Source: Candidatus Saccharimonadales bacterium (GTDB lineage Bacteria; Patescibacteriota; Saccharimonadia; Saccharimonadales; UBA4665). From it: a stretch of 64,000 bases of DNA. The notes beneath the pieces are model-generated. The model was not told the origin of the DNA and ran no database searches. It saw only the letters and a list, made by a program, of their open reading frames with translations. Numbering within the stretch: the stretch's first letter is position 1; each line of letters opens with the position of its first letter. Location: positions 22,383 to 86,382 of the forward strand of contig JBDSPW010000007.1 in NCBI GenBank assembly GCA_039930145.1. Reading direction: 5' to 3'. Positions 1 through 64,000 of the stretch are shown here, piece after piece. A program made the position numbers and the translations under genes.

Positions 1-43
1 ATCGTTGTGGGACATAGACTATGTGCTCCGTTATATTACTGGT

Positions 44-105
44 AACAAAAAGACGCGCCTTCTGATTCAATACTCTCGCAGGGTATTTAATCAGTAAGCG
101 CGTCT
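44..105 (-). terminator. Intrinsic-terminator-like hairpin (imperfect 17-bp stem) followed by a T-run on the minus strand
   Basis: Inverted repeat agacgcgccttctgatt (51-67) / aatcagtaagcgcgtct (89-105). The minus strand reads the stem and then TCTTTTTGTT. Confidence 0.6.
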
Positions 106-245
106 CGGACCCTTTAGCAAATGCTATTCGGGCGGTTCCACCGGACTTCCTAAACTTTTAACGGTCTAGGCACTTGTGACAGCGCGATATCGTTCGCTCT
201 GACTGCCGACGGAGTTCAACAGTTGGTTAGACCGTATCACCACTC
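45..245 (-). ncRNA. Candidate ~200-nt small RNA of unknown family, bounded by a promoter-like site and a terminator
   Basis: No ORF of 60 aa or more on this strand. A TTAGGT-N17-TACAAT motif lies upstream and a terminator sits at 44-105. An internal 8-bp helix ACGGTCTA/TAGACCGT is present. Confidence 0.3.
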
Positions 246-251
246 GATGGT

Positions 252-280
252 ATTGTAACACATCGCAAAACTTCACCTAA
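252..280 (-). promoter_or_regulatory. Sigma70-like promoter (TTAGGT, 17-nt spacer, TACAAT)
   Basis: On the minus strand the -35 TTAGGT is at 280-275 and the -10 TACAAT at 257-252, with an exact 17-nt spacer. Confidence 0.35.
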
Positions 281-481
281 CACTTAATATAATGCAGTTG
301 GTACGATATGGCTAGCCTTATTTTATTGTTTTTTTGACATGTGCACCTGTGGATAGTCTTCTTGGATTGACGTCATAGAAAGTATATTGGTTATGGTTAC
401 CCCTGCTATGTGGTTTCCCGATATACTTTTTATGGTGTTCATAAGTACCTCTAGTGGATCGTGCTTCACATGGCCGTTCTC

Positions 482-640
482 GGGGACAGCGGACTTCGTT
501 CTTTACCTTTCTCTAGAGGATGCGGGCTTAGCCCTTTTCCATGTCGTCTTTCTCGAAATATATTTCTGCGAGAGTCGACATTCCACCGAACCTCCCGTTC
601 GCTTTGCTCACTTGTCGGTTCGGGCCCTCGGGGCTGTCAT
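482..640 (+). ncRNA. Candidate structured RNA element of unknown family; strand uncertain
   Basis: Nested helices: GACAGC 485-490/GCTGTC 633-638; GGGC-TTA-GCCC 524-534; ATGTCG 541-546/CGACAT 576-581; TCTCG 551-555/CGAGA 569-573; CCGAACC 586-592/GGTTCGG 617-623. It ends at the terminator at 642-673. The overlapping ORFs look non-coding. Confidence 0.25.
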
Positions 641-641
641 T

Positions 642-673
642 AAAAATACCCCTGTTAGACAGGGGTATTTTTA
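642..673. terminator. Bidirectional intrinsic terminator (A-run, 9-bp stem, T-run)
   Basis: aaaaATACCCCTGttagaCAGGGGTATtttt. It lies immediately 3' of tRNA-Val on the minus strand and 3' of the structured element on the plus strand. Confidence 0.7.
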
Positions 674-674
674 A

Positions 675-751
675 TGGTGGGCTCTAGAGGATTCGAACCT
701 CTCACCTCCGCAACGTCAATGCGGCGCTCTAGCCAAATGAGCTAAGAGCCC
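675..751 (-). tRNA. tRNA-Val (anticodon GAC), CCA encoded
   Basis: The reverse complement GGGCTCTTAGCTCATTTGGCTAGAGCGCCGCATTGACGTTGCGGAGGTGAGAGGTTCGAATCCTCTAGAGCCCACCA folds as a cloverleaf. The anticodon loop is TTGACGT and the T-loop is GGTTCGAATCC. Confidence 0.93.
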
Positions 752-961
752 GCGTCGGAACCGACGCCCTTATCTCATTTTGCCAGAGGCAAAAGTTTCG
801 ATCGAGGGCTATGTTCCTCCTTTCAATTCTACATTCAGTCACTTTCGTTCCTTGGATTGTAGAATTGTACCTGAATGACTATAGCGGAAAATGCCCTTAA
901 TAACAAGGGTGAAATTGCACTTCTACCCCTGTTATTTGTCTACCCCTATCACGCCGGCATA

Positions 962-990
962 TTGACAATAACGCTAATTGCCGGTACTAT
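962..990 (+). promoter_or_regulatory. Strong sigma70-like promoter (TTGACA, 17-nt spacer, TACTAT)
   Basis: TTGACA at 962-967 and TACTAT at 985-990, with a spacer of exactly 17 nt. Confidence 0.5.
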
Positions 991-996
991 GGGTGA

Positions 997-1191
997 GTTA
1001 AACAGGGACTTTGGGTGAGTACCACACAAGCCAGCGCGCTTGACGTTTTTCAGTTGTTTTACGAAGAACTGGTTACAGTTCGACCAACAACTCGAATCCG
1101 TCGACTTCGCAACAACTAATTCAAGTATCTTACAGCGATCATAACCGTATGTCGCACAATCACACCTTAGGCAATGCCTAAGGTGTTTTTT
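997..1191 (+). ncRNA. Candidate ~195-nt sRNA or cis-regulatory leader upstream of nrdR; family unknown
   Basis: It lies between the 962-990 promoter and the 1162-1191 terminator. The only plus-strand ATG-initiated ORF I found reading through it by eye is a 10-codon one. Confidence 0.3.
1162..1191 (+). terminator. Intrinsic terminator (11-bp stem, 3-nt loop, T6)
   Basis: ACACCTTAGGC-aat-GCCTAAGGTGT followed by TTTTT. Confidence 0.7.
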
Positions 1192-1257
1192 GTTTATCCC
1201 CTGCATGCTGATGGTTATACACTAGCCAAATTAATAGCGTTATGACAATATGTAGTC

Positions 1258-1668
1258 ATGGTATGCATCTATTGCGGCAACAAAACCGACGTTATTAACT
1301 CTCGCCCTCAAAAGCGTTATAACAAAGTATGGCGCCGAAGACATTGTGAGGCATGTGGGGCAACATTTACCTCTATAGAAGCAGCGGCGCTGTCAGAAGG
1401 CCTTGTAATCGCTTCTAAAGGGCCAAAACCAACCTACCGCCCCTTTTTGCGCGATAAACTGTTCCTAAGTGTGTATAACAGCTGTCAGCACCGCACCACC
1501 GCTGTGGCAGACGCAACGGCGCTTACCGACACGATACTCGGTAAGTTACCCTCTATATCTACAAACGGGCTTGTCGACCGTGTTTCTCTACGAAAAAGCA
1601 CCTTACTGGTGCTTGAGCGTTTTGATACCAGTGCAGCTGTCCACTACGCCGCCTTTCACAAGGATTGA
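1258..1668 (+). CDS. nrdR: NrdR-family transcriptional repressor (Zn-ribbon plus ATP-cone)
   Basis: N-terminus MVCIYCGNKTDVINSRPQ...RRRHCEACGATFTSIE carries the CxxC...CxxC Zn-ribbon typical of NrdR. Length is 136 aa. Confidence 0.75.
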   Translation: MVCIYCGNKTDVINSRPQKRYNKVWRRRHCEACGATFTSIEAAALSEGLVIASKGPKPTYRPFLRDKLFLSVYNSCQHRTTAVADATALTDTILGKLPSISTNGLVDRVSLRKSTLLVLERFDTSAAVHYAAFHKD

Positions 1669-1828
1669 ACCCATTTCATATCTTTTCTCGGATAGTGAGA
1701 ACAAAGCTGGTGAGTGCCAGGCATGTGGAACGGGAGGAAGCGTAACGGTGATTACGCTGACAAGTGGTCTGCGTGCCTGGTACCGCCGGGTTTGATCGTA
1801 ACCGAGACAACGATATGAAATGGGTTCA

Positions 1829-3436
1829 TCAGCTAGTCTTTTTACCGGATTCGTCGACAACTGCTTTTTCGGTCACATCGAACTTATCGATATATTTGCG
1901 GAACATAAGCCGGGTCTGCGAATAAAAAGCTGCCGTCGAGTTATAACCAATGGTAGTGACGGGCAAATACACCCACTGCAGAATCATCCATAACGAGCGC
2001 CGACGCTTGTAACGCTCCGGTTTCGGCGGCAATGTCTTGAGAGCAATAAAGATCAGCACCACTGCACCGAGCATTGCAAAGCGCTGAATACGACTCAAGA
2101 TCAGCGGTAATTCGTTAGCCGCATAGCTCTGAGGGTGAAATAACGCCGGTACGTAACCTGCGAACAGTACGAGTATTGGGGCTGCTGCCCAGCTGACATG
2201 TCCCTCGATAAGACGCAGCGTCTTGCCAATAAGATCGACGAGTGGAACTTTATTTGGCTTAAAGAAACCTTTGTCGATTACATACGCAATGTCCGACGCG
2301 CCATACGTCCAGCGGCGCAGTTGGATAAACTGGGCCTTGAGTGTTTTGCGATAGTTGTCGGTCAGTACCGCATCCTGATAAATCGGGATATAAAGCGGCA
2401 GTACTCGGTAGTTGCCGTCATAGCGAAAGTACGACCGCCAGAACTGATGGCCGTCTTCGACGATAGTGCGGACGCTCCAAAAATCCATGTCAATCAGTGC
2501 CCTCATATTCTGCGCATGTGCCGAGAAGTTACGCAACATGTGCGGTCGCAGCGATAACACAATGTTATAAAACGAGTTGCCGGTAGCAATAACGCGCATC
2601 GGCGCAGGCGCATCCCAAATATTGTTGCTATAAATGGTCACTGGCTGGACGGAAACACGGATTGGATCCGGGCATGCCGCATAGACGTAACTTAATGCTG
2701 GCAAATACTGTTTATCGGGACGATTGTCCGAATCCAGCGTGGTAACAATAACGCGTGCCGGGTCGATGCCTTTCTTTTCGAGGTATTTCTGGAGTTCGCG
2801 GCCGGCATAGGTTACGTTACCGCCTTTGCCGATTACTTCGCCTTGCATGTTCTTGGGGTGGCGAATCGCCATAGCGTCAAGGAACTTACCTTTATACTCT
2901 TCGACGAGCGCTTTAGATTGTTGCTCGACCTCTGCGCCTCCACGCTCCTCGTAGGCCAGGATAAAAATTACCTGTTTCATATTGTAATGCGAAGCTAGGA
3001 CCGACTGTATCGTTGGCTCGAGCACTTCTCGACTTTCGTTATAGGTGGCAATAATAACCGCATGGATCATATCGCTCGGTTTGAGCAATGTCGGTTTTAA
3101 CTGCAGGCGATGCAGTGTTTCGGCGTGCCAGCGTGGCACATGTGCACCTGTGCTGAGCGTGCCCTTTTCTAGGTCTGCTAGCAATTGCGACCAATCGTAC
3201 TTTTGATGCTCCCGCAAAACACGGTATGCCTGCACGCCGCGAAGCGCCACGCCCATGCCGCGCACGACATAGATGAGCATATACGCCAGTACAAAAACTG
3301 CGGCAAGCGTGACATTTATAAGGCTGAGAATAAACGGCAAGAGTAGCAGCAGATACGAAAGTGCACCGGGCAATATCTCGAAGAAACGATAGTGACCGTG
3401 CCGGTCTTTTTCGTAAGGTATCTCTATGTCGGTCAT
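1829..3436 (-). CDS. Integral-membrane family-2 glycosyltransferase, processive (cellulose/chitin/PNAG-synthase-like)
   Basis: TLDSDN (DxD-type) and QLRRWTYG (QxxRW) motifs, with N- and C-terminal hydrophobic helices. Length is 535 aa. Confidence 0.75.
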   Translation of the reverse strand: MTDIEIPYEKDRHGHYRFFEILPGALSYLLLLLPFILSLINVTLAAVFVLAYMLIYVVRGMGVALRGVQAYRVLREHQKYDWSQLLADLEKGTLSTGAHVPRWHAETLHRLQLKPTLLKPSDMIHAVIIATYNESREVLEPTIQSVLASHYNMKQVIFILAYEERGGAEVEQQSKALVEEYKGKFLDAMAIRHPKNMQGEVIGKGGNVTYAGRELQKYLEKKGIDPARVIVTTLDSDNRPDKQYLPALSYVYAACPDPIRVSVQPVTIYSNNIWDAPAPMRVIATGNSFYNIVLSLRPHMLRNFSAHAQNMRALIDMDFWSVRTIVEDGHQFWRSYFRYDGNYRVLPLYIPIYQDAVLTDNYRKTLKAQFIQLRRWTYGASDIAYVIDKGFFKPNKVPLVDLIGKTLRLIEGHVSWAAAPILVLFAGYVPALFHPQSYAANELPLILSRIQRFAMLGAVVLIFIALKTLPPKPERYKRRRSLWMILQWVYLPVTTIGYNSTAAFYSQTRLMFRKYIDKFDVTEKAVVDESGKKTS

Positions 3437-3438
3437 AG

Positions 3439-3801
3439 TTAGCGCAGCATCAAAAGCGCATTACTTACGAGGAGCGCGAGCAGCAACAAGAGACTGCCCA
3501 TAGCAAGTACGACAATCGAGAGTTGACGATGAATGTGATACAGCTTGACGCTGAGGAGCGAGTGCACGCCCATCACGCCAACCACAAATACCATGAATGC
3601 TAAAATTTGGGCGATGCTCCCCTTAGTAAAGCGACTAATCGACTGCAGGTTAGAGCAGTCACGGCACTGAACTATATAATCAGAATGTCCTGATCCAACT
3701 CGCAGTGCAATCTGGATAAGCGCAAATGCCATTAGAAAGGCGTTAACGCTCAACAGCAAAAGAATAATTTTATCTTGAAAGAATTTTTTAGGAATTGTCA
3801 T
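3439..3801 (-). CDS. Small polytopic membrane protein, likely co-transcribed with the GT2 synthase
   Basis: 120 aa with 3-4 hydrophobic segments. Its stop lies 2 nt upstream of the GT2 start. Confidence 0.55.
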   Translation of the reverse strand: MTIPKKFFQDKIILLLLSVNAFLMAFALIQIALRVGSGHSDYIVQCRDCSNLQSISRFTKGSIAQILAFMVFVVGVMGVHSLLSVKLYHIHRQLSIVVLAMGSLLLLLALLVSNALLMLR

Positions 3802-3966
3802 AAGTTATACGTATTGTATCATTTCACTCGCGAGCCCGGAGAGTATAGCGCATGCGCGCATATATCTGCGTCGTATGCTCGATGCAAGCATCTGCGCGTG
3901 CTCCTTGCTATCGAACCCCGTTCGCTGCGCTCACTACGAGGGTTCGCCTCTTTCGATTCTTGACCA

Positions 3967-3996
3967 ATATCTGTAATCCATATGGATTACAGATAT
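3967..3996. repeat. Perfect 30-nt palindrome abutting the tRNA-Gly 3' end
   Basis: atatctgtaatccatatggattacagatat. Confidence 0.8.
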
Positions 3997-4071
3997 TGGT
4001 GCGGGTACGGAGAGTCGAACTCCGATCTCAGCCTTGGGAAGGCTACATAATAGCCGCTATACGATACCCGC
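3997..4071 (-). tRNA. tRNA-Gly (anticodon CCC), CCA encoded
   Basis: Reverse complement GCGGGTATCGTATAGCGGCTATTATGTAGCCTTCCCAAGGCTGAGATCGGAGTTCGACTCTCCGTACCCGCACCA. The anticodon loop is TTCCCAA. Confidence 0.9.
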
Positions 4072-4253
4072 TCGTCTCGTCCAAGCGTACACTGCTGTCT
4101 TGTTTTGCCGAGCTTCGGCAAAAGCTTCGACTTGCAGCTACGCTTCTCCTCTCAATTTCGTAAACACTTCGTTGGTTTACAAAATTGGCTCGCTGCAATC
4201 CCGCGAGGTAAACCAACGTAGTGTTTGCCGAGCGAGAGGAGCAACATTGAAGG

Positions 4254-4298
4254 CCCCACTTACTGCTTTGCCACTTGTTTGCAAAGCAGTAAGTGGGG
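4254..4298. repeat. 18-bp perfect stem-loop between tRNA-Thr and tRNA-Gly
   Basis: ccccacttactgctttgc-cacttgttt-gcaaagcagtaagtgggg. Confidence 0.8.
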
Positions 4299-4316
4299 TT
4301 GGAAATGATTGCGACG

Positions 4317-4392
4317 TGGAGCCATCTGCCGGGATCGAACCGGCGACCTGCTCGTTACGAGTGAGCTGCTCTACCAACTGAGCTAAGATGGC
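4317..4392 (-). tRNA. tRNA-Thr (anticodon CGT), CCA encoded
   Basis: Reverse complement GCCATCTTAGCTCAGTTGGTAGAGCAGCTCACTCGTAACGAGCAGGTCGCCGGTTCGATCCCGGCAGATGGCTCCA. The anticodon loop is CTCGTAA. Confidence 0.9.
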
Positions 4393-4545
4393 ATCTCCTA
4401 TCAAAAGAACAGGATAATTATACCAAAGGATGCATGAACCACCGAAATACAAGAAATGCCAGATTTCGTTCACATATTTTATGTATTCGACGTGCTAACT
4501 GTACCTGTTATTTTCACGTGAACTGTTTTTGTGTTCGCTTTTATT

Positions 4546-4560
4546 GGGCTCGACCGGGAT
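4546..4560 (-). pseudogene. 15-nt duplicate of the tRNA-Asp 3' acceptor/T-stem segment (att-like remnant)
   Basis: gggctcgaccgggat is identical to 4748-4762 inside tRNA-Asp, in the same orientation and about 200 bp downstream of the gene. Confidence 0.5.
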
Positions 4561-4703
4561 AGCGGGCTTTGCCCTTTATCACTAACATAGTCGACCGGAA
4601 ATCGCACGACTGCGGGCTTTCTCGGAGCTAGCTCCTGCGAGAGCCCTTGCCGACTGAACCGCGGCTACGCCGACTCCGGTTCAATCATGAGCAATGCTCA
4701 TCC

Positions 4704-4743
4704 ATAGAAAAAGACCCATACCTTTGGCATGAGTCTTTTTCTA
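4704..4743 (-). terminator. Intrinsic terminator directly after tRNA-Asp
   Basis: Minus strand reads AGAAAAAGACTCATGCCAAAGGTATGGGTCTTTTTCT: a stem followed by a T-run. Confidence 0.7.
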
Positions 4744-4819
4744 TGGCGGGCTCGACCGGGATTGAACCGGCGATCTCCTCCGTGACAGGGAGGCGTGATA
4801 ACCACTTCACTACGAGCCC
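4744..4819 (-). tRNA. tRNA-Asp (anticodon GTC), CCA encoded
   Basis: Reverse complement GGGCTCGTAGTGAAGTGGTTATCACGCCTCCCTGTCACGGAGGAGATCGCCGGTTCAATCCCGGTCGAGCCCGCCA. The anticodon loop is CTGTCAC. Confidence 0.92.
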
Positions 4820-5016
4820 TCGTCGGCATCGGCTAGGGAAGCTAGCCGGCCGACGAGCAGAAAACAAGTTTCATGCTCCTCAGCCCGCTAGCTTGGCGCC
4901 GTGCCTCCTCTCAAAATTTCAAAACTGGAATGTTTTAAATTTTTGGTAAGCTGCGACAACGATTAATCGTTGAACAACAGAGGTAATGATAGCAAACTGG
5001 CTCCGGAATTGCAACG

Positions 5017-6099
5017 CTAAACGGATATAAAGCGTCGAGGCTTGGTGTTGGTCTGCTGCTGATCGGTGTAGTAGCTGATATCTTTGAAATTTACCGCAAT
5101 ATGCGCCGCTTGGACTTTATCACCAGTAATCTGTGTAACTTTGACAATTTCTAATCGATAGCCGGTATTAATAATCGGCGAATACTCATTTTGGTTAAGA
5201 ACAAATAAGGCAGAAACAAGCTGCGGAGCGATGTCGCGATTAGTCCGGTCGATTGAGATGGGGTACACTCCCCCGGCAGGCGCGGTCGAAACATCTTCTG
5301 AGTATTTTTTGGCGGTCTCGCCAAAATCTGCACCTGACTGCAACGCAGCATAGGCATCGTTAGCTTTGTCATGTGTTTTGGTGTCCATTGTGGTCACCAC
5401 TTTCTGTTCTAACAACTCGTCTCGTAATTCACGACGAAAATCAGTTACACTCCAACCCCAGAACTCATTCAGCACGTCGCGAAATACTTGATCACTGCCA
5501 CCGAGTCGGTTTTGAGAGCGCACAAGTGCAATTTCGTTATCAACCTCTTTGTTGCTTACGGATACACCGTGTTCTTTTGCCAGCTGCTTGGCATACGCGA
5601 CCTGGAGCACTTTGTTCATGGAGCGCTTCTTGAATTCCGCCAACTGTTCTTTACCTGATTTGGACGAAAAATCGACTTGTTGTTGTGTCTGATAGTAGTG
5701 AATATAGTGGCGCAGCTCGAACAAGTAACTATTGTATGAGACGTACGACGAGCCTGCTTTGGCTACGGGAAACGGAATAACCTGCGTCACGGCATACACA
5801 AACCCCGAGGTAGACTGGAATTTGTACAGTGCGAGGCCAAAATAGACAAAGAAGCCAATAATCGCCGCTATGAGTAAGCTGACCGAAATCTTTACGACGC
5901 GGTGCTTAGAATGTTGGAGCGGGTAAATATACTTACGGGCACTCGAGAGCACTTCCTCGCGGTGAGCGGCGACCGTGTCATTTGTAATACGCGGCAAATC
6001 GTCGTTCTCGACGTCACGAGACTTCCGAAATGGCACTTTCGGTAATTTAATGGCTGGTTTAAGGTTTATTCTTTTACGTTTCATTGTAGACACGGGCAT
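5017..6099 (-). CDS. Membrane-anchored PpiC/parvulin-type peptidyl-prolyl isomerase (PrsA/SurA-like)
   Basis: N-terminal TM helix, a SurA-N-like region, and the parvulin-like block ADFGETAKKYSEDVSTAPAGG. Confidence 0.6.
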   Translation of the reverse strand: MPVSTMKRKRINLKPAIKLPKVPFRKSRDVENDDLPRITNDTVAAHREEVLSSARKYIYPLQHSKHRVVKISVSLLIAAIIGFFVYFGLALYKFQSTSGFVYAVTQVIPFPVAKAGSSYVSYNSYLFELRHYIHYYQTQQQVDFSSKSGKEQLAEFKKRSMNKVLQVAYAKQLAKEHGVSVSNKEVDNEIALVRSQNRLGGSDQVFRDVLNEFWGWSVTDFRRELRDELLEQKVVTTMDTKTHDKANDAYAALQSGADFGETAKKYSEDVSTAPAGGVYPISIDRTNRDIAPQLVSALFVLNQNEYSPIINTGYRLEIVKVTQITGDKVQAAHIAVNFKDISYYTDQQQTNTKPRRFISV

Positions 6100-6640
6100 T
6101 AATGGGGTTCGTATTTGCAGTGACCCCTTCCTGGCGCAAAATTTCTACAATTTTACGCTGTGTTTTCGCGGGATGGTGGATATGATGCAACATCAGATCA
6201 CCCACATAGGTTTGCATCTTTATTGTACCAAACCCGAGCAGTGTCTGCTCAAGACCATCAATCTCGTAATTTATGGATTGAATCTGATGCAGGCTGATAT
6301 CCGCTACACTACGGTGAAAGAACCCTTTCTGGGTAATCTGGATAAACCGCTGATTAGTAAGTATAAAGACGCTAAAGTGCCAGCTGACCCAAGGCAGAGC
6401 AAAAATAAGCAGCCCTAGTACAATGCCGCCGGCTAGGCCTCCAAAAAACCATCCGAAACCAAGGTTAGGATTAACTGCCGCCGGAATAACACCTATCAGC
6501 GGGCCAAGCATCCCGAAAACGAGACCTTTGCGCATCACAATCGGGTGCTGACGAAAGACATACCGTACATCTTCGTCGTCAAATTGATCCTCAAAATATT
6601 TTGGCTTTGGCGCCGTTTGAGTATCTTCAACCATGAGCAC
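6074..6640 (-). CDS. Membrane protein with a bacterial PH (YdbS/YdbT-like) domain
   Basis: Two TM helices followed by SVADISLHQIQSINYEIDGLEQTLLGFGTIKMQT, as in bPH_2 domains. Confidence 0.5.
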   Translation of the reverse strand: MLMVEDTQTAPKPKYFEDQFDDEDVRYVFRQHPIVMRKGLVFGMLGPLIGVIPAAVNPNLGFGWFFGGLAGGIVLGLLIFALPWVSWHFSVFILTNQRFIQITQKGFFHRSVADISLHQIQSINYEIDGLEQTLLGFGTIKMQTYVGDLMLHHIHHPAKTQRKIVEILRQEGVTANTNPINARVYNET

Positions 6641-6748
6641 ATTGTACCCTGTTGGCCGAGGAGAGCCAAGTGAGCTTCGTCTTATCTGTTATTGGGGGTA
6701 TACTGGTGGGTGTCGATGCTGATTTCAGCGCTGTAACAGTTAGCAATC

Positions 6749-6823
6749 GCCCCTGTAGTTCAATGGATAAAACAACTCCGTCCTAAGGAGAAGCTCTAGG
6801 TTCGACTCCTGGCGGGGGCACCA
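6749..6823 (+). tRNA. tRNA-Arg (anticodon CCT), CCA encoded
   Basis: GCCCCTGTAGTTCAATGGATAAAACAACTCCGTCCTAAGGAGAAGCTCTAGGTTCGACTCCTGGCGGGGGCACCA. The anticodon loop is GTCCTAA. Confidence 0.88.
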
Positions 6824-6826
6824 AAG

Positions 6827-6858
6827 TAAAAAGCTCGCAAATACTTGCGAGCTTTTTA
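6827..6858. terminator. Bidirectional terminator shared by tRNA-Arg (+) and ndk (-)
   Basis: aaaAAGCTCGCAAatacTTGCGAGCTTttt. Confidence 0.75.
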
Positions 6859-6874
6859 CTTGTAAGTGATGCTG

Positions 6875-7381
6875 TTACTTCTTTTTTGGCTGCGTGAAGT
6901 GCTCGTGAGTACTTTCGTAGTCGTGGAGTTCGCTATCGCTAAACCAGTGCGAAATCTCTTGCTCAGCTTCTTCGGCGTCGGCAGATGCATGAATGACGTT
7001 GGCTACGCCCTTGTTAACTTCAGAAGCTTGACTATAACTCACGTGTGCGTAGTCGCCACGAATGGTGCCAGGTTGAGCGCTTTTAGGCTCGGTGTCGCCT
7101 ACCATCTTGCGAACTTGCTCGGCAGCATTGACGCCTTCGAGCACCATAGCAATAACCGGACCGGTTTGCATAGTGTTCATGTTCTGCTCAAAAATTTCCT
7201 CGCCCTTGCGAGTTTTGAGAGTACCGATACCTTCGTAATGTTCATAATAGTGATCGTAGTCGGGTTGGAGCATCTTGGCACCAACAATTTTCAGGCCGAC
7301 ACGCTCAAAACGGGTCAGGACTTCGCCGACGATTCCGCGCATGACTGCATCTGGTTTAAAAATAACGAATGTTCGTTCCAT
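6875..7381 (-). CDS. ndk: Nucleoside diphosphate kinase
   Basis: MERTFVIFKPDAV...GTIRGDY...NVIHASD motifs. Confidence 0.93.
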   Translation of the reverse strand: MERTFVIFKPDAVMRGIVGEVLTRFERVGLKIVGAKMLQPDYDHYYEHYEGIGTLKTRKGEEIFEQNMNTMQTGPVIAMVLEGVNAAEQVRKMVGDTEPKSAQPGTIRGDYAHVSYSQASEVNKGVANVIHASADAEEAEQEISHWFSDSELHDYESTHEHFTQPKKK

Positions 7382-7486
7382 CTGGCTTCCTTACAATTAA
7401 ATTTTTGTTGATTTAAACGAATTATAACAGATGTAAGGACGCATTTCTAGCAGGCATTCCCCTCCCAAAAGCGCTACAATGAGGAC

Positions 7487-8404
7487 ATGCAATTCGCTAA
7501 AGCTAAAACAGATTTTCTAGAGTACCTCGAGATTGAACAAAACCGTTCGCAAAAAACGATTAGCAATTACGATCATTACCTCACCCGTCTGGTAGATTTT
7601 GCCGGCGATATCGAGGTATCCGATATCGACCCCGAGCTGATTCGTAAATGGCGCCTCTGGCTTAACCGCTTGGGCACTAACGTATCTGACGAATTGCAGA
7701 AGTCTACGCAGAATTATCACCTGATTGCCCTACGCAGCTTCCTCAAGTTCTGCGCCAAACGAAACATTCCGGCCATCCCCGCCGACAAGATCGAGCTCGC
7801 GCGCACCGTGCGCAAACAAGTCACTTTCTTAAACGAGGAAGAGCTGGAGCGAATGTTTGCCGAACCCAAAATCGACACCCTGCCTGGCATGCGCGACCGT
7901 GCTATCCTGGAACTTTTATTCAGCAGTGGCCTACGTGTTTCCGAGCTGGTCGGGCTCGACCGCGACCATATCAACCTGAATCGCCGAGAGTTCATGGTGC
8001 GTGGTAAGGGCCAGAAGGACCGACCGATATTTATCAGCTCTGAAGCTGCCGAGTGGATTGAACGCTACCTAAAAGACCGCAAAGATACCGCAAAACCGCT
8101 GTTTGTGCGTTACAGCGGTACCAAAAAGGTCGATTTAACAGGTAACTACCACCGTTTGACCGCCCGAAGTATTCAACGTCTCGTTGCCCGCTACGCCCTG
8201 CTGGCCGGTATCACAAAACATGTCAGCCCGCACACCATGCGTCACAGCTTTGCCACCGATTTACTGATGAATGGCGCCGATTTACGTTCTGTGCAAGCGA
8301 TGCTCGGCCACAGCAATATCAGCACGACACAAATTTATACTCACGTAACCGATCCGCACCTCAAAAGCGTCCACGAACGTTTTCATCACAAGAACAACGA
8401 CTAG
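7487..8404 (+). CDS. Tyrosine recombinase XerC/XerD family
   Basis: SAM-like N-domain. The C-terminal region reads HTMRHSFATDLLMNGADLRSVQAMLGHSNISTTQIYTHV (R..H..R..Y catalytic pattern). Confidence 0.85.
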   Translation: MQFAKAKTDFLEYLEIEQNRSQKTISNYDHYLTRLVDFAGDIEVSDIDPELIRKWRLWLNRLGTNVSDELQKSTQNYHLIALRSFLKFCAKRNIPAIPADKIELARTVRKQVTFLNEEELERMFAEPKIDTLPGMRDRAILELLFSSGLRVSELVGLDRDHINLNRREFMVRGKGQKDRPIFISSEAAEWIERYLKDRKDTAKPLFVRYSGTKKVDLTGNYHRLTARSIQRLVARYALLAGITKHVSPHTMRHSFATDLLMNGADLRSVQAMLGHSNISTTQIYTHVTDPHLKSVHERFHHKNND

Positions 8405-8411
8405 TTACAAG

Positions 8412-9527
8412 CTACGGATTCGTCGGAGTACCCGAGGAACCAGCATCACACAGAGGATTGCCTGGCGCGCCCAATATATCAGTTGCTGGACCATCGAAAG
8501 AACCGGCAGTCACCATAAAGCGCTTACAGACACTGTCGCCACTCATAAGCGCAGAAGAAGGAGAACTTTTGGGAACAGCGTCGAGCGAAACAGCTACCAA
8601 AATTCGTCGTAAGACATCCTGCGCTTTTCCGGTGACACTTATCTGTGCTTGAGCATCCGCGAACCCAATGTCTGCACCGAGAGCATCTTTTGCGGAAATA
8701 GTGAGCGAGGTCCCTAGATACAATGTGTTTATGCGCAGATAGTACGAATTGACCCCTGCCCCACTGAAGTTGACAGTCGCTGTACAAACAGCAGCACAAT
8801 TTGCAGCAACAGATTTTGCATTATCCGTTGCCCAGACATAATTGCCGCCACCACCGGCTCTAACCGGCTCTAGGAAGTTAACATGCGTGTTGTCCATCAG
8901 GCCATCTCGTGACAAGACATTGGTAGGCGTGAGCTCCGTCCTAAGTACCGGGAATTTGCAGTTCCACGGGGCAGCACCCGTAGCAACCGGATACTGGCTG
9001 GCAGCACCAGGACAATTTGCGAGTGGCTGAGCACTTTGCCCTGGTGCAGGCACCCACGAATAAGTGATCGTATTAAATGCCTGTCCACCCGACGACTTGA
9101 GCTTAATGACTTCGGTTGAAGACGTGTCAAGAGACGGTGCGCCGAGCTTGAACTTCAACTTTGTCGGAGCAGGGTCAACGATAACGCAGGTGTACGACAC
9201 ATTATCCGCCGCGTTACCTATTACAGATGCTGCCGTCAGTGAGGCATACATACCACCATTAGCACATGTCGCCTTTGGCAATATCGGATTATTGGTGTTA
9301 ATCGCATTACGCATGATTGCCAGCGTGTCGTTAAGACCACTCTCTGCAGCATAGAACGCCTGCGTACTAAGCTGTGTGTCAAGCGAGCTGCGCTGTGTGC
9401 GCCGGCTGACTTGGGCGAAGCCAATAACTATGAGGCTGATAACTATTATCATAATGAGCGTCACCATGACAGCAACCATGCCGGATTCTGATTTCCTGAC
9501 CTGATTGGGATATTTGTTAGTGGTCAT
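8412..9527 (-). CDS. PilX-N-like pilus-associated protein (last gene of the pilus cluster)
   Basis: N-terminal hydrophobic segment GMVAVMVTLIMIIVISLIVIGFAQV as in PilX N-terminal domains. The remainder is Cys-containing and secreted-looking. Confidence 0.5.
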   Translation of the reverse strand: MTTNKYPNQVRKSESGMVAVMVTLIMIIVISLIVIGFAQVSRRTQRSSLDTQLSTQAFYAAESGLNDTLAIMRNAINTNNPILPKATCANGGMYASLTAASVIGNAADNVSYTCVIVDPAPTKLKFKLGAPSLDTSSTEVIKLKSSGGQAFNTITYSWVPAPGQSAQPLANCPGAASQYPVATGAAPWNCKFPVLRTELTPTNVLSRDGLMDNTHVNFLEPVRAGGGGNYVWATDNAKSVAANCAAVCTATVNFSGAGVNSYYLRINTLYLGTSLTISAKDALGADIGFADAQAQISVTGKAQDVLRRILVAVSLDAVPKSSPSSALMSGDSVCKRFMVTAGSFDGPATDILGAPGNPLCDAGSSGTPTNP

Positions 9528-9532
9528 GGTTG

Positions 9533-10198
9533 TTATTGTAACCTCGTCTGTACTTTTGTTGTCAAATCAGTAATCGCACAGTACTGGTTGCTTGTGCGTT
9601 CCGGCTCGCAATTTTCTGTATCCCAGGCAGGCGTACCAGATGACGGATCGGGGTTAAGTACATCATCATCGCCATAAATGATACGCAGATGTATTGTAAA
9701 GCTCGAATCACTATTATCAGTGATATCGAGCGCCGACAGACGCATCTTATCACCCAACATTTCCCTTTGGCCGGCAGGGAGTTGCGCCAGCGGCGATAAT
9801 GAAGGCGTCGTGGACGAACACGAGGTGACACTGTTATCGACCACCAGGCCATGGTAAGCCTGGTGCTGCGTGTTGTCGGGGCTTTTGTCGGTTACCTGCT
9901 GCCCGATCTGATAACTGTACAGCTTGTCATCTACACAAAAGCCAGAGGTGCCGGTTGCCGGGTCTTGTAAATCGAGTGTGATACTCTTGCCAAATTGAAT
10001 CGCTTGCGTCAGTTCGGACATCACTTGGCGAGCAGTCGTCTGCGTATTGGATGTAACGACCCCCTTATAATACTGGCGGGTAAAGCCAAGAATACCGGCC
10101 GTAATAACTAGCATAATCACCGAAAAAACTGTGGTAGCAATCAGTAGCTCTATGATGGTAAAGCCGGCAGCATGTTTGTTGGAGGTTGGGCGTTTCAT
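9533..10198 (-). CDS. Type IV minor pilin (prepilin-type N-terminal cleavage/methylation domain)
   Basis: AAGFTIIELLIATTVFSVIM (G/FTxxE motif). Confidence 0.75.
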   Translation of the reverse strand: MKRPTSNKHAAGFTIIELLIATTVFSVIMLVITAGILGFTRQYYKGVVTSNTQTTARQVMSELTQAIQFGKSITLDLQDPATGTSGFCVDDKLYSYQIGQQVTDKSPDNTQHQAYHGLVVDNSVTSCSSTTPSLSPLAQLPAGQREMLGDKMRLSALDITDNSDSSFTIHLRIIYGDDDVLNPDPSSGTPAWDTENCEPERTSNQYCAITDLTTKVQTRLQ

Positions 10199-10201
10199 AG
10201 G

Positions 10202-11038
10202 TTACGAACAGGCCTTGATCTCTAGTTTTACTGCCAAGTTATGTCCGTTTGAACCAATCGAGAGCAGCGCAGTGTCATTGGTGGTACCGCTCTTAAAACA
10301 AATCACTACACCCCCCACTGGATTAATAGCCGCCGTGCGTAAATGGCCGTTCCGCAGGGTGGTTATCGTCGCTGATTCCGTGCTGCCTAAGCCAAGACCC
10401 GGGACTGCCACAAGGTCGACTGCCCCAGACTCGTACGAACCAGAGTTGCCCAGGTCACCTACCTGTGACAAAAAGCCCACCACGTTCGTATCGTGAGGAC
10501 CGCTACCATCGAAATACTTCATAGAGACAGCCTCTAGGCCGTACGAGAGGAAATTTTTTGTCGTGACATTGATTTGCGGGACAGGATTGATACCGGTGTC
10601 ATCAATAGGAGTAGGCTTGACGCCCAGCCAGTCCGTAGCGCTTCGTAGACCTGCCATGCTGTAGGTATTGTATTGCTCAGGAGTAGTGCCGTTCACGCTA
10701 AATTGCAGCACTTTACCCAGGAACACACACTGGTCATTCTTGCCCTGTCCTACCGTGCCTGCAGCCGCAGGAGCAATAACGGGCATGTTGCCCCCCAGCA
10801 AGACATCTGATCCTTGCACGCAAGTAAAGTCCTGAGTATCAGGATAATACCCTGTCGAAACTTCATTAATGGTTTGCTGTACTTTGGTCTGGATATCCCG
10901 CACAGATTGTTGAAATTGGGCTTTGTTTTGCTTGCCGCCGAGCGTGATCATAACCATTACGAATAACAAGCTGGTGACCCCTAATACCAACAGCGTTTCA
11001 ACTATTGTGAAACCGGCCGAATTTGTCTCACCCTTCAT
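10202..11038 (-). CDS. Type IV minor pilin (prepilin-type N-terminal domain)
   Basis: SAGFTIVETLLVLGVTSLLF. Confidence 0.75.
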   Translation of the reverse strand: MKGETNSAGFTIVETLLVLGVTSLLFVMVMITLGGKQNKAQFQQSVRDIQTKVQQTINEVSTGYYPDTQDFTCVQGSDVLLGGNMPVIAPAAAGTVGQGKNDQCVFLGKVLQFSVNGTTPEQYNTYSMAGLRSATDWLGVKPTPIDDTGINPVPQINVTTKNFLSYGLEAVSMKYFDGSGPHDTNVVGFLSQVGDLGNSGSYESGAVDLVAVPGLGLGSTESATITTLRNGHLRTAAINPVGGVVICFKSGTTNDTALLSIGSNGHNLAVKLEIKACS

Positions 11039-11074
11039 GGGCTCAAGTATACCATAAGCGTATTCGGTACTGTA

Positions 11075-11926
11075 TCAGTTTATGACAAATAGCACTTCGT
11101 AGGCATGGACGATTGTGTCCCCAAAAAGTACCACCAGCACGGTGGCCAGCAGCAAGAATGGACCAAACGGAATATGCGAACTCCGCGAGGCTTTGCCTCT
11201 AAGCATAAGCGGGAGACTTACGAGCATGCCAAGTACCGAGGAAAAGAAGATAACAAACAGTGCCTTTAGGGGGCTGGCCGCCAAAAGACCCAACATAATG
11301 GCGATCTTCACGTCTCCGCCACCGATCCACCGACCATTGCTGAATGCAAACAGGCCATAAAACATGCCACCGATGACCAGGGCGCCCCAGACAGAGCCCA
11401 TAAGGCCCGAAACGCCACCGTGAAATACCGTGGCGTCAATTAGTACCTTCGCAGCGGTTATTACCGTCAGTGGCAGAACAATCTTGTCGGGCAGCAAAAA
11501 CCATTTAAAGTCATAAATGCTCAAAGCCACGAAGCCGGCCAAGAGTACCAACCAGACTATAAAATCAAATATCCCCTGTCCGCTCCATGGCATAGGCCAA
11601 AAAACGTAGGAGGCTACAAATAACAGCGCCGTAGCGGCCTCTGCAAGCGGTTCTAACCAGCCAATCGGCTGGTGGCAGTAGCGGCACTTTCCGCGCAGGT
11701 ACAACCAGCTAAACAGCGGTATTAGGTCACGTGCAGCAAGCGGATGCTTGCAATGCGAGCACATCGAACGGCCGGTACGTATCGACAGCTCTTTTTGGTA
11801 CGATTTATCGGCTGCGGAAAGTTTCTTTTTACCTGACAGCTGCGATTGCTCATGCAGTCGCCACACAGTGGCGCAGACAAAGCTACCAATACACAATCCG
11901 AGTATTCCAATAAAGACAACAATCAT
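11075..11926 (-). CDS. pilD: Prepilin peptidase/N-methyltransferase (A24 family)
   Basis: CSHCKH...CRYCHQPI Zn-finger region, GGGDVK active-site block, and a multi-TM topology. Confidence 0.9.
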   Translation of the reverse strand: MIVVFIGILGLCIGSFVCATVWRLHEQSQLSGKKKLSAADKSYQKELSIRTGRSMCSHCKHPLAARDLIPLFSWLYLRGKCRYCHQPIGWLEPLAEAATALLFVASYVFWPMPWSGQGIFDFIVWLVLLAGFVALSIYDFKWFLLPDKIVLPLTVITAAKVLIDATVFHGGVSGLMGSVWGALVIGGMFYGLFAFSNGRWIGGGDVKIAIMLGLLAASPLKALFVIFFSSVLGMLVSLPLMLRGKASRSSHIPFGPFLLLATVLVVLFGDTIVHAYEVLFVIN

Positions 11927-11943
11927 TACCGCTTATGGTACCA

Positions 11944-11976
11944 CAAAATAAAACAGACCCGATAAACGGGTCTGTT
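11944..11976 (-). terminator. Intrinsic terminator after pilA
   Basis: Minus strand reads ACAGACCCGtttatCGGGTCTGT followed by TTTATTTT. Confidence 0.7.
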
Positions 11977-12003
11977 CTTGAATTGGAAGGCGTATCCCTA
12001 GGG

Positions 12004-12477
12004 TTAGCTTTCAGTACACTGGGCAACTACAGCACCAGCGGAATCTTCGACAGCGTAGACAATGACCATTGCACGCGTTGCAGATGCAGTCGTACTGTAT
12101 GCAGTTCCACCGACGTTAGCGTTACACTTGCGACCGGTGTCTATGGTAGCCGTGTCGAAAGTTGGAGAGATATTAGCGGCACTGCCTGTCTGAATTACTA
12201 GGCCTGTAATACTCTTAGTCTTTGTAAGGGCCATTATAGCGCCGTTGTTTGCAGTTACAGGAATTGTACCGTTGTTATTGTTCGTAAACTCACTAGCAGC
12301 CGCGAGGATGCTTGCGGCGTCGTTCTTGTACTGTGTGTTACGTGAGTTACGTTGTAATGCAGGAACGGCCAGGAACACGATCAACATGATAAGTCCGGCG
12401 ATAGCCAAGACGATCATCACTTCGATGATGGTGAAACCCTTTTGGTTATCAGAATTACGTTTTTTAAGATTGTGCAT
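12004..12477 (-). CDS. pilA: Major type IV pilin
   Basis: QKGFTIIEVMIVLAIAGLIMLIVF prepilin leader and helix. It is 157 aa, has two Cys near the C-terminus, and has its own terminator. Confidence 0.88.
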   Translation of the reverse strand: MHNLKKRNSDNQKGFTIIEVMIVLAIAGLIMLIVFLAVPALQRNSRNTQYKNDAASILAAASEFTNNNNGTIPVTANNGAIMALTKTKSITGLVIQTGSAANISPTFDTATIDTGRKCNANVGGTAYSTTASATRAMVIVYAVEDSAGAVVAQCTES

Positions 12478-12568
12478 GTGTAAATGCCCCCTTTACGAAC
12501 TGTTAATGCTTATGATTGAATATTATATATACCCCTGCTAAAAAGCAAGTGATATTTGACACAGCTAT

Positions 12569-13792
12569 CTAGACAACGTTGCCTGCAGAGCCAGCCAAGC
12601 TGTAGATAGGCAGCAATACGGCCGCGACAATCGTGAACGCCACGATACCCATTATCACCATCATTACTGGTTCTATAAGGGTCTGGATGTTTTTAACCTC
12701 TTGATCGAGCTCTTTTTCGTAGTAGTCAGCCGCTTTGGCGAGCATTTGCTCGAGTGAACCTGACTGCTCACCGATCTTGAGCATATTTGGTACTAGTTCG
12801 AGGAAATTCGGGTCGCCGGTAAGTGCATCGCCGAGCGATTTACCACCCTTTACTTTCTCGATAGCCGCATTGAGCGATCCGGTAATATGCACATTATCGA
12901 TTGCCCGCGCCGTGATTTCGAGGACCTGAATGAGCGGCACACCGCTACCAACAAGCGTCGTAGACGTACGCGAAAATCGTGCCATGTAGAGCTTCATAAA
13001 CAGTGGTCCAAATGGCCACGCGCGCATCTTGAATTTATCAATAATTGACTTACCGCCGAGCGTTCGTACCCACCGCGATGTAAAGACACCAATAACCCCG
13101 ACCACGATCAGCATTATCCACCATTGGTGAATCAACAAATCAGATACGCCCATGAGTATACGGGTCACCAGTGGTAAGCTCGCCCCGCCCCCGACCTCGC
13201 TATAGAGTTCTTTTACCTGAGGCAGCACTTTTACGAGCATAAAGCCCACAACGACCGCCATGACTACCAAGATAATCAACGGATAGATCATTGCACCTTT
13301 AATTTTAGCGAGAATATCAGCATCTTTTTCTTGCTGATTCGCCAGACGTTCTAGTGCAGAATCGAGCGTACCAGATGTTTCGCCGGCTGCGATGAGGCTT
13401 AGATACACCTGATTAAACACATCGGGATGCTTACCCATAGACGCCGCAAGCGCCGAACCACCTTCGACGTCGGCAATTATCTCGGAAATAATGACTCGGA
13501 GTGGCTTACTCTGGGTTTGGGCATTCACACTTCGCAGACTTTGTAGCAGTGGCAGACCGGCATTGAGCAAGGTCGACAATTGCCTAGAGAAAAGAATCTT
13601 GTCCTTAGTCTTCACCTTGTTGAAGCGAGCAGTAAGCGGGTTGCCACCAGCACGACTTACACTAATATCTACGGGAACCAGGCCCTCGGCCCGGATAAGT
13701 TTTGCGGCCGACGATTCGCTATCTGCCTGCACCCCTGCCTTGACCTGACGGCCACTGACAGGATCGCGGGCGACGTAATTATAGGTCAGCAT
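12569..13792 (-). CDS. pilC: Type IV pilus platform protein (GspF/PilC family)
   Basis: 407 aa with duplicated T2SS-F domains and three TM segments. Confidence 0.9.
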   Translation of the reverse strand: MLTYNYVARDPVSGRQVKAGVQADSESSAAKLIRAEGLVPVDISVSRAGGNPLTARFNKVKTKDKILFSRQLSTLLNAGLPLLQSLRSVNAQTQSKPLRVIISEIIADVEGGSALAASMGKHPDVFNQVYLSLIAAGETSGTLDSALERLANQQEKDADILAKIKGAMIYPLIILVVMAVVVGFMLVKVLPQVKELYSEVGGGASLPLVTRILMGVSDLLIHQWWIMLIVVGVIGVFTSRWVRTLGGKSIIDKFKMRAWPFGPLFMKLYMARFSRTSTTLVGSGVPLIQVLEITARAIDNVHITGSLNAAIEKVKGGKSLGDALTGDPNFLELVPNMLKIGEQSGSLEQMLAKAADYYEKELDQEVKNIQTLIEPVMMVIMGIVAFTIVAAVLLPIYSLAGSAGNVV

Positions 13793-13796
13793 CTGT

Positions 13797-14864
13797 TTAG
13801 CTCCTCATCATCCTATCGAGTTCATCGATATCGACAGCAACGTTACGGGCTTCGTCGTAGGTAATGGTCCCTTCGTGAATCAGGCTGGCCAATGTTTTGT
13901 CCATAGACTGCATACCGAACTCGGCACCGGTCTGGATGACCGCGTCGAGCTGGTGAGATTTGCCTTCGCGAATAATGTTACGGACAGCTGGGGTACCGAT
14001 AAGGATCTCTGCAGCCGCAATTCGTCCACCACCAATGGCTGGGATGAGCCGTTGGCTACAGATAGCAACCAAAATATTAGACAGCTGGGCCCGAATCTGG
14101 GGCTGTTGGTGCGGTGGGAATACGTCGATCATACGATCGATACTCTGAGCTGCGCTGTTAGTGTGCAGTGTGGCGAGCACAAGGTGCCCTGTCTCGGCGA
14201 TAGTAATAGCCGAAGCAATCGTTTCGAGGTCACGCATTTCTCCAATCAACACGACATCGGGGTCTTCGCGGAGCGCACTTCGCAGCGCTGCGCTAAAGCT
14301 GTAGGTGTCGTAGTGGACTTCACGTTGGACAATGACCGATTTGCGAGAGGTGTGCGTATATTCGATGGGGTCTTCGATGGTGATGATGTGCTTGGCCTGC
14401 TCCATGTTGATCTTGTGGACCAAGGCGGCCAGCGAGGTCGACTTACCAGAGCCCGTTGGACCGGTAACGAGCACCAGCCCGCGTGGATAGTCGGCAAACT
14501 TCGTGACAATCTGGGGCAGACCCAGTTGTTCGACCGAAAGAATTTCGTTGGTAATGAGACGCAAGGCCGCGGCCAGGTTTCCCCGTTCGTGGAAAGCATT
14601 TACACGGAAACGGCCTAGGTCACCAAAGGCAAAACTAAAGTCAAATTCTTTATCTTTGAGCAGGATTTGCTTTTGGTCTTCGTCCAAAACAGCAAAAATA
14701 AGGGTCTCGACGGCTTCGTCGGTGAGAATATCTGCCCCACTGACGGGCAATAACGCTCCGTCCACGCGGAGCATAGGTGGCAGACCAACTTGCAAGTGAA
14801 GGTCAGAAGCCTTCTTCTTTACGACTTCTTCGAGTAATACTTCGATTCGCGGTTGCCCCTGCAT
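13797..14864 (-). CDS. pilT: Twitching-motility retraction ATPase PilT
   Basis: GPTGSGKST Walker A and the AVRNIIREGK signature. Length is 355 aa. Confidence 0.9.
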   Translation of the reverse strand: MQGQPRIEVLLEEVVKKKASDLHLQVGLPPMLRVDGALLPVSGADILTDEAVETLIFAVLDEDQKQILLKDKEFDFSFAFGDLGRFRVNAFHERGNLAAALRLITNEILSVEQLGLPQIVTKFADYPRGLVLVTGPTGSGKSTSLAALVHKINMEQAKHIITIEDPIEYTHTSRKSVIVQREVHYDTYSFSAALRSALREDPDVVLIGEMRDLETIASAITIAETGHLVLATLHTNSAAQSIDRMIDVFPPHQQPQIRAQLSNILVAICSQRLIPAIGGGRIAAAEILIGTPAVRNIIREGKSHQLDAVIQTGAEFGMQSMDKTLASLIHEGTITYDEARNVAVDIDELDRMMRS

Positions 14865-14880
14865 GGTTCCACCCTCTCTC

Positions 14881-16710
14881 TTATTCCACTTCCGCGGCTG
14901 CGACGCGGTTAATTTCGTTTAATGTTGTATAGCCATTTAAGGCTTTCAGATAGCCGTCTTCACGCATTGTGACCATTCCCCCAGCCTGCGCTGCCTTTTG
15001 AATTTCGGTACTTGTCGAACGTTGGAGAATCAGTTTCTGAATCTCTTCCGTTACGGCGAAGACTTCGTATATGCCCATTCGGCCGCTGTAGCCTCCTGGT
15101 GAGCCCGGACTATCCTTGCCCTTGGTTAAAGTATAAGCGTTTTGGTCGCTTAGAGGCAAGTTATCGTAGCCCAAGTCTTCCGAAACTTCTTTGATTTTTG
15201 CTTTATCAGTCGCCAAGAACTTGCCGAGTGTCTTCTTTATCGACTCCGTTTCGATAGCATTACTGTCGTAGGTTTCCTTGCCTTCGCTGGCAATCCGGCG
15301 CACCAGACGCTGACCAATCACCGTTTTAACGGTTGAGGCAATCAGGAACGGTTCAATCCCCATGTCGAGCAGACGAGGCAAAATGCCGGCGGCGCTGTTA
15401 GTGTGGAGCGTACTGAACACCAGGTGCCCTGTCAGAGCAGCCTGCACGGCTAGTTCAGCCGTTTCTTTGTCACGAATTTCCCCTACCATCACGACATCGG
15501 GGTCCTGACGCAGGATAGAGCGCAGACCAGTCGCGAACGTCAATCCCACATCGGCGTTAACCTGGATCTGGTTGATTCCGCCCATTTTGTATTCCACAGG
15601 ATCTTCGAGAGTCACGATGTTGATAGAATCGTCTTTGATTTCCTGAATCAGCGCGTACAGCGAGGTCGACTTACCAGAACCGGTTGGTCCAGACGTAAGA
15701 ATCATGCCGTTGTTCTGTTTGAGCCCTTCGCGTATCGTACGCAAACTGCGCCCATGGTACCCCATGTCCTCGAGCTTTAGGCTGGTGCCAGTTTTGTCGA
15801 GCAGACGAATAACCACCTGCTCTCCCCAGATAACTGGGGAAATCGCAATACGAAGGTCGATGTCACGACCGGCTACCTGAATCGTAAACTCGCCATCCTG
15901 CGGTGTGCGGTGTTCATCAATCTTGAGGTTTGCCAGAATTTTAATACGTGATACCAGCGGTGGCTCGGTACTTTTGGGTAATTTCATGACTTCGCGCAAG
16001 ATACCATCGATACGGCAACGAATCTTAAGCGCATCCGGCAGTGGCTCGATGTGTACGTCACTGGCGTGGTTCTTGGCCGCAAACTCTAGGATTGTCGACA
16101 GCGCCTTGCTGATGGGCGAGTCCTGCACGAGTGTCTTGATATTTTTGTCAGCGGCGGCCTTGTCGGCAGCTTTGATGGAGGCAGGAGATTTGGGGTCGCT
16201 TAATGTGGGGTCAAGCTTGATATCACCAGTTAGTTTTTGGATATCATCGGCAACTGAGTCCGAAATATCGGCGGTATACTGCTTGAGGACGTTACGAATT
16301 CCCTCTTCCGAAGCCGAATATACCTTGAGCGGGCGACCAATTTTGTTACTCAAAAAGTCCACGGCCTGGACGTTGTCAGCATCGAGCATCGCAACCACCA
16401 AACGGTGCTGCATTTCGCCGAGTGGGACAGCCATGTAGCGTTCGGCAACATCTTGTGGCAACAGGTCTAAGACGGCCGGTTCAACATGGGCACTGCCAAG
16501 GTTTACATAGGGTACCTTGGCGACCTTGGCGATGGCCTTGGTAAGCTGTTCATTTGTTACCGCACCATCACTTACCAGCAAACCGAGCAACGGCGTCGAG
16601 CTTTTCGTCGCCTTGTCTTTTAGGGTTTTTAGCTGCTCTGCGTTAAGTACGCCGTCTTTGACGAGATCGTCCTCAACCTGCTGCTGGCTGGCTGCAGATA
16701 AAACACTCAT
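14881..16710 (-). CDS. pilB: Type IV pilus assembly ATPase PilB (GspE family)
   Basis: N-terminal T2SSE_N-like domains, GPTGSGKST, and Asp/His boxes. Length is 609 aa. Confidence 0.9.
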   Translation of the reverse strand: MSVLSAASQQQVEDDLVKDGVLNAEQLKTLKDKATKSSTPLLGLLVSDGAVTNEQLTKAIAKVAKVPYVNLGSAHVEPAVLDLLPQDVAERYMAVPLGEMQHRLVVAMLDADNVQAVDFLSNKIGRPLKVYSASEEGIRNVLKQYTADISDSVADDIQKLTGDIKLDPTLSDPKSPASIKAADKAAADKNIKTLVQDSPISKALSTILEFAAKNHASDVHIEPLPDALKIRCRIDGILREVMKLPKSTEPPLVSRIKILANLKIDEHRTPQDGEFTIQVAGRDIDLRIAISPVIWGEQVVIRLLDKTGTSLKLEDMGYHGRSLRTIREGLKQNNGMILTSGPTGSGKSTSLYALIQEIKDDSINIVTLEDPVEYKMGGINQIQVNADVGLTFATGLRSILRQDPDVVMVGEIRDKETAELAVQAALTGHLVFSTLHTNSAAGILPRLLDMGIEPFLIASTVKTVIGQRLVRRIASEGKETYDSNAIETESIKKTLGKFLATDKAKIKEVSEDLGYDNLPLSDQNAYTLTKGKDSPGSPGGYSGRMGIYEVFAVTEEIQKLILQRSTSTEIQKAAQAGGMVTMREDGYLKALNGYTTLNEINRVAAAEVE

Positions 16711-16730
16711 GTGAGGTTACTTCGCAGTAT

Positions 16731-16979
16731 TTACTGCGCTCCCTTAAATGGGGTCGGGTTGTTCCCGTCGCCCACCTGAATCACTTGCGCTGGATCAATC
16801 GCATTGCTGTTGAAGTACTTGGCACTCGGCGTGGGGAAATCTGGCGTAATAACATCGACAACTTCGACCTTCTGCTGACGGTTGTCCGGGGTAGCAAAAA
16901 TAAGATGCGAAATAAAGTAGGATGCAAAGCCGCTGATTGCAGCGATAATAATGATGAGTGCTATGTCTTTTTGTTTCAT
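16731..16979 (-). CDS. Small single-pass membrane protein in the pilus operon (possible PilP-position analogue)
   Basis: 82 aa with an N-terminal TM helix. It overlaps the pilO-like stop by 4 nt. Confidence 0.45.
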   Translation of the reverse strand: MKQKDIALIIIIAAISGFASYFISHLIFATPDNRQQKVEVVDVITPDFPTPSAKYFNSNAIDPAQVIQVGDGNNPTPFKGAQ

Positions 16980-17692
16980 TGGGCTACCTTTGCAGTGGTT
17001 TTAGTGGTCGTCTTACCTGACTGAACAATCTTTGTGCTGATTTTTAGGTCTTTGCCGGGCTGATAGTAGGTCTGCGCAGTGACTTCCATACTGATTTCGG
17101 CCTGGGATCCTGACAGTGATACTATCTGTATATCCATGGGGCGTATTGAGCTTTCCAATGCCTTCAGCACATTATGCACACTGTCGTAATTGCCAGTGAC
17201 ACTGATTTTGAATGGCATTGCGATAGCTTGGGGTGATGCGCTTGTTGAGGCGTTAGCAGTGTTTAGGACATCGTCTGTTCCAGCAATACTACGAATAGTC
17301 ACCGACTGGTTGCTTAGGATTTTTTCGAGACTAGTGGCCATGGCCGGGAAATCGTACTTTGCGGGGAGTGCATCGAGGATAATTTTGGCGTTATCGCCAT
17401 CCTGCGATCCAGTCCCATTCGGATCGCCACCAAGAACATTCTGACTAGTGCTAGTGAAGGCTTGGTAGCTGCTGGTGAGTTGCTTAGCTGCTTCGATATC
17501 TTTTTTAACCGTATCGCGAGCTTCTCGCTTGGCGCTAATCACCTTGTTCTGATATTTAAACTGACCTACCAGGGTAATCGAGGCAATCAGGCTGAACACT
17601 ACCACAAAACATGCCCCGGCAGTAACAATCACAATAGTTGTGTTTGCTTTGCTGATGAGATTGCGTTTGATTGATTTTCCTGTTTGAGCCAT
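16976..17692 (-). CDS. pilO: PilO-like pilus alignment protein
   Basis: TM helix, a coiled segment and a C-terminal alpha/beta domain, located in the pilM-pilN-pilO position. Confidence 0.6.
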   Translation of the reverse strand: MAQTGKSIKRNLISKANTTIVIVTAGACFVVVFSLIASITLVGQFKYQNKVISAKREARDTVKKDIEAAKQLTSSYQAFTSTSQNVLGGDPNGTGSQDGDNAKIILDALPAKYDFPAMATSLEKILSNQSVTIRSIAGTDDVLNTANASTSASPQAIAMPFKISVTGNYDSVHNVLKALESSIRPMDIQIVSLSGSQAEISMEVTAQTYYQPGKDLKISTKIVQSGKTTTKTTAKVAQ

Positions 17693-17698
17693 GGTGGA

Positions 17699-18349
17699 TT
17701 ACCTTTTAAAAATTACTGACGCTGCCTTGGCGGCGGCTGTATTACTTACGGTCAGCTTAACATCCTGCTTATTGTCAAAAATGGTGGTGTCAACATTCAT
17801 GTTTACGGTGTACGTCGCACTTTTGTCAGATCGCGACAGACTCGTCAGCACCACACTATCAAATGCACTCTTGCTTTCCTGCGTACCATCACTTGTCTTA
17901 TAAGTCGTGAATTTAAGTCCATCTACGAACGCATTTACGGCTTCAATGTTGGTTGCCTCGCCAGTTATCACGACCGTTTTCGCCGTAAGGTCGAGTGACA
18001 TCTGGGCAATAGATACATTGGTAGGCGTCAGCTGGCTGAGGTAGTCGAACATGCGCGAGGACGCAGGCTTGGCTTCGTGCAGACCTGTTAGTTGGCGGAG
18101 TTGGTTCTGCACTGTCAACATCTTGGAGAGGTTGGGTGTTTGTTGGAGCGTCGTACCCTTTTCTTTTATTTCGTTTGTGAGCCCACTAATGTACGCTTTT
18201 TGCGCAACATCGACAGTGAGTACTAAAAAGACAAAGATAGCGAGCGAAACAGCACTAGCAAGCAACGAAAAACCAATCACCATACGCTTGGTGCGCTCAG
18301 TCTTGATGTATTCGAGTTTTACATCGGGTAAAAGGTTAAACTGAATCAT
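17699..18349 (-). CDS. pilN: PilN (fimbrial assembly) protein
   Basis: MIQFNLLPD start motif followed by a single TM helix. Confidence 0.75.
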   Translation of the reverse strand: MIQFNLLPDVKLEYIKTERTKRMVIGFSLLASAVSLAIFVFLVLTVDVAQKAYISGLTNEIKEKGTTLQQTPNLSKMLTVQNQLRQLTGLHEAKPASSRMFDYLSQLTPTNVSIAQMSLDLTAKTVVITGEATNIEAVNAFVDGLKFTTYKTSDGTQESKSAFDSVVLTSLSRSDKSATYTVNMNVDTTIFDNKQDVKLTVSNTAAAKAASVIFKR

Positions 18350-18395
18350 GAGGCTTCGCCTCCTGGCAGCATTCTATTTATTAATATAGGAAAAA

Positions 18396-19436
18396 TCATT
18401 CTGCGCGCTCCGCGAGGCCAACAGCCACGCCAAATTGGTTAGAAATAGCCAGCAACTCGTTTTGTCGATCGCCCGAAATTGCCACATTACGCCATGCGTT
18501 ACCGATTTCAACATTTACGCCAAATTTGTTTGCAAGATGCAGTGGGAATTCCGGTAGCACAGAAGCTCCGCCTGTCACGACGATTCGTTCTAACTTTACT
18601 TCAGGATAGCGAGCTTGAAAGAACTTGATCGATTTGTCGATTTCACCAATAAGTAAATCAACGGTACCGATGATGGCTTGATACACTTGCCCGTCGAGTT
18701 TATCTTTGCCTAGACCAAACTTGAGTACAAATTGTTCGGCTTGTTTTTCGTCGACATTCAGGTTCTGCATTGCCGAGCGCAATATAGCTTCCATCCCTGT
18801 CGGGATAGCGCGCGTTAAACGAGCGGTGCCGCCCATGATTATCACAAGGTCAGTGCTCTTGTTGCCGATATCAAGCACCATCTGTGGTGTGCTGGCATCT
18901 GTGGGCACGAGTGCACGACTGAGGGCGAGGTTGTCTGGCTCAAAAGCAATCACGTTGAGTCCGATAGCTTCGAGCATATCGAGGCGCTGTTCTATAAAGC
19001 TATTAGGAACACTGGTGAGCAACACCTCTACTTTGGTTTTGTCCTTTGGGGAGTCGCCAAGCAGTGCCCAGTCCATTTTAGATTCGCTGAGAGGTGTCGG
19101 AATTAATGCGTCGGCTTGATAACGAATTGCTTTGGCAAGCTCTGCTTCGGATAGACGGTCGATATCAGCCACTGTGGTGAATACTCGCGATGACGGAACA
19201 CCAACTGCAACATTCCGGGTAGTCAGTTTAGCTTGAGCAATAAGCTGGGCGATTGCCTGGCCAAGCCGTTGTTGGTCGTTTTTGCTATCGCTGAGTGCTA
19301 TCTTGCTGTCGATAGGCATGTACGCGTACTTTACCAGGGTTTTTTGCGCACCCGTGCCATGGAGTTCCACCAGCCGTACCGCAGTACTGCCGATGTCTAG
19401 TCCAAAGAAAGCCGATACCCCACTCAGTAAACTCAT
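18396..19436 (-). CDS. pilM: PilM, actin-like ATPase of the pilus alignment complex
   Basis: FGLDIGSTAVRLVEL and VVTGGAS actin-fold motifs. Length is 346 aa. Confidence 0.88.
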   Translation of the reverse strand: MSLLSGVSAFFGLDIGSTAVRLVELHGTGAQKTLVKYAYMPIDSKIALSDSKNDQQRLGQAIAQLIAQAKLTTRNVAVGVPSSRVFTTVADIDRLSEAELAKAIRYQADALIPTPLSESKMDWALLGDSPKDKTKVEVLLTSVPNSFIEQRLDMLEAIGLNVIAFEPDNLALSRALVPTDASTPQMVLDIGNKSTDLVIIMGGTARLTRAIPTGMEAILRSAMQNLNVDEKQAEQFVLKFGLGKDKLDGQVYQAIIGTVDLLIGEIDKSIKFFQARYPEVKLERIVVTGGASVLPEFPLHLANKFGVNVEIGNAWRNVAISGDRQNELLAISNQFGVAVGLAERAE

Positions 19437-19502
19437 ATTAGTCGAATTATAGCATAAGCGCTGTAGTATAGTACAAGCGTATTTTTATGAAATGGTTCGG
19501 TG

Positions 19503-21854
19503 TTACAGAACTGGGGGCAAGCCGGTGATTGCATCATAATTGTTTCCTATTTTTGCTGTCGAAGCACGTGGTAGCCAAACCTCTGGCGAATAGTCGAACA
19601 CTTCGGCGGCATTGTTCACGCGCCATGTGTCCCCAGGCGCGGCGCCAACTGTGCCGGGTGTCCGCAGGAATTGGATTTGTTGGGCCGCGAAGGCGCCATG
19701 GATTGTCAGTTTTTGTTTGCAGAGATTGTAATAGCCAGCATTGAGTGGGTTTGCTTGTGCTCGTATGCCCGTTGCGCAGGTGTAAATAGTGCCGCCTGAC
19801 ATATTACCGGCGCCATCGTCGGCTTGCTCGGCGACATATATGCCATCGAGTTGTGTAACATCCTTATCAATGAAGATATTACCGCCTACAACTACTAATT
19901 TGAAGTACGGTATTTGATCGAGCGAAGCCCAGCCACCTGTTCCACCGTAAGCGATACCAGTACCCGTTATATAGACATCATGCCCGACGACATAATGTAC
20001 TTCTTGAGTCCCAGCCAACAATGGCGCGGCAATATTATGAACAATGGTTTCATCGCTCGTTGTATTAGTAGGTCCTGTGGGGATATCGCTCGTAAAGTCA
20101 CACGTGCCACTCGTGCCACCAAACGAACCACCAAACAAACCTTGCGTCGGATCGAGTTGTGACGTCGTCGATAAACCAGTATTCGCAAAACTCAATCCTG
20201 TCGGCGTGCCGCCGGAGCCCGCTGGGAGTTCCGAAGCACTCGAGAAATCAAGAATTTGATTCAGAGCCAATACTGCGTACTGCGCACCCGCCCCCGTAAA
20301 GCCCGCATCTCGGTTATTCCAGCTGTACACGCGAGCCTCATCATTCGTGATACATGACTGGCTCGCGTCGGTTGTTGTCCCCACTACCGAAACACCCGCT
20401 GACACATCTCCGCCGTATACATGCAGATAGGGCTGGTTGGAAACAGTAAAGGTCTCGTTACACACTAGTTGCGGCAGACCCGCGTCATCATAGGCCCACG
20501 TTGCAGTGTACGTTCCCGTAGCAAGTGTCGGTCCAAGCTGAGAAGCGTTAGCTCCAAACGAGCCGGTGGCGATCGACGCCCCGCCGGCAGTAGTAATAAC
20601 GGGTGTTACTGAAGATGGATTGCCATTAAAGTTAACCAAGGGAGCAATCGATAGCTGCATAGTAGGAGCACTTGGCGTGTACGGCACTGAAAACTCCACT
20701 GTTGCAGCGGCCTTAAACCTGGTTCGGCTATCGAATACTGTAGGTGTAGTACTAAATGATCCGCAATCCACTCCAACTGCTAATTTAAATATCCACCGCA
20801 TATGATACGCACGGCCAGCAACAAAATTATAAGAGAAACTAGTTGTGCCGACCGGGAGCATGACATGCGTACCACCAGACCCACCATAGGCTAAGCCAGC
20901 ACTAGTGCAGTTAGCCTGCCCCGTATAACAGATACTGTAACCAACAAGTTTATACGTCGGGAGTGCGCTGGTATCGATGGTAACTGTATGCGCTGATACG
21001 CCAGTGGCTCCGATAGGTATCGCCGGAGCATTACCAGGTGCACCATTATAATAAAAAGCGTTACGTGCATCATTTCCGGTTCCGGAGACAGCCGTATTCT
21101 TTGTACTAAATGGCACCGCAGCGCTTGCGGGTACTGCCGTAAATCCACCATATGGCCGAGTCGTCGCGTCGTAACCTTGATCGTCTATTTTTACTCCATC
21201 GAGTGTAGCTTTTGGCACAGCCTGGCGTGTAATACACACACTCGTAAAGTACGTATTAGTAAGTCCAGTGCCACGGCTATCCGAATATTGGCCGGAATAT
21301 GCAACCGAGTAACAAGTCGGGCCAGAACCAGCAACACCTTTACCTGTTACATTTAGTGTTACCCGAAGCGCACCAGGTGGATCAGTAAACTGCCCGGGGT
21401 TTGTTGTGCCAGTTCCGCGGTTGATAGTTGTCCCAGAAGGAAAAGATATGGGAACCTGTCCACCGGCAGCGGCTTTCAGGTTAAAGATTTTAGCACTCGA
21501 AAACGACGTACCTCCCTGCGAAACAGGACAGTTATACGCCGTCGTCCACATGGTCGCAGAAACGGTTGTCGCATTCCATGCGACCGTCATATTTTCATCC
21601 CAACGAGCATTAGTTAGGTCAGCTGTAGGTGTGTCATTCACCCACACAGCTCCAAACGTTGTTACGTTGATATTGGCAGGAGCAGTGGAATAACAAAGCG
21701 CTGCACGGTTCGTTTCGGTGGTGTTTTTTCCGGCACGAGTAACTCCGGCCGCATGCACAGTCGGCGAATATACACATAGCAAACTTAGCATCGCAAAAAT
21801 ACTAATTGCAAACATCGATTTTTGGTGTCTGCTTTGGATGTTAACCCTGACCAT
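19503..21854 (-). CDS. Large secreted Gly/Thr/Ala-rich protein of unknown function
   Basis: Signal peptide ...LLCVYSPTVHA/AG. Length is 783 aa, with no recognisable catalytic motif. It lies immediately upstream of pilM. Confidence 0.6.
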   Translation of the reverse strand: MVRVNIQSRHQKSMFAISIFAMLSLLCVYSPTVHAAGVTRAGKNTTETNRAALCYSTAPANINVTTFGAVWVNDTPTADLTNARWDENMTVAWNATTVSATMWTTAYNCPVSQGGTSFSSAKIFNLKAAAGGQVPISFPSGTTINRGTGTTNPGQFTDPPGALRVTLNVTGKGVAGSGPTCYSVAYSGQYSDSRGTGLTNTYFTSVCITRQAVPKATLDGVKIDDQGYDATTRPYGGFTAVPASAAVPFSTKNTAVSGTGNDARNAFYYNGAPGNAPAIPIGATGVSAHTVTIDTSALPTYKLVGYSICYTGQANCTSAGLAYGGSGGTHVMLPVGTTSFSYNFVAGRAYHMRWIFKLAVGVDCGSFSTTPTVFDSRTRFKAAATVEFSVPYTPSAPTMQLSIAPLVNFNGNPSSVTPVITTAGGASIATGSFGANASQLGPTLATGTYTATWAYDDAGLPQLVCNETFTVSNQPYLHVYGGDVSAGVSVVGTTTDASQSCITNDEARVYSWNNRDAGFTGAGAQYAVLALNQILDFSSASELPAGSGGTPTGLSFANTGLSTTSQLDPTQGLFGGSFGGTSGTCDFTSDIPTGPTNTTSDETIVHNIAAPLLAGTQEVHYVVGHDVYITGTGIAYGGTGGWASLDQIPYFKLVVVGGNIFIDKDVTQLDGIYVAEQADDGAGNMSGGTIYTCATGIRAQANPLNAGYYNLCKQKLTIHGAFAAQQIQFLRTPGTVGAAPGDTWRVNNAAEVFDYSPEVWLPRASTAKIGNNYDAITGLPPVL

Positions 21855-22359
21855 AAGGATTCTCCGGTTTCTTCGTATCTGCTTTTAGCGTGTCGTGCAG
21901 TTGTTTTAGATTGATTCCATCCACAATCCGACTTGCCGGTGACTTGCCATGTGTCTTCAAATTCATGAGTTGCTCGTACTCCTTAAGAGCATCTTGTGAC
22001 ATCCCTGCCCCGTAATACCCTACCATCGAGATATACACACAGCTCGGATCACTTGCATAGCTCGCCTTAGACCGGACCTCCTTAGCGATAGCATCAATCT
22101 GATTAGCACCTTTTTGCTTCACTGTAGAACTATAACTGTCGAGGAGTTTTGTGTTGCCGCTGCATGGGCCAGTGGTTTGTGGCGATGCAATGCCTAGGTA
22201 TCGATTTACCACAGGGCGTGTAAACGGTAGTGCGTACAGCAAACAGATTACTATGATAATGACACCGACTACTGTAGCGATTTTTTTTATAGCAAATACA
22301 GGGGCCTGGTCTTTACTGCCACTAACGACTACTTTGCTACCCACATCTTTATCTGCCAT
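21841..22359 (-). CDS. N-terminally membrane-anchored protein of unknown function
   Basis: 172 aa with one TM helix (VVGVIIIVICLLYALPF). A 14-nt overlap with the 783-aa gene suggests translational coupling. Confidence 0.55.
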   Translation of the reverse strand: MADKDVGSKVVVSGSKDQAPVFAIKKIATVVGVIIIVICLLYALPFTRPVVNRYLGIASPQTTGPCSGNTKLLDSYSSTVKQKGANQIDAIAKEVRSKASYASDPSCVYISMVGYYGAGMSQDALKEYEQLMNLKTHGKSPASRIVDGINLKQLHDTLKADTKKPENPYGQG

Positions 22360-22482
22360 GATTGGCTTCAGTATAGCAAAACCACAAGCACAATGAGAAT
22401 AGGCTTGTTTGTGAGATATGTCCGCTCAAATAGTTAATCGAAAACAAAATCATTTTGTTGTCTCAAAATATTAGAGTGTAAG

Positions 22483-22497
22483 GACATGTCAGATTGC
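22483..22497. repeat. Left copy of the 15-bp inverted repeat bracketing high-GC island 1
   Basis: gacatgtcagattgc is the exact reverse complement of 24662-24676. Confidence 0.75.
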
Positions 22498-22608
22498 GTT
22501 GCTACCAAAAGGTAGCGGAGACATTGTTCGTACACTTGGCCGGAGCCAAGGGAGTGAGCGCATACCTCGAGAGGTATACCGTAATGAGGGCCGAGGCACT
22601 CACTTCCC

Positions 22609-23403
22609 TTAGCTACCAATAAGCGTGAAAAACACCACCGTGTTGTCCTTGTGGGACACGATAGATGCATCCACGCCTCCGCTACAGGTGATGACTGCTA
22701 AGTCAGCTTCTTTGGGTGCATGTTGCAGCACGTTCAGAAGCGCCGTAGCGTCGTCCTTGCGGATTTTGCCGATTGGCTTCCCGAGCACCTTGTAGCGCTG
22801 AACCTTGTGGGGGTCAGCCGCAGCGATGGTCAGGATTTGCCCAGATTTGAGGTTTCCGATGTCATTGAAGACGCCGTAGCCATTAATCTGAGTGTGCCCG
22901 AGCAGAATGGGAATCTGCCCGTCCTTGTGCTCACCTGCTCGAGGTCCATCGGACCACCAAGCTACTTGGTACATCGCCTTTGATCCGGTAGGAACACCGA
23001 ACTGCCAGACGTTTTTGCCAAGATGAGCATCCCAGGCATACACAGAACCCTTGGGCACAATCGACGTGTTGATGCCGACAGCAGGAATCCAGATGTGTGC
23101 TGGGACAAACGGGCTTACAACGTTCGCTGGCTTGGGCGACGTTGTTTTAGGCGAGGATTTCGTGGATGAAACCATCGTCTTGCTAGCCGTAGCCGTCGGC
23201 GACGCTGACGTCGTTGTCGACATCGCCGACGGCACGGGTGCTGGCGTAGCCAATGAATCAATTGCAGCTCGCTCGCGTGCGTAGTGCACAACGCTCAAAC
23301 CGACAAGAGAAACACCAACCAACGCCAGCACCCCGACTAGAACATAGGTCCGAACTCGCCGCCTAGTAGCGACGCGTCGGACGGATCGTGGCGACGATGA
23401 CAC
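22609..23403 (-). CDS. Sortase-family transpeptidase (class E/F-like); start uncertain (GTG at 23403 proposed)
   Basis: Basic N-terminus with TM helix (RRRVRTYVLVGVLALVGVSLVGLSVV), a Ser/Thr linker, and the catalytic-type motifs LLGHTQ (His) and LAVITCSGG (Cys). The ORF-track start at 23808 adds an Arg/Pro-rich artefact that overlaps the upstream gene. Confidence 0.7.
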   Translation of the reverse strand: MSSSPRSVRRVATRRRVRTYVLVGVLALVGVSLVGLSVVHYARERAAIDSLATPAPVPSAMSTTTSASPTATASKTMVSSTKSSPKTTSPKPANVVSPFVPAHIWIPAVGINTSIVPKGSVYAWDAHLGKNVWQFGVPTGSKAMYQVAWWSDGPRAGEHKDGQIPILLGHTQINGYGVFNDIGNLKSGQILTIAAADPHKVQRYKVLGKPIGKIRKDDATALLNVLQHAPKEADLAVITCSGGVDASIVSHKDNTVVFFTLIGS

Positions 23404-24466
23404 CGCGGGACATCCAGGCCAGGATGAGGAGCGATGCCGCGATGGCCGCGAGACCGAGCCGCATCTGGTTGGAGTTGTTGTCTCCGGAACCACCCGTGTG
23501 TGCCGCGACCGGGTAGCTGTGCTTGGTCGTGGTGGATGGCGCCGGCTTGGTGGTCTTGCTCGGGTGCGACGTGGACGGGTGTCCAGTCGAGGTGGTCTTC
23601 GTCCCCGTCGACGTGGTGCTGCTGGAGCTGGTGCTCGAGCTGCTCGTGGTCGACGTGGTCGATGTGCTGGTACACACCTTGACCTCAGCACTCGCGCTGG
23701 CGCTGGTCTCGTTGTCACCGGTGACGGTGACGTGGTAGACACCCGGCACGTCGGCAACGATCGAGAACGTGTTGTCGACGAGACCCGGTGTTGGTACCGC
23801 ATCTCCATCAGGGTTCACGCCTGCAACCGAGTAGTTGACGCCGTCGACCATGTTGCTGATCTCACCGTTGATGAGACCACTGGTCTCGCCTCCGATGCAT
23901 CCCACCACGCTGAGGTCGAGCCCGAGCTTGGCGGTTGAAGTGGTGCTCGAGCTGCTCGAGGTCGAAGACGTGGAACTGGTCGAGCTCGACGACGAGGTCG
24001 TGCTGCTGGTCGCGCCGCACGGGCCGAAGCTCGGCGACTTGGTGTTGACGCTGCTGCCGAAGTCAGCACCGGTGGTGCTGGCGACCTCCACGCGGAGCGT
24101 ATTGGCAGTGTCCGGGTAGCCGTCGGTGACGTTGATGGTGTATGGGTAGGACGTCTGACCGGCGTGCAGCGTGACCGTGGTCGTCTGGAGCGGGCTGGTG
24201 TCGTGGAACACCGAGTCTGCCGGGACGTGGTAGGTCAGCTTCAACACGATCGTCGCGCCCTCCACCGGGTTGGTCACCGTGATGGTGCCGGTGCCGGTGC
24301 AGGATGCCGTGATGTTCGTGATGACAGGCCCACTCGAAGAGGTTGCCGAAGCAGGCCCTACGAGGACGGTCAGCCCACCGAACACCATCAGCACGAGAGC
24401 AGCAGCGAATGACGCTACTGACTTCCAGCCGAGTTGGACCTGACGCGGTCCGTTGTTGAGTTTCAT
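23363..24466 (-). CDS. Cell-wall-anchored surface protein with an LAxTG-like sorting signal
   Basis: Signal-peptide-like N-terminus and two ~100-aa domains separated by Ser/Thr tracts. The C-terminus has PVAAHTGG, then the hydrophobic LGLAAIAASLLILAW, then the basic tail RGVIVATIRPTRRY. Confidence 0.75.
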   Translation of the reverse strand: MKLNNGPRQVQLGWKSVASFAAALVLMVFGGLTVLVGPASATSSSGPVITNITASCTGTGTITVTNPVEGATIVLKLTYHVPADSVFHDTSPLQTTTVTLHAGQTSYPYTINVTDGYPDTANTLRVEVASTTGADFGSSVNTKSPSFGPCGATSSTTSSSSSTSSTSSTSSSSSTTSTAKLGLDLSVVGCIGGETSGLINGEISNMVDGVNYSVAGVNPDGDAVPTPGLVDNTFSIVADVPGVYHVTVTGDNETSASASAEVKVCTSTSTTSTTSSSSTSSSSTTSTGTKTTSTGHPSTSHPSKTTKPAPSTTTKHSYPVAAHTGGSGDNNSNQMRLGLAAIAASLLILAWMSRGVIVATIRPTRRY

Positions 24467-24661
24467 GCGGTTCCCTCTCGAACAACCTCTCTTTACGCAC
24501 GGGTGTGCAAAAGTAGAGGGTCTTACCTAATTAGGCATACGCGCGTAATGCCTACTAGTACTGCAGTCAACACACAACTAAGTGCGTATGTACTGGCTGC
24601 AGTACTATGGCGTTGCTACGTCGATTCGAGAGGTAAAGACACATAAAATACGAATATGTTT

Positions 24662-24676
24662 GCAATCTGACATGTC
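24662..24676. repeat. Right copy of the 15-bp inverted repeat bracketing high-GC island 1
   Basis: gcaatctgacatgtc is the exact reverse complement of 22483-22497. Confidence 0.75.
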
Positions 24677-24858
24677 AAAGTGCGAACCCTGGAGAGACGT
24701 AACGGCGTCATCGTTCAGACGAACGGCGCCAAAACACCTCTTACTCCAAAATTGCTAGACTATAGTACCAAAAAACTAGTGTTTTGTCAATAAAATGCTT
24801 ATCTTTCACCCCTGTTATTTAGCTGGACTGATTGAACCACCTCTGTTAAAATATACTA

Positions 24859-25941
24859 ATGAGTCTTTCCATCGGCATCGTCGGCCTGCCAAATGTCGGC
24901 AAATCTACCCTGTTTAACGCTCTCACCGACGCTGGTGCGCTGGCTGCCAACTATCCGTTTGCTACCATCGAACCCAACACCGGTATCGTCCCCGTTCCCG
25001 ACCCACGCCTCGCAAGGCTAGCCGACCTCTATAAAACAAAGAAGATAGTGCCTGCCACCGTCACGTTTGTGGACATCGCCGGGCTCGTGGCTGGCGCCAG
25101 CAAGGGCGAAGGCTTGGGCAACCAGTTCCTCAGCCACATCCGCAGCACCAATGCCATCGTTCACGTCGTGCGTGCCTTTGATGATGACAATGTTATCCAT
25201 GTCGACGACGAGCACAACCCTGCCAAAGATATCGATGTTATCAACACCGAGCTTGTTTTAGCAGACTTGCAAACCGTTACCAATCGTAAAGCTAAATTCG
25301 AAAAAGAAGCTCGCGCCAATCCCAAGTTACAGCCTATCGCCGACACCCTAGAACAGGTACGACAACTCCTGGATAGCGGCAAACCAGTCTGGAACGACGA
25401 CAGCATTAATCGTGAACACATTGCCGATTTGCAGCTGCTGACCGCAAAGCCAATTATTTATGTATTCAACCTGGACGAAAATGGGCTATCGGGCGACGCG
25501 CGCAAACAAAAATTGCGCGACCTGGTTGTACCTGCCACTGCCCTGTTTGTCTGCGCCAAGCTGGAGAGCGAACTGCGCGGCCTGGACGAAAGTGACGCAT
25601 CTGAACTGCTTGAGAGTTACGGGGTACAAGAATCTGGGCTGGTGCAGCTCATCCACGCCGCTTACGACACCCTGGGGTTACAAAGTTACCTGACCGCTGG
25701 CGAGCCAGAAGTCCGCGCCTGGACAATTGCCCAAGGCGCCACCGCTCCACAAGCGGCCGGTGTTATCCATGGTGATTTCGAAAAAGGTTTTATTGCGGCC
25801 CAGATCGTCGACTACGACGACCTAATCGCAGCCGGCTCCGAGCAAGCCGCCAAAGCCGCCGGCAAGGTCCGTACCGAAGGTAAAACCTACGTCATGCAAC
25901 CTGGCGACATCGTCGAGTTCAGATTCAACGTCAGTAAATAA
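24859..25941 (+). CDS. ychF: Ribosome-binding ATPase YchF
   Basis: IGIVGLPNVGKSTLFNALT G1 motif and a TGS-like C-terminus. Length is 360 aa. Confidence 0.93.
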   Translation: MSLSIGIVGLPNVGKSTLFNALTDAGALAANYPFATIEPNTGIVPVPDPRLARLADLYKTKKIVPATVTFVDIAGLVAGASKGEGLGNQFLSHIRSTNAIVHVVRAFDDDNVIHVDDEHNPAKDIDVINTELVLADLQTVTNRKAKFEKEARANPKLQPIADTLEQVRQLLDSGKPVWNDDSINREHIADLQLLTAKPIIYVFNLDENGLSGDARKQKLRDLVVPATALFVCAKLESELRGLDESDASELLESYGVQESGLVQLIHAAYDTLGLQSYLTAGEPEVRAWTIAQGATAPQAAGVIHGDFEKGFIAAQIVDYDDLIAAGSEQAAKAAGKVRTEGKTYVMQPGDIVEFRFNVSK

Positions 25942-25946
25942 GACCG

Positions 25947-26504
25947 CTACATATAGCGAAATGTAGGCGTTACGCTGGGCTCTTTGCCAGGAATATTGAC
26001 CGGACCGCAAATATCAAATTTAAAAATTTCGTATTCCTTGCCCGTGCCGTCTTTGGGCAGCGGTAAAAATGTCACATATGCCTGCGTACACTCAGCGGTG
26101 TATGCCCCGCGAGGTACCAGACTCACATTGCCGCCTTTTGCTTGCACAATCACCGAGGCCAAGGGCTCATTGCCTGGTTTTTTGTACGAACCCTTGTACA
26201 AATTGTAGACACCCGTTTCTGTCGCCTGACATTCGGCAATTACATCACCCCGCTGGGACTGATGACATGGAATATTATAGTTGTAAACCTTGTCATGCGC
26301 ACCCGTGGTTGGTACAGCATTTTCCAACGTCATACTTGGTGTAGGCGACTCTGAACTGGTCCTACTCCCCATGGTGGTGGTCGTCGTATCGAGTTCTGAA
26401 GATTCGGCAGAGCACGCCCCAACTAATGCAACTGATGATACCATTGCCACCACAACAGCACGCTCAACTCTCCCCTGTAATAATCGTTCACTCATGATTA
26501 GCAC
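25947..26504 (-). CDS. Putative lipoprotein of unknown function
   Basis: Lipobox-like ALVGAC followed by a Ser/Thr-rich linker. Confidence 0.5.
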   Translation of the reverse strand: MLIMSERLLQGRVERAVVVAMVSSVALVGACSAESSELDTTTTTMGSRTSSESPTPSMTLENAVPTTGAHDKVYNYNIPCHQSQRGDVIAECQATETGVYNLYKGSYKKPGNEPLASVIVQAKGGNVSLVPRGAYTAECTQAYVTFLPLPKDGTGKEYEIFKFDICGPVNIPGKEPSVTPTFRYM

Positions 26505-26606
26505 TCCCTAAACTATGTAGGAATTTTGCTAGTCAATTGCTGTTTTGTCAAATAGATTGCTTCTAGGGGTGATGTCGTCGAGTTTCGTTTTAACGTTTCT
26601 AAATAG

Positions 26607-27323
26607 CTAACTGTTTGTTGAGGGGTAGTTAACAGATGATGACTGCCCGGTATTGTAGCGGCGTTGCTGGCTGATAAGTGGCAGGCGGGTGTAGGCGCCG
26701 ATAACGGGTACAACGCGTTTCATGGCGTTGACGCTCATACGGGCCGGCGAAATTGATTCGGTCCCCCGTTCATCCTGCCTCACAAGATAATCAGGCTGCT
26801 CGATATACTGCGGTTGCTGACCATAATAAGCCCGCTGCTGCTGCACTTGCTGCAACTGCAGGTACATTTCGAGTTGCTTGTTCATTTGCTCCAGGTGACG
26901 CTGCTGTGTTTCTTGTTGCGTCACTTGCTCTTGCTTCATTTCGGTCATGCGGTGTTGCACATAGCTCATCACACGACGGAGTCGCACCTGGTTAAGGCTG
27001 GTAAAATGCAGCACCTTGCTCCCCGAGCTAATTTTGATCTGGGCACCGAGCAGACGGTGTTGGTAATCGAATTCGTTAATCATGTCGAAGCGCATGTCTT
27101 CGACTGTCAGGTAGTTGAGCGGTTTTTTATCGACAATCAGAACCCGGTTTTTAGTGGCTACCAGGAGCGCAAAACCAGCTTCGTAATAGCCGTTCACGGC
27201 GGACTCGACGACTTCGTCTGGGGTAAGGATGTTGCAGAGTTCTTTGACTTCGGTATGGCCCCAACCGTCAGGGTTCATTTGGAGAGCCTTAAACTGAGCA
27301 TGTACTTTTTGGTAGCTGACCAT
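26607..27323 (-). CDS. Hypothetical protein with a possible bacterial PH-like N-domain and a Gln-rich C-terminal half
   Basis: 238 aa. The segment LVATKNRVLIVDKKPLNYLTVEDMRFDMI resembles YokE-type PH domains. Confidence 0.4.
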   Translation of the reverse strand: MVSYQKVHAQFKALQMNPDGWGHTEVKELCNILTPDEVVESAVNGYYEAGFALLVATKNRVLIVDKKPLNYLTVEDMRFDMINEFDYQHRLLGAQIKISSGSKVLHFTSLNQVRLRRVMSYVQHRMTEMKQEQVTQQETQQRHLEQMNKQLEMYLQLQQVQQQRAYYGQQPQYIEQPDYLVRQDERGTESISPARMSVNAMKRVVPVIGAYTRLPLISQQRRYNTGQSSSVNYPSTNS

Positions 27324-27458
27324 AGTGTTTTTTTCCTCCGCTTACTCTGCTGGTATCTCTATCATAAGCAAGATTTCTTAAAATATCGGTAAAATAGCTC
27401 ACGAATAAGTTGAGATTAATATCACAATCTAGCTATATTTATCAGGTTATGTCATACT

Positions 27459-28127
27459 ATGCCTATGCTAGCTACGTTGAAACAAACGGCCGAACTAGTC
27501 GAACTCTTCCATACTGCCGGACGTAAGGTCACCTACCGCAAAGGTGATTTCATAATCCGCCCTGGTGATTTTCCGCCGGGCGTTTTTTATATCTCTGAAG
27601 GCATCGTCAAGGCCTACGATATCACCAAATATGGTGATGAAAACCTGCTGATTATTCGTAAAGAACACGAGCTATTCCCCCTTATTTGGGCCCTCACCGG
27701 CCAAGAACGCCAGGTAATCTATGAAGCGCTGGCACCCACAACACTACTGCAGATTAGCCGTGAGGCTTTTCTAGAATTTATCAAAGAAAAACCCGATGCC
27801 TTAGCACCGCTACTCGATATGACCATCGAGATGTACCGTTTGCACAGCGAACGCATCATAAACCTCGAGTATCGCAGCGTCCGCGAACGACTTATATCGT
27901 TTTTGCTCACTATGTCGCACCGCTTCGGTCACCCCAGCGACGGGGGCGTTATGATTGGTCTCCCGCTCAAACACCAAGACATTGCCAGTTCTATTAATTC
28001 TAGCCGCGAGACCACGAGCCGCGAGTTATCCGCACTAGAGCGCAAAGGTTTGCTCGTAAATCAGCAATCACAAATCTTGCTCAAAGATGTCCCCGCCCTC
28101 GAAGCCTTCCTGACGCACAACCACTAA
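27459..28127 (+). CDS. Crp/Fnr-family transcriptional regulator
   Basis: cNMP-binding beta-barrel region plus a C-terminal HTH (QDIASSINSSRETTSRELSALERKG). Confidence 0.85.
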   Translation: MPMLATLKQTAELVELFHTAGRKVTYRKGDFIIRPGDFPPGVFYISEGIVKAYDITKYGDENLLIIRKEHELFPLIWALTGQERQVIYEALAPTTLLQISREAFLEFIKEKPDALAPLLDMTIEMYRLHSERIINLEYRSVRERLISFLLTMSHRFGHPSDGGVMIGLPLKHQDIASSINSSRETTSRELSALERKGLLVNQQSQILLKDVPALEAFLTHNH

Positions 28128-28315
28128 AATTGAGCACCGTCGAGCCCGTCGCTTTTCGCTAGTGTCGTGATAGGCGCAATTTCTTGTCGAGAAGCAGACC
28201 GAACGGTACAAAAGTACCGAGAGGGAGCATCGGAGAGAAAAATTGTGCATAGTGCAGCATAAGCTCGCGGGTCAGTGGCTACGCCGCTGAGCAGGCGAGC
28301 TGGTGTGGAGGGCGG

Positions 28316-28972
28316 TTAGTGCCAGTTCATAATAATGCGCTGCACCGTATCCACCACCGCCTTGTGCTCCGGCACATCTTCTATGTCGTAGTAGTGCTCG
28401 GTGGATATATACTCGTCAATTACGCTCAGTACGTATAGTTCGTCCGCCACCGCGTGCATGCGGTCGACCGCTTTTACGCTGGCGAGCGGCGTAGCAATAA
28501 TCATCTTTTCGATAGCGATCGGTTTTAAAAACGATGCGGCAATATCAAGCGCAAACCCCGATTTTAATCCATCGGAAACTAATATGACATTATGGCCTTT
28601 AAGTAGACTCTTCTTGAGGGTAATTGTTTCGCCGATCTGGCGGTGCATTTTTTGTAGCTTCGTCATTTTCTCGGCTTCTATGAACTGAAAATATTCCGAA
28701 ACAAATTCATCAATCACACCTGGTGAGTAAAACGGGTTAAACGAAAATGAACCGTCCTCGGCAATTCCACCGAGCGCATCGGGCTCATTGGGTAGTTCGA
28801 TATCTTCGGTAATAAGTAATTCCATAGCACAGTGCAACGCCATGGCAATTTGGGCGCCAACCATGGCTCCGCCATCGCTTAGTGCCAATACAATACAGTT
28901 TTCATAACGGTATTGCGGGACGATTCGGTTGGCCAACATGCGGCCGGCTTGGACTCTAGATGCAAAGTACAC
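28316..28972 (-). CDS. Phosphoribosyltransferase-like protein
   Basis: N-terminus FASRVQAGRMLA...IVLALSDGGAMVGAQIA and a later VILVSDGLKSG PRPP-loop-like motif. Confidence 0.55.
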   Translation of the reverse strand: MYFASRVQAGRMLANRIVPQYRYENCIVLALSDGGAMVGAQIAMALHCAMELLITEDIELPNEPDALGGIAEDGSFSFNPFYSPGVIDEFVSEYFQFIEAEKMTKLQKMHRQIGETITLKKSLLKGHNVILVSDGLKSGFALDIAASFLKPIAIEKMIIATPLASVKAVDRMHAVADELYVLSVIDEYISTEHYYDIEDVPEHKAVVDTVQRIIMNWH

Positions 28973-29062
28973 TAAGAAACCCTGCCCGTGTTGTTGATGT
29001 ATTCATCCTTTTGTTAGTCTACCATCTTAGCGCTTACGCTTGGACAAAAATCACACTCCAGT

Positions 29063-29779
29063 CTACTGAACTTTTAGCAGGTAAAATCTCTCGCGGTTCC
29101 CTTTGGCGCCGGCTACGTCACTGTCAGCTTTGTCGATAATGACAAATTTTTGGCGAGCCCACATCTCGAAATCATTCAAAATATCACGGCGCATCTTATC
29201 GTTTTTGATAACACCCTTGTGCTTTAGGCTACTCTGTCCGGCCTCGAACTGTGGTTTTACCATCATGACCAGCTGAGTGTTTTTGTTCACCATTTTGGCC
29301 ACACTCGGCAAGATTTCACGAAGTGAAATAAACGAAACATCCGCTACCGCAATATCAATGTGTTCGGCTGTTTTAAAGTCACGAATGTCGGTTTTTTCGT
29401 GCAGTTCGATACGCACATCACCATGTAAAGACGGGTGGAGTTGGTTAGTACCAACTTCTACCGCCAAAACTTTTCGGGCGCCATGCTGCAATGCATAGTC
29501 CGTAAAACCGCCTGTCGAAGACCCGACATCCAGCACAGTTTTATCCTTAAAATCCACACCAAGCGTCTGAGCAACACTGGCTAGCTTGAGCCCGGCCCGG
29601 CTGACATATCGTTCGGTTGAAGTTACTGCGATATCGTCTGTTTCGCCCACTAAACAGCCGGCCTTGGTAACGACTTTACCATTTACTTTGACATCACCGA
29701 GTTTCACAAAACTCTCAGCCTGGCTACGTGTGGAAACCAGCCCTCGTACCACTAAAGTCTGGTCGAGCCGCTGCTTCAT
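29063..29779 (-). CDS. tlyA: TlyA-family rRNA 2'-O-methyltransferase (S4 domain plus FtsJ-like MTase)
   Basis: The likely start is MKQRLDQ at 29779. S4-like region LVSTRSQAESFVKLGDVKVNG and SAM motif VLDVGSSTGGFTD. Confidence 0.85.
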   Translation of the reverse strand: MKQRLDQTLVVRGLVSTRSQAESFVKLGDVKVNGKVVTKAGCLVGETDDIAVTSTERYVSRAGLKLASVAQTLGVDFKDKTVLDVGSSTGGFTDYALQHGARKVLAVEVGTNQLHPSLHGDVRIELHEKTDIRDFKTAEHIDIAVADVSFISLREILPSVAKMVNKNTQLVMMVKPQFEAGQSSLKHKGVIKNDKMRRDILNDFEMWARQKFVIIDKADSDVAGAKGNRERFYLLKVQ

Positions 29780-29780
29780 A

Positions 29781-30347
29781 TTATTCCTTGACGCGTTCGC
29801 GGTACGCACCAGTGGCAGTGTCCACCGAGATAAGCGCACCTTTTTTGATAAAGGCCGGCACTTTTATGGTGATGCCCGTCTCGAGCGTTGCGTCTTTGGT
29901 GATACTGCTGCTGGTGTCGCCCTTTACGGCGTCTTCGGTGTACGTAACCAGTAGTGGCACGTTCTTTGGTAGTTCTACATTAATCGGTTTGTCGTTAAAG
30001 AATTGGAGTGATACTTTGTCGCCCTCTTTAATATAGCCGGCCCCATCACCCATCAGATCGGCTGACACCTCAAACTGCTCAAAGGTATCTTCATTCATAA
30101 AATAAAACGTCGACCCATCGGAGTACAGATATTGTACTGTTTGGTTTGTAATGTCAGCGTACTGCAATTGTTCGTTGCCCTTAAAGGTCTTCTCGAGCAC
30201 CTTACCGTCAATCAAACTTTTGATACGTACGTTAACAATCGAGCCACCGCGGCCCATCACTTTTTGGTTGTAATCGACCACACGAAACGGTTGCCCTTCC
30301 AGCTGGAACAGCGTACCTTTCTTGAGGTCGGTAATGCTTAATGCCAT
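29781..30347 (-). CDS. efp: Elongation factor P
   Basis: 188 aa. N-terminus DLKKGTLFQLEGQPFRVVDYNQKVMGRGGSIVNVRIKSL. Confidence 0.93.
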   Translation of the reverse strand: MALSITDLKKGTLFQLEGQPFRVVDYNQKVMGRGGSIVNVRIKSLIDGKVLEKTFKGNEQLQYADITNQTVQYLYSDGSTFYFMNEDTFEQFEVSADLMGDGAGYIKEGDKVSLQFFNDKPINVELPKNVPLLVTYTEDAVKGDTSSSITKDATLETGITIKVPAFIKKGALISVDTATGAYRERVKE

Positions 30348-30355
30348 AAATTCTC

Positions 30356-30775
30356 CTACTCTAATCTTTCGATTATCTGCTCAATGTTGGCGGTCAGGTG
30401 CGCGACATCGATACTACTAAAAATATTGTATTCGCTGGCTGCCAAAATGTCCTTGCGGACTTTTCGGAGGCGTTTTTTTGCCTGAGTGGCATTTTGTATT
30501 TGCTCGGCACGGGTCTCGCTGAGTTCGTAGTCGCGAGTATCGAGCCGGGCGTCGACCAACTGCTGCCGCAAATCGGTCACAATTTTACGCTCCTCTGCTG
30601 GCAACTGATAGATATCGATTGCTGACAAGGTGCCTTTTAAGTGCGTTACGAGCTGTGTAGTCAGTACAAATGGCGAACTGTGTGATTCGATGGCACTATT
30701 CTCCGTCTTCGAGTAGCGCCAAATCTGACAAACTTTTCTCAAGTTCTTCTCCGTTATGTGCCTTGGTATTGCCAT
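30356..30775 (-). CDS. Hypothetical helical protein; start uncertain
   Basis: 139-aa ORF whose 5' end overlaps the upstream ORF by 80 nt. Confidence 0.4.
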   Translation of the reverse strand: MAIPRHITEKNLRKVCQIWRYSKTENSAIESHSSPFVLTTQLVTHLKGTLSAIDIYQLPAEERKIVTDLRQQLVDARLDTRDYELSETRAEQIQNATQAKKRLRKVRKDILAASEYNIFSSIDVAHLTANIEQIIERLE

Positions 30776-30980
30776 GAGCCTCTAGAATATGACCATCACG
30801 CAATACTACGCCACCCACTACTCGTGCAATCGAAACCCGATTTTGTTCTTCCCACGCAAAGTCAGCATCGAAAACGTCAGATGAAATTGCTTCAGCATGG
30901 TCGGCGGGGTCCGTATCAGAAGATGGCCACACAACTCGCAGGCGCAACCATTCATGCGGCCCTTTTTTTAAGGTTGTCAT
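30696..30980 (-). CDS. Hypothetical acidic protein
   Basis: 94-aa ORF directly downstream of rpsR. Confidence 0.4.
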   Translation of the reverse strand: MTTLKKGPHEWLRLRVVWPSSDTDPADHAEAISSDVFDADFAWEEQNRVSIARVVGGVVLRDGHILEAHGNTKAHNGEELEKSLSDLALLEDGE

Positions 30981-31000
30981 AGGCGAAAGCCTCCTTACAT

Positions 31001-31204
31001 TTAGTTGCTGGCAACAAACGGCAGCAATGCGATGTGACGAGCTCGCTTGATAGCGGTGCTCAAACGACGCTGTTGTGCTTCGGTCAGACCGGTCTTCTTA
31101 CGAGATTCAATCTGTCCATACATGTTAACGTAGCGCTGCAAAGTCTTAAAGTCCTTGTAGTCGAAAAACGCAACGTCGGTGCGGTGTTTAAAAATCTTAG
31201 CCAT
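31001..31204 (-). CDS. rpsR: 30S ribosomal protein S18
   Basis: FFDYKD...RYVNMYGQIESRKKTGL...QRRLSTAIKRARHIALLPF. Confidence 0.92.
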   Translation of the reverse strand: MAKIFKHRTDVAFFDYKDFKTLQRYVNMYGQIESRKKTGLTEAQQRRLSTAIKRARHIALLPFVASN

Positions 31205-31463
31205 TTAATTCTTCTCCTTTAATCTGTAAAATTTCTTGTGCTCGTTCGTAGGCTTCTGCTCGTTTTACGAGTCCACTTTGCGTGAGTACGCCCGGCAACC
31301 ACATACGCGGCGGCTGGCTTTGGTCAGCGAATGGTACATCAATTGGCTGTTCGCGCACATACGGTGCGGCATCCTTTCGGAACTGTGCAACACGTGCGCT
31401 CCAGCGAAAGAACGAGGGATACTTCTTGTCTCTAATTTGTTCAGAAGTAAGTCGTTCGTTCAT
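31197..31463 (-). CDS. Hypothetical protein inserted between ssb and rpsR
   Basis: 88-aa ORF overlapping the rpsR start by 8 nt. Confidence 0.45.
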   Translation of the reverse strand: MNERLTSEQIRDKKYPSFFRWSARVAQFRKDAAPYVREQPIDVPFADQSQPPRMWLPGVLTQSGLVKRAEAYERAQEILQIKGEELNG

Positions 31464-31474
31464 GGTTTATATCC

Positions 31475-31951
31475 TTAGAAAGGAATGTCGTCGAGGTTGA
31501 TCGGCTCATCACCAATATCTTCGATGACAACATCATCTTTCTTCTTACTTGGCGCAGGTTTGCTGCTTCCACCATTGTCCGAACCGCCAGCTATCATGCC
31601 ACTTCCGTCATCAGAACCACCGCGGCCGTCTAGGAACGTTACGTCGTTGGCCAGCACTTCTACTTTGCTGCGCTTAACGCCTTCTTGTTCCCAGCTGCGT
31701 GACTGCAAGCGACCCTGCACGAGGCAACGACGACCTTTGGTCAGATATTGGCTCACGCGCTCACCCAGTGGTCCCCAGGCGGTTACATCTATGTAGTCGG
31801 TTGCTTCTTGCCATTCGCCACTCGCATCTTTGTAGCTGCGGTTCAGTGCGAGGCTAAAGCTGCAAACGCTCTGGCCATTCGGTGTATTACGGAGTTCTGG
31901 GTCGCGGGTAAGATTACCCATCAAAATTACTTGGTTTACGCTTCGTGCCAT
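31475..31951 (-). CDS. ssb: Single-stranded DNA-binding protein
   Basis: OB-fold N-terminus (MARSVNQVILMGNLTRDPELR), a Gly-rich linker, and an acidic tip ending DDIPF. Confidence 0.93.
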   Translation of the reverse strand: MARSVNQVILMGNLTRDPELRNTPNGQSVCSFSLALNRSYKDASGEWQEATDYIDVTAWGPLGERVSQYLTKGRRCLVQGRLQSRSWEQEGVKRSKVEVLANDVTFLDGRGGSDDGSGMIAGGSDNGGSSKPAPSKKKDDVVIEDIGDEPINLDDIPF

Positions 31952-32037
31952 ATTGGCTACCCTCCTTATAAGAACTATGTCTTGGTTAATGTATATTTCA
32001 GGCTACTCGTCGCCGAGTAGTTCGTCAAGCGAGTTGT

Positions 32038-32418
32038 TTACTCTTCTTCTTTGTCGTCTGTATCAGACGAGTCACCACGCTCGGCCGCCTTCTTGAGCTT
32101 CTCGGCCTTGGCAGTTTCTGCCTTGGCGATTGCCTTGAGGTCGGGACGTGTGATGAGGAACCGAATAACTTCGTCAGTGATGTTGAGGGTGCTTTCTACC
32201 TTGGCAACATTGGCTGGCGGGAAATCAATCGTATATATAACGTACACGGCGTGTTCGTTCTTCTTGATTGCGTATGCAAGCTTGCGCTTGCCCCAGTTAT
32301 CGGTGTTCTTGATCTTACCGCCGTTGTCGGCAAAGATCTTTTCCACGCGTTTGCTAGCCTTATCTAGATCGATTTCTAGATCAGGATGATACAAAACAGC
32401 TACTTCGTATTGATTCAC
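32038..32418 (-). CDS. rpsF: 30S ribosomal protein S6 (with an acidic C-terminal tail)
   Basis: MNQYEVAVLYHPDLE...WGKRKLAYAIKK. Confidence 0.9.
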   Translation of the reverse strand: MNQYEVAVLYHPDLEIDLDKASKRVEKIFADNGGKIKNTDNWGKRKLAYAIKKNEHAVYVIYTIDFPPANVAKVESTLNITDEVIRFLITRPDLKAIAKAETAKAEKLKKAAERGDSSDTDDKEEE

Positions 32419-32521
32419 GAGGTTTCTCCTTTGGGTTAAGCCTGCACGTACACTTTGTTAAAAGGACTGCAAGCTGAGCTAATAGTAGGTCTATTGTACT
32501 CTACTCACCCCTGTTCGTCAA

Positions 32522-33277
32522 CTATGCGGCCGGCGTTACCCGCTCAATAAGCGCTCTTTGTGCATATTTGCGTGCTGTGTCGGTCGCCATTACTTTCATC
32601 ACAAATTGGCCGGCGCAACGGGCCGCATTTTGGGGCAGCAGCTCTGCCCGTTTGGCGTGGCTATATGATGTATTCAATTCGGCCGCTGCTTCATAGGCGG
32701 CAATTCGTAATAGTCTGTTGCATAATTGCTCTTTATGCGTCGAATTTGTGGAATTCACCAGCTCGTCGACAATGCTTCCGGTAGTATCCACAAAGTTACG
32801 GCTCATCGTATAGTCGATTAAAAAATCTCGCACCGGAATCGGTTTATCAATCTTAATCTGTCCACTTTTCCATAGCCAGGCGCGCTGTTCTTCAGTCAGC
32901 TCAACTTGGCGCTCGCCAGATTCAGTAAAGGCCAATCCTTTGCGCGGTATGTAACCGGCTGTTGCAAAAACGACAGTCCGAAATTGCTCGTATTCTGTTT
33001 CGGGCAAGTCGGGACCTCTATATATCGAATGATATCCGGGAAATTCGTCGTGATGATGTTCGTAGTAGGCCCACTGCACGCGTGAGTTTCGTAGAGCCGT
33101 CATGCCTGCACCAGCATGCAAAAATTGCGACCGCGGATGAAAAGGATGATGCCAATCGGCAACTCTTTCACGGTTGATCTGCTTATCTTGAGGTACGGGT
33201 GGCAGCCCCTCCACTGGCATGAGTGGCAATGGTACCCCAGTGAGGATATCAACCGGAGTGGTCAGAAAACCTGGCAT
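32522..33277 (-). CDS. Hypothetical His-rich protein (ATG at 33277 preferred over the TTG at 33298)
   Basis: About 251 aa, with the motifs WHHPFHPR and YYEHHHDEFPGYH. An AAAGGA RBS-like sequence precedes the ATG. Confidence 0.5.
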   Translation of the reverse strand: MPGFLTTPVDILTGVPLPLMPVEGLPPVPQDKQINRERVADWHHPFHPRSQFLHAGAGMTALRNSRVQWAYYEHHHDEFPGYHSIYRGPDLPETEYEQFRTVVFATAGYIPRKGLAFTESGERQVELTEEQRAWLWKSGQIKIDKPIPVRDFLIDYTMSRNFVDTTGSIVDELVNSTNSTHKEQLCNRLLRIAAYEAAAELNTSYSHAKRAELLPQNAARCAGQFVMKVMATDTARKYAQRALIERVTPAA

Positions 33278-33294
33278 AGTCGATCCTTTCTTGG

Positions 33295-33337
33295 CCAACT
33301 AAAAATCCCGGGCTATTAACCCGGGATTTTTAGTTGG
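33295..33337. terminator. Perfect 18-bp inverted repeat / bidirectional terminator core (A5-TCCCGGG...CCCGGGA-T5)
   Basis: ccaactaaaaatcccggg-ctattaa-cccgggatttttagttgg. Confidence 0.7.
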
Positions 33338-33644
33338 TGCATACAATACTGCTGGCACGCACGGAATCTTGTGAATCCCTATGAACGTCCGGAGCACTCT
33401 CATATGCTTTTCCCCTTATGTTTGTTCTACGCTCATAATAAAAACCCTTACGCTTTTTGGCAAGGGTTTTATAAATCTACTTCTCTTTCGTCCTTTTGGA
33501 CTCGTCGGTACGAACACACATTCGTAGAGAAAAGGTCGAGGGAGGCTGCTGGCGATTAGATATAGATGGATTTCTAGTCTAACCGCCTAGCAGCTCACCT
33601 CTTCGGGGCTTTTGGTATCGCGCCCCGCCGACGATGTGATGAGC

Positions 33645-34481
33645 TCAGCTGAACCAGCCCGCCAGGTGCCGCTTGTAGGGCTTCTGACCCTCCTCGTCGT
33701 CCCAGCGCTGCATGAGCTCTCCCGGGAAGTTCTCCCGTGGGTGCCAGTGGACGTAGGGCTTGCCGACGACGAACGCCGGTGTCTGACCGTCGGTGCCGTC
33801 GAACTCGATGTAGCCCATGTCGGTGCCGTCACTGCGGGCGAAGGCCTTGCCCTCGAGGGAGTTGATCCTGTCGGAGAGGCGTACGAGCCGGCCGGCATTG
33901 ATCTGCTCCCAGACCGCGGCGATCCACTCGGTGTGCCTGTCGAGCTCCATCTTGAGCTGCGCCGGCAGCTGCTGGTCCTGCAGAACGAACGCGTCGAGGC
34001 CGAAGATGTTCACCTCGGTACCTGACAGCTCGAACAGGTCGAAGTCGCCGCAGAACATCACCATGGTGATGGTGTCGTTCTCGACCCAGCCGTACGGCAC
34101 ACGCTCGTTGAGCGTCACCGGCATGGGGGCCACCTGCGCGAGCATCTCGCTCATGGTCGGCGCCTCGGCCTTGTCGCCGCCGAACTCCACGACGAGGCCC
34201 TCGTCCTTCTTGACGTAGAGCTCGTAGGCCGGGAGACGATCTTCGCCCTTGAAGCCGGCGAAGCTCATCCGGTGATGACCGTCGGAGTCGTGTGCGACCT
34301 TGACGGCCAGCGGCCCTGCGTCCAGCACGAACGATGCGGTGTCGTGTCCTCCTGAACAGTGCCAGCCCTGGACGGCGTCCGGGAGCTGCTCGGCCTCGTG
34401 GAGCTTGGTGTGCACCAGCTCGTTGAATCGCTTGATGACCTGCTTGTCGGTCACTGTGTCAACAACTTGCATTGCTACCAC
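33645..34481 (-). CDS. High-GC orphan protein of unknown function (island 2)
   Basis: 278-aa ORF. The sampled line 33781-33840 is 67% G+C. A strong GGAGGTGG Shine-Dalgarno sequence precedes the ATG. Confidence 0.65.
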   Translation of the reverse strand: MVAMQVVDTVTDKQVIKRFNELVHTKLHEAEQLPDAVQGWHCSGGHDTASFVLDAGPLAVKVAHDSDGHHRMSFAGFKGEDRLPAYELYVKKDEGLVVEFGGDKAEAPTMSEMLAQVAPMPVTLNERVPYGWVENDTITMVMFCGDFDLFELSGTEVNIFGLDAFVLQDQQLPAQLKMELDRHTEWIAAVWEQINAGRLVRLSDRINSLEGKAFARSDGTDMGYIEFDGTDGQTPAFVVGKPYVHWHPRENFPGELMQRWDDEEGQKPYKRHLAGWFS

Positions 34482-34548
34482 CTCCGTGGTATCAAAAAAA
34501 GATAGCCGTAGCTACCCTCTATCATCGCGCTTTGCGACAATGGTAACT

Positions 34549-34576
34549 ATTTTATACTCATAGCTTTGTTTGTCAA
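34549..34576 (-). promoter_or_regulatory. Sigma70-like promoter (TTGACA, 16-nt spacer, TAAAAT) driving the island-2 ORF
   Basis: On the minus strand TTGACA is at 34576-34571, directly after the ftsK stop, and TAAAAT is at 34554-34549. Confidence 0.5.
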
Positions 34577-36775
34577 TTATACGTTGGCGAATTCGTCGTC
34601 TTCGGCGGGTTGCTCGCCAGGTGTTCCGGCGTTGCCGAAGACTTCATCGAGGCTGCTTACAAGCACTTCACGCGGGCGGGAGCCATCGGCGTGGCCCACA
34701 ATGCCCTGTTCTTCCATTTGCTCAATAAGGCGGGCTGCACGGCCGTAACCAATGCGCAGGCGACGCTGCAACAGCGAGGTCGAGGCTTTGCGGCCTTCGA
34801 TAACCACGCGCACAGCATCCTGCCACATATCATCATCGCCATCGCCACCAGGGCCCATATCGGCCACGATGCCGCCCTTACCGTTAAGCACAACTGGTTG
34901 GCTGACCACTTCGTCATCATAGGCTGGTGGGCGTTGCATACGGATAAAGTCCATGACTTTGGCAGTCTCGGCGTCTTCAATAAGTGCTGCCTGGACACGC
35001 TTAGGCTTGGGCATATCAGATGTCAGGAGTAGCATGTCACCACGACCCAGGAGCTTTTCGGCACCCATCTGGTCGATAATCGTGCGACTGTCGACTTGGC
35101 TGGCCACTGTAAAGGCGATACGAGCCGGTACGTTAGCCTTAATAAGGCCGGTAATAACGTCAACAGACGGGCGCTGCGTTGCCAGTACCAGGTGGATACC
35201 AGCGGCACGAGCTTTTTGTGCCAGGCGAACAATCAGAGCTTCGACGTCGCGGGCGGCCATCATCATCAGGTCAGCCAGCTCGTCGATAACAATCACGATG
35301 TATGGCATGCCCTCTTCTTTTTTGGCAGCATTATAACTGGCAATGTCACGCGTACCGATTTCTGCCATGGTGCGCAATCGGCGCTCCATCTCGGCCACGG
35401 CCCACTTTAGTGCACTAATACACTTCTCTGGTTCATTAATAACGGGCGTTAACAGGTGTGGAATGTCGGCATATGGTGCCATTTCAACTTGTTTTGGGTC
35501 AACCAATATCAGCTTCAGGTCGCTCGGGCTATTGCGATAGAGCAAGCTGGTCAAGAACGTGTTGATCATAACGGACTTACCGGAGCCGGTTTGACCAGCG
35601 ACGAGCATGTGCGGCATCTTCGATAGGTCGGCAACAATTGGCTGTCCAGAAATATCTTTACCGATTACAAAACCAAGCGGGCCTTTAACGGCTGCCCACT
35701 CGCGTGATTGCAGCAGCGAGCTAACACGCACGACAGCTGGTTTGATGTTCGGCACTTCGATACCCACCGCGCGTTTACCGGGGATGGGCGCTTCCATACG
35801 AATAGAATGTGCGGCCAGGTCGAGCGCCAGGTTATTCTCGAGAGCGGTAATTTTAGTGAGTTTTACCCCTGTTGGTGGCTTCATAGTAAACTGTGTCACC
35901 CGCGGGCCGATGTTGGCACCTTCCATCTCGACATCGATGCTAAAGTTGGCAAACGTGTCGTGAATAATCGCGGCATTGCCTTCGACATCGCCGGCGTCAG
36001 CCTTGTCTTGTTTTTGATTCAGAAGATCGACTGAGGGTAGCTGCCAATTTGGATCGCTAGCCAGTGTTAGTGCTTCGTGATTTTCGGTGCCGGTGAGCTT
36101 TTGAGCGCTATTCTTCATGGAACTCAGACGTGCATTCTCGCGGGCACTGTGGTGCTCAACGGGCACGCCCTCGTTCATCTTAAAGCCTTCGCTGGCCCGC
36201 GCTTTGAGGGTAGCCAGGTCACCGATTTCGCCGTCGACCTCTTCGCGTTGAAAGATGTTGAATAGATTAAGAATAACTTTGAGGGAAATACCAAGCGCAA
36301 AGAACAGCGACAAGGCTGTAAGCACAAAGAATAATATGCCGGCTGGTACGGTATCGAGAGCACTGAGCACCATGCCGCCAACGATTTTTCCGGCTGCCCC
36401 ACCATGACCGCCAGCCCAGGAGCCGCCGCCATCGCGTTGCGCAAAGGTGACAAATAGCCAACCAGCTGAAAAGAGCAGCACACAGAAGACACTCACGAGT
36501 TTGCCAAGGGGCAATTTACGTTCTTCGCTCATAAATTTATTGATACCCCAGTAAGCGAGCGCAAAAGGAGTAATATATGCTGCCCAGCCGAAAACGGCAT
36601 AAGCACCCTTAAAGAGGTTTACGGGCAAAGGGCCGCCAGTACCGAAGCCACCCAGCAGTACAAAGAGGGCCGTTAAGCACAATAGTATGCCACCGGCGTG
36701 GCCCCAGAACGGTGAACGCTCCACTACTGGCTCTGGTGCTGCTTTTCTTTTTCTAGTTTGTTTCTTTTTTGCCAT
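34577..36775 (-). CDS. ftsK: DNA translocase FtsK/SpoIIIE
   Basis: N-terminal TM helices, the motor-domain Walker A LVAGQTGSGKSV, and a C-terminal gamma (winged-helix) domain. Confidence 0.93.
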   Translation of the reverse strand: MAKKKQTRKRKAAPEPVVERSPFWGHAGGILLCLTALFVLLGGFGTGGPLPVNLFKGAYAVFGWAAYITPFALAYWGINKFMSEERKLPLGKLVSVFCVLLFSAGWLFVTFAQRDGGGSWAGGHGGAAGKIVGGMVLSALDTVPAGILFFVLTALSLFFALGISLKVILNLFNIFQREEVDGEIGDLATLKARASEGFKMNEGVPVEHHSARENARLSSMKNSAQKLTGTENHEALTLASDPNWQLPSVDLLNQKQDKADAGDVEGNAAIIHDTFANFSIDVEMEGANIGPRVTQFTMKPPTGVKLTKITALENNLALDLAAHSIRMEAPIPGKRAVGIEVPNIKPAVVRVSSLLQSREWAAVKGPLGFVIGKDISGQPIVADLSKMPHMLVAGQTGSGKSVMINTFLTSLLYRNSPSDLKLILVDPKQVEMAPYADIPHLLTPVINEPEKCISALKWAVAEMERRLRTMAEIGTRDIASYNAAKKEEGMPYIVIVIDELADLMMMAARDVEALIVRLAQKARAAGIHLVLATQRPSVDVITGLIKANVPARIAFTVASQVDSRTIIDQMGAEKLLGRGDMLLLTSDMPKPKRVQAALIEDAETAKVMDFIRMQRPPAYDDEVVSQPVVLNGKGGIVADMGPGGDGDDDMWQDAVRVVIEGRKASTSLLQRRLRIGYGRAARLIEQMEEQGIVGHADGSRPREVLVSSLDEVFGNAGTPGEQPAEDDEFANV

Positions 36776-36803
36776 AACTGTTTTTTTATTTTAACGCTTT
36801 TGT

Positions 36804-37151
36804 TTACTCCGGTCTAGAGCTGGAACTCGGGCCATCCCGTTTAATAATCGCTTCCCAAAATGTCTGGAGAGCATTTTCGACATCTTCAGGGCGAGCGTCC
36901 GGATGAAATGACATCCATCGATCGAGTAAAGTGTCGAGGTTTAAATACGCCATGCTTGCTTCAAATTCAGGAGTATCTAATATATCTTCTTCGTTGTTAT
37001 CGCTAGCGCTTGCACTCTCTACCGCATCTAATGCATCAGAAAATCCTTCATCAAGACGAGCAGGATCTCGAATATCACCGTATTGCGCACCGCTGTATTG
37101 TTGCGAATTATCAGGATTTGATGGTGGTTTTTGTTCTGGAGTCATAAGCAA
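36804..37151 (-). CDS. Hypothetical acidic protein
   Basis: 115-aa Asp/Glu-rich ORF. Confidence 0.45.
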   Translation of the reverse strand: MLMTPEQKPPSNPDNSQQYSGAQYGDIRDPARLDEGFSDALDAVESASASDNNEEDILDTPEFEASMAYLNLDTLLDRWMSFHPDARPEDVENALQTFWEAIIKRDGPSSSSRPE

Positions 37152-37196
37152 ACTATAGCAAAAATTACATCATTTGTCAATGTTACGCGCCTGGTT

Positions 37197-37391
37197 TTAG
37201 CCTTCTTGCTCGTGGAATACGACAATGTCTTCCTTGAGAAAAAACGCTACTCTTGATTTCCATTCGGCTTCTTCGTCCGCCTCATCACGTGGATGCTTTG
37301 TTCTCTCGGGAGCTGCCACAAAGAAATTCTCTGGATCGATAAAAGTGCGCGGGTCGTGAAATTCTTCTGGATATTCGTAGGATTTAGTCAT
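37197..37391 (-). CDS. Hypothetical small acidic protein
   Basis: 64-aa ORF. Confidence 0.4.
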   Translation of the reverse strand: MTKSYEYPEEFHDPRTFIDPENFFVAAPERTKHPRDEADEEAEWKSRVAFFLKEDIVVFHEQEG

Positions 37392-37425
37392 AATCGCCTA
37401 CTCTACCACAGTTAAAGCAGCGTTT

Positions 37426-38589
37426 CTAGCCGTTGTAGTCGGTCTGGCTGACAAACGGGCCGTCGTTGGTCCCGGCGCTCGAAGCATCTTGGCTGACTGG
37501 CATCCAGAACCAGCCACTGTGGGTTGGATTGCCCCAGGCAGCACCAGCAGGCACCAGCCACTTGTTGCGGCGCCAGAGGTTACCGTTGCCGCTCCAGAAG
37601 TTCGTTGGATACAGTGGCCCATAACCAGTACGTTGAGTAGCGTAGGTGTTATCGGTAAAGGTGATGCTAGTCTGGGTACCTGTGCCACCGATTTCTACCG
37701 CATAACCGCCACCACCAGCAATGTAATTGTTCGTAACGCGGATGTTGTTATACGGGCCGTACTGAAACGATATGACAGACGAGTTGGCCTGGTGATCCAG
37801 CCGGTTGTGGTCGATAGTCACATTGCCCCACGCACCGTGCGTATCGAGATCGCCTATACCATCGACGTGTGCGATACCACCAGTGTCGGCCGTATCGTGA
37901 AACCACGAGTTCTTGATGGTTCGTAGTGGATTGCCCGTGCTACCTGCTAGCGGAATAGCATCGTGAAAACCCCAGAAATTAGAGTGGTCAACAGTCATCG
38001 CGCCGACATGAGTCGAATAGCCCCCGTCGGCAATGATGGCGTACTGGTATGACTGGTTATACGTTACAGGGGGAGCCGTAACATCCGGCTGGAAAGTGGT
38101 GTAGTCGAAGGTAATGTTGTTGCCATATACGCGCACCATGGCTTCGCCAGGGGCAGTGACTTTAAAACGGCAGCCGTAAAAGCTTACGTTGGAAACTGTC
38201 GTTGTTTCGTCGCCAACCTTTATTTGGCTGAAATCACAATATTGATACGTAGTATTGCTGACAATGGGTGTCGCGCAGGCATGTAAGCTTCCGGGGTAAC
38301 CCGGAGCGTTCAGGTAACCAGTGTTTGTACTATCGGGCCAACTACTGGGCGTAACAACCGCGCTGCCAAACTTCACTGCTTGGCTACCCGACGCCGTTGT
38401 GTCTGCGACTTGTGTAGCCTGGGCGCTTTTAGTGCCCGATTCGACTTCGGTCGAAGCAACTGAACCGGCTGCCTTGCTCATAGTAAGCAAGCTACCCACT
38501 ACAACAATCACGCCCGCAAATACACCAGCAATCTGCGTAACCCCTTTGTGGGCGACATAGTAGGCGCTAATACGGTCCTTAATATTCAC
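37426..38589 (-). CDS. Membrane-anchored right-handed parallel beta-helix protein (paralogue A)
   Basis: N-terminal TM helix, the shared module AAGSVASTEVESGTKSAQATQVADTTASGSQAVKFGSAVV, and PbH1-like repeats (IKNSWFHDT, TIDHNRLDH, VTNNYIAGGGGY). Confidence 0.65.
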   Translation of the reverse strand: MNIKDRISAYYVAHKGVTQIAGVFAGVIVVVGSLLTMSKAAGSVASTEVESGTKSAQATQVADTTASGSQAVKFGSAVVTPSSWPDSTNTGYLNAPGYPGSLHACATPIVSNTTYQYCDFSQIKVGDETTTVSNVSFYGCRFKVTAPGEAMVRVYGNNITFDYTTFQPDVTAPPVTYNQSYQYAIIADGGYSTHVGAMTVDHSNFWGFHDAIPLAGSTGNPLRTIKNSWFHDTADTGGIAHVDGIGDLDTHGAWGNVTIDHNRLDHQANSSVISFQYGPYNNIRVTNNYIAGGGGYAVEIGGTGTQTSITFTDNTYATQRTGYGPLYPTNFWSGNGNLWRRNKWLVPAGAAWGNPTHSGWFWMPVSQDASSAGTNDGPFVSQTDYNG

Positions 38590-38675
38590 AAAGTATCCTC
38601 TATTTATCCTTATGCTACTAAAAACCGCTCAATGCCACAACAGCACGAGCGGTTTAAAGAGTGTGCGATTTAGCA

Positions 38676-40742
38676 CTAGTCGACGCGGGGATCTTGGGTC
38701 AGCAAGCGGGCACGCATCTGTTGGAAACGTTTTTGCTGATCAGCAGCAATGTCTTCGCTCGACTTGGTGCGGCCACCCTCCGTGACTGTTTTTACCTCAC
38801 CTTTGGCACCGACAACATTGACCACGGGGATGACAATCGGGCTACGTTGAGTGTGCTCGAACAAGAAGTGGCCGATGTGGTCTTTTAGCTCTGCCTTGAA
38901 GCGATCGAGTTCGACTCGCTTAAAGCGCTGCCCTACTGCACGACGTAGCTCAACCCGCAGGCCATTCATGATTTCTTCGTTGTCACGCATGTAGATAAAG
39001 CCACGGCTGATGATGTCAGGGCTAGTCAGCAAGTTGCCGCTCTTTTTGTCGACAGTCAGGACGATGGCAACCAGGCCTTCTTCGCTGAGCAGCACACGGT
39101 CTTTGACGACCACGTTACTAACAATTGCGCCGGTTTGGTCGACCAGAATCGTACCATTTGGCACTTCACCTTCGACAACCATGGTGTTTTCGGTCAGGGC
39201 GATGACTTCGCCGTTACCAACATTGGCACAATTAGCACGCGGGATGCCCTGCTCGATAGCGAGCTCGACGTGACGTTGCTTGACGCGGTACGCGCCGTAG
39301 ATAGGAATGAAGAATTTTGGCTTGGTAAAGTTGATCATGTCGGCGTATTCGTCGCGGCTGGCATGTCCGGATACATGGAGTGGTCCCACGCCGTCGAGTT
39401 CATGATTACGAGCCTCGAACACGTGTACACCTCTTTTAACGAGCCCATCCACCATCGTGCCTACTAGCGCGTCGTTACCACTTTCGGGGATAGGCGTGCT
39501 CGATAGGATAACGGTGTCTTGCTCTTTCATCTTCACGTGACGGTGCTCGCCGTTGGCCATACGTTGCAAGGCCGAGCTTGGCTCACCCTGGCTACCGGTA
39601 CAAACCACAACTAGGTCGGTGTCTTTCATGGTTGCTGCAGAAGCGATTGGCACAAATGTACCTTTTGGTACATGCATGAATCCGTGACGAACAGCCATTT
39701 CTAGCGTAGAAACCATGCTGCGACCGTCCATGGCCACTTTCTTGTTGTGGTGCACGGCGGCGTTGATGATCATCTGCACACGGTTCATGTTGGTACTAAA
39801 CAGACCAACAAAGATACGGCCGGGTGCTTGATCCATAATATCGATAAAGCTTTGTTCGATAGTGCTCTCGCTGGGGGTGCGCCCCATACGTTCGACGGTG
39901 GTAGACTCTGACAATAGCGCCAATACGCCTTCTTTGCCGAGCTCCTGGAGACGCTCGACATCGGTACGCTCGTGGTCGAGCGGGTTGGGGTCGAGGCGGA
40001 AGTCGCCGGTGTTGATGATACGGCCGACTGGCGTATCAAGCACGATGACAGTACTGCCGGGGATAGAGTGCGTCACGCGCACAAGCTCCACGAAGAATTC
40101 ACCGATTTTAAGGCGTTCGTGGGTGTTCTCGTTCATAGTCACGGTACGAAGTTCAAAGCCTTCGGGCATTGGTAGACCAAAGTTTTCGAAGATTTCTTCG
40201 ACGCGGCCAATAGTAAATTTCGAGCCATAAATTGGCGCTGGGAACTTTGGCACGATGTGCGGCAAACCACCGATGTGGTCAAGGTGACCGTGAGTGATGA
40301 TGTAGGCACGAATCTTGTGCTTGATAGTGTCGAGGTAGGCGGTGTCGGCAATACCGTAGTTAATACCGGGCAAATCGACACCGAGGTCGTTACCACAGTC
40401 GAGGATAACGGCGTCGTTGACGTATTCGACCAGGATCATGTTCTTTGATCCACCACCATCCATACCCCCAAGACCGATGATTTTTAGACGTGGGGTGTCG
40501 TCGATAACGTTTGCACGTCGTGGCTTCATGGCTGCGGCTGATTGGTACTGGTTGGCGATGCGTTGCGCATCCATTTGCGTACGCTTGAGCGCACGGACCG
40601 CTTGGCCACGCGATGCACCACGAGGTGCGTCGTTGTTTGCAGCCGGTCGTTGACCATTTTGCGGGCGTGCAGCGCGGGGTTTAGCGCCATTGCTTGGGCG
40701 TCTTGGAGGACGGTTTTGATTGTTGTTATTAGTTGGTTCCAT
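38676..40742 (-). CDS. rnj: Ribonuclease J with a ~90-aa Arg/Pro/Asn-rich N-terminal extension
   Basis: Metallo-beta-lactamase motif ITHGHLDHIGG, beta-CASP region and C-terminal domain. Length is 688 aa. Confidence 0.9.
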   Translation of the reverse strand: MEPTNNNNQNRPPRRPSNGAKPRAARPQNGQRPAANNDAPRGASRGQAVRALKRTQMDAQRIANQYQSAAAMKPRRANVIDDTPRLKIIGLGGMDGGGSKNMILVEYVNDAVILDCGNDLGVDLPGINYGIADTAYLDTIKHKIRAYIITHGHLDHIGGLPHIVPKFPAPIYGSKFTIGRVEEIFENFGLPMPEGFELRTVTMNENTHERLKIGEFFVELVRVTHSIPGSTVIVLDTPVGRIINTGDFRLDPNPLDHERTDVERLQELGKEGVLALLSESTTVERMGRTPSESTIEQSFIDIMDQAPGRIFVGLFSTNMNRVQMIINAAVHHNKKVAMDGRSMVSTLEMAVRHGFMHVPKGTFVPIASAATMKDTDLVVVCTGSQGEPSSALQRMANGEHRHVKMKEQDTVILSSTPIPESGNDALVGTMVDGLVKRGVHVFEARNHELDGVGPLHVSGHASRDEYADMINFTKPKFFIPIYGAYRVKQRHVELAIEQGIPRANCANVGNGEVIALTENTMVVEGEVPNGTILVDQTGAIVSNVVVKDRVLLSEEGLVAIVLTVDKKSGNLLTSPDIISRGFIYMRDNEEIMNGLRVELRRAVGQRFKRVELDRFKAELKDHIGHFLFEHTQRSPIVIPVVNVVGAKGEVKTVTEGGRTKSSEDIAADQQKRFQQMRARLLTQDPRVD

Positions 40743-40775
40743 TAATTGTTATTTCCTTTCTTTTCGAGAAATAAT

Positions 40776-41345
40776 TTAAATTTTCTTAAGGATTGCGGGG
40801 ATGCTGGCAAAATCGTCTATAAGCGTCTGCCGAAGTCCCCCGTTGTACAAGGCTGCTGCCGGGTGAAAAAGCGGTAAATACACATGCTCTCTAACTTGCA
40901 TCGGCGTGCCATGCACTTGACTGATTTTCAGCCCGGGCAGCAACACATCCATGCTGTGCCTGCCTAGGGTGACAATGAGTTTTGGGTTAATAGTCTTTAG
41001 TTGTTCGATTAGGTAGGGTAAAAACGCAGCTTTTTCATCGGGGAGTGGATCGCGGTTGTTAGGAGGACGATATTTGACGATATTGGTGATATATATATCT
41101 TGCCTCTTTAGGCCAATCATTTCCAGCATTTCGTTTAAAAACTTTCCAGCCGCTCCCACAAACGGAATACCCTGGATATCTTCGTTCTTGCCGGGTGCTT
41201 CGCCAATAAATACCATGTCAGCATTGATATTGCCGTCGCCAAACACTAGTTGGGTAGCCGTGGTGGCGAGCTCCGGACAAACATTCTTGTCCAGGATTTC
41301 CTGTTTGATTGCGTCAAGCTTTGCTTGTTTTGGATCGATTGCCAT
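40776..41345 (-). CDS. Uracil-DNA glycosylase, family 4
   Basis: GEAPGKNEDIQGIPFVGAAGKFL and HPAA motifs. Confidence 0.88.
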   Translation of the reverse strand: MAIDPKQAKLDAIKQEILDKNVCPELATTATQLVFGDGNINADMVFIGEAPGKNEDIQGIPFVGAAGKFLNEMLEMIGLKRQDIYITNIVKYRPPNNRDPLPDEKAAFLPYLIEQLKTINPKLIVTLGRHSMDVLLPGLKISQVHGTPMQVREHVYLPLFHPAAALYNGGLRQTLIDDFASIPAILKKI

Positions 41346-41535
41346 GAATAAGACTAATGATTAGTTTTACAAAATTTTGTACACTGCCACCTAGTAATAA
41401 CAGGGTGAGCACGTAGCCGAACAAATTTCCGGAGTCGATTGCCCAGCTTGCCGCACCGTAGGCGAGCAGCAACTCGACAATGGCAAACACGAACAACCCC
41501 GTCCGTGTCTTGTGCCATGTGTCGAGTGCTTTCAC
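41314..41535 (-). CDS. Small two-TM membrane protein
   Basis: 73 aa. Its start overlaps the stop of the upstream ORF (ATGA). Confidence 0.45.
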   Translation of the reverse strand: MKALDTWHKTRTGLFVFAIVELLLAYGAASWAIDSGNLFGYVLTLLLLGGSVQNFVKLIISLIHGNRSKTSKA

Positions 41536-41855
41536 TATTTCTCTCCACCCTCAATCTGCTTGGGCTCAGGCATCTCAATACCAATAGGCTCGTTAAGGCT
41601 CGATGGATCCAGATGTATACGAAAAGATGTTGGGCCCGTTCGCGATACTGAACCGTCGATTGTCACCTGATCGGGATTATCATCTTGTCTCTCAGCAGTG
41701 CCACGCGTAGAAAGCGTAATTTTGGTGCGTGTCAGAGCTACTCTCCCGTATCGGCCAATTTCAACCGGACGATGTACCGTGACATCCACGGGCACTTCTG
41801 CCGCAGCCATGCTCTCTATTTGGTTACCTACCTGTGGTTCCAAGTCTCTGGACAT
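41535..41855 (-). CDS. Hypothetical protein
   Basis: 106-aa ORF directly downstream of pnp. Confidence 0.45.
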   Translation of the reverse strand: MSRDLEPQVGNQIESMAAAEVPVDVTVHRPVEIGRYGRVALTRTKITLSTRGTAERQDDNPDQVTIDGSVSRTGPTSFRIHLDPSSLNEPIGIEMPEPKQIEGGEK

Positions 41856-41867
41856 ACCTACTCTCTC

Positions 41868-44015
41868 CTACTTCTTGCCTTCTTGTTCGTGCTTGGCGGC
41901 CTTCATGGAAAGCTGCAAGCGGCCGCGGTCGTCGATAGCCAAGAGCTTGACGGTCACCAGCTGGCCTTCTTTGACAACATCGCTGGTCTTTTCGACGCGC
42001 TCGTCGGCGAGTTCGCTGATGTGTACCAAGCCGTCTTTGCCCGGCATAATCTGTACGAATGCACCGAAGTCCATAACCGATACGACGGGTTTGTCGATAT
42101 AGATCTTTCCCACTTCTGGCTCGGCCACGATGTCCATAATCCACTGTTTTGCCTTGGCGATACTATCACCATCAGGGCTAGCAATCATAACGGTACCGTC
42201 GTCTTTAATGTCAATTTCGGTGCCGGTTTCGGCGGTAATGCGCTGGATGGTTTCGCCGCCCTTACCGATGATTTCGCGGATTTTGTCAGGGTTAATCTGA
42301 ATCGCTTCGACGCGTGGTGCGTACGGGCTCATCTCGGTACGAGGCTCGGCAAGTGTGGTCAGCATGTGCTCCAGGATGTGCGCTCGACCGATCTTACCCT
42401 TTTGCAGAGCTTCGGCGAGGACACTGACGGGCAGGCCGTGGACTTTCATGTCCATCTGTAGTGCGGTAATACCATTGCTGGTTCCCGTTACTTTAAAGTC
42501 CATGTCGCCTGCAAAGTCTTCGGCATCGGCGATGTCACTGAGGATATAGGTCTTCTTGCCGTCGACCATCAGGCCCATAGCAATACCACTGACGGGTGCC
42601 TTTAGTGGTACACCGGCGTCCATAAGAGCAAGACAGCTGCTGCAGGTTGCCGCCATAGAGGTCGAGCCGTTCTGAGACATAATTTCGGTGACCGAGCGGA
42701 TAGCGTACGGAAAGTCAGCTTCGTCTGGCAGGACAGCCATGAGCGCCCGCTCTGCGAGGTAACCGTGGCCGATTTCGCGGCGTCCGGGCGAACCCAAGCG
42801 GCGAACTTCACCAACTGTGTAGCCTGGAGCGTTGTAGTGGTGCATGTAGCGGCGCAGGCCGTCGTTTTGCTCCATGGTGTCGACCATCTGGGAATAGCTG
42901 AGTGGTGCGAGGGTAACAATATTCATACCCTGCGTCATACCGCGGGTAAACAGGCTGGAGCCGTGGGCGCGTGGCAAAAAGCCAACTTCGCTAGATAGCT
43001 GACGGATTTCGTCGAGTTTGCGGCCATCGGGACGCACATTATCTTCGACAATCCCCTTGCGGACATCTTTGTGCAGCGCCATTTCAAACGCTTCGGCGTA
43101 GTGATTGCGCACGTCAGCATAGGCTTCTTCGCCAACTTCGGCAGCAAAATCATCGTGCATTGACTCGTGGAGTGTCTTAACAATTGCGTTGCGCTCTGGG
43201 TACGCGGCACGAATAGTCGCACCAAGTTTGCCTTCGAGCCAGGCGTCGACTTTGGCTTGGACTTCTTCCTTTGGTTTCTGTAATTCGTATTCTTGAGCAG
43301 TGACACCGACTTTCTTGACCAGTTCATTTTGCAGTTCGACAGCGGGCTTGAGTGCCTTTTGTGCGAATTCGAGTGCACCAGCGATTTCTTCTTCGGTCGC
43401 TTCGCGGGCACCAGCTTCGACCATCATAATGGCATCGGCGGTACCGGCAACAACCAGGTCGAGCTTGCCATCGTTGAGTTCTTTGGCGGTCATAAACGCC
43501 TGGTATTCACCCTTGTCGTTCATGCCGACACGAACACCAGCAACGGGGCCATCGAACGGTGCGCCCGTGAGCATAAATGCGGCGCTCATAGCAATCATAG
43601 CGATCATGTCAGGACGGAATTGCGGGTCCATTGATAGCACAGAGGCAACGCCCTGCACTTCGTGGCGGTAACCCTTGGGCCACAGTGGACGAATTGGACG
43701 GTCGATAAGGCGACCAATCAGGATAGCGTCGTCGCTGGGGCGACCCTCACGCTTAATAAAACGAGAGCCAGAAATCTTGCCGGCTGCATACATTTTTTCT
43801 TCGTAGTCGATGCTCAGGGGGAAATAGTCCATGCCCTGAACAGTTCGTGGGCTCACCATAGCCGTACCGAGCACGACGGTGTCACCGTAGCGTACCAGGA
43901 CAGAAGCGGATGTACGGAAGCCAACGCGGTTGACTTCTAGGGTTAGTTTTTGGCCGCAAAAGTCGGTTTCAACTGTTACGACATCTTTTCCATAAGGATT
44001 AATTGTTTGGCTCAA
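41868..44015 (-). CDS. pnp: Polyribonucleotide nucleotidyltransferase (PNPase)
   Basis: Two RNase PH domains plus KH and S1 domains. Length is 715 aa. Confidence 0.95.
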   Translation of the reverse strand: MSQTINPYGKDVVTVETDFCGQKLTLEVNRVGFRTSASVLVRYGDTVVLGTAMVSPRTVQGMDYFPLSIDYEEKMYAAGKISGSRFIKREGRPSDDAILIGRLIDRPIRPLWPKGYRHEVQGVASVLSMDPQFRPDMIAMIAMSAAFMLTGAPFDGPVAGVRVGMNDKGEYQAFMTAKELNDGKLDLVVAGTADAIMMVEAGAREATEEEIAGALEFAQKALKPAVELQNELVKKVGVTAQEYELQKPKEEVQAKVDAWLEGKLGATIRAAYPERNAIVKTLHESMHDDFAAEVGEEAYADVRNHYAEAFEMALHKDVRKGIVEDNVRPDGRKLDEIRQLSSEVGFLPRAHGSSLFTRGMTQGMNIVTLAPLSYSQMVDTMEQNDGLRRYMHHYNAPGYTVGEVRRLGSPGRREIGHGYLAERALMAVLPDEADFPYAIRSVTEIMSQNGSTSMAATCSSCLALMDAGVPLKAPVSGIAMGLMVDGKKTYILSDIADAEDFAGDMDFKVTGTSNGITALQMDMKVHGLPVSVLAEALQKGKIGRAHILEHMLTTLAEPRTEMSPYAPRVEAIQINPDKIREIIGKGGETIQRITAETGTEIDIKDDGTVMIASPDGDSIAKAKQWIMDIVAEPEVGKIYIDKPVVSVMDFGAFVQIMPGKDGLVHISELADERVEKTSDVVKEGQLVTVKLLAIDDRGRLQLSMKAAKHEQEGKK

Positions 44016-44188
44016 AAATGGCCTTCCTTTCGTGAGAGATTATCTTAGGCAAGGTGCAAATATAGCATCCCGCTTGTGCTAAGCTCAGGAGTTATATCTG
44101 ATCTTTGCCTACGAAAAAACACTCTTTAAGATCGTTAATGTGCACAAGCTTGCGGCCTCGATAATTCGAGACCGGCAGTCTATACACT

Positions 44189-44455
44189 TTAGCGGCGAAT
44201 GCCGAGTTGCTTGATAAGCGCCAAGTATCCGTCAGAGTCGCGCTCTGCGATGTACTTGAGTAAACGACGACGACGACCAACGAGCTGCAGAAGTCCGCGA
44301 CGAGCCATAAAGTCTTTTTTGTTGACCTTGAGGTGCTCGGTAAGCTCCTTGATGCGCTCGGTTGCAACAGCAACTTGAGCACTAGAACCACCGGTGTCCT
44401 TAGCGTGTACTTGCGCGCTTTTAATAGCGGCTGATTTTTTCTCACTTGTAATCAT
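44189..44455 (-). CDS. rpsO: 30S ribosomal protein S15
   Basis: DTGGSSAQVAVATERIKELTEHLKVNKKDFMARRGLLQLVGRRRRLLKY. Confidence 0.93.
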   Translation of the reverse strand: MITSEKKSAAIKSAQVHAKDTGGSSAQVAVATERIKELTEHLKVNKKDFMARRGLLQLVGRRRRLLKYIAERDSDGYLALIKQLGIRR

Positions 44456-44505
44456 GTAACGTGTATTTTAACAGATGATGACCAGGGTTGCAAGGCCACC
44501 CTATG

Positions 44506-45192
44506 CTATTTGCGCCTAAACGCTTCTAATGAGCCAACTTGCAGTCGGTCGGCAATGCATTCATCGAATATCATGGACATTTCTTGCTGCGTTGCTTCCC
44601 CTATCGGAACACTCAGGTACCCTAACCAAAGTTTTGGGCCGCTGATTGGGGAAGGGATGCCAAGTTTGCCCTCTATCATACGTTTTTCTTTGATATGCAC
44701 TGTCGTTTCGGAAGCATCGACATCTAAGACACGGATAGGAAACGCTACCACATCATATGCTTCAACCCGATTACTCTTCGCACCGGTTTTTACTATATCT
44801 ATTGCTTCACGCGTAACGCTAAGGGGAATGTGGCGAGACGCACCAAGGCCGTTAATAGCATCATCGATTGGCTTGCGATCGATAAGTACATTCGCCGCAT
44901 ATTTACTGAGAGTACCAGTCGCGACATAGCGCAGACTGGCTCCTTCGGGATAAAACTGCGCGTTAACAGATTTCAAGGCATTTTGTAAATCAGTTGGTAC
45001 AGCAATTACCTCGCTCACACATCGGCGCCCAATTATTAACCCACGACCGGGATGTTGAGTGCTATCTCGTTCGCTAGGCATGGCTAATACTGCGTGTTCT
45101 GGCTGTGAACGCGATAAATCACGACTTACTCTTCTAAGCCAAGCGGTATTCGGGTGTTTTTGGGTAAATTTTCTGGGCATTGTATGCTGCAT
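44506..45192 (-). CDS. Orphan hypothetical protein
   Basis: 228-aa ORF with no recognisable motifs. Confidence 0.5.
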   Translation of the reverse strand: MQHTMPRKFTQKHPNTAWLRRVSRDLSRSQPEHAVLAMPSERDSTQHPGRGLIIGRRCVSEVIAVPTDLQNALKSVNAQFYPEGASLRYVATGTLSKYAANVLIDRKPIDDAINGLGASRHIPLSVTREAIDIVKTGAKSNRVEAYDVVAFPIRVLDVDASETTVHIKEKRMIEGKLGIPSPISGPKLWLGYLSVPIGEATQQEMSMIFDECIADRLQVGSLEAFRRK

Positions 45193-45354
45193 CTTACTCG
45201 GCTGTCCTCCTCTTGTCTAGTGAAGTCAGCTGGCATTGCTGCTACAGATACTGAATTTTCCGGCAGGCTTTAGCTAGTCTCGCGGTGCGTGGATGCGAGG
45301 GTTGGGCGTCGGATAATCAGATTATCCCTTATAAGGTGAGGCTAATCTGTCCTG

Positions 45355-45954
45355 CTATGCTACGCGTACCGAGTCAATATCATTTGTCGCACTAGACTGC
45401 CCAAGCAACATATACGGCACTTCGAATTCGCCTGGCTTTTCGGTCGGGACAGTAGCAGCGGCAAGTCCTACGACATACCCGCCTATATCTGACACGTACG
45501 CTACTCGCGCAACTTCGCTATTGGGATTATAGGTGGCACACCCATTTATGATGAGCCCGTGCAGTAGCTGACCGCCCGCCCGACGAAATAACTTTTCGGC
45601 CGGAAACCGCGATGGCGGCCAGTCTTCTGTTGTAGACACTGGAAACATAGAAAGAATGGCATCCACATCGTCTTCAGCAACAACCAGAGTCGTGTCGTAA
45701 ATCTGTGTTTCAACTCGCGTTTGGGAATGTGGCACAAGACGGCGAGCATTATCTGTTCTATCAAGAGTCCAGGCATGCGCAGTATCTACGGTATTTTCAG
45801 TTTTGATTAAGCCGTACGAATAGAGCCCTGCACTGCTATCCAGTAATGGTGCTGCAGGATGTTTTTGGAACATGGCGTAAAAAGTAGGTGCTTGGATTGC
45901 CAAGATGCCTTGGCGGTCATCCTTGTGAAAGCGGAATTCAAGATTTGACGACAT
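45355..45954 (-). CDS. Orphan hypothetical protein
   Basis: 199-aa ORF with its own consensus promoter at 46005-46033. Confidence 0.55.
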   Translation of the reverse strand: MSSNLEFRFHKDDRQGILAIQAPTFYAMFQKHPAAPLLDSSAGLYSYGLIKTENTVDTAHAWTLDRTDNARRLVPHSQTRVETQIYDTTLVVAEDDVDAILSMFPVSTTEDWPPSRFPAEKLFRRAGGQLLHGLIINGCATYNPNSEVARVAYVSDIGGYVVGLAAATVPTEKPGEFEVPYMLLGQSSATNDIDSVRVA

Positions 45955-46004
45955 ATGTATGCTCTTCTGATCGGCTGCGATATTTGCAGCAATAATTATG
46001 CATT

Positions 46005-46033
46005 ATTATACCTTATACTTTTGCATAAGTCAA
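46005..46033 (-). promoter_or_regulatory. Consensus sigma70-like promoter (TTGACT, 17-nt spacer, TATAAT)
   Basis: On the minus strand TTGACT is at 46033-46028 and TATAAT at 46010-46005. It lies about 50 nt upstream of the 45954 start. Confidence 0.6.
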
Positions 46034-46150
46034 TACCATGGGAAGAATTGTTTCAGGGGTGAGTGCGGTGGTTGTTAGTTTTTGATGCACGATAATTTTT
46101 CTGGACGGCGATAGCCGTAAAAGAGCTTATGCTTCCGGTATACAACCGCG

Positions 46151-46846
46151 CTAAATGTTTGTCAATAGATAGGTATCCAGCGACTCGGTATTCAGATCCG
46201 TAACGAGCTGTGCCCCATCAAGGTTAAACTCTCCTACCACGGTGCGGCGGAGGTCAGACATGTAGGCACCGGTTTTTAGGAGCTTCCCCAGGTCTTCGAC
46301 CAGGCTGCGGATATATGTGCCGCTGCCAACTTCGCTGGTAAATGTGACGTATGGGTAGTCGTAGCTGGTGAACGTATTTTTATAAATCATGGCTGGACGG
46401 GCTTCCAGCTCGACTTCTTTGCCCTCGCGGGCGAGTTTATAGGCCCGGACACCGTTAATTTTCATGGCGCTGTACTTCGGTGGGACCTGCATAATGTGCC
46501 CCTGTAGGCTCCGTAGCGCCTCTAGGACGGCCTTTTCGGGCGGAGCAGTACTCGATACGGCTATTTTTTCGCCCTCGACGTCACCGGTCGTGCTGGTCTC
46601 GCCGAGTTTCATGGTCACTTCGTAGGTTTTGTCGTGTTTGCTAAGACTCGTGGCTTTACGGGTATATTCCTTCCCCACCAGGATTACCAGTAACCCCGTT
46701 GCCTGCGGGTCGAGTGTGCCGGTGTGGCCTACCTTGCAGTTCTTGGGCTTTTTACCCTCAATGGTAGCGACAATCCGACGCACATAATTGACCACGTCGA
46801 ACGAGGTCCAATCTTTGGGCTTATCAACCAGTAAAATTCCTTGCAT
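46151..46846 (-). CDS. truB: tRNA pseudouridine(55) synthase TruB
   Basis: GILLVDKPKDWTSFDVV...GHTGTLDPQATGLL. Confidence 0.92.
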   Translation of the reverse strand: MQGILLVDKPKDWTSFDVVNYVRRIVATIEGKKPKNCKVGHTGTLDPQATGLLVILVGKEYTRKATSLSKHDKTYEVTMKLGETSTTGDVEGEKIAVSSTAPPEKAVLEALRSLQGHIMQVPPKYSAMKINGVRAYKLAREGKEVELEARPAMIYKNTFTSYDYPYVTFTSEVGSGTYIRSLVEDLGKLLKTGAYMSDLRRTVVGEFNLDGAQLVTDLNTESLDTYLLTNI

Positions 46847-46932
46847 CTGTATCAGTATACCGTTTTCGCTGTTCCCAGCTCGTCAGTACGACGTTTTTAA
46901 GTAGTCGTAGAACGGGTTAAGACAAAGAGAGT

Positions 46933-46963
46933 GGGGAGTGGGGAGTGTGGGGCTGAGGTGGGG
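46933..46963 (+). other. Canonical G-quadruplex-forming motif (four GGGG runs with loops of 3, 5 and 7 nt)
   Basis: GGGGagtGGGGagtgtGGGGctgaggtGGGG, with runs at 46933-36, 46940-43, 46949-52 and 46960-63. Confidence 0.6.
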
Positions 46964-47014
46964 CGCAGTCGGCGCAAGTGTTGCACGCCTTCCGCGCCCC
47001 TTCCTCGTTGGTGC

Positions 47015-47302
47015 TCAAGCCTTCGGCATGACGAGAAGAACGAACTTCTTTCCGTCTTTACCACCATCAGTGACGTGGTAATGCTGGTCGAGGGCCTTTT
47101 TGATGGCTGGTCCGGCCAGCGGGTTGGTGTAGCTGACGTAGGGCTTGCCCCACCGGTTTCTGCCGATCTGGACCTTCCCAAAATTCCCTGCGACTGTCAC
47201 GATCGCGAAAGAGTATTCGGTCAGGAACACTTCCACCCTCGGAACGACGTGGTTGTTTGCCCAGTCGCCCAGAAGTTGCTCGGCGAGCTGTGCTGCGTCC
47301 AT
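47015..47302 (-). CDS. High-GC orphan protein (island 3, distal gene)
   Basis: 95-aa ORF. The sampled line 47281-47340 is 63% G+C. Confidence 0.55.
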   Translation of the reverse strand: MDAAQLAEQLLGDWANNHVVPRVEVFLTEYSFAIVTVAGNFGKVQIGRNRWGKPYVSYTNPLAGPAIKKALDQHYHVTDGGKDGKKFVLLVMPKA

Positions 47303-47321
47303 GATCGCCTCCTTCGTGAGT

Positions 47322-47735
47322 CTAGCGCGGGTGCATGTTGCGAAGCGCGTACGGAACCCGGATCTCGGGGTCTCCTTGGTCGACGCGCCGCAACACCGGT
47401 CGAAAACCTTTCATCTCGAGTGCATGAGCGATGATGTTCACCACTTCCGGCATCGATACATCGGGCATCTTCCGGTTGAGGTAAATGGTCACCCCGTATT
47501 CGGCACGGTCCTGCTGGCTGTTGCAGGAGTAGTCGGCAAAATCGCCAAAAAAGACTCCTTCTGACGGCGGTGACGCGACGAAGTACTCGAAATCGGTGAT
47601 GATTTGTCCGATTACAAATGAGGTGTCCATCGCTGGCATCGGCTCCGCAGAAGTTGCCGGAACATGGTGCCACGGCTGAAAGTACGAAACCGTACTGCGC
47701 CTTCTAAAAAGCCAGAATGGCCACATGGTGATCAC
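47322..47735 (-). CDS. High-GC orphan protein (island 3, middle gene)
   Basis: 137-aa ORF with a GAGGAG RBS upstream of the ATG. Confidence 0.55.
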   Translation of the reverse strand: MITMWPFWLFRRRSTVSYFQPWHHVPATSAEPMPAMDTSFVIGQIITDFEYFVASPPSEGVFFGDFADYSCNSQQDRAEYGVTIYLNRKMPDVSMPEVVNIIAHALEMKGFRPVLRRVDQGDPEIRVPYALRNMHPR

Positions 47736-47740
47736 TCCTC

Positions 47741-47869
47741 TCAGTCGACGGGGCGAATAGGCTGCTGCTGGCGACCCTTGTGGGGGTCGGAGTTGGCCGA
47801 CGCGTTCCGCGCGTGATCCTTCATGCGCTGCTGCCGGGCTGCCTGCTGTGGGTCAACTTCTTGTGGCAT
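47741..47869 (-). CDS. Possible 42-aa Gln/Arg-rich small protein (island 3, first gene; below the ORF-track cutoff)
   Basis: My own translation gives MPQEVDPQQAARQQRMKDHARNASANSDPHKGRQQQPIRPVD. Its stop is 3 nt before the next gene's RBS region. Confidence 0.35.
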   Translation of the reverse strand: MPQEVDPQQAARQQRMKDHARNASANSDPHKGRQQQPIRPVD

Positions 47870-47925
47870 GGCGACACCATACCCTCTCTCTTTGTCTTGC
47901 ATTGGCCGATTTGGTCAATTTGCAT

Positions 47926-47953
47926 ATTATAGTACTTTTTCTGCAATTTTCAA
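47926..47953 (-). promoter_or_regulatory. Sigma70-like promoter (TTGAAA, 16-nt spacer, TATAAT) upstream of island 3
   Basis: On the minus strand TTGAAA is at 47953-47948 and TATAAT at 47931-47926. Confidence 0.55.
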
Positions 47954-47983
47954 CATTGCTTGCAGCTCCCCGGCCCTCTCGAC

Positions 47984-48104
47984 GTTCCCGGCCAGACTGT
48001 AGTAAATCGACAACGAGCTTCATTGGCGAGGATTGTGTGAGCGAAGCGCTAGCGAGCGAGTTCCGCAGCCAGTTGTCGTATTTGACTACATGTCTGCCGA
48101 GAAC
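47984..48104. repeat. Imperfect ~31-bp inverted repeat (long hairpin with a ~57-nt loop)
   Basis: Left arm gttcccggccagactgtagtaaatcgacaac (47984-48014). The reverse complement of the right arm (48072-48104) is gttctcggcagacatgtagtcaaatacgacaac. Both arms resemble 54589-54622. Confidence 0.6.
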
Positions 48105-48114
48105 TAAAGAGTCG

Positions 48115-48182
48115 GGCCTTGAACTTTTGCATACTTTTGGTTCAAGCCAAAAGTATGAACTTGGTTCTTGGTCGCAAGAACA
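48115..48182. repeat. 68-bp repeat, copy 1 (67/68 identical to 54846-54913)
   Basis: ggccttgaacttttgcatacttttggttcaagccaaaagtatgaacttggttcttggtcgcaagaaca. It contains the 10-bp hairpin ATACTTTTGG/CCAAAAGTAT. Confidence 0.9.
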
Positions 48183-48292
48183 TAACGGAGGTTCCGATCA
48201 AAAAGTGAATTCTTGATTACATCTGCGAGGGTGGCATATGTTCATATGCCTTATTGCCTCGGAAAGGCCTTATCCGCAAGCGGCTATGCCTT

Positions 48293-50182
48293 TCACTGCG
48301 GCAATGGTGGCATCATTGGAGGTGGAACTGGCGGCGGCGAGTTGGGATTTTGATTCTGAGTGTTGGTGGGTGGCATAACCTGTGGTGGTGGCACCTGCAA
48401 ACCGCTCATGGGAGGCAGCGGCATGTCGAGCGGTTGGTCGGCCGGCGAGAGCGGATTTGGAGCGGGCTCGTTCACAGATGCTGGCGGATACGACGGCAAT
48501 TGAAGATTGCCGTTTGCATCGAGGTGCAGTTCGGTGCTTGGAGCTGGCGCATCGGGAGGTGTTGGAGCGGTATCGTGCTGGATATCGAGCCCCGGCTGTG
48601 CGTTCAGCGCCACAATTGCTTCGGGGGTGGCCGGTGATTCTTGCAGCGCCTTTAGTACTTCATCGCGGGCAGAATCAATATCTTCTCCGAGCTCTGGTGC
48701 GGCATGTGGGCTGTGCACATCTTGTTCAATTTCGGAGAGAGTTTTACCCTCGTCAGTTTCAGAGGCTGGAGCAGCGAACGAAGGTGTTGGGGTGGACGGC
48801 GGGGTGAATGGCTCGAACGTTGGGTTTGACGCAGGTGTTTGCGTCGTAAGCTCTGCTTCGCCGAGTGGCGAAACAACGGGCGCGGCCGGCTGGTCTTCGG
48901 GAGCAGGCATTGCGGGTTCGGCAGGCGTGTCATCTTTGTGTTCATAGTCGTGGCTAAGCAGCTGCTGACTGTTTGAGCCAGGAGCTGTGAGTGATTCGAT
49001 AGGGCCGTCGAGGGCCTCGGGCTTGGTGTTTGCAGTAAGGTTACCATTCTGGTCCGCCGCGTAGCCTATCCCGGTCATTTCGGCAGCTTCGGGTCCGACT
49101 GCTTCTGGTGCAGACGCCAACATGCTGTCGTGTTCATGTAACTGCGTAATTTGTGGCAAATCGTGCTCTTCCTCTTCGGGCAAATTTGGAAGTTTAGGTT
49201 CCAAGGCAGCGTTAAAATCATACGGCTTGTCTAGTTCGGCTGGAGGCTGGATGGTTTTATGATCATCCGCAGATAACAATGGCGTGTCTGATGGCCCTTG
49301 TCCGTCGGAGGGTTGTCCACTGGGAGCATCCTCGCGGCTCGCCTCGTGCGCAATTTCGAGTGTGCCATTATCGTCTTTAGGTTGTTCGGGCAACGGAGCG
49401 CTTGTGTCTACAGAGGGTAGTTGGGCGGGTGTTTCCTGAAGTTTAGTTGCCACTAGTTGTTGGTTGGCACCGGCGGCCATGAGTTCGGCACTGATACTCA
49501 TAGTATTTGACGTGGTGTGTGAGTTACTAAAGCGATCGGTCTCGGCGACGATACCAGTCAGCAACGCTGTGGCAATTTGCTCGTCGAGGAGCGGTTTGTC
49601 TTTGTCTTTTGCCAAATCTTTCGCTAGTACTGCGACGAGTTCCGAAATACTGCTCGCATTAGTGTCCTGCCAGTTGATACTGCCCAAATTGCCATTGTTG
49701 GCGTTATTAATACTTGTAACGGTGGCGTCGTGCAAGATACGACCGTGCTCGGTAATTGCCTGGTCCAGCTCTTGCTGTTCGTGCGCGCCAAGCGCTACAA
49801 CAACATCAACATTGAAGTCCCCCTGCGAGAACTCCAGATCGTCCTGGCTGATCGAGGTTTTGTACGGGGTAATAAAAATGCGGACTGATTTGTCCTCGAC
49901 TTTGTAGCGCAGTTTGTCAGCTTTGGATTTATCGAGAGCAATGATGAAATCGCGTAGGCTATCGGTGTTCTTTTCGAGCGTTTCTTCGGGTTTCAAGAAC
50001 TCCATAGTCGACGGAATATCGCCGCTAAAGACAGCAGTGGCGTGCTTGTCGAGCTTATTGAGAATAATCGTCAACCCAATACAGGCACTCAAGAGATCCA
50101 CAGTTGGGTTATTGCGAACCGTCACCAAAATATTGTTGGCGGACTTGAGCTTTTCTACCAGCTGTTGTTTTTGTTCATTCAT
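48293..50182 (-). CDS. DHH/DHHA1-like (NrnA-like) protein with degenerate catalytic motifs and a ~330-aa Pro-rich disordered C-terminal half
   Basis: The N-terminal half follows the NrnA pattern, but DxD/DHH positions read VRNNPTVDLLSA and ALGAHEQ. LLTGIVAETDRFSN is retained. The tail ends ...PPPQVMPPTNTQNQNPNSPPPVPPPMMPPLPQ. Confidence 0.5.
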   Translation of the reverse strand: MNEQKQQLVEKLKSANNILVTVRNNPTVDLLSACIGLTIILNKLDKHATAVFSGDIPSTMEFLKPEETLEKNTDSLRDFIIALDKSKADKLRYKVEDKSVRIFITPYKTSISQDDLEFSQGDFNVDVVVALGAHEQQELDQAITEHGRILHDATVTSINNANNGNLGSINWQDTNASSISELVAVLAKDLAKDKDKPLLDEQIATALLTGIVAETDRFSNSHTTSNTMSISAELMAAGANQQLVATKLQETPAQLPSVDTSAPLPEQPKDDNGTLEIAHEASREDAPSGQPSDGQGPSDTPLLSADDHKTIQPPAELDKPYDFNAALEPKLPNLPEEEEHDLPQITQLHEHDSMLASAPEAVGPEAAEMTGIGYAADQNGNLTANTKPEALDGPIESLTAPGSNSQQLLSHDYEHKDDTPAEPAMPAPEDQPAAPVVSPLGEAELTTQTPASNPTFEPFTPPSTPTPSFAAPASETDEGKTLSEIEQDVHSPHAAPELGEDIDSARDEVLKALQESPATPEAIVALNAQPGLDIQHDTAPTPPDAPAPSTELHLDANGNLQLPSYPPASVNEPAPNPLSPADQPLDMPLPPMSGLQVPPPQVMPPTNTQNQNPNSPPPVPPPMMPPLPQ

Positions 50183-50271
50183 GGTTTTTTATTTTGAATT
50201 TAGGCTTACCTCGAAAATACCATATATGCTCATGCTTGTCGAGCAAAAATGTGTGGGCAGCAGCACTCTGG

Positions 50272-51384
50272 CTACCAGTTGGGCGGACAATCAGGCACTA
50301 CGCTGCCGTCATCCCACAAGTTGTTGGTCCAGACATTGCCTGGGGGTCGTGTGTATACACCGTTACTAAAGGTACAGAATGCATCGTGCGAGTCGTAGAT
50401 TGCACAGTTGCCGCTTGGACCCTTCTGGAAAATATTATCGATAAACGAAATGTCGTGAGCCGCATTAGAAAATGCCTTGCCTGGTGACGAGCCGCCATAG
50501 GCACAGAATGCACCAGTCCCCTCAATAAAGAGATTCCGCTTGATGAGATTATTTGTAATGGGAGCCCAGTCGCCGTACCCCGTCAGACCCGCCGAACAAC
50601 CTCCATCTGGTGGAATTTGCGGCGCATCACACCTGACGGAGTTGTGAATAACAGTAGTAAACTGCCCCATGCGAATACCAGACTCATGATAGCTACCGCT
50701 GTTATCCCAAAATTGCCCGTGCACGTACGAATCTTGGATGGTGCAATTATTGTCGCAGTACGACGAACGGTTCCCCCCATATAAGTGAACACGTATGGCG
50801 GTGAAGTTACCTTGCGACAGCGCTGTCCCGGCATTGTTACCGGCATTAATTTCGGTATCACTTATTGTCAGATAGGCCGAAGGATAGGCGACCTGGTCGA
50901 TCCAGATAATGCCGGTGATTTTGGAGCGTTTGATCTGTACGCCACTGGCGCGCACTTCGATATCACATGTTATATTTTTGGCATCAATAACAGTATTTGC
51001 GGTTGTGATGGTACAAGGGCCACTGTAGCTTGTAAGCGTCGTTCCGGTTGGAACACCGGTGGTAGTCGCTCCCGGGAAACAGCCACCCCATAGGTCGGCG
51101 CCCCCTGCTACCTTCGGCGTAGCGGATGCACAGGCGCCCTGAACAACCGGCGCAGTAAACTTTATTGCGCTACCGCCCGATGCAGAGGTATCGGCGATTA
51201 AAGCGGCATTGGTGGCTCGGGTGCCGGACTCTGCTTCCTTGGGCACAACAGAGCCAGCTGCACGCACACCGAGTAGAATCGCCCCGACCACCACGATGGC
51301 TCCAACTGCCACAAGTGCGATAGCAAGATTACTCCGGTGTGCGGAGTAAAAAGTTATTGGCTTGCGTATAAGTCTGGCTTTCAT
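50272..51384 (-). CDS. Membrane-anchored right-handed parallel beta-helix protein (paralogue B)
   Basis: TM anchor, the shared module AAGSVVPKEAESGTRATNAALIADTSASGGSAIKFTAPVV, and PbH1-like repeats (ISDTEINAGNN, IHNSVRCD, IKRNLFIEGTG, FIDNIFQ). Confidence 0.65.
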   Translation of the reverse strand: MKARLIRKPITFYSAHRSNLAIALVAVGAIVVVGAILLGVRAAGSVVPKEAESGTRATNAALIADTSASGGSAIKFTAPVVQGACASATPKVAGGADLWGGCFPGATTTGVPTGTTLTSYSGPCTITTANTVIDAKNITCDIEVRASGVQIKRSKITGIIWIDQVAYPSAYLTISDTEINAGNNAGTALSQGNFTAIRVHLYGGNRSSYCDNNCTIQDSYVHGQFWDNSGSYHESGIRMGQFTTVIHNSVRCDAPQIPPDGGCSAGLTGYGDWAPITNNLIKRNLFIEGTGAFCAYGGSSPGKAFSNAAHDISFIDNIFQKGPSGNCAIYDSHDAFCTFSNGVYTRPPGNVWTNNLWDDGSVVPDCPPNW

Positions 51385-51481
51385 ACTCTTGTATTATTGT
51401 GACAAGTACTAAGAACTACATCGTAACTAATTCTGATTACGCTTGCAACTACGTGTGACAAATTACGCGACGCGCTGGCGG

Positions 51482-52600
51482 CTAGAACGAGCCAACTGCC
51501 ACGAGTATCATTTTTGCCGTGTATTCGCCAGATGGCGTCGTAGGGCTGGTTGTGGCACCAAAGGTTATAGTTAGCTCTTCGTTGTTCACGGGGCCAGCTG
51601 TGTCTTGGCGAGTAATTGGGCATCCGCCTGTGTAAGAAAATTCGTTAGTATACAGGCAGTTCGCGTAGCTGAGTAGGCCTGCACTTCCCGGGTCCCAAAG
51701 GTTGAAATCTGCTGCAAGACTACCGAACGCTGGATCTACCCGCAGACCCCACGCTTCCGTACCTGCCGGTAAGGACAAGGGGGTGTAATTAGGGCTAATA
51801 CCTGCAAAGATATGCGATGGAATGGCAAGAGGTGTCGAGCTCCCTATCACGGTTATGCCATTAACAGCGTTTGTTGATACAGAAAATTTTGCAGTGTCCG
51901 TATCAACCTGTGAAGGATCGAGTATCGTTTGTGGGCCGTGCCCCAGCGCTACATTTGGCGCGTCGCCACAGGCAGTTTTGTAGACACAAAATTGCAAACT
52001 TTCCGGCACCTGGAAAATAAAGCCGATGCCCGATGCCGTGCTGAGCGCCACACTTCCCGTTTCGGCAAATATATCGGTGCTCGTCGCCGAATATGTTGGT
52101 GAAGCGGTTGTATACATAAATATACGACCATAAAAACTGCCGGTCGTACTTGGGTTAGTCACACTGGTGATGTCAAAACTTATGGTGTTGCCAGCGCTCA
52201 CGGCTGTAGTGGCGCTGCCAGTATATACAAATGTCCGGCCGCTGTTTTGCGAGCTGGGTGTCCATGTTCCGCCCGGTGTCGAACCATTTACGAGCAGGTT
52301 TGCAGCCGTGGGTGCTCCCACGCTAAAACCCGTAGGAGCTGTACACGTCTGGCCAGCCAGAGGCGAATTACTACAAAAATCAATGACAATCGTCCTGAGC
52401 GAGTAGCCACTGTCTGCCGTAAGAGCCACATGATAAGATACGCCAGTTGCACTAGGCTGTGAGCTGCCGAGAGTCACGCTCCGGCTGTAAGCGTTCGTAA
52501 CCGCAAATGCTGGCGAAGCAGCCCCCCATAGCATCAGTAGGCTGATACTAAAGAAGGTAATTTTTCGTAATGTCTGCCGTGCAGATACTGAGTTTGCCAT
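51482..52600 (-). CDS. Secreted Ser/Thr/Gly-rich protein of unknown function
   Basis: Signal peptide ...LLMLWGAASPAFA/VT. Length is 372 aa. Confidence 0.55.
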   Translation of the reverse strand: MANSVSARQTLRKITFFSISLLMLWGAASPAFAVTNAYSRSVTLGSSQPSATGVSYHVALTADSGYSLRTIVIDFCSNSPLAGQTCTAPTGFSVGAPTAANLLVNGSTPGGTWTPSSQNSGRTFVYTGSATTAVSAGNTISFDITSVTNPSTTGSFYGRIFMYTTASPTYSATSTDIFAETGSVALSTASGIGFIFQVPESLQFCVYKTACGDAPNVALGHGPQTILDPSQVDTDTAKFSVSTNAVNGITVIGSSTPLAIPSHIFAGISPNYTPLSLPAGTEAWGLRVDPAFGSLAADFNLWDPGSAGLLSYANCLYTNEFSYTGGCPITRQDTAGPVNNEELTITFGATTSPTTPSGEYTAKMILVAVGSF

Positions 52601-52669
52601 AGATGTCTTTAGCCAATTATAGTTCAGCCATAAGCATTACACCAACTCATCACCTAGTGAATTCAGCTA

Positions 52670-53713
52670 CTACGGAATGATTTGGCCGGTAGCGTCCCAG
52701 ACATTGCCAGACCAGGTCGTGATCGGGTCGTCGCTGCTCACCGGTCCCCACATGGCATACCCATTTGGTGCCGAGCCATACCAACGATTGTTGACTACTG
52801 ATATATTGGTATACCTATTGGTGGGATGGTCTGTCGAGCGTACGACATACAAAGTGTAACTTCCGCCACCAATCCAGTTGCCGCGAATGTCGACATTGTC
52901 GATGTTACTGTTTTCGGTTGTCAGGTTAATAGCGCCGGTGTCACCCAGCCAATTTCCACTTACATCCTGCATGAGTATATTGTTGCCCCAGACTTTGGTA
53001 TTGTTGCCCCAATAGATTTCGATGCCATCGAAGTGTGGGCTAGGGTCGACGCTTTCAAATTTATCCATGTAGTTTGCCTGAATGGTCATGTTGTCACCCC
53101 CTGTAATCATGTTGTCAAAACCATGAATATAATTACCGCAAATAAAGACATTATTTAATGTGATACCGGTATAAAAACCACTCGGTGAATATATTTCATT
53201 ATTGATGATTTTTGTCCCAGTCGGGTCAATATCACTAAATATCGCCCAGTAGCCTCCGCTGGTATGGATTTTGCTATTTTTGATTGTCACATTGTTTGCA
53301 TTCACTTTAATACTTCCCGTAACGTCCTTGCCGTCAATAACAGTTCCCGGTGTGGTGACGGTAATAGTTCCACTCGCCGATAGTGTGGTACCGGCAGGCA
53401 CGCCCGTGTTCGCGGCAGTTGGTTTGACGCTTGGAAGCGCTGGAGATGTACTACAAAAATCGGTTCCACCAGAAACAACAGGCGCTGCAAACTTCACTGC
53501 TTGACCACCAGAAGCGGTCGCATCTGCAACCTGCTTGGCCTGCGTACTTTTAGTGCCAGATTCCGCTTCACCCGAAACAACTGAGCCGGCGGCATGCGTA
53601 AATAGCATAAAGCTGCCGACAGCAACTATGGCAATCATTGGCAAAGTAGCCACTTGTAATTCTTTTTTGTGGTTTGTGTAGAAGACGGCGATACGGGTTC
53701 GAATATCCATCAA
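52670..53713 (-). CDS. Membrane-anchored right-handed parallel beta-helix protein (paralogue C)
   Basis: TM anchor, the shared module AAGSVVSGEAESGTKSTQAKQVADATASGGQAVKFAAPVV, and repeats IKNSKIHTSG, IINNEIYS, ICGNYIHG, VWGNNILM, IRGNWIGGGSY and VVNNRWYG. Confidence 0.65.
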   Translation of the reverse strand: MMDIRTRIAVFYTNHKKELQVATLPMIAIVAVGSFMLFTHAAGSVVSGEAESGTKSTQAKQVADATASGGQAVKFAAPVVSGGTDFCSTSPALPSVKPTAANTGVPAGTTLSASGTITVTTPGTVIDGKDVTGSIKVNANNVTIKNSKIHTSGGYWAIFSDIDPTGTKIINNEIYSPSGFYTGITLNNVFICGNYIHGFDNMITGGDNMTIQANYMDKFESVDPSPHFDGIEIYWGNNTKVWGNNILMQDVSGNWLGDTGAINLTTENSNIDNVDIRGNWIGGGSYTLYVVRSTDHPTNRYTNISVVNNRWYGSAPNGYAMWGPVSSDDPITTWSGNVWDATGQIIP

Positions 53714-53825
53714 AAACTGCTTACTCTATCCGTTAGACTGGCCTATATTAATAGTGATTATAGCCATAAATGTTTTACTACGATAGAGGGTGTGCTATTT
53801 AGCACAGCGCACATTGTGCCACCGC

Positions 53826-53854
53826 TTTACAAACCCATGCCTGCTCCCTATAAT
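53826..53854 (+). promoter_or_regulatory. Sigma70-like promoter for rpsT (TTTACA, 17-nt spacer, TATAAT)
   Basis: TTTACA at 53826-53831 and TATAAT at 53849-53854. Confidence 0.55.
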
Positions 53855-53897
53855 TCATTGTCGAGATTACTACTAAATTAAAAGGATAAATCCTCAA

Positions 53898-54284
53898 ATG
53901 CCAATCATCAAATCTGCTAAGAAGCGGGTCAAAACTTCAAACAAAGCCGCTGTTCGTAACAGCAAGACTAAGCGCACATTAAAAAGCGCTCTAAAGGCAT
54001 TCGCTAAGAAAGCCTCTCCAAAATCACACAGCGCCGCACAGAGTAACGTCGACAAAGCCGTTAAAAAGGGTGTGATGCACAAGAATAAAGCCGCACGTAT
54101 CAAGAAGCAGCTTGCTGCTAAGGCTAAGGCCGATGGTGTTAAGCACACTGGCACCAAAAAAGCTGCCGCAAAGCCAGCTGTTAAGAAGGCTGCACCTGTT
54201 AAAAAAGCAGCCGCAAAAGCGCCTGCTAAAAAGCCCGTAGCCAAAAAGGCTCCCGCTAAAAAAGCCGCACCTAAGAAAAAATAA
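53898..54284 (+). CDS. rpsT: 30S ribosomal protein S20 with a Lys/Ala-rich C-terminal extension
   Basis: MPIIKSAKKRVKTSNKAAVRNSKTKRTLKSALKAF, then the tail ...KKAAAKPAVKKAAPVKKAAAKAPAKKPVAKKAPAKKAAPKKK. Confidence 0.9.
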   Translation: MPIIKSAKKRVKTSNKAAVRNSKTKRTLKSALKAFAKKASPKSHSAAQSNVDKAVKKGVMHKNKAARIKKQLAAKAKADGVKHTGTKKAAAKPAVKKAAPVKKAAAKAPAKKPVAKKAPAKKAAPKKK

Positions 54285-54449
54285 TCTTTCTTGTAGCCAA
54301 CAATTACCGCTCTTCTGGGGCGGTTTTTTGTTTCCCTGGAATTGTCTATATCCTGATGGCCCAAAAATCAGGTCCATACTTTTGTTGAGCCCTGCATTTC
54401 ACATGTTCCCTCTGGCGAGAACCGGCCAGTTACTTTTCTCTTAAAAGCA

Positions 54450-54865
54450 AAGTAACCAAAAGTTCAAGCCCGGCTCTCCCTGTTCTCGTGTCTAAGTTGT
54501 AAAGCCTGACAACCCATGCAAGAACTCCTCATTACGGTATGCCACCGGCATACCTACAATCGTCAGACACCTTGCATCGCCTGACGGAAGTTGTCAGTTT
54601 TACAGAACATGTCCGCCGGGAACGTCCGAGAGGGCCAAAAGCTACCACTGCGTTCGCCGGTGGCGAACCATTAATGAATAGAAGCCCGCGGCTTATCTGC
54701 TGTTAGTGGCCTTAGAGGCAGGCTTCCCGGCTAGGCTGTTGTAATCGAACAATATATAAGCGAGACGTGTTTGAGCCCGTCGCAATGGGCGAGTTGTCGA
54801 GTGCATTGTTCGGATTGACAACAGTATACCGAGATAGACTGACTAGGCCTTGAACTTTTGCATAC
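54450..54865 (-). ncRNA. rnpB: Candidate RNase P RNA (type-A-like, atypical architecture); boundaries approximate
   Basis: Minus-strand blocks occur in the expected order: AUAAGCCGCGGGCUUCUAU (P4 5' strand-like, 54697-54681); GUAAAACUGAC..GUCAG..GCAAGG; the hairpin AGGUAUGCC-GGU-GGCAUACC carrying a GGU motif; and CUUAGACACGAGAACAGGGAGAGCCGGGCUU (J2/4 plus P4 3' strand-like, about 54495-54466). A 12-bp terminal helix CAAAAGUUCAAG (54860-54849) / CUUGAACUUUUG (54468-54457) closes the molecule. No covariance model was run. Confidence 0.45.
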
Positions 54866-54913
54866 TTTTGGTTCAAGCCAAAAGTATGAACTTGGTTCTT
54901 GGTTGCAAGAACA
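54846..54913. repeat. 68-bp repeat, copy 2 (67/68 identical to 48115-48182)
   Basis: It differs from copy 1 at a single position (ggtTgcaag versus ggtCgcaag). It overlaps the proposed 5' end of the rnpB candidate. Confidence 0.9.
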
Positions 54914-54941
54914 CGAGGTGGGTTCCCACCGAGGGAACAAA

Positions 54942-55856
54942 TTAAAGTTCCAGTAAATACAGCTGCAGGGCTTCGTCCATGTCGATTGCTTCCCGACGGG
55001 CACGCTTATCAATATCCAACAGCTCTGCAACGTAGCGTTTTATGTCGGCACGGTTGAGTTTGCGGGCCACGTTCTGGCTTTTTTTGACGGTGTACGGGCT
55101 GACTTTGGCCTCGCGCGCAATCTCGTCCGCCGAACGGTCGCCGGCATAGACTAGTAAGGCCAAAATATGCAGTTGCCAGGTAAGCATGGCGATGATGGCG
55201 AGCGGGTCGACCTTTTGGGCTCGTTGTTCTTCGTATAGATGGATGGCCCGCTTTTTGTTACCAGCAAAGGCTGCATCGAGCAGTTGGAATATCGTGCTCT
55301 GCACCGTCGGGTCGGTTAGCAGATTAATCGTGTCCTTGGTAATTTCAGATTTATATAGCAGCAACTTTTCGAGTTCGTGCGACAACAGCTGCTGATCGTT
55401 ACCGACACGTTCCACCAGATAACTGGCATCAGCCGCCCTGAGCTGACCGCCTCGCTCTTTGACAGCATCGATGAGCCAATGGGCCAGTGCTCGCTCGTCG
55501 AGCGGCGGAAAGTCACGGAAATCTGTAGCCTTCTTGAGATATTTGTAATACGTAAGACGTTTATCTAATTTTTGTTCAACGATAATGACATCGGTTGCTT
55601 CACTGACATTACTGAGCACTTTTTCGACTTCTTCGGTAAATTGTTTGTTGTTACCGGGGTTACGGAGCACCACTAATTTTTTACTCGCCAGAAACGGTGC
55701 CGACTGCACGGCCTCGTTAATACGCGCAACATCGGCTGATTCACCATCTAGTTGCTCGAGCGCCATGTCGCCATGTTCTGCTACAAACTCAGTAACGAAC
55801 TTTTTTAAAGTCGTAGCCAGCCCAAACCAGTTCTCTCCCGTGAGCGTAATAACCAT
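54942..55856 (-). CDS. holA: DNA polymerase III delta subunit
   Basis: 304 aa with the typical HolA N-terminal pattern (...INEAVQSAPFLASKKLVVLRNPG...) and a helical C-domain. Confidence 0.8.
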   Translation of the reverse strand: MVITLTGENWFGLATTLKKFVTEFVAEHGDMALEQLDGESADVARINEAVQSAPFLASKKLVVLRNPGNNKQFTEEVEKVLSNVSEATDVIIVEQKLDKRLTYYKYLKKATDFRDFPPLDERALAHWLIDAVKERGGQLRAADASYLVERVGNDQQLLSHELEKLLLYKSEITKDTINLLTDPTVQSTIFQLLDAAFAGNKKRAIHLYEEQRAQKVDPLAIIAMLTWQLHILALLVYAGDRSADEIAREAKVSPYTVKKSQNVARKLNRADIKRYVAELLDIDKRARREAIDMDEALQLYLLEL

Positions 55857-55939
55857 TCCCTCTATTATACGGGATGAACCCTTGTTAAATATTCGTTAGC
55901 CGTTAGCTGGCAAAATATGGTACAAACAGTGGTAGACTT

Positions 55940-58117
55940 ATGAGCCCTAGTTTAATTATTGTTTCAAATCGCCTGCCGGTGAGCGTCAAAAAAACCGACG
56001 ACAAGCTGGAGTTCTACCCCAGTATCGGTGGCCTCGCCACCGGCCTCGCAAGTTATGCAACCAATAAGCGCAATAAATGGATTGGCTGGCCAGGTGTTGC
56101 CAGCGAAGAAGTGACCGACGCCGAGAAACAAGAGATTACGGCGGAACTCCGCAAGCACAATTGTTATCCTGTATTTCTCACGCGTAAGCAAGTGGGTGAG
56201 TACTATAACGGCTACAGCAACAGCATCCTGTGGCCCCTGTTTCATGACGTCCATGTCTCGGCGACAGTGCTAAAAAACCAAGACGAATACTGGAAAGCTT
56301 ACCGCAAAGTAAACGCAGCTTTTGCCGACGCAACATTGGCGCTCAGTACCAAAGGCAGCCGCATTTGGGTGCATGACTACCAGCTGCTACTTTTGCCCGC
56401 CCTGCTACGCAAAGAACGTCCCGATGACAAAATCGGTTTCTTTTTGCACATTCCTTTTCCTGCTCACAAAGCGTTTACTGGGCTACGTGACGGTGAGGCG
56501 CTTTTGGCGGGAATGCTCGGTGCTGACCTGCTCGGTTTCCACACCAAAAATTATGTGCAGGACTTTTTAGATAGTTGTAGCCACTACGATGTCGGTGTTA
56601 TCGGTAATAAAGAAGTCATCTTGCAGGGTCGCGTGGCACGCGTTACTGATTTCCCGATGGGCATAGATTATGAAAAATATGTGCGTGCCAGCAAAGCCAG
56701 GGCCGTAAAGAACGAGCTGACAAAGTTCCGCCTAAAATACCTCGGCATGAAGGTAATCTTGACCGTCGACCGGCTCGATCCTACGAAAGGTCTGGTTGAA
56801 CGTGCGGCAGCGTACAAAGAGTTCTTGGTGCAGAACCCCCGGCTGCGTGGCAAAGTTGTGATGGTGATGTTGGCGGTACCGTCACGCACCGATATCGACG
56901 AGTACAAAAAACTGCGCATTAAGCTCGAGGCATTAGTCGAGGAGATTAATGCGACATTTGGCAATCGACACTGGCAACCAATCGATTACTTGTACCAATC
57001 AATGCCGTTCGAGCAGTTGGCAGCACTGTATCAACGCGCCGACGTGGCATTTATCGTACCCCTTCGCGATGGCATGAACCTCGTCGCCAAAGAGTACCTG
57101 GCTAGTAAGCCCAAGCGAAACGGCGTACTCGTGCTGAGTAAAACAGCCGGTGCCGCCCAAGAGCTCAAGGATGCCATTCAGGTAGACCCGAGCAAACCAC
57201 ACACCCTCGTAAATGGGCTAACCCGTGCACTCACTATGCCCGAAAAAGAATTAAAAGCCCGTGTCGGTAGTATGCAAGATTTGCTGGCAACTTCGACTGT
57301 CCAAAACTGGGCGGGTGGGTTTATCAAATCACTCAAGCAGCCACAAGGACTCGAGGCCATCCGTACGCCTTCACTTAATCCCGCTCGACGTAGAGCCTTG
57401 GTTGCTGCTTTCCGAGCGGCCGACAGCCGCGTGTTATTTCTGGATTACGACGGCGTGCTCACCCCATTTAATGACAACCCTAGCAAGGCAAAGCCGAGCA
57501 AAGAGCTACTATCGATCCTGAAAAAACTCACGCCTAGAACAAAAGTTGTTATCGTCAGCGGCCGTAGCCACACCGATCTGCAAGAATGGCTGGGAGATCT
57601 GCCCGTGTCCCTCATTGCCGAACACGGTGCTTACACCCGTGAGTCCGGCAAGAAACGCTGGGTGCGCGCCGACAACGACCTATCCTGGAAAGACCAAGTA
57701 CTTCTTACCCTCGAAAAGTACGCCGCCAACACTCCTGGTGGGTTTGTAGAAGAAAAAGAATTTTCACTGGTCTGGCATTATCGCCGGGCTAGTACGTACT
57801 ACGCTCAAAAGCATCTGGTAATCTTAAAAAAACTGCTGGCACCAGTTGCAAAAAGACATGACTTGAGCGTTCAACAAGGTAACATGATCCTCGAGGTCCG
57901 ACCGCAAAATATCCATAAGGGCGCAGCAACCGCCAAACAGCTCAAAGAACATACGGAATTTATCCTGGCAATCGGTGACGATTTTACCGACGAAGATATG
58001 TTCTCATCGATGCCCGCCCGGGCCTACACTATAAAAGTGGGTCGTGGCCGCACGGCTGCCCGCTACCGCGCCAACAATGTCGCCGATGTGCTCGAACTAC
58101 TCAAAAAACTACACTGA
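55940..58117 (+). CDS. otsAB: Bifunctional trehalose-6-phosphate synthase (GT20) / trehalose-6-phosphate phosphatase fusion
   Basis: OtsA motifs [12 protein letters not shown] and [17 protein letters not shown]-type TPP motifs [12 protein letters not shown] and [10 protein letters not shown]. Length is 725 aa. Confidence 0.88.
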
Positions 58118-58167
58118 ACCCGGGCCATATCTTTGCTCGTAACAGAGATAAAGATATGACGCGGGGT

Positions 58168-59034
58168 CTACTTTTGGCAATACGGACACAGGTGGGTGCC
58201 GCGCCCGGCAACGCGTGTTTTTTCGATTATGGTACCGCAGCGTGGGCATGGCTGCCCCTCGCGACGAAAGACATTGGCGAAGCTCATATAACTTCCCTTT
58301 TTACCTTCAGCATCGACGTAGGTGTGGTTCGATGAGCCACCTTTTGCAATGCTGAGTTTTAGCACGTCGACAAGTGCACGATGCAAATCCTTAAACTGCG
58401 CGTCAGTCAGGTTTTTTACGAGTGTACTCGGGTGCACTTTGGCGCCCCATAGACTTTCATCGGCATAGATGTTGCCTACGCCCGCAATGACGGATTGATC
58501 GAGCACTGCAGCTTTGATATTGGTGTTTTTGCGCCTCAGCAAGCGCTCTTTCATAAGCTGCCAGGTAAAATCGGCTTCAAGCGGCTCGGGCCCAACACGC
58601 TTCATAAAATCGATGTTTGGCACTTCAACAGTCGGCAACAGTCGCATCCAACCAAACTTTCGTTGGTCGTTAAAGAATAGTTTACTGCCATCTTTGAACG
58701 TCAGATCGACCCGGGTCGATTTATCGGGTAACTGATTAACGAGCGAGCCGCTCGGATGCCCCGCTCCAAAATGTACTTCTGGGCTATGAAACACCAGCTG
58801 GCCGGTCATTTTTAGATGTATCACCAGTGTGTAATCACTCGATAGATCAATAAGTAACACTTTCGCACGACGGCGCACATCGGTTACTTGGGCGCCGACT
58901 AAAAATTGCTCGACGTCTTCGGGAGCATTTGGAAAGCTTTTGGGGGTATCGTGCGAGACAGCAGCAAACTGCCGATTGGGCAGTAGTCGCGCCAGGCCAC
59001 TACGGACCGTCTCAACCTCTGGGAGTTCTGGCAT
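58168..59034 (-). CDS. mutM: Formamidopyrimidine-DNA glycosylase (start at MPELPEV, 59034)
   Basis: MPELPEVETVRSGL N-terminus and a C-terminal Zn finger CPRCGTIIEKTRVAGRGTHLCPYCQ. Confidence 0.9.
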   Translation of the reverse strand: MPELPEVETVRSGLARLLPNRQFAAVSHDTPKSFPNAPEDVEQFLVGAQVTDVRRRAKVLLIDLSSDYTLVIHLKMTGQLVFHSPEVHFGAGHPSGSLVNQLPDKSTRVDLTFKDGSKLFFNDQRKFGWMRLLPTVEVPNIDFMKRVGPEPLEADFTWQLMKERLLRRKNTNIKAAVLDQSVIAGVGNIYADESLWGAKVHPSTLVKNLTDAQFKDLHRALVDVLKLSIAKGGSSNHTYVDAEGKKGSYMSFANVFRREGQPCPRCGTIIEKTRVAGRGTHLCPYCQK

Positions 59035-59054
59035 GCACCTATTATACTGGGGTG

Positions 59055-59294
59055 ATGGCCAATTCACTGTTTGATATCTTAAAAGACAAAAATTTCGACG
59101 AACCTGCCGAGAGTATTGCCATTAAAAAATATGTTTTCGACAACTTTAAAGAACAAGTAGCCGTGACCGTACGTGAGCGCGATATTATCATCGAAGCACC
59201 GAGTGCTGCCCTGGCTGGCACACTCCGTATGCACCAGATCCAAATGAAAAAAGCCGCCTCTACGGAGAAGCGACTTATCTTACGTATTCGCTAG
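59055..59294 (+). CDS. Small DUF721/DciA-like protein (start at the internal ATG 59055)
   Basis: The 79-aa product MANSLFDILKDKNF...VAVTVRERDIIIEAPSAALAGTLRMHQIQMKK... resembles the DUF721 pattern. The ORF-track 5' extension overlaps mutM. Confidence 0.35.
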   Translation: MANSLFDILKDKNFDEPAESIAIKKYVFDNFKEQVAVTVRERDIIIEAPSAALAGTLRMHQIQMKKAASTEKRLILRIR

Positions 59295-59298
59295 GAAT

Positions 59299-59859
59299 TT
59301 AGAAACCGCTCGGGCTTGCTAGCTCGTCGTAATCAGGGATTTGCTGCTGAAACAGTGTACGGGTCAGCTCGCCCATCCCCTTGTAGGTGCCATCGCGGCC
59401 ACACGAAGTGTTCCAGAAACGACGAACTTCTTTGCCATTATCCTTAAGCTGATACACGTAGCGCACACCAGTTGCACAATACCCGCGCTCATCTTTAAGA
59501 CTGTCACCGGTGTTACCGACGGTAAAACCAGCATGCTTGAGTGCTAGGATGAAATTGGCGTAAGAGTTTTCGTTGGTGGCGTATGACTTGCTGTCTTCGA
59601 TCTGGCCTTCGTAGCCCTTGATAAGCTCAGCTGTTGCCCGATTTTCATCAACGGTAATGTGAATACTGTGGTGCGTTTGGTCGGCAGAAACAGGACCATC
59701 GATAGTCAAACTTACCTCTGAGGAATTAGTGATGTAATCGGCCAGATCAATCGCCTTTGGGCCAACTGTCGAGCCGCCGCCGGCGCGCACGATTAATACA
59801 ATCACCAAGATGATGAGTGCAATGATGCCTAAAAAGCCGATGAGGTAACGTAAATTCAT
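59299..59859 (-). CDS. N-terminally anchored hypothetical protein
   Basis: 186 aa with the TM helix LIGFLGIIALIILVIVLIV. Confidence 0.5.
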   Translation of the reverse strand: MNLRYLIGFLGIIALIILVIVLIVRAGGGSTVGPKAIDLADYITNSSEVSLTIDGPVSADQTHHSIHITVDENRATAELIKGYEGQIEDSKSYATNENSYANFILALKHAGFTVGNTGDSLKDERGYCATGVRYVYQLKDNGKEVRRFWNTSCGRDGTYKGMGELTRTLFQQQIPDYDELASPSGF

Positions 59860-59916
59860 AAGATTTTGTCTCTAACAGCCATATAATAGCATATTAGAGG
59901 CGTAATTGCAATAAGT

Positions 59917-60492
59917 TTAAGCTTCTTGCAACAGGGGCGAAAGATCAGCTTGTAGTTGCTTGAACGATGTATATACCAACGCTTGCATCCCTACTTCGCG
60001 GGCAGCGCTACAGTATCGTTCTTGATCATCAATAAAAATGCACTCCTGTGGATCAACCCCAAGCTGGTCGGCAATCATCTGGTAGGCACGCAAATCGGGT
60101 TTCACAAACCCAGTTTGATAGCTGAGTGAAACAGCGTCAAAAAGTTTAACTTGGGCCTCGGTAAAGAGTTTATCGAGCCAATTTGCGCCAGCATTGCTGA
60201 GGAGTCCCAATTTATAGTTCGGCTTCAGGTCGCGGGCAATGTATTCGAATAGTTCTTCGTCGGCTACATTATCTTCGATAGCTTTATGCGCTTCGCGACG
60301 TGGTACCTGGGCAAGCTGTGCAATTGACGATATAAATTCTTCATAACTGGCCAGCCCGGCATCGACTTGCTTGTTCAAATCAGTGGCTTCGGCTTCGAGC
60401 TTTGCGTTATCGCTAAAATATTTGCGCTTGAATGGCAGCCAGCCATCTGTGGTTAAGACCCCAAAGCAATCAAAAATAACCGCACGTATCAT
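59917..60492 (-). CDS. HAD-superfamily hydrolase
   Basis: MIRAVIFDCFGVL (DxD/F motif I), LLSNAG, and FIDDQERY motif IV-like. Confidence 0.8.
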   Translation of the reverse strand: MIRAVIFDCFGVLTTDGWLPFKRKYFSDNAKLEAEATDLNKQVDAGLASYEEFISSIAQLAQVPRREAHKAIEDNVADEELFEYIARDLKPNYKLGLLSNAGANWLDKLFTEAQVKLFDAVSLSYQTGFVKPDLRAYQMIADQLGVDPQECIFIDDQERYCSAAREVGMQALVYTSFKQLQADLSPLLQEA

Positions 60493-60547
60493 TCTCTTAT
60501 TGTAATGCCCCTAGGCAGAATCTGCAGCAGCGATTACAATTTCATGC

Positions 60548-61027
60548 ATGAGACTCCGCTACGAAACCGGCACCGCTACCCTTATTCAGTTTGCGGCCGT
60601 GACTATATTGGCCTTTATCAACCAGATGACATCTATCATCACGACATGCGTTAAGCACGATGGCGACTGCGTCAGTAACTCGCTCGTGTCCCTGATACTA
60701 GTAATACTCGTTGCTATTTGGTTAGGCTTTATCTCGGCACTCGGCTATGCCGCGCAGGACAAGCGCAGCAAACGCCTGGCACAATTCCTTATAGGTGCCG
60801 AGGGTTTTAACCTGCTCATTTCCCTGTTCAATGCTAAGCACTTTCCTAACACATTGGGGCTTATTACCAGTGTCATCGACTTAGCACTTGCAGCCTGGGT
60901 TATCTTGCTGGCTTGGCGCCTCATGCGTGCCAATGGCGGCCGTATCGTTGCAGCTGGCCCACGCCCTCACGCATCATCGCGAACACGCAAACGCCCGATT
61001 CTTACCGAGCCAAAAGACCGTCTGTAA
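60548..61027 (+). CDS. Polytopic membrane protein of unknown function
   Basis: 159 aa with four hydrophobic segments. Confidence 0.5.
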   Translation: MRLRYETGTATLIQFAAVTILAFINQMTSIITTCVKHDGDCVSNSLVSLILVILVAIWLGFISALGYAAQDKRSKRLAQFLIGAEGFNLLISLFNAKHFPNTLGLITSVIDLALAAWVILLAWRLMRANGGRIVAAGPRPHASSRTRKRPILTEPKDRL

Positions 61028-61427
61028 ACTCTTTGGGATACTTTTCTTTGAGTCGTTCCGGAAGTTCCGAGCGATCGACCCATTCATAATCAGTGTGCTC
61101 GTCGCTTAATTGTATGCTCTCACTATCTGGGATTTTTAACTCGTAGGCCATCAGCACCAAGCCAATGGTTCCAAGTTCATCAAAATGCATTTCAAAATTC
61201 GATATACAACCGGAATGGAATTTGATGTTCGAGACCTCGGCTATACCGATTTCTTCTTCGATTTCGCGCCGTAAGGCCTCGTCGGGGGTTTGCGTGTCTT
61301 CAATCCGCCCACCGGGCAAATCCCAATGTGCGTCATGAAAGCCCTTGGCAGCCTTGAGTAGCAAAATTTTGCCCTCGCTATCTGTTACGAGCGCCTTTAC
61401 TCCAACTTGATAGAGCATGTGTGCCAT
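61002..61427 (-). CDS. NUDIX hydrolase
   Basis: Nudix box GGRIEDTQTPDEALRREIEEEIG. Confidence 0.88.
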   Translation of the reverse strand: MAHMLYQVGVKALVTDSEGKILLLKAAKGFHDAHWDLPGGRIEDTQTPDEALRREIEEEIGIAEVSNIKFHSGCISNFEMHFDELGTIGLVLMAYELKIPDSESIQLSDEHTDYEWVDRSELPERLKEKYPKEFTDGLLAR

Positions 61428-61681
61428 TAGTTACAGAAAGAGCTAGTTAGCGCATTTTGGTCAGCATTGTCGCAAAGCTGCGACTTTATATCGAGTTTTT
61501 GCTGGGTGCTTGTCTCGATATTAGTTATTTTTGTGTTCACATCGTGCGTAAAGGTCACGACCTTCCAGGCAATGAACCCTAAAATTACTAACGTCGTAAT
61601 CATGAGTAGCGTGAAGAAGCCAAGCATCACCTTGATAGCGCGGAGTTGACGATTAATTTTGCGAGCTAGTTTTTCATCCAT
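61427..61681 (-). CDS. Small single-TM protein
   Basis: 84 aa. Its stop overlaps the NUDIX start. Confidence 0.45.
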   Translation of the reverse strand: MDEKLARKINRQLRAIKVMLGFFTLLMITTLVILGFIAWKVVTFTHDVNTKITNIETSTQQKLDIKSQLCDNADQNALTSSFCN

Positions 61682-61724
61682 AACTTATTTCCTGTTAGAT
61701 ATAGCTATGGTACAGGAAACGAGG

Positions 61725-61937
61725 CTAAAGTGGTCGATTAAAGGGTGGCATACTGCCACGTAGTGCTAAATATCCGGCCGCGGGAAGCATTGAATACGGG
61801 AAGTTAGCGTCATGTTCCAGATGAGCAATACCACCTGACACATCCAAAATGTCTATGCCTATAGCGTGTGCCTCGGCACGATCGAGCACATTATCAAGAT
61901 TATCCTCATCATCTGGAGTTCGCTGTAACGTTTCCAT
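61725..61937 (-). CDS. Hypothetical small protein
   Basis: 70-aa ORF. Confidence 0.35.
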   Translation of the reverse strand: METLQRTPDDEDNLDNVLDRAEAHAIGIDILDVSGGIAHLEHDANFPYSMLPAAGYLALRGSMPPFNRPL

Positions 61938-62063
61938 AGTTATACCCCCTTTATCTAGTCTTACTCATCCGAGAGACCAGATAATTGGAAGTACACGCGT
62001 CTCTGTGCGTCTTGTATTATTATGGCGCGCAAGTAGTAAAAGGTCTGTAATAATGCTTACGCG

Positions 62064-62309
62064 TTAGCCGTGAAACTCTTCGGACCCTTGCTGAACAGGA
62101 GGAGCAATTGTGTGTGCTACCGAATGCTGGCCTGCTTCTTTGGCGGCATCTGTGAGGCGAAGTTCTTGCTCTTTGCCACCTGTGGTTTGTTCAGTCGAAA
62201 TATCTGCTGGGTTCGATGTTTCATTGTTGAGACCCGGTGAACCTATTAATGCCCTGCCCCGGTGCCGCGGATTAAGTAATCGTCGTCGGGCTTTTTCTGG
62301 TCCATTCAT
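62064..62309 (-). CDS. Hypothetical small protein
   Basis: 81-aa ORF with a low-complexity, polar composition. Confidence 0.35.
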   Translation of the reverse strand: MNGPEKARRRLLNPRHRGRALIGSPGLNNETSNPADISTEQTTGGKEQELRLTDAAKEAGQHSVAHTIAPPVQQGSEEFHG

Positions 62310-62409
62310 AACGTGCTCCTTGTGCTTTTACACCTTAAAGTATGCCAAAAAGCTCATGTTCTGGCTGTAAAATTCTCCACGTCAAAATTCATCCAACTGG
62401 TATACAGGG

Positions 62410-64000
62410 CTACAGTTCGCCCCAGTTGTCGCCGATGGTGGTATCGACAGTAAGCTTTACGGGTAGTTCGTAGATGTTTTCCATGACATCCTGCAGGAGT
62501 TTGGCGACACGGTCAGCGACTTCTGCCGGACACTCAACCAGGATAGAGTCATGAATCTGCAATAATTGCTGGCAATTGTTGTGTTGGGCTTTGAGCTGCT
62601 TGTCGACTTCGGCCATAGCCAGCTTCATTAGGTCGGCTTCGGTGCCCTGGATGGGCATGTTAATGGCGGCGCGCTCAGCGCCCGCACGGACCATGAAGTT
62701 TGTGGAATGTATATCGGGCATTGGGCGGCGGCGGCCAAATAACGTCTCGACATAGCCTTCTTTGCGAGCAAACTCCTTGATGCTGTCCATGTAGTCGAAC
62801 AACGGTTTGCGGAGTTCTTTGTATTTCTCGATAAAGTTCGTGGCTTGTTCGTAGTTCATGTTGGCGGCAACGGCCAGGCCATGCGGGCTCATACCATACA
62901 AAATACCGAAGTTGATTACTTTAGCGGCCCGGCGCATTTGTTTTGTCACATCTTCTAGTTCCCGGCCGTGCACCTGTGCCGCCGTGGCAGTATGGACATC
63001 AACACCACGGTTGAACATATCGATAAGCTCGGTGTCTTTGGCGAGTACGGCGGCTAGCCGTAGTTCGAACTGGCTGTAGTCGGCACTGACCAGCTTATTC
63101 CCCTTACCGGCGACAAATGCCGTACGGATACGACGGCCAAGATCGGTACGGGTCGGGATGTTCTGCAAGTTCGGGTCGTTGCTGCTGAGGCGCCCGGTCT
63201 GGGCAGTCACCAGGTTAAACGTCGTATGCAACCGTGAGTTTTCGTCGACCTGTGTTGGCAAGGTATCGACGTAGGTGTTCTTGAGTTTAGCGACTTCGCG
63301 GTACTGGGTGATAAGGTCGATAATCGGATGTTTACCGCGCAGCTTGTCGAGCTCGCTCGCCGCGGTGCTATAGCCAGTCTTACCTTTTTTGATTCCCTGC
63401 TTTGGCAGATCTAATTTTTCAAAAAGTATTTCGGCCAGCTGCGATGGACTAGCAATATTGAATTCTTGGTCGGCATAGCCGTAAATTTGTTGCTCGAAGT
63501 CCGAAATAGCATCTTTGATTTCGACGCTGAATTGTTTTAAGTATTCACTATCGAGTTGGATACCTTCGTACTCCATGTGCGCCAGTACCGGGATAACCGG
63601 CCACTCGATATCACTCACTAGACTAGGGAACTTAGGTACGGCTTTCAGTTCAGTTCTTTGCTGTTTGGTCAGCGCACGAATGACGGCCACGATTTCACCC
63701 GCCCGGGCACAAAATTCGTCGTCGTCGAGCTCGTCGAGCGACGAGCCATCATAGCCAAGTTCGCTGGCCGCTAAATCATGCAGTGTTTGTTCACGGCGCA
63801 GACAGTTCAGCACAAACGCCGCCACTTGCACATCGTGGCCGATGCCCCCAAAGTCCAGGCCTAGCTCGTACCCAATCTTGATGACAGACTTCAGATCGTA
63901 GCCAACTTTGGCGACATCCGGGTCGGTGAACACGCCGCCTATAGCCTCTTTGACTGCTGTCTTCGAAAGTTTTGATACCCGCAGCACATAGCTCGTGTTG
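62410..64000 (-). CDS. polA: DNA polymerase I (exonuclease-like region plus polymerase domain); the 5' end lies beyond the window
   Basis: Family-A motifs: DYSQFELRLAA (motif A), RRAAKVINFGILYGMS (motif B) and LQIHDSILVE (motif C). The reading frame stays open upstream of 63987 to the window edge. Confidence 0.93.
   Translation of the reverse strand, partial: NTSYVLRVSKLSKTAVKEAIGGVFTDPDVAKVGYDLKSVIKIGYELGLDFGGIGHDVQVAAFVLNCLRREQTLHDLAASELGYDGSSLDELDDDEFCARAGEIVAVIRALTKQQRTELKAVPKFPSLVSDIEWPVIPVLAHMEYEGIQLDSEYLKQFSVEIKDAISDFEQQIYGYADQEFNIASPSQLAEILFEKLDLPKQGIKKGKTGYSTAASELDKLRGKHPIIDLITQYREVAKLKNTYVDTLPTQVDENSRLHTTFNLVTAQTGRLSSNDPNLQNIPTRTDLGRRIRTAFVAGKGNKLVSADYSQFELRLAAVLAKDTELIDMFNRGVDVHTATAAQVHGRELEDVTKQMRRAAKVINFGILYGMSPHGLAVAANMNYEQATNFIEKYKELRKPLFDYMDSIKEFARKEGYVETLFGRRRPMPDIHSTNFMVRAGAERAAINMPIQGTEADLMKLAMAEVDKQLKAQHNNCQQLLQIHDSILVECPAEVADRVAKLLQDVMENIYELPVKLTVDTTIGDNWGEL

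Follow-up and report, generated by a model that had tools for sequence, protein, structure and literature searches.

A class-F-like sortase with one dedicated substrate in a Saccharimonadales epibiont: an old operon carrying a probably exchanged passenger of actinobacterial type

Between ychF and a type IV pilus cluster, the 64-kb window (the whole stretch of DNA that was analysed) carries two overlapping genes that probably form a surface-display module with a single target in a Saccharimonadales epibiont, in which an old chassis holds a swapped passenger of actinobacterial type. The compositional island that marks the region is one swapped coding sequence within an old operon. An earlier note on this DNA had read the region as a host-derived island of two genes, a reading of which the foreign look of the substrate stands, but not the sortase, which appears to be an old resident. 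The features of the locus are as follows.

22483-22497, no strand assigned: right arm of a 15-bp inverted repeat, 112 nt past the sortase stop codon (repeat search)
22609-23403, minus strand: putative class-F-like, dedicated sortase of 264 aa (Pfam, NCBIfam, fold and invariant residues)
23192-23233, minus strand: hairpin with an 18-bp stem, in the region coding for the sortase linker (repeat search, RNAalifold)
23363-24466, minus strand: sortase substrate of 367 aa, secreted and predicted to be wall-anchored (ORF; MEO6513208.1, hypothetical in the NCBI annotation)
23366-23458, minus strand: sorting signal, hydrophobic helix LGLAAIAASLLILAWM with basic tail ...IRPTRRY (sequence, sister equivalents)
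23492-23515, minus strand: sorting motif YPVAAHTG, residues 318-325 (six-frame motif search; 1 copy in the window)
23651-23908, minus strand: passenger domain 2, residues 187-272, with Ser/Thr tracts on either side (sequence)
24011-24343, minus strand: passenger domain 1, residues 42-152, predicted beta-sandwich of the Ig-like/FN3/Calx-beta type (AlphaFold2, Foldseek)
24467-24755, minus strand: conserved 5' leader of ~290 nt, ending with the RBS AAGAGAGG and the start codon (blastn 72-80%, alignments)
24662-24676, no strand assigned: left arm of the 15-bp inverted repeat (gene strand: GACATGTCAGATTGC), within the leader (repeat search)
24762-24790, minus strand: near-consensus sigma-70-type promoter, TTGACA-17-TACTAT with an upstream TG, putatively driving the operon (promoter scan; kept in the sister loci L002 and L006)

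The overall G+C content of the window is 50.4%, and the region 22609-24466 reaches 60.3%, the highest value of all 1.1-kb and 1.9-kb segments (mean 0.505, sd ~0.03). The 60-base counts reported earlier for the island (61.7% at 23461-23520 and 66.7% at 23581-23640) and for its flanks (51.7% at 22021-22080 and 40.0% at 24721-24780) were exact on recount, and the numerous overlapping stop-free frames were found back in the ORF listing. When GC3 and codon usage were computed, however, the shift that had been ascribed to two genes proved to hold for the substrate only, with the sortase within the background. The substrate has a GC3 of 0.826 (z = +3.8 relative to the 47 other ORFs), and amino-acid composition was rejected as its source because the GC3 expected on that basis is only 0.554 (z of the excess ~4.9). 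For the sortase, GC3 is 0.605, the excess over expectation (+0.057) is not significant and the catalytic half has 54% GC; the step in GC3 is located at the junction between the two genes, near 23400. The codon log-likelihood ratio of the substrate is +0.21 to +0.24 bits per codon towards mycobacterial usage, against -0.34 +/- 0.10 for the background genes, although the preference for GC-ending codons is not strong for Gly, Ala and Arg. The sortase has a ratio of -0.14, which, with its GC3, places it slightly above every background gene. All genes in the window have a GC3 of at most 0.64, including those for EF-P, SSB and a pilin-like protein with an N-terminal methylation motif, except the substrate and ORF 33645-34481. 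Translational selection was judged an unlikely source of the high GC3, since the genes for EF-P, SSB, PNPase and the pilin-like protein reach only 0.48-0.60. ORF 33645-34481 is a second, unrelated single-ORF GC3 island that displays the same codon signature without such a locus architecture, and searches of phage and plasmid collections gave no match for it.

The architecture that had been described for the 367-aa protein, a signal peptide, two domains, Ser/Thr tracts and a tripartite sorting signal, was confirmed at the level of sequence features. As read from the sequence, the signal peptide extends to ...PASA, which is followed by TSSS. The AlphaFold2 model of passenger domain 1 (pLDDT 85, pTM 0.77) matched beta-sandwich domains without exception in Foldseek, and a homology search with the substrate, its Ser/Thr tracts masked, gave no homologue of passenger domain 2. 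Cleavage within YPVAAHTG is predicted to occur between Thr and Gly. The signal had been called LAxTG-like: it indeed fits xAxTG, but the pentapeptide is AAHTG preceded by YPV and not LAxTG. Neither Pfam nor NCBIfam, including the LPXTG-anchor models that had been suggested as a check, yielded a match for the substrate or the sister substrates. Nevertheless, the same layout of signal peptide, motif, helix and basic tail recurs in the substrates of loci L001, L002, L006, L009, L010, L011, L014 and L015.

The open reading frame of the sortase spans 22609-23808 on the minus strand, within which the GTG at 23403 is the likely start, resulting in an overlap of 41 nt with the substrate gene. The protein begins with an Arg-rich N-terminus, from which a TM helix and a Ser/Thr/Pro linker lead to the catalytic domain. 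The predicted His (LLGHTQ) and Cys (ITCSGG) motifs are present, and the residues H170, C240 and N254 are unchanged in an alignment of 36 relatives. H170 and C240 align to SrtA H120 and C184. The protein passes the Pfam Sortase model PF04203 marginally (27.3 bits; cutoff 26.6), and its relatives carry PF04203 as well; a profile built from relatives retrieves 3,962 library proteins at E<=1e-3. The AlphaFold2 model of the catalytic domain (pLDDT ~70-90) adopts a sortase fold, and the best 36 Foldseek matches in the PDB were all sortases (probability 1.00, TM-score on the target 0.40-0.55), whereas a sequence-profile search of the PDB gave a marginal sortase match only (E = 0.07).

The best-scoring NCBIfam family was class F (NF033748), with 46.8 bits, yet below the curated cutoff of 166 bits; on the same model Streptomyces proteins reach 175-178 bits, and those of Mycobacteriales to which NCBI gives the name class F reach 82-98 bits. 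The other sortase classes score far below class F: class C reached 13.5 bits, no class E match was listed for the window sortase at E<=0.1 in NCBIfam, and the relatives of the enzyme score ~20-22 bits against the class E model (cutoff 160). As had been noticed, no obvious conserved Arg follows the Cys, and the invariant N254 stands in its place. In class F sortases a conserved Asn replaces the catalytic Arg, which accounts for its absence here (PMC8703055), and the Asn context of the window enzyme (..SHKDNTVVF) may be compared with that of Streptomyces class F (..YRDNLVVYA). The nearest relatives with an organism name are class F sortases of Mycobacterium, Mycolicibacterium, Skermania and Rhodococcus (33-39% identity). 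In a crude NJ tree with Streptomyces sequences as the sole outgroup, the subfamily was split from Streptomyces class F at 100% bootstrap, and the clade that joins all Saccharimonadales loci obtained 14.5%. A sortase labelled 'Rhodococcus sp. BH5' was set aside as actinobacterial evidence; its contig has 45% GC and no upstream substrate. From these data we infer that the enzyme is a divergent, membrane-tethered class F sortase.

The cassette lies beside pilus genes, as had been stated, and the adjoining cluster is of type IV (PilM/N/O/B/T/C/D). Five related metagenomic loci of Saccharimonadales type (L001, L002, L006/L007, L008/L009 and L010) share the order ychF, substrate, sortase, a small and a large gene without annotation, and pilMNO; the products of the two latter genes in the window (172 and 783 aa) have no match in Pfam or NCBIfam. 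The sortases of these loci are 42-83% identical to that of the window. A check of sister loci for presence or absence of the cassette, which the earlier note had called for, thus found its position occupied in all of them, although the present passenger is missing there. In 11/11 loci the gene upstream of the sortase encodes a motif of the form [Y/F/I]P[V/I/G/A]x[A/S]xT[G/D/S], in which the first position of the pentapeptide is occupied by V, A, Q, Y, G or S, and in no locus by L. Cassettes with this motif are also present in Mycobacterium sp. NBC_00419 and on contigs with GC contents of 60%, 70% and 74%, and a scan of species-representative genomes, to which the genome of the window does not belong, retrieved two Mycobacterium MAG loci only with the sortase profile. 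Based on this conservation, YPxx[A/S]xT[G/D/S] is likely the recognition motif, on a dedicated substrate, of one branch of class F.

In the closest loci, L002 and L006, the DNA homology with the window ends at the substrate start codon and returns at the last codons of the substrate. Blastn against the sister loci gave 72-80% identity on either side and none across the substrate coding sequence; the sorting motif is kept at the DNA level too, and the passenger domains are mostly non-homologous from locus to locus. The comparison shows that the passenger-coding part was swapped lineage by lineage, with the start codon and the last codons as breakpoints, and that a chassis is inherited at this position which comprises the promoter with its leader, the inverted repeat, the sorting motif, the sortase and the 3' region. 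Wherever a Saccharimonadales locus includes the substrate gene, its GC3 is 0.75-0.87. Considering that the passengers are mostly different, this requires either repeated capture from high-GC donors or a force specific to the locus, for instance biased gene conversion at a recombination hotspot.

Homologues of the N-terminal passenger domain were found only on contigs of 59-75% GC, namely in P0169 and in ten metagenome loci, and in several of them the C-terminal end consists of LAMTGG, LALTGG or LAQTGG, then a TM helix and a basic tail. The closest homologue is just 40-45% identical and therefore points to no particular donor or transfer date. For the sister passengers, the plasmid database returned no match for L010 and L006, and a sole, weak match in Thermomicrobium for a domain of that of L002. 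The donor of the present passenger would be a high-GC Gram-positive bacterium, most likely a member of the Actinomycetota, the host phylum. Judging from the sequences, the pairing of this sortase with YPxxAxTG is of a type common to Mycobacteriales and other high-GC bacteria, and it probably entered the Saccharimonadales long ago. The actinobacterial character that had been noted is thus borne out by the type of pair, by class F as the best family, by the codon usage of the substrate and by the N-domain relatives, but not by the near-native composition of the sortase.

A counterpart is found in Mycobacteriales (Mycobacterium sp. NBC_00419, CP107931, and the MAGs HKST-UBA41 and HKST-UBA43), where a class F sortase of the same subfamily is preceded, in the same gene order and with overlapping or adjacent genes, by a Gly/Pro-rich protein ending in YP[V/I]QAPTG; the YPxxAxTG motif is common to both. 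However, the mycobacterial substrates stop 8-9 residues past the TG and lack the TM helix and basic tail found in the window, and these cassettes have a native GC composition and neither the 15-bp inverted repeat nor the pilus neighbourhood. The class F enzymes of Streptomyces, Actinoplanes (SrtF1-4) and Cutibacterium acnes (SrtF) resemble the window sortase in fold and N-terminal anchor, and the His, Cys and class-specific Asn are common to the window sortase and class F of Actinomycetota; the Streptomyces enzymes are nonetheless only 25-30% identical, and for C. acnes SrtF an LPXTG motif has been reported, not YPVAAHTG. Unlike class F of Actinomycetota, moreover, the window sortase belongs to a CPR bacterium and has a single dedicated substrate encoded next to it. 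The class E/LAxTG system (Streptomyces SrtE1/E2 and the chaplins) shares the Ala at position 2 of the pentapeptide, and genuine LAxTG signals occur on relatives of the passenger N-domain; the enzyme in the window is not of class E, however, the Leu is replaced by Ala, and the pentapeptide follows a conserved YPV. Class GN ('marine proteobacterial') sortases (TIGR03784) likewise consist of one sortase with one adjacent dedicated target. They represent a different sortase class with a different motif in Gram-negative hosts, and relatives of the window sortase match the class GN model weakly (20-22 bits).

The leader contains invariant blocks of 18-27 nt (alignments, motif search) and gave no Rfam match at E<=1. 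The left arm of the inverted repeat is located 196 nt ahead of the start codon of the substrate, and the right arm overlaps a promoter-like site of the next gene at its -35-like CTGACA, so that the perfect, co-varying arms of 14-15 bp bracket substrate and sortase. The repeat was found with the same geometry in 5/5 lineages for which both flanks were available (the window, L001, L002, L006 and L010), and its two arms are the only exact copies in 64 kb; no comparable repeat flanks the actinobacterial cassettes. A reading as palindromic operator is made less likely by L001, in which the TGACATGTCA core is disrupted yet the two arms are still identical. The hairpin, 130-170 nt past the substrate stop codon, is kept with paired changes in the window, L002, L006 and L001.

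Short identical repeats that bracket a segment encoding a surface protein are reminiscent of invertible switches and shufflons (fimS, Hin/Gin, and the Rci type IV pilus adhesin system of R64), and the flanking inverted repeats by which invertons are recognised are identical here (100% complementary, 5/5 lineages). As in such switches, a tyrosine recombinase gene is present, an Xer-like one at 7487-8404 at the far end of the pilus cluster, which is the sole invertase candidate; unlike them, the locus has no adjacent dedicated invertase and no alternative gene halves. All five assemblies have one and the same orientation. The repeat pattern could equally reflect an RNA duplex between the 5' and 3' regions or a pair of operators. 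A further-reaching proposal, of rather low probability, is that the chassis is repeatedly loaded with passengers captured from high-GC Gram-positive hosts, so that the epibiont would decorate its wall with surface domains of the host type for adhesion or mimicry, and that the inverted repeats provide phase variation by inversion.

Several other explanations of the locus were weighed. That substrate and sortase arrived together, as a recent island from an actinobacterial host, would agree with the GC maximum of the window, with the existence of the cassette type in Mycobacterium and other high-GC contigs, and with sortase values slightly above all background genes. It is nevertheless very unlikely: the closest sortase homologues are syntenic in the five other Saccharimonadales-type loci, the best sortase of a named actinobacterium is much less similar, the homology at the DNA level spans the sortase and not the substrate, and the sortase GC3 excess is not significant. 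Instead of a joint acquisition of both genes by this epibiont, only the substrate coding sequence was replaced between conserved flanks. Closest homologues within the clade, with the same substrate GC3 shift wherever the gene is included, are moreover what the earlier note had itself named as counting against its reading. Foreign composition and codon usage of the substrate might also be produced by actinobacterial DNA that was mis-binned or mis-assembled into the MAG, but this is scarcely credible for a GC-rich gene embedded in a 115-kb contig amid genes of native composition, and given that five independent assemblies from other samples repeat this mosaic, conserved flanks included.

A rather unlikely but more serious alternative is that the high GC3 is home-grown, the locus being a recombination hotspot among Saccharimonadales in which the flanks act as homology arms and GC-biased gene conversion or another local bias keeps GC3 high, the actinobacterial look then being convergent. 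The high substrate GC3 with mostly different passengers, the coincidence of the breakpoints with conserved flanks able to serve homologous exchange, and the Gly, Ala and Arg codons, which are not actinobacterial-like, all argue for it. On the other hand, the N-domain family is found only on high-GC contigs and with LAxTG anchors, the only plasmid-database match of the L002 passenger domain is in Thermomicrobium, and ORF 33645-34481 has the same codon signature outside such a locus. A change in GC3 from 0.54 to 0.83 also far exceeds the bacterial rises by biased gene conversion that we know of. The sortase might, finally, be a pilin polymerase of class C type that builds a sortase-dependent pilus from the substrate, as its best structural matches are class C sortases and pilus genes adjoin the locus. 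Considering that these pili are of type IV and not sortase pili, that the enzyme scores much lower with class C than with class F in NCBIfam, and that a single substrate is present, in which no YPKN-type pilin motif occurs, such a function is highly improbable.

In the favoured reading, a display module with an inherited chassis and an exchanged passenger, the strong conserved promoter and the leader of ~290 nt would drive the operon of two overlapping genes. The signal peptide would direct export of the substrate, and the C-terminal helix and basic tail would retain it in the membrane, whereupon the sortase (His170, Cys240, Asn254) would cut between Thr and Gly of the motif and, by analogy with the chemistry of the family, join the Thr to peptidoglycan. 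As a result, two beta-sandwich passenger domains would be displayed on Ser/Thr-rich stalks, the high-GC passenger having been grafted onto the resident sorting signal. The protein likely acts as a variable adhesin or surface antigen in host contact.

What class F sortases do physiologically in Actinomycetota is described as largely unknown (PMC13251363, PMC8225981, PMC8703055). For one branch of this class, a likely motif and a dedicated substrate can now be proposed. The co-varying repeat and the conserved leader represent regulatory features without prior annotation. Cultivated Saccharibacteria live attached to Actinomycetota hosts and, to our knowledge, little is known beyond type IV pili of how these hosts are recognised and held. 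The locus offers a testable candidate for this contact: a single, strongly promoted protein, predicted to be wall-anchored, whose exposed domains appear to be exchanged across lineages while the anchoring machinery beside the pilus genes stays conserved.

The substrate (MEO6513208.1, annotated as hypothetical) and the sortase lie next to the pilus genes on a contig of 115 kb, whose locus tags in the MAG record carry the prefix ABIR37_. The gene order is as follows:

upstream of the substrate gene, opposite strand: ychF
24790-24762, minus strand: near-consensus promoter, TTGACA-17-TACTAT with TG
within 24467-24790, minus strand: very conserved 5' leader of ~290 nt, after the promoter
23363-24466, minus strand: substrate gene, 367 aa
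likeliest start GTG at 23403, end at 22609, minus strand: sortase gene, 264 aa
19503-22359, minus strand, downstream side of the sortase: genes for a 172-aa and a 783-aa protein, function unassigned
beyond this gene pair: type IV pilus cluster (PilM, PilN, PilO, PilB, PilT, PilC, pilins, PilD)

Read from the sequence, the substrate comprises a signal peptide (ending in PASA, followed by TS), two domains with Ser/Thr tracts between them, and a C-terminus consisting of YPVAAHTG, a hydrophobic helix and a basic tail. With the GTG start the sortase has an Arg-rich N-terminus ahead of a TM helix, and its gene overlaps that of the substrate by 41 nt. The 172-aa protein has a TM segment and the 783-aa protein is secreted and Thr/Gly-rich. 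Neither matched a family in Pfam or NCBIfam, and the GC3 of their genes (0.44) is under the window average. All sister loci that reach this far have a small/large gene pair between the sortase gene and pilM.

The earlier note had described substrate and sortase as a two-gene high-GC island. Its four 60-base counts were reproduced exactly (61.7%, 66.7%, 51.7% and 40.0%), and the region 22609-24466 (60.3% GC, window 50.4%) is the global GC peak across all windows of 1.1 and 1.9 kb. Nevertheless, only the substrate gene is anomalous. Its GC3 is 0.826, compared to a mean of 0.538 (sd 0.076) in 47 other ORFs and to 0.554 expected from its amino acids and the window codon usage, an excess of +0.27 where the sd of background genes is 0.056. 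Ile, Phe, Tyr, His, Leu and Glu are encoded exclusively by G/C-ending codons, and Lys, Asn and Asp almost exclusively. The excess for the sortase (GC3 0.605, +0.057) is not significant, and the GC3 step sits at the junction between the two genes. The codon-usage log-likelihood ratio (mycobacterial versus window) favors mycobacterial usage for the substrate (+0.21 to +0.24 bits per codon), against -0.34 +/- 0.10 for background genes; the sortase, at -0.14, is still native-like, though above every background gene. The compositional island is thus the substrate gene and not the pair. Translational selection is an unlikely cause of the high substrate GC3, as EF-P, SSB, PNPase and a pilin-like gene reach only 0.48-0.60. 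Elsewhere in the window, another sharp-edged GC island confined to a single ORF was observed adjoining ftsK (33645-34481, minus strand, 62-66% GC, GC3 0.885, codon usage of actinobacterial type at +0.37 to +0.45 bits per codon). Its product is an acidic protein of 278 aa without obvious signal peptide, for which Pfam and the phage and plasmid collections gave no match. A fused trehalose-6-phosphate synthase/phosphatase gene (OtsA-OtsB; 55940-58117, plus strand) has native composition.

Metagenomic contigs that share the order ychF, substrate, sortase, small protein, large protein, pilM/N/O carry the closest sortase homologs (identities: P0001 67%, L002 80-83%, P0015 65%, P0171 54%, P0233 42%). 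In the five syntenic loci that include the substrate gene (with L009 representing the L008/L009 pair), GC3 is 0.75-0.87 for the substrate and 0.59-0.68 for the sortase, and the remaining genes of L001 and L002 mostly range from 0.40 to 0.65. The proposal that both genes arrived recently and jointly from a host is contradicted by these data: the nearest homologs belong to other Patescibacteria, where the GC shift recurs, an outcome that the earlier note had itself named as refuting its reading. In blastn comparisons of the window with L002 and L006, 72-80% identity extends from ychF through the intergenic region to the substrate start codon (24470), no homology was detected across the substrate coding sequence, and homology returns at ~23380 (last substrate codons and sortase start) to continue to 22370. 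The alignments place the 5' breakpoint directly after the substrate ATG and retain a lone conserved DNA island within the 3' part, the codons for YPVAA(H)T(G), while the passenger domains of the various loci are mostly unrelated. The sortase, the sorting signal, the promoter/leader and the pilus-side position are conserved across Saccharimonadales lineages, and the passenger alone is exchanged. Assembly breaks fall within the substrate gene or right next to it in several cases: L008 (at 3.6 kb), the contig of P0004 (at 1.05 kb) and that of P0238 (at 1.7 kb). P0238 is 100% identical to the window sortase across the 121 aa covered. Such breaks would be expected if populations hold alternative passengers.

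The sortase itself was recognized by Pfam Sortase at 27.3 bits (cutoff 26.6), and its best family was the NCBIfam class F sortase (46.8 bits, under the cutoff of 166). The AlphaFold2 model of the catalytic domain (pLDDT ~70-90) had sortases exclusively as its top 36 PDB matches. One Pro, one Trp, H170, C240 and N254 are invariant in an alignment of 36 members. The lack of a conserved Arg, remarked on in the earlier note, is accounted for by N254, as class F sortases have a conserved Asn where Arg stands in others (PMC8703055); Streptomyces class F sequences show ..YRDNLVVYA at this position. A full HMMER search through 1.84 billion representative proteins yielded 53 clusters with E<1e-30 and 152 with E<1e-10, with the broad sortase background appearing only thereafter. 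Named members of this subfamily are 'class F sortases' of Mycobacterium, Mycolicibacterium, Skermania and Rhodococcus (33-39% identity), compared to 25-30% for the Streptomyces enzymes, and the NCBIfam class F score declines from Streptomyces (175-178 bits) via Mycobacteriales (82-98) to the Saccharimonadales type (46-55). One subfamily sortase occurs on a contig labeled Rhodococcus sp. BH5 (L012; GCA_027583855.1, JAJHVW010000032.1) of just 45% GC, which points to contamination of this assembly or to foreign DNA within it.

In a crude NJ tree (200 bootstraps), support was 100% both for the split between the subfamily and the Streptomyces class F sortases and for the mycobacterial clade, and 92.5% for the group formed by the sortases of the window, L001, L002, L006 and P0004. 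The clade joining all Saccharimonadales loci received just 14.5%, and L014, a locus of 70% GC, fell inside the all-Saccharimonadales clade in 96% of replicates. Given these supports, high-GC and Saccharimonadales sortases are interleaved.

The motif [Y/F/I]P[V/I/G/A]x[A/S]xT[G/D/S] was found near the C-terminus of the upstream gene product in all 11 loci having that gene, and once only in the 64-kb window.

Sorting motifs in the 11 loci
Window: YPVAAHTG
L001: YPVAAPTG
L002: YPVAAHTD
L006: IPIAAHTG
L009: FPVAARTG
L010: YPVQSPTS
L011 (74% GC): YPGYAPTG
L003 (Mycobacterium MAG): YPVQAPTG
L013 (Mycobacterium sp. NBC_00419): YPIQAPTG
L014 (70% GC): YPVGAPTD
L015 (60% GC): YPASAPTG

In the two mycobacterial genomes just 8-9 residues follow the TG. 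There, the sortase is preceded by a Gly/Pro-rich protein (L013 1732-3984, L003 6769-7836) that ends in YP[V/I]QAPTGLVD plus 4-5 residues, and therefore has an unusually short sorting signal, lacking TM helix and basic tail. On L015 (1841-9108), large genes of TM and ATPase-like type and one for an NlpC/P60-M23 hydrolase come after the substrate and sortase genes, in a run resembling a Gram-positive conjugation module; given these surroundings, the cassette may sometimes be carried on mobile elements.

Within the leader, blocks of 18-27 nt are invariant in L002 and L006 and partially so in L010. Several hairpins are predicted, with compensatory changes at 9 pairs among three sequences, and Rfam contained no matching family. 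Another conserved hairpin, with a stem of 17-19 bp and paired substitutions in L006 and L001, lies in the coding region of the sortase linker (window 23192-23233; L002 9825-9868; L006 7698-7739; L001 4420-4462) and may be an mRNA processing or stabilizing element that sets the substrate-to-sortase ratio.

Substrate and sortase are furthermore enclosed by a perfect inverted repeat of 14-15 bp in all five lineages with both flanks.

Inverted-repeat arms
Window, 24662-24676 / 22483-22497: GACATGTCAGATTGC
L002, 8108-8122 / 10548-10562: GACATGTCAGATTGC
L006, 6139-6153 / 8408-8422: GACATGTCAGATTGC
L010, 224-237 / 3034-3047: ACATGTCAGACTGC
L001, 2872-2885 / 5142-5155: CATGTCGGACTGCA

By our estimate, ~0.003 perfect 15-bp inverted repeats are expected by chance in 2.6 kb. 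Within each genome both arms carry identical substitutions, the directly flanking sequences are unrelated, and the window holds no further exact copies; the actinobacterial cassettes have no equivalent repeat. An invertible on/off switch is one candidate explanation, and a Xer-type tyrosine recombinase gene (7487-8404, plus strand), which could encode an ordinary XerC/D or a candidate invertase, abuts the minor-pilin end of the pilus cluster, yet all five assemblies share a single orientation. The arms may instead pair into a 5'-3' duplex within the operon mRNA. The two changes seen are transitions and thus compatible with G-U intermediates, but not one of the 73 base pairs between arms is G-U. 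Paired operators of one regulator, the third candidate, would fit the Crp-family gene conserved nearby, although L001 lacks the palindromic core.

As to the origin of the passenger, a search with the Ser/Thr tracts masked recovered, beyond the substrate itself, a single database homolog (P0169; 253 aa, 40% identity over 141 aa), which ends in LAMTGG, a TM helix and a basic tail and is encoded on a contig of 74.8% GC among GH88, CBM5/12, MFS and RecQ genes. Scanning metagenomes with the aligned N-domain added ten loci, all of 59-73.5% GC and at most 45% identical, several of which end in LALTGG or LAQTGG anchors. The N-domain is confidently modeled as a beta-sandwich (pLDDT 85, pTM 0.77). It resembles domains of the Ig, FN3 and Calx-beta types as well as the region of an enterococcal LPXTG adhesin that binds its ligand. 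The actinobacterial interpretation holds in part: sortase and substrate are of actinobacterial type and the passenger is like a high-GC Gram-positive protein, but the pair does not represent one recent acquisition, given the conservation in Saccharimonadales of all but the passenger. Instead, the passenger was probably acquired from a lineage of high-GC Gram-positive bacteria and joined to the resident sorting signal.

Follow-up and report, generated by a model that had tools for sequence, protein, structure and literature searches.

A putative hammerhead-capped expression cassette carries a GC3-rich orphan gene in a Saccharimonadales genome

Hammerhead ribozymes of bacteria and prophages have been described as three-stem ribozymes placed directly behind small or orphan ORFs and present in several, sometimes clustered, copies per genome (Perreault et al. 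2011, PMC3088659; de la Pena et al. 2017, PMC6155905), with the processing of transcripts into single-gene mRNAs proposed as their role and the function acknowledged as open. The locus analyzed in this study, from a window of 64,000 nt (positions 22,383 to 86,382 of contig JBDSPW010000007.1, assembly GCA_039930145.1) of a Candidatus Saccharimonadales bacterium, shared these characters but differed in (i) its presence in Patescibacteria without an integrase or prophage context, (ii) the addition of a promoter, a conserved folded leader, and a long imperfect hairpin (LH) immediately before the cleavage site, and (iii) the persistent synonymous GC excess of the capped ORFs in Saccharimonadales. 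None of these cassette-specific features was described in the available parts of PMC3088659 or PMC6155905, and the literature search found no paper on a hammerhead-capped cassette class and none linking hammerheads with Patescibacteria (Saccharimonadales).

The region 33437-34576 (minus strand, as are all cassette features given below) is likely to be a complete, self-contained expression cassette belonging to a class that is multi-copy in Saccharimonadales, a judgment that covers the whole package including the conditional processing steps set out below. The order of its components was sigma-70 promoter, two-hairpin leader, Shine-Dalgarno (SD) sequence, ORF rich in G+C at third codon positions (GC3), small hairpin, LH, hammerhead, and terminator; at the level of sequence comparison, the conserved unit was shown to span the predicted transcript start to the hammerhead 3' end. 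Integron gene cassettes, each composed of an ORF and an attC hairpin, shared with this class the single-ORF and mostly orphan cargo, the long imperfect hairpin, and, in some relatives, the same-strand arrays, but each Saccharimonadales unit had its own promoter and leader and a ribozyme after the hairpin, and no integrase was seen.

The cassette promoter (34549-34576) was composed of the -35 hexamer TTGACA at 34576-34571, a 16-nt spacer, and the extended -10 element TATAAAAT at 34556-34549. The TTGACA-N16-TAAAAT reported at 34576-34549 in a preliminary description of this DNA matched 11 of 12 consensus positions and, as stated there, directly abutted the ftsK stop (AACGTATAA followed by TTGACA); two promoter-like sites were found in the region versus 0.2 expected from shuffles. 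The strong RBS of that description was present as the SD sequence GGAGGTGG (34478-34485), 5 nt before ATG 34472. Its further claim that the gene had been captured behind a native promoter was contradicted: hexamers, leader, and RBS traveled with the gene, both to other loci and among homologues with as little as 38% identity, and homologues located elsewhere had these promoter hexamers upstream at an unchanged distance, with the spacer not conserved. Identity to L002 and L003 was 90-93% for the leader, 76-81% for the ORF (65-72% at its third positions), and 75-86% for the tail, and the DNA upstream of the -35 hexamer displayed 45-50% identity, which was about random.

Leader hairpin P1 (34521-34541; AUUGUCGC-AAAGC-GCGAUGAU) lay at or near the predicted 5' end of the transcript, and a P1-type hairpin was retained in nearly all homologues folded, with the outer pairs altered on both sides (GUUGCAA/UUGCAAC in L016, GACUGCA/UGCGGUU in L017, and GCUGCA/UGCAGU in L041). 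Leader hairpin 2 plus U7 (34494-34520) had a purine-rich SD-like 5' strand and a UACG tetraloop, and hairpin 2 with compensatory changes plus a U-run was found in all nine leaders folded. From its layout we infer a resemblance to a terminator/attenuator, or to an SD mimic whose partner in the stem is an anti-SD strand; the simple terminator scan raised no flag at hairpin 2 and its U-run.

Downstream of the ORF, the GC-rich hairpin CGGGGC...GCCCCG of the preliminary description was recovered at 33604-33627 (CGGGGC-N12-GCCCCG), where it opens a series of three conserved RNA elements on the 3' side; it was nearly invariant in L001 and L003, and a counterpart was found in L004, L016, L017, and L021. 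Termination by this small hairpin alone was ruled out, as it had a 12-nt loop and no U-run. LH (33538-33601; 64 nt) paired, at its base, the SD-like GAGGUGAG with the CCUCCCUC strand, and its apical part was swapped for compensating sequence in L003, L004, and L017; in eight cassettes, the tails from stop codon to hammerhead (LH included) had folding energies between -44 and -54 kcal/mol. A terminator-like hairpin plus U-run (33437-33470; AAAACCCUU-N12-AAGGGUUUUUAUU) was located just past the ribozyme, and a ribozyme followed by an analogous hairpin with U/A-rich flanks was also found in L016 and L003; the terminator scan, which gave no call at all, did not flag the hairpin at 33437-33470 because its loop exceeds 8 nt. 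Leader hairpin 2 with its U-run, LH, and the hammerhead with its downstream terminator are absent from the preliminary description. A CCUCC-type anti-SD strand in the 3' tail could pair with the SD sequence, as in icaR-type pairing of 5'UTR and 3'UTR, but the cognate leader-tail complement in this cargo family was no longer than the non-cognate one: leader-tail pairing was negative by duplexfold and by longest-complement counts, with a mean longest complement of 6.6 nt for cognate versus 6.7 nt for non-cognate pairs and 5 nt (perfect) in the window. The leader-tail complementarity of the cargo family is generic SD/anti-SD complementarity only. Folding of the 1.08-kb transcript gave no support for a viroid- or Obelisk-like rod, the MFE and centroid structures being dominated by local helices.

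The type III hammerhead ribozyme (33478-33535) was separated from the stop codon by 109 nt with hairpins between, and it displayed stem III CUUUUCU/AGAGAAG, stem I UACGAA/UUCGUA, and stem II GUCC/GGAC. It shared with Rfam RF00008 (Hammerhead_3) the type III topology, the C-U/C-G-A-N-G-A...G-A-A-A core, A15.1-U16.1, and the C17 cleavage site, cleavage being predicted after C17 (window 33527). The copies scored with RF00008 nevertheless lay below its gathering score of 48.5, the subfamily needed a model of its own, and U4 was C in the window copy: RF00008 gave 22.9 bits (E 0.076) on the window hammerhead, 34.3 bits on the best copy in the genome, and 43.5 bits on the L017 copy, and the purpose-built model R1 gave 75 bits (E 2e-18) on the window hammerhead. 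A three-way junction with stems I and II loop-closed and stem III open was supported by covariation over nine copies, with 17 pairs, 95.4% of cells paired, and compensatory change in 13 of the 17; none of 500 shuffles was as good, and slid controls paired only 31-48%.

The canonical core C3-U4-G5-A6-N7-G8-A9 plus G12-A13-A14 was not found in the window copy, which read CCGACGA...GAAA with U4 changed to C. A CUGANGA core was present in 49 of 52 aligned copies, and U4C occurred in only one of the 52 plus one other copy in the window genome, C21, which had the same CCGACGA core with intact stems; the L003 hammerhead, located behind an orthologous gene, had the canonical core. A15.1 and U16.1 were invariant in all copies, and N17 was C in the window and C, U, or A elsewhere. 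Changes of the hammerhead core usually lower activity (PMC3088659, section 8), and because of its U4C change the window ribozyme may be slow or dead, its activity being uncertain. The primary transcript would extend to the terminator; if the hammerhead does act, it would cut after C17 (33527) so that the terminator tail is lost, and the cut mRNA would end in LH with a 2',3'-cyclic phosphate; with such a ribozyme-cut 3' terminus, the mRNA end is proposed not to depend on where the cassette is inserted. Transcription read-through or translation would be tuned by the leader hairpin with its U-run and by the SD-like/anti-SD duplexes.

It is possible, though doubtful, that the frame is real and the window hammerhead nonetheless an inactive relic bearing U4C, in which case the mRNA would end at the terminator and the high GC3 would come from GC-biased gene conversion (gBGC) at recombination-hot cassettes and not from mRNA selection. 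The rarity of U4C (one of the 52 aligned copies) would suit a relic, but the three stems, GAAA, A15.1-U16.1, and C17 were intact in the window copy, and the CCGACGA core shared by C21 together with intact stems would be unexpected under random decay. An mRNA end at the terminator would agree with the terminator-like hairpin plus U-run downstream of the ribozyme and with the family members L018 and L061, which had LH plus a U-run without a hammerhead. The gBGC component finds support in the change of loci by cassettes and in two ribozyme copies of the window genome, located at contig ends, the near-identical 5' halves of which fit gene conversion; unconstrained non-coding parts such as promoter spacer and loops should then gain GC too, and yet the leader had 41% GC.

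R1 copies numbered six in the window genome, and each lay behind a GC3-rich ORF at a distance of about 100-170 nt. Among the 61 Saccharimonadales genomes searched, 29 contained R1 matches, with as many as 29 in one genome and with arrays in which the copies were spaced by 1-2.5 kb; in the rest of the phylum, R1 matched 18 of 150 genomes. The homologue-bearing cassettes L001, L003, L004, L016, L017, L021, and L041 each had a hammerhead about 100-135 nt behind the last ORF, and L003, from a related genome, contained the same cargo family and RNA frame between different genes at another locus. A group I intron match in L004 was rejected, since it sits in the neighboring tRNA gene outside the cassette.

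Bacterial hammerheads typically occur close to integrases or prophages, and the genes they flank are single and variable (PMC3088659 and PMC6155905). This would agree with a phage- or satellite-derived 'moron', an accessory gene that is equipped with a promoter, has its transcript processed by a ribozyme, and was left behind or is exchanged by Saccharibacteria phages, in the manner of the hammerhead-flanked genes of prophages; this origin is unlikely, since the neighbors in the window were ftsK, a fast-evolving orphan gene, rpsF-ssb-rpsR (the S6-SSB-S18 operon), and efp, with no integrase or phage gene in the neighborhood. Arrays of capped genes, present in G003, G010, and G049, would also suit a moron, but 8 of 10 ORFs tested in or beside arrays had no Pfam match, and none of the matches was to a family of phage structure or replication. 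In relatives, some of the capped cargos were ThiF/E1-like or SPFH proteins, families that also occur in defense or phage contexts, and this would likewise favor a moron, but searches of 50,697 phage records, IMG/VR, and PHROGs gave nothing for the cargo of the window cassette, with tblastn against phages and plasmids empty.

The order RNase J, FtsK, variable slot, S6, and SSB was conserved across Saccharimonadales, and the cassette occupied the variable slot. The gene had been taken for an accessory insertion, and this view was borne out: in six family-level relatives FtsK was followed by the orthologue of the next gene (32522-33298) with no target between, the gap being 170-460 nt in five of them and about 940 nt in G003; in further relatives FtsK was directly followed by S6, giving 15 relatives in all with FtsK followed by the p258 orthologue or S6. 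In a same-genus genome, a different gene occupied the slot after FtsK.

The cargo ORF was assigned to 33645-34472 (275 aa plus stop; acidic, without signal peptide). The ORF of 278 aa (33645-34481) given by the preliminary description was thereby retained, with its start moved to ATG 34472 as the more likely one, because this codon lies 5 nt past GGAGGTGG and the homologues all begin there. The marked GC-richness was evident (ORF GC 0.64; 66.7% G+C in 33781-33840), but GC1/2/3 were 0.67/0.37/0.885 and the excess was limited to synonymous sites: GC3 ranked top among the 863 ORFs with a length of 100 aa or more in the 894-kb Saccharimonadales genome, where the mean GC3 was 0.527 with an sd of 0.067, so that the gene stood about 5.3 sd above it, and GC2, the amino-acid composition (GARP 0.255 and FYMINK 0.211 versus 0.26 and 0.247 for the genome, both within one sd of the genome means), and both UTRs (leader GC 0.41 and tail GC 0.52) are native-like.

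The preliminary description had attributed the gene to a high-GC donor. Genomic islands from such donors resemble the cassette in that GC rises steeply over a short stretch, one accessory gene is present, and relatives have the site empty, and the GC3 of 0.885 in a slot empty in relatives would suit a recent gene from a high-GC organism (e.g., an actinobacterial host) placed behind a pre-existing local promoter, with its GC un-ameliorated. The cassette differs from these islands in deviating at third positions only, in its native regulatory RNA, in its stability over saturating divergence, and in having homologues mostly in the same bacterial group, and the donor account is very improbable. 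A GC2 of 0.37, the amino-acid usage of the resident genome, and UTRs of 41-52% GC argue against it, as do a promoter and leader that move with the gene. The closest homologues were mostly found in mid/low-GC contexts and not in high-GC taxa; 13 of 14 homologue contexts were mid/low-GC and 10 of 13 had the same GC3 excess, which comes near to homologues confined to Patescibacteria and all sharing the GC anomaly, the pattern that the preliminary description named as contradicting a donor, and phage, plasmid, and IMG/VR searches gave no match. The homologue contexts with enough flanking genes were Patescibacteria (CPR)-like, one member being named Candidatus Saccharibacteria. One point in favor of a donor was the distant family member P0020 (E 3e-16), which had DUF6907, a phage integrase, and a Mu-type transposase as neighbors on a contig of 70% GC, and from which it follows that exchange with a high-GC organism does occur.

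Homologues with 73-76% identity had GC3 0.86-0.87 in genomes of about 50% GC, and GC3 of 0.86-0.89 was kept across three lineages with synonymous sites near saturation (same-amino-acid codon identity 0.71-0.77 observed versus 0.68 expected at saturation), the flanking genes of the compared homologues having dS >1.2, all of which argues against a fresh donor gene. A recent transfer based on an NG86 dS of about 0.5 was rejected, since saturation under such codon usage already gives a codon identity of 0.68; dN/dS of the cargo ORF was about 0.3. The GC-rich cargo gene is no fresh import from a high-GC organism, and its GC-rich synonymous codons are long-lived.

Two explanations by codon usage were ruled out: (i) adaptation to high expression, as the ribosomal-protein operon had GC3 0.43-0.57 and prefers GAA, and (ii) reliance on foreign tRNAs, as C34 or G34 species among the 40 tRNAs of the genome match most preferred codons. 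Synonymous-shuffle folding of the ORF gave weak signals (z -1.5 to -2.3). The GC3 excess was shown to follow the ribozyme frame, both within the protein family (GC3 0.68-0.89 with a hammerhead, n=8, versus 0.49-0.75 without, n=5; p=0.003) and across unrelated cargos (median GC3 0.70 for capped ORFs, n=31, versus 0.52 for other ORFs of the same loci, n=105; p=1e-7), in statistics computed on related sequences with crude ORF calls; GC2 was nearly equal (0.43 for capped ORFs and 0.42 for other ORFs of the same loci). In the cassette reading preferred here, this GC3-rich 'codon dialect' would not be inherited from a donor and would be actively maintained, either by mRNA-level selection or by gBGC during cassette exchange. 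A more far-reaching proposal, and a quite improbable one, is that capped cassettes would form a separate mRNA class in which the GC3 dialect, the terminal hairpins, and the 2',3'-cyclic-phosphate end make up one adaptive package, which would, for example, outlast an AU-directed ribonuclease or a stress shut-off or be tuned for use in, or exchange with, a high-GC actinobacterial host, the cassette being perhaps a new mobile unit delimited by promoter and ribozyme.

The cargo family comprised unnamed proteins of about 260-275 aa, with 42 cluster representatives at E<=1e-3. The preliminary description had recognized no motif in the protein, in keeping with the lack of a match in Pfam, PHROGs, NCBIfam, and PADLOC; the PDB profile search returned noise only. 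The AF2 model had pLDDT 93.5 and pTM 0.89 (pLDDT 62 for the C-terminal half modeled alone), and Foldseek of the model against PDB and BFVD gave nothing at E<=1e-3. Neither 60 relatives nor 400 further genomes from the phylum yielded the cargo protein, and searches of genome contigs (own genome possibly excluded), metagenome contigs, and viral contigs returned no related loci. We regard the cargo as a putative cytoplasmic acidic protein and assign to it, with low confidence, an accessory or conflict-related function that probably varies between strains; the preliminary description had suggested that it may have a host-interaction or immunity function.

What bacterial hammerheads do biologically is a long-standing open question (PMC6155905), and Saccharibacteria are now genetically manipulable (PMC10633639). 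In the cassettes described here, the ribozyme is a fixed part of a repeated, well-delimited gene frame and is coupled to a measurable synonymous GC excess, and this coupling makes the role of the hammerhead testable. The cargo is a confidently folding (model) protein family without known relatives, one of many orphans in such cassettes. For Saccharibacteria genomes in general, 'high-GC islands' alone are no evidence of import from high-GC hosts.

The GC-rich ORF singled out in the preliminary description (33645-34481, minus strand) was present, with an overall GC of 0.64, and its probable start was ATG 34472 (275 aa), located 5 nt past GGAGGTGG and common to all homologues in the alignment. 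It had GC1, GC2, and GC3 (G+C at the three codon positions) of 0.67, 0.37, and 0.885, respectively. Comparison of codon usage with the genome background (894,066-bp assembly with 41 contigs, GC 0.497, and 98% completeness) confirmed the anomaly: this GC3 ranked first among the genome's 863 ORFs with 100 aa or more (mean 0.527, SD 0.067), with third-position shares of C 0.51, G 0.38, A 0.06, and T 0.05. The amino acid indices GARP (0.255) and FYMINK (0.211) were compared with genome means of 0.26 ± 0.03 and 0.247 ± 0.04, respectively; the GC excess lay purely at synonymous sites.

This ORF was the cargo of a cassette (33437-34576, minus strand; leader GC 41% and tail GC 52%) whose parts, order, conservation, and covariation could be read directly from the compared loci: (i) promoter TTGACA-N16-TAAAAT (34576-34549), confirmed immediately past the ftsK stop and matching 11 of 12 consensus positions; (ii) two leader hairpins, P1 (34521-34541) and a UACG-loop hairpin with U7 behind it (34494-34520), each with compensatory changes between cassettes; (iii) the ORF; (iv) a tail beginning with the small CGGGGC...GCCCCG hairpin (33604-33627), likewise confirmed, and continuing with a 64-nt long hairpin (33538-33601); (v) a hammerhead ribozyme; and (vi) 3' of the ribozyme, a terminator-like hairpin with U-run (33437-33470), with analogues in the homologue loci L003 and L016. 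A terminator scan of 33200-34700 flagged neither this hairpin nor a second visible one with U-run at 33301-33331, and its negatives are not to be equated with absence. Among the window, L002, and L003, identity was 90-93% for the leader (P1 to Shine-Dalgarno), 75-86% for the tail, 76-81% for the ORF (65-72% at third positions), and 45-50% for DNA 5' of the -35 hexamer. Eight cassettes, folded from stop codon to hammerhead, gave energies between -44 and -54 kcal/mol; in L003, L004, and L017, compensating sequence has taken the place of the long hairpin's apical part. A cassette-specific leader-tail clamp was not seen for the target cassette. Promoter hexamers, both leader hairpins, and Shine-Dalgarno were found 5' of homologues down to 38% identity, also at unrelated loci; the promoter is therefore part of the cassette and moves with the gene, and its earlier reading as a captured native promoter was abandoned.

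The window hammerhead matched Rfam Hammerhead_3 over 33486-33528 with 22.9 bits, below threshold, while the hammerhead downstream of the L017 homologue scored 43.5 bits; canonical CUGAUGAG...CGAAA motifs were recognized by eye about 100-135 nt past the last stop codon in L003, L004, L016, and L017. In an alignment of nine copies to the type III structure, 95.4% of cells were paired and 13 of 17 pairs had changed on both sides, a level reached by 0 of 500 shuffles. The model R1, derived from this alignment, detected hammerheads in Saccharimonadales, where 29 of the 61 genomes carried them (as many as 29 copies in one genome, with same-strand arrays at 1-2.5 kb spacing). Elsewhere in the phylum, 18 of 150 genomes were positive, mostly with one copy each. 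R1 found six in the window's genome, all 96-166 nt past an ORF with GC3 0.70-0.89 and GC2 0.34-0.48. One was a second, well-formed type III hammerhead in the window (46856-46918, minus strand; 61.5 bits; core CUGACGA), lying just upstream of truB at the distal end of another GC-rich stretch, 96 nt behind a 95-aa ORF (GC3 0.71). The remaining four were located on other contigs at C23:11772-11840 (+), C19:59503-59648 (-), C23:5086-5142 (-), and C21:951-1010 (-); two of these were at or near contig ends and were nearly identical to each other over their 5' halves and the roughly 25 nt before them. The target core was CCGACGA: U4 was replaced by C in this one of 52 aligned copies, and also in the C21 copy. 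Core changes are stated to reduce activity generally in section 8 of PMC3088659, and thus self-cleavage by the window copy is uncertain.

Several further arrangements were observed. The C19 hammerhead and that at L001:1087-1210, from different genomes, both had stem II enlarged by mutually similar inserts of about 85-90 nt, made up of a long perfect hairpin and then ..CCGA(A/G)CGAUGA(C/U)GCUC..., perhaps an additional structured RNA module inside the ribozyme. A 1.2-Mb relative (G003) contained 29 hammerheads genome-wide, six of them on one strand within 13 kb (L041, G003:C6:24500-39500) and capping mostly orphan, GC3-rich genes. On the metagenome contig L004, a group I intron (1376-1619; Rfam 84.5 bits) lay within a tRNA anticodon loop just 3' of the homologous cassette.

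The gene order RNase J-FtsK-[slot]-S6-SSB was kept order-wide. The proposed empty site was found in six family-level relatives, in which the orthologue of 32522-33298 came next after FtsK with no target match in between (gap of 170-460 nt in five and about 940 nt in G003), identifying the target as an insertion; S6 directly followed FtsK in further relatives. The target protein was not found in the 60 relatives and 400 further genomes of the phylum searched. In G001, of the same genus, the slot was occupied by a different 328-aa ORF (L023:6403-7389) with an RNase II/R-like ..SPLRRLDD.. motif; the slot is a hot spot of variable genes. The cassette junctions showed neither repeats nor an integrase or a target-site pattern. 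The neighboring His-rich 258-aa gene (32522-33298, minus strand) was very fast-evolving, with 34% identity to its syntenic L001 counterpart, unlike ftsK, S6, SSB, and EF-P (77-91%).

The target protein had no match in Pfam, PHROGs, NCBIfam, or PADLOC. Four relatives came from a word-indexed search over 5.8 billion proteins, and 42 related clusters, nearly all of 256-286 aa, from exhaustive HMMER scanning of 1.84 billion representatives; G194, R202, P232, and Y240 were invariant in the alignment, and dN/dS was about 0.3 for the closest three genes. These data indicate a real family, so far without a name. A distant member was L041:990-1766, one of the genes in the G003 hammerhead array (hhalign 97.6%). 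The AlphaFold2 model from a 23-sequence alignment had pLDDT 93.5 and pTM 0.89; Foldseek gave no match in PDB or BFVD at E ≤ 1e-3, and profile searching of PDB gave only noise. The C-terminal half modelled alone was poor (pLDDT 62), and the protein is thus probably one integrated fold. It was acidic (D+E 45 versus K+R 25) and lacked a signal peptide.

The preliminary description had attributed the gene to a high-GC donor, which the evidence did not support: the excess was only synonymous, with native-like GC2 and amino acids. The homologues occurred mostly in mid- or low-GC contexts: (i) L001 and L002 (76% identity, synteny as in the window; GC3 0.87) and L003 (GCA_027426575.1; 73% identity, other neighbor genes; GC3 0.86), against background GC3 of about 0.5; and (ii) more distant members with GC3 0.68-0.83. 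One family member is recorded as Candidatus Saccharibacteria. The sole high-GC context was L022 (309-4188), a 70% GC contig with a distant, hammerhead-free member neighbored by DUF6907, a phage-type integrase, and a Mu-type (rve plus Mu-transpos_C) transposase. NG86 dS was about 0.5 among the three closest genes versus above 1.2 or saturated for flanking genes, but real low divergence was rejected, since same-amino-acid codon identity (0.71-0.77) was near the 0.68 expected at saturation under target codon usage, making the low dS an artefact of codon bias. GC3 of 0.86-0.89 was retained in all three lineages despite largely replaced synonymous sites, which argues that the bias is actively kept rather than inherited and decaying. 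A genome expression optimum was ruled out by the ribosomal-protein operon (GC3 0.43-0.57, GAA preferred), and so was a need for foreign tRNAs, because the genome has C34 or G34 species for most preferred codons.

Within the family, GC3 followed the ribozyme frame: 0.68-0.89 with hammerhead (n=8), 0.75 and 0.61 with long hairpin plus U-run, and 0.49-0.55 with plain promoter plus plain terminator (with versus without hammerhead, Mann-Whitney p=0.003). Unrelated hammerhead-capped ORFs in relatives had a median GC3 of 0.70 (n=31) versus 0.52 (n=105) for other same-locus ORFs (p=1e-7), with equal GC2 (0.43 versus 0.42); both p-values are overstated, the sequences being related and the ORF calls crude. 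Nine of ten tested capped cargos had no Pfam family; an SPFH/Band 7 protein was capped in L050, and ThiF/E1-like proteins (PF00899) preceded hammerheads by about 430 nt in two different relatives [L047:5183-5854(-) and L050:1417-2100(-)]. In four homologues, the ORF folded slightly more stably than its synonymously shuffled versions (z -1.5 to -2.3). Selection at the mRNA level keeping synonymous sites GC-rich has weak support, the main alternative being that GC-biased gene conversion during cassette exchange keeps GC3 high.

Hammerheads beside single nonconserved ORFs are known in bacteria and prophages, their role being described as open in PMC3088659 and PMC6155905; full-text searching gave no paper connecting hammerheads with Saccharibacteria or CPR. 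The present cassette class shares with these a genuine type III hammerhead context but differs in its cassette frame and lasting synonymous GC excess, both undescribed. In the proposed mechanism, the transcript would begin at the cassette's own promoter, the leader may act as an attenuator of transcription or a gate on translation, and the hammerhead would cleave after C17 (33527), discarding the terminator tail and leaving the long hairpin with a cyclic phosphate as the mRNA 3' end, so that the ends of the message would be independent of where the cassette is inserted.

What the first reader, a model, noticed from the sequence alone, without database searches (positions are those of the whole stretch)
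46897..47953. High-GC three-ORF island 3 between truB and the DHH-like gene, behind a TTGAAA-N16-TATAAT promoter
Seen: co-directional ORFs of 42 aa (my own call, 47741-47869), 137 aa and 95 aa have short spacers and GAGGAG-type RBSs. Line 47281-47340 is 63% G+C. There are multiple stop-free shadow frames and a GC-rich terminator hairpin (GGGGCGC...GCGCCCC, about 46961-47001). The promoter at 47953-47926 is AT-rich and native-looking. None of the products matches a family I know. Inference: this is the third acquisition from a high-GC donor. A compact three-gene operon led by a tiny basic, Gln-rich peptide could be a novel small system, for example a toxin/immunity or regulatory module.
Basis: partly seen in the sequence, partly recalled or inferred. 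Interest (0 to 1): 0.7.

Follow-up and report, generated by a model that had tools for sequence, protein, structure and literature searches.

The report
Fast-evolving small-gene cassette beside truB
Three small genes of unknown function sit behind their own promoter between two housekeeping genes of a Saccharimonadales (TM7) genome; they are a real, lineage-restricted, fast-evolving cassette with conserved control sequences, and nothing shows they were imported from a high-GC organism.

Summary
The three minus-strand ORFs (42 aa; 102-aa core, or 134/137 aa from upstream starts; 95 aa), their SD sites, the TTGAAA-N16-TATAAT promoter, the GC-rich hairpin and the shadow ORFs are all present. All three ORFs score as coding in the annotated frame. 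Composition is only mildly unusual: 57% GC against 50.4% for the window, and GC3 0.68-0.74 against 0.54±0.05.

The window is a Candidatus Saccharimonadales MAG. In 64 related genomes the DHH-like gene and truB are adjacent (median gap 38.5 bp), so this 1.45-kb block is extra. It is not unique. A Logan contig (L081) and a GTDB genome (L052) carry a cassette at the same junction. They share the promoter, and in different pairs the 5'UTR/SD motif and the 3' hairpin sequence. All three have a GC-rich 3' hairpin and a C-rich tail complementary to their own 5'UTR. Their ORFs are mostly unalignable; only the 95-aa protein has a homologue there (33%, against 78% for truB). A JGI contig appears to carry the 102/95-aa pair.

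No homologue was found in protein-family, PDB, phage, plasmid or viral resources, or in two global protein searches. The high-GC donor idea is unsupported, and a toxin/immunity role is possible but untested. Interest is moderate to low.

The parts
47926..47953 (-). Sigma-70-type promoter TTGAAA-N16-TATAAT of the cassette
   Evidence: It matches 11 of 12 consensus positions. It is 86% identical over 35 nt to L081 791-825, which sits directly after that genome's DHH-like stop codon. The motif TAYAATATRCAAA occurs at the equivalent place in the window, L081 and L052, and only once more in about 1 Mb of related loci.
47882..47898 (-). 5'UTR arm AAGACAAAGAGAGAGGG, which includes the SD GAGAGAGGG of orf42. 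It is the left arm of the 17-nt inverted repeat.
   Evidence: It is 16/17 complementary to 46919-46935. No such repeat appeared in 300 dinucleotide shuffles. The perfect Watson-Crick run is 13 nt, reached by 0 of 1000 shuffles. GAGAGAGGGTA is shared only with L052 at the equivalent position.
47741..47869 (-). orf42 (ABIR37_01010): a basic (pI 10.0), Gln/Arg-rich, probably disordered 42-aa peptide with an internal 22-codon repeat
   Evidence: Annotated by NCBI. Its coding log-likelihood of +0.155 is the best of six frames. The internal repeat is D2, spaced 66 nt. pI is. The only weak resemblance is to the position-equivalent 48-aa ORF of L052 (30% over 30 aa, E 0.015 in a 12-sequence search). 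Whether it is translated is not settled.
47728..47735 (.). 8-nt palindrome GTGATCAC, 1 nt before ATG 47726
   Evidence: GTGATCAC followed within 0-2 nt by ATG was found only here and at the ORF1/ORF2 junction of L052 (8279-8286) in the window plus 81 loci. Its function is unknown.
47322..47735 (-). ORF2. The conserved 102-aa core is 47322-47630 (ABIR37_01005, acidic, pI 5.0). Possible longer forms start at ATG 47726 (134 aa, SD GAGGAG 8 nt upstream) or GTG 47735 (137 aa).
   Evidence: The one homologue is P0002 (97 aa, 64-67% identical, ungapped, JGI sample 3300048101). The AF2 model has pLDDT 79.4 and pTM 0.73, with an alpha/beta fold. The core scores +0.155 as coding. The N-terminal extension 47631-47726 scores -0.264, which is non-coding-like. 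The GTGATCAC-ATG junction shared with L052 favours ATG 47726, so the start remains ambiguous.
47015..47302 (-). orf95 (ABIR37_01000): a basic (pI 9.3) 95-aa protein, and the one cassette gene with a detectable homologue in another cassette read here
   Evidence: The strong SD GAAGGAGG lies 7 nt upstream. Coding score is +0.211. The full-length homologue P0009 (96 aa) is 33-34% identical (E 1.6e-5 in the exhaustive search, blastp 3e-15) and sits immediately upstream of truB in L081. The AF2 model has pLDDT 68.
46955..47006 (-). GC-rich 3' stem-loop (GAGG..GGGGCGCG ... GCGCCCC.CCTC) with no U-tract
   Evidence: Predicted fold energy is -36.5 kcal/mol, z = -2.35. The outer stem and the following ACCTCARCCCC are conserved in L081, while the interior differs. 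L052 has an analogous hairpin at 8565-8609.
46919..46959 (-). C-rich, G-poor 3' tail. Its end (46919-46935, CCCACTCTCTTTGTCTT) is the right arm complementary to the 5'UTR/SD.
   Evidence: L081 and L052 have equivalent C-rich tails, each complementary to its own 5'UTR. Cognate runs are 13, 10 and 9 nt and non-cognate runs are 8 nt or less.
46887..46909 (-). Small conserved hairpin TACGAC-loop-GTCGTA between the cassette and the truB promoter
   Evidence: The stem is identical in L081, with a different loop (alignment). Its function is unknown.
46854..46859 (-). truB -10 box TATACT, 7 nt before the truB ATG (46846). This marks the downstream border of the inserted block and probably gives a leaderless truB mRNA.
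   Evidence: Read from the sequence. Relatives have a -10-like box at a similar short distance before the truB start. The leaderless mRNA is an inference.
47954..48292 (-). Highly structured repeat element between the DHH-like stop and the cassette promoter. It is a two-hairpin module (about 48115-48195) followed by a long hairpin of about 150 nt (47965-48114). It is absent from L081 and L052, so it is a separate, later insertion.
   Evidence: Fold z = -7.66. The sub-folds have z = -3.6 and -4.4. A second copy lies at 54846-54926 (92.6% over 81 nt), with its own long hairpin. There is no Rfam match.

Best explanation
The block is a resident, lineage-restricted accessory operon of a Saccharimonadales subclade. 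It is lodged between the DHH-like gene and truB.

**Structure (shown).**
- A conserved sigma-70-type promoter drives the block.
- A purine-rich 5'UTR follows, whose SD serves a short basic leader ORF.
- Two small soluble alpha/beta proteins of unannotated families come next: a 102-aa acidic core and a 95-aa basic protein.
- The putative 3' end is a GC-rich stem-loop without a U-tract, followed by a C-rich, G-poor tail that is complementary to the operon's own 5'UTR/SD.

**Evolution (shown).** The control scaffold is kept in homologous cassettes of other genomes: the promoter, the 5'UTR, the 3' hairpin and the complementary tail. The coding content diverges very fast or is swapped.

**Mechanism (inferred).** Expression is controlled post-transcriptionally by 5'-3' end pairing that occludes the first SD, or that creates a double-stranded RNase site, as in icaR. 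The C-rich tail possibly also acts as a Rho loading site.

**Function (inferred, weakly).** The fast-evolving gene pair serves a conflict-type role such as a toxin-antitoxin-like, immunity or host-interaction module. It is not a housekeeping function and not a recent import from a high-GC donor.
For: **The genes are real.**
- Each ORF has its best-of-six coding score in the annotated frame.
- orf102 has an ungapped 64-67% homologue and a confident AF2 fold (pLDDT 79, pTM 0.73).
- orf95 has a full-length 33% homologue.

**The block is extra DNA at a conserved junction.** The median DHH-truB gap is 38.5 bp in 64 relatives, and 57 of 64 are under 250 bp. The gap is 1446 bp here.

**The locus is resident and homologous in other genomes.**
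- L081 has DHH-like C-terminus, promoter, orf109, orf52, orf96, hairpin, truB, rpsO.
- L052 has a promoter, a GGAGAGAGGGTAT 5'UTR, a 48-aa basic ORF, GTGATCAC-ATG, an 89-aa ORF, a GC hairpin and a C-rich tail.
- Apart from one extra promoter-motif match in L064, the shared motifs occur only at the equivalent positions in about 1 Mb of loci.
- The JGI contig has a 97-aa gene followed 18 nt later by a 95-aa gene, with spacings that fit this locus.

**Divergence is fast.** truB is 78% identical and the DHH C-terminus 60%, but orf95 only 33%. The other ORFs cannot be aligned.

**5'-3' complementarity.**
- The window has a 16/17 inverted repeat, seen in 0 of 300 shuffles.
- Cognate perfect runs of 13, 10 and 9 nt were reached by 0, 6 and 10 of 1000 shuffles.
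- Each cognate pair beats every non-cognate pair, which reach 8 nt or less.
- Duplex energies have z = -2.0 to -3.6.

**Precedent.** 5'-3' UTR pairing over the SD is documented for icaR (PMC3868564) and hbs (PMC5737220).

**Pointers to a conflict-type role.**
- An acidic upstream protein is paired with a basic downstream one (pI 5.0 and 9.3).
- The orf95 family has unrelated upstream partners in L081.
- The distribution is patchy on a truB tree.
Against: **The function is unsupported by homology.** There are no hits in Pfam, NCBIfam, PHROGs, PADLOC, PDB sequences or profiles. Foldseek gave no match with E below 1e-3 and TM mostly below 0.5 in PDB or BFVD.

**TA-like features are weak.**
- The acidic/basic pattern is not kept in L081, where orf96 has pI 6.7.
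- Neither AF2 model's secondary-structure order suggests a typical antitoxin DNA-binding domain.

**The RNA pairing is only predicted.**
- By duplex energy, non-cognate 5'UTR/tail combinations also pair well, because purine-rich meets pyrimidine-rich sequence.
- The long-range pairs seen in full-length MFE folds are not informative. Shuffled 5' ends and unrelated genes give similar counts.

**The sample is small.** Only three cassettes were read as DNA, and the JGI contig's DNA could not be read.

**Some parts remain uncertain.** The start of ORF2 is ambiguous, and orf42 may not be translated.
Confidence: 0.5

Rival explanations
1. **First reader's view.** The three genes are a recent horizontal acquisition from a high-GC donor, for example the actinobacterial host of the episymbiont or its phages or plasmids.
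For: - GC3 is 0.68-0.74 against 0.54±0.054 for 34 genes of the window, and the block is in the top 4% of total GC.
- Most relatives have an empty site.
- The ORFs have SD sites, whereas only 10 of 34 long genes here have one.
- From general knowledge, Saccharibacteria live on Actinobacteria, so a donor is biologically plausible.
Against: - No homologue appeared in 5.8 billion clustered proteins. The only relatives are one on a contig at this same Saccharimonadales junction (L081) and one on an unread JGI contig whose layout fits it. The 1.84-billion-representative search covered orf95 only.
- Nothing was found in phage, plasmid or IMG/VR collections.
- The codon log-likelihood is typical of host genes.
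- The cassette genes of L081 are also somewhat GC3-rich (0.65-0.74 against 0.60 for truB and rpsO). The bias therefore travels with the locus and does not mark a recent import.
- No integrase, tRNA or direct repeats are present.
- 57% GC is far below typical actinobacterial DNA (general knowledge).
Confidence: 0.08
2. orf102 and orf95 form a type II-like toxin-antitoxin (addiction or abortive-infection) pair of two new families. orf95 would be the conserved toxin and the upstream gene an exchangeable antitoxin.
For: - The two genes encode about 100 aa each, lie 19 nt apart and share a promoter.
- The upstream protein is acidic and the downstream one basic.
- On the JGI contig a 95-aa gene follows the orf102 homologue at the same spacing. 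In L081 the orf95 homologue has unrelated upstream partners, which resembles the mix-and-match seen in TA systems.
- The distribution is patchy and divergence is fast.
Against: - No toxin, antitoxin or defence family matches either protein.
- No fold match was found.
- Neither model suggests a DNA-binding antitoxin fold.
- The charge pattern is not conserved in L081.
- A third, leading small ORF is atypical for TA systems.
- The L052 cassette lacks both families.
Confidence: 0.2
3. The 17-nt inverted repeats are DNA sites. They bound either an invertible segment (an inverton that flips the three ORFs relative to the fixed promoter) or the terminal repeats or recombination sites of a mobile or exchangeable cassette.
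For: - The inverted repeat brackets the ORFs plus the hairpin exactly (46919-46935 and 47882-47898) and is non-random.
- The arms co-vary among the three loci, as expected if recombination keeps them matched.
- The coding content between conserved borders is replaced.
- The same junction carries unrelated insertions and long palindromes in other relatives.
- A palindromic repeat element abuts the cassette.
Against: - No recombinase or transposase was identified in the cassette. The rest of the window was not scanned for one.
- No second copy of the cassette or its borders was found in the window or in about 1 Mb of related loci.
- All three assemblies show the same orientation.
- The left arm coincides with the SD of the first ORF in all three loci, which fits an RNA role better.
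- No target-site duplication is visible.
Confidence: 0.12
4. Some or all of the ORFs are non-functional or newly born reading frames that stay open because the inserted DNA is GC-rich. Only the RNA or regulatory scaffold would be under selection.
For: - Stop-free shadow frames of 94-167 aa overlap the block.
- orf42 has no convincing homologue, and the ORFs of the three cassettes are mostly unalignable while the non-coding borders are conserved.
- The N-terminal extension of ORF2 scores as non-coding.
Against: - orf102 and orf95 each have a full-length, ungapped or nearly ungapped homologue.
- Both score best in frame.
- orf102 folds confidently from only two sequences.
- Strong SD sites sit at the correct spacing.
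- This rival remains plausible only for orf42.
Confidence: 0.1

Closest known systems
icaR mRNA 5'-3' UTR pairing in Staphylococcus aureus (PMC3868564); also the hbs mRNA 5'/3'-UTR interaction in B. subtilis (PMC5737220)
   Same: A C-rich stretch downstream of the coding region is complementary to the Shine-Dalgarno region of the same transcript's 5'UTR. Here the complementarity recurs in three homologous loci with different arm sequences.
   Different: - Nothing is shown experimentally here.
- The transcript is polycistronic and about 1 kb long.
- The complementary tail lies after a GC-rich stem-loop, so it may not be part of the mature transcript.
- The organism is a CPR bacterium, and the RNase III or Rho involvement is unknown.
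Type II toxin-antitoxin operons
   Same: Two small adjacent co-transcribed genes behind their own promoter, an acidic/basic pair, patchy distribution, and partner exchange between loci.
   Different: - No homology or fold match to any known toxin or antitoxin.
- No recognisable DNA-binding antitoxin domain.
- An extra leading small ORF.
- A chromosomal position fixed at one junction.
Lineage-specific ORFan insertions between conserved backbone genes in streamlined CPR genomes (variable junctions, genomic islets)
   Same: Backbone synteny (DHH-like, truB, rpsO) is conserved while junctions carry unrelated small genes. About 7-11 of 64 DHH-truB junctions and 32 of 54 truB-rpsO junctions are enlarged in relatives.
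   Different: This islet keeps a homologous promoter, 5'UTR and 3' scaffold across genomes while the ORFs change. That is more organised than a random insertion.
Invertons (phase-variable invertible DNA segments flanked by inverted repeats)
   Same: Inverted repeats of 13-17 nt flank a segment of about 1 kb next to a fixed promoter.
   Different: No invertase was identified, only one orientation is seen in three assemblies, and the arm overlaps an SD. This could not be tested without reads.

Membership tests
Type II toxin-antitoxin system | Two small adjacent genes in one operon | tested here: met
   orf102 and orf95 are 19 nt apart, each with an SD, behind one promoter. On the JGI contig a 95-aa gene follows the orf102 homologue 18 nt downstream.
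Type II toxin-antitoxin system | At least one partner belongs to a known toxin or antitoxin family or fold | tested here: not met
   There were no significant hits (only chance-level matches with E of about 0.03 or worse) in Pfam, NCBIfam, PADLOC, PHROGs or PDB sequences and profiles. Foldseek found nothing with E below 1e-3.
Type II toxin-antitoxin system | Toxicity of one product, neutralised by direct binding of the other | not testable with these tools
   This needs expression and binding experiments.
icaR-type 5'-3' UTR anti-SD pairing | A downstream pyrimidine-rich sequence complementary to the SD region of the same mRNA | tested here: met
   The repeat is 16/17 complementary, seen in 0 of 300 shuffles, with a 13-nt perfect run reached by 0 of 1000 shuffles.
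icaR-type 5'-3' UTR anti-SD pairing | Pairing maintained by co-variation in homologous loci | tested here: met
   Cognate runs are 13, 10 and 9 nt in the window, L081 and L052, and every non-cognate combination is 8 nt or less. By duplex energy the cognate advantage is not clear, and only three loci are available.
icaR-type 5'-3' UTR anti-SD pairing | Both arms lie on one transcript and pair in vivo, affecting translation or RNase cleavage | not testable with these tools
   MFE folds do show the pairing, but the control shows such counts are uninformative. Transcript ends are unknown.
Horizontally acquired genomic island from a high-GC donor | Composition clearly atypical for the host | tested here: inconclusive
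   GC3 is about 3 SD above the gene mean, but total GC is only about 1.8-2 SD above, the flanks are similar, and the codon log-likelihood is host-like.
Horizontally acquired genomic island from a high-GC donor | Homologues in the proposed donor group | tested here: not met
   The only relatives are one at the same Saccharimonadales junction (L081) and one on an unread JGI contig whose layout fits it.
Horizontally acquired genomic island from a high-GC donor | Empty site in relatives | tested here: met
   In 57 of 64 relatives fewer than 250 bp separate the DHH-like gene and truB. However, three or four other genomes carry a homologous cassette there.
Horizontally acquired genomic island from a high-GC donor | Mobility signatures (integrase, tRNA target, direct repeats) | tested here: not met
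   There is no tRNA within 40 kb, only chance-level short direct repeats with none at the block's borders, and no Pfam domains in the cassette ORFs.
Inverton or TIR-bounded mobile cassette | Flanking inverted repeats | tested here: met
   (I1).
Inverton or TIR-bounded mobile cassette | Both orientations, or multiple genomic copies | tested here: not met
   There was no second copy in the window or in 81 loci. Three assemblies share one orientation. Read-level orientation could not be tested.

The most novel reading that the evidence does not exclude
The DHH-truB junction of a Saccharimonadales subclade hosts a dedicated expression slot. Its conserved parts are a promoter, an SD-bearing 5'UTR, a 3' stem-loop and a co-varying anti-5'UTR tail. 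The small protein genes inside are exchanged or diversify extremely fast. That would make it a previously undescribed cassette system for conflict or host-interaction proteins in an episymbiotic CPR bacterium, controlled by 5'-3' RNA circularisation or by DNA inversion.
Probability: 0.2. Interest if true: 0.6.

Novelty: new variant of a known kind. Interest (0 to 1): 0.35.

Why it matters
If the scaffold is functional, it would give a concrete, testable example of how streamlined episymbiotic CPR bacteria keep a small, rapidly changing set of accessory proteins at a fixed chromosomal slot. It would also be a candidate case of bacterial 5'-3' UTR pairing outside Firmicutes. It adds two small protein families with no annotation; one has a confident predicted fold but no structural match. 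As it stands, ORFan genes are very common in CPR genomes and no function can be assigned. The practical value is modest: it corrects the high-GC import reading and defines the locus and its relatives for anyone with transcriptomic or read-level data.

Tried and rejected
**Family and sequence searches that found nothing.**
- Pfam, NCBIfam, PHROGs and PADLOC scans of the three ORFs gave nothing significant. Pfam and PADLOC scans of the cassette ORFs of L081, L052 and L068 gave nothing either.
- PDB sequence and profile searches found nothing.
- Foldseek of both AF2 models against PDB, and of orf102 against BFVD, gave only weak, inconsistent matches: T3SS chaperone AvrPphF ORF1, the MotA C-terminal domain and YbjN, at E of 0.02 or worse and mostly TM below 0.5. 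I rejected these as evidence.
- No paralogy was found between orf102 and orf95, although their secondary-structure order is similar.
- No homology was found between the other cassette ORFs.

**Collection scans that found nothing.**
- The search for related loci with the orf102 alignment in metagenome contigs and genome contigs returned no confirmed locus.
- A DNA pattern from the truB-upstream boundary had 0 matches in metagenome contigs.
- IMG/VR scans found nothing.
- tblastn against the phage and plasmid collections found nothing.
- The JGI contig's DNA was not retrievable.

**False positives.** Three hits of the exhaustive search (P0008, P0010, P0011) are long, highly repetitive proteins matched over 36-40 residues. 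I rejected them.

**An argument I dropped.** I first took the long-range 5'-3' pairs in full-length MFE folds, with pair probabilities near 1.0, as support for RNA circularisation. The control with shuffled 5' ends and with unrelated genes gave similar counts, so I dropped that argument. The first version of that control timed out.

**RNA families.** Rfam found no family in or next to the block.

**hmmsearch.** Profiles A2 and A4, searched against all ORFs of 40 aa or more in the 81 loci and the window, found no further members.
Full report
**1. What is in the sequence**

On the minus strand, between a DHH-family gene (48293-50182; Pfam DHH E 2e-4, weak NrnA-like) and truB (46151-46846; TIGR00431 E 7e-62), there are 1446 bp of extra sequence. 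Reading 5' to 3' on the minus strand, it contains:

- A 339-nt non-coding stretch (48292-47954).
- A sigma-70-type promoter, TTGAAA-N16-TATAAT (47953-47926, 11 of 12 consensus positions).
- A purine-rich 5'UTR with the SD GAGAGAGGG.
- orf42 (47869-47741).
- GAGGAG followed by the palindrome GTGATCAC and then ATG 47726. This opens the second ORF, which runs to 47322.
- GAAGGAGG and orf95 (47302-47015).
- A GC-rich stem-loop (about 47006-46955; -36.5 kcal/mol, z = -2.35).
- A C-rich, G-poor tail (46959-46919).
- A small hairpin, TACGAC...GTCGTA (46909-46887).
- The truB -10 box TATACT, 7 nt before the truB ATG.

NCBI's annotation of this MAG (Candidatus Saccharimonadales bacterium, tags ABIR37_01000/01005/01010) calls the 95-aa product, a 102-aa product and the 42-aa product.

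**2. Are they genes?**

I built a codon model from 32 long genes of the window. The annotated frame is the best of six for each ORF: +0.155 per codon for orf42, +0.155 for orf102 and +0.211 for orf95. The in-frame norm is 0.21±0.10-0.12 and the off-frame norm is -0.29.

The overlapping shadow ORFs of 94-167 aa lie in the other five frames, which all score lower.

The start of the second ORF is unresolved:
- The N-terminal extension (47631-47726) scores -0.264, which is non-coding-like.
- The extension is absent from the called homologue. This agrees with the 102-aa annotation.
- The SD spacing favours ATG 47726, as does the same GTGATCAC-ATG junction in L052.

orf102 gives a confident AF2 model from only two sequences: pLDDT 79.4, pTM 0.73, with order H-E-E-H-E-H-E-E. 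The orf95 model is weaker: pLDDT 68, with order H-E-E-E-H-E-E.

**3. Composition**

- The stated interval is 56.4% GC. The three-ORF block is 57.4%, in the top 4% of equal-sized windows. The window mean is 50.4±3.4%.
- The neighbouring halves of truB and of the DHH-like gene are 55-60% GC, so there is no sharp step.
- GC3 is clearly high: 0.68-0.74 against 0.54±0.054, with a maximum of 0.634 among the 34 genes.

The bias is real but moderate. The truly GC-rich spots of the window lie elsewhere, at 22.5-24.5 kb and 33-34.5 kb, where GC reaches 63%.

**4. Relatives and the empty site**

Anchoring on the DHH-like N-terminal domain returned 80 Saccharimonadales loci from GTDB species representatives.

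- In 64 loci with both genes readable on the same strand, truB follows the DHH-like gene. The median gap is 38.5 bp, and 57 of 64 gaps are under 250 bp.
- None of the 80 loci encodes a homologue of the three proteins, by tblastn at E ≤ 1e-3 or by profile HMMs.
- The short gaps typically contain only a -10-like box 7-9 nt before the truB start. The ancestral state is therefore DHH-stop, -10 box, then a probably leaderless truB.
- Seven loci have other, unrelated insertions of 519-4075 bp at this junction. By inspection of the translations (not tested), these include PurM-like genes and a 1331-aa protein. Others have long palindromes there.

**5. The block is not unique to this MAG**

The word-indexed search of 5.8 billion proteins found only two kinds of hit:
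- The self-hits.
- One homologue of orf102 (P0002, 97 aa, 64-67% identical). It sits on a 2146-bp JGI contig and is followed 18 nt later by a 95-aa gene. The lengths and spacings fit this locus, but its DNA could not be read.

The exhaustive phmmer search of 1.84 billion representatives was run with orf95. It found one true full-length relative, P0009 (96 aa, 33-34% identical, E 1.6e-5; blastp 3e-15), plus three repetitive false positives.

P0009 lies on Logan contig L081. Its gene order is DHH-like C-terminus, promoter, orf109, orf52, orf96, GC hairpin, truB, rpsO. Between the window and L081:
- truB is 78% identical and the DHH C-terminus 60%, but orf95 only 33%.
- The other cassette ORFs cannot be aligned.
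- The promoter is 86% identical over 35 nt.
- The outer stem of the 3' hairpin plus ACCTCARCCCC is conserved.
- Everything from 46936 into truB is conserved.

L052, one of the seven loci with enlarged gaps, has the same layout:
- A TTGCAA-N16-TACAAT promoter immediately after the DHH stop.
- A 5'UTR, GGAGAGAGGGTAT.
- A 48-aa basic ORF.
- GTGATCAC-ATG.
- An 89-aa ORF.
- A GC hairpin.
- A C-rich tail.

The short motifs GAGAGAGGGTA, TAYAATATRCAAA and GTGATCAC-ATG occur at these equivalent positions in about 1 Mb of related sequence. The only match elsewhere is one extra promoter-motif hit in L064.

On a truB neighbour-joining tree, which is a single short gene and only indicative, cassette-bearing and empty genomes are interleaved.

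**6. The flanking complementarity**

A 17-nt inverted repeat, 16/17 complementary, brackets the ORFs and the hairpin. Its arms are 47898-47882, which overlaps the orf42 SD, and 46935-46919.

- Nothing like it appeared in 300 dinucleotide shuffles of the 1.6-kb region.
- L081 and L052 have the equivalent complementarity with different arm sequences.
- The longest perfect Watson-Crick runs are 13, 10 and 9 nt, reached by 0, 6 and 10 of 1000 shuffles.
- Each cognate pair beats every non-cognate pair, which reach 8 nt or less.

Two caveats apply:
- By duplex energy the cognate preference is not clear, because any purine-rich 5'UTR pairs with any C-rich tail.
- The long-range pairs in full-length MFE folds are uninformative. 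Shuffled 5' ends and unrelated genes give similar counts.

The maintained complementarity is real. Whether it acts in RNA or in DNA cannot be decided here. In RNA it would be anti-SD pairing of the icaR type (PMC3868564) or end-pairing of the hbs type (PMC5737220). In DNA it would be inverton or recombination sites. The C-rich, G-poor tail is also what a Rho loading site looks like (general knowledge).

**7. Function**

No family, fold or context clue assigns a function.

Features compatible with a conflict-type module (TA-like, immunity or host interaction):
- Two genes of about 100 aa each lie 19 nt apart.
- The pair is acidic (pI 5.0) then basic (pI 9.3).
- The orf95 family has different partners in different genomes.
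- Divergence is fast relative to the flanking genes.
- The distribution is patchy.

Features against:
- There is no known toxin, antitoxin or defence homology.
- Neither model suggests a DNA-binding fold.
- The charge pattern is not conserved.
- L052 lacks both families.

I commit to this reading: a self-promoted accessory operon with a conserved regulatory scaffold and rapidly changing small proteins, probably regulated through its 5'/3' complementary ends. Confidence is about 0.5 for that description and about 0.2 for a TA-type role specifically.

**8.

Acquisition from a high-GC donor is not supported:
- No outside homologues exist.
- Codon usage is host-like.
- A homologous locus exists in other Saccharimonadales.
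- No mobility signatures are present.

It is met for the first part and not for the second: most relatives lack the genes.

**9. The adjacent 339-nt stretch**

The stretch 47954-48292 is a separate element. It folds far better than shuffles do (z = -7.66). It consists of a two-hairpin module followed by a long hairpin of about 150 nt. The module recurs at 54846-54926 (92.6% over 81 nt), again followed by a long hairpin of different sequence. More fragments, some inverted, lie in the 54.36-54.75 kb part of the same intergenic region. L081 and L052 lack it, so it inserted later between the DHH stop and the cassette promoter. It resembles a MITE- or REP-like palindromic repeat. Rfam has no match.

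**10. Verdict**

The genes are real, lineage-restricted and of unknown function. The most interesting aspect is the conserved control scaffold with co-varying end complementarity around fast-changing ORFs. Given how common ORFans are in CPR genomes, and that the support rests on three loci, interest is moderate to low (0.35).

Noticed in passing
window 47954-48292 and 54360-54930 (minus strand): A palindromic repeat family. It has a nearly identical two-hairpin module (48115-48195 and 54846-54926, 92.6% over 81 nt), each followed by a long hairpin of about 150 nt whose arms differ in sequence but stay complementary. Further fragments, some inverted, lie in the 657-nt holA-like/rpsT convergent intergenic region. 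Fold z = -7.66. There is no Rfam hit, and among the 81 related loci only L013 clearly has it. It could be a MITE- or REP-like element or an unknown ncRNA.
   Followed up: partly
window 46844-46859 (truB) and many other gene starts; L001-L080 DHH-truB gaps: truB and roughly a third of the long genes in the window have a -10-like box (TATAAT, TACAAT or TATACT) ending 7-10 nt before the start codon and no SD. Only 10 of 34 genes have an SD-like motif. The same holds for truB in many relatives. This suggests widespread leaderless mRNAs in this Saccharimonadales clade.
   Followed up: partly
window 44506-45954: Two more ORFan genes (199 aa and 228 aa, GC3 0.40-0.45, no Pfam/NCBIfam/PHROG/PADLOC hit) sit between truB and rpsO (44192-44455). 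They are absent from all 80 related loci. The truB-rpsO gap is also highly variable in relatives, from 25 to 4105 bp.
   Followed up: partly
The first holds a 399-aa ORF with a C-terminal sortase domain (E 3e-6) overlapped by a 367-aa ORF in another frame. The second holds a 278-aa ORF with no Pfam match.
   Followed up: no
L007 7912-8046, L068 7909-8041, L035 7936-8116, L032 7738-7917: In several relatives the same DHH-truB junction holds long perfect or near-perfect palindromes. In L068 the palindrome is followed by a TTGACC-N17-TATAAT promoter and an apparently leaderless 113-aa ORFan. L032 carries a duplicated truB 5' fragment. The junction is recombinationally active in this clade.
   Followed up: partly
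window 48293-49400 (C-terminal half of the DHH-like protein): The DHH-like protein has a Pro/Gln/Ala-rich, low-complexity C-terminal tail of about 370 aa. The region has strong GC skew (+0.2 to +0.28 on the plus strand). The tail's length varies widely among relatives, whose proteins are about 490-750 aa.
   Followed up: no
window 47761-47854: orf42 contains an in-frame internal repeat with a 66-nt (22-codon) period. The 28-nt units are 71% identical and give the peptide motifs DPQQAARQQ and DPHKGRQQQ (D2).
   Followed up: no
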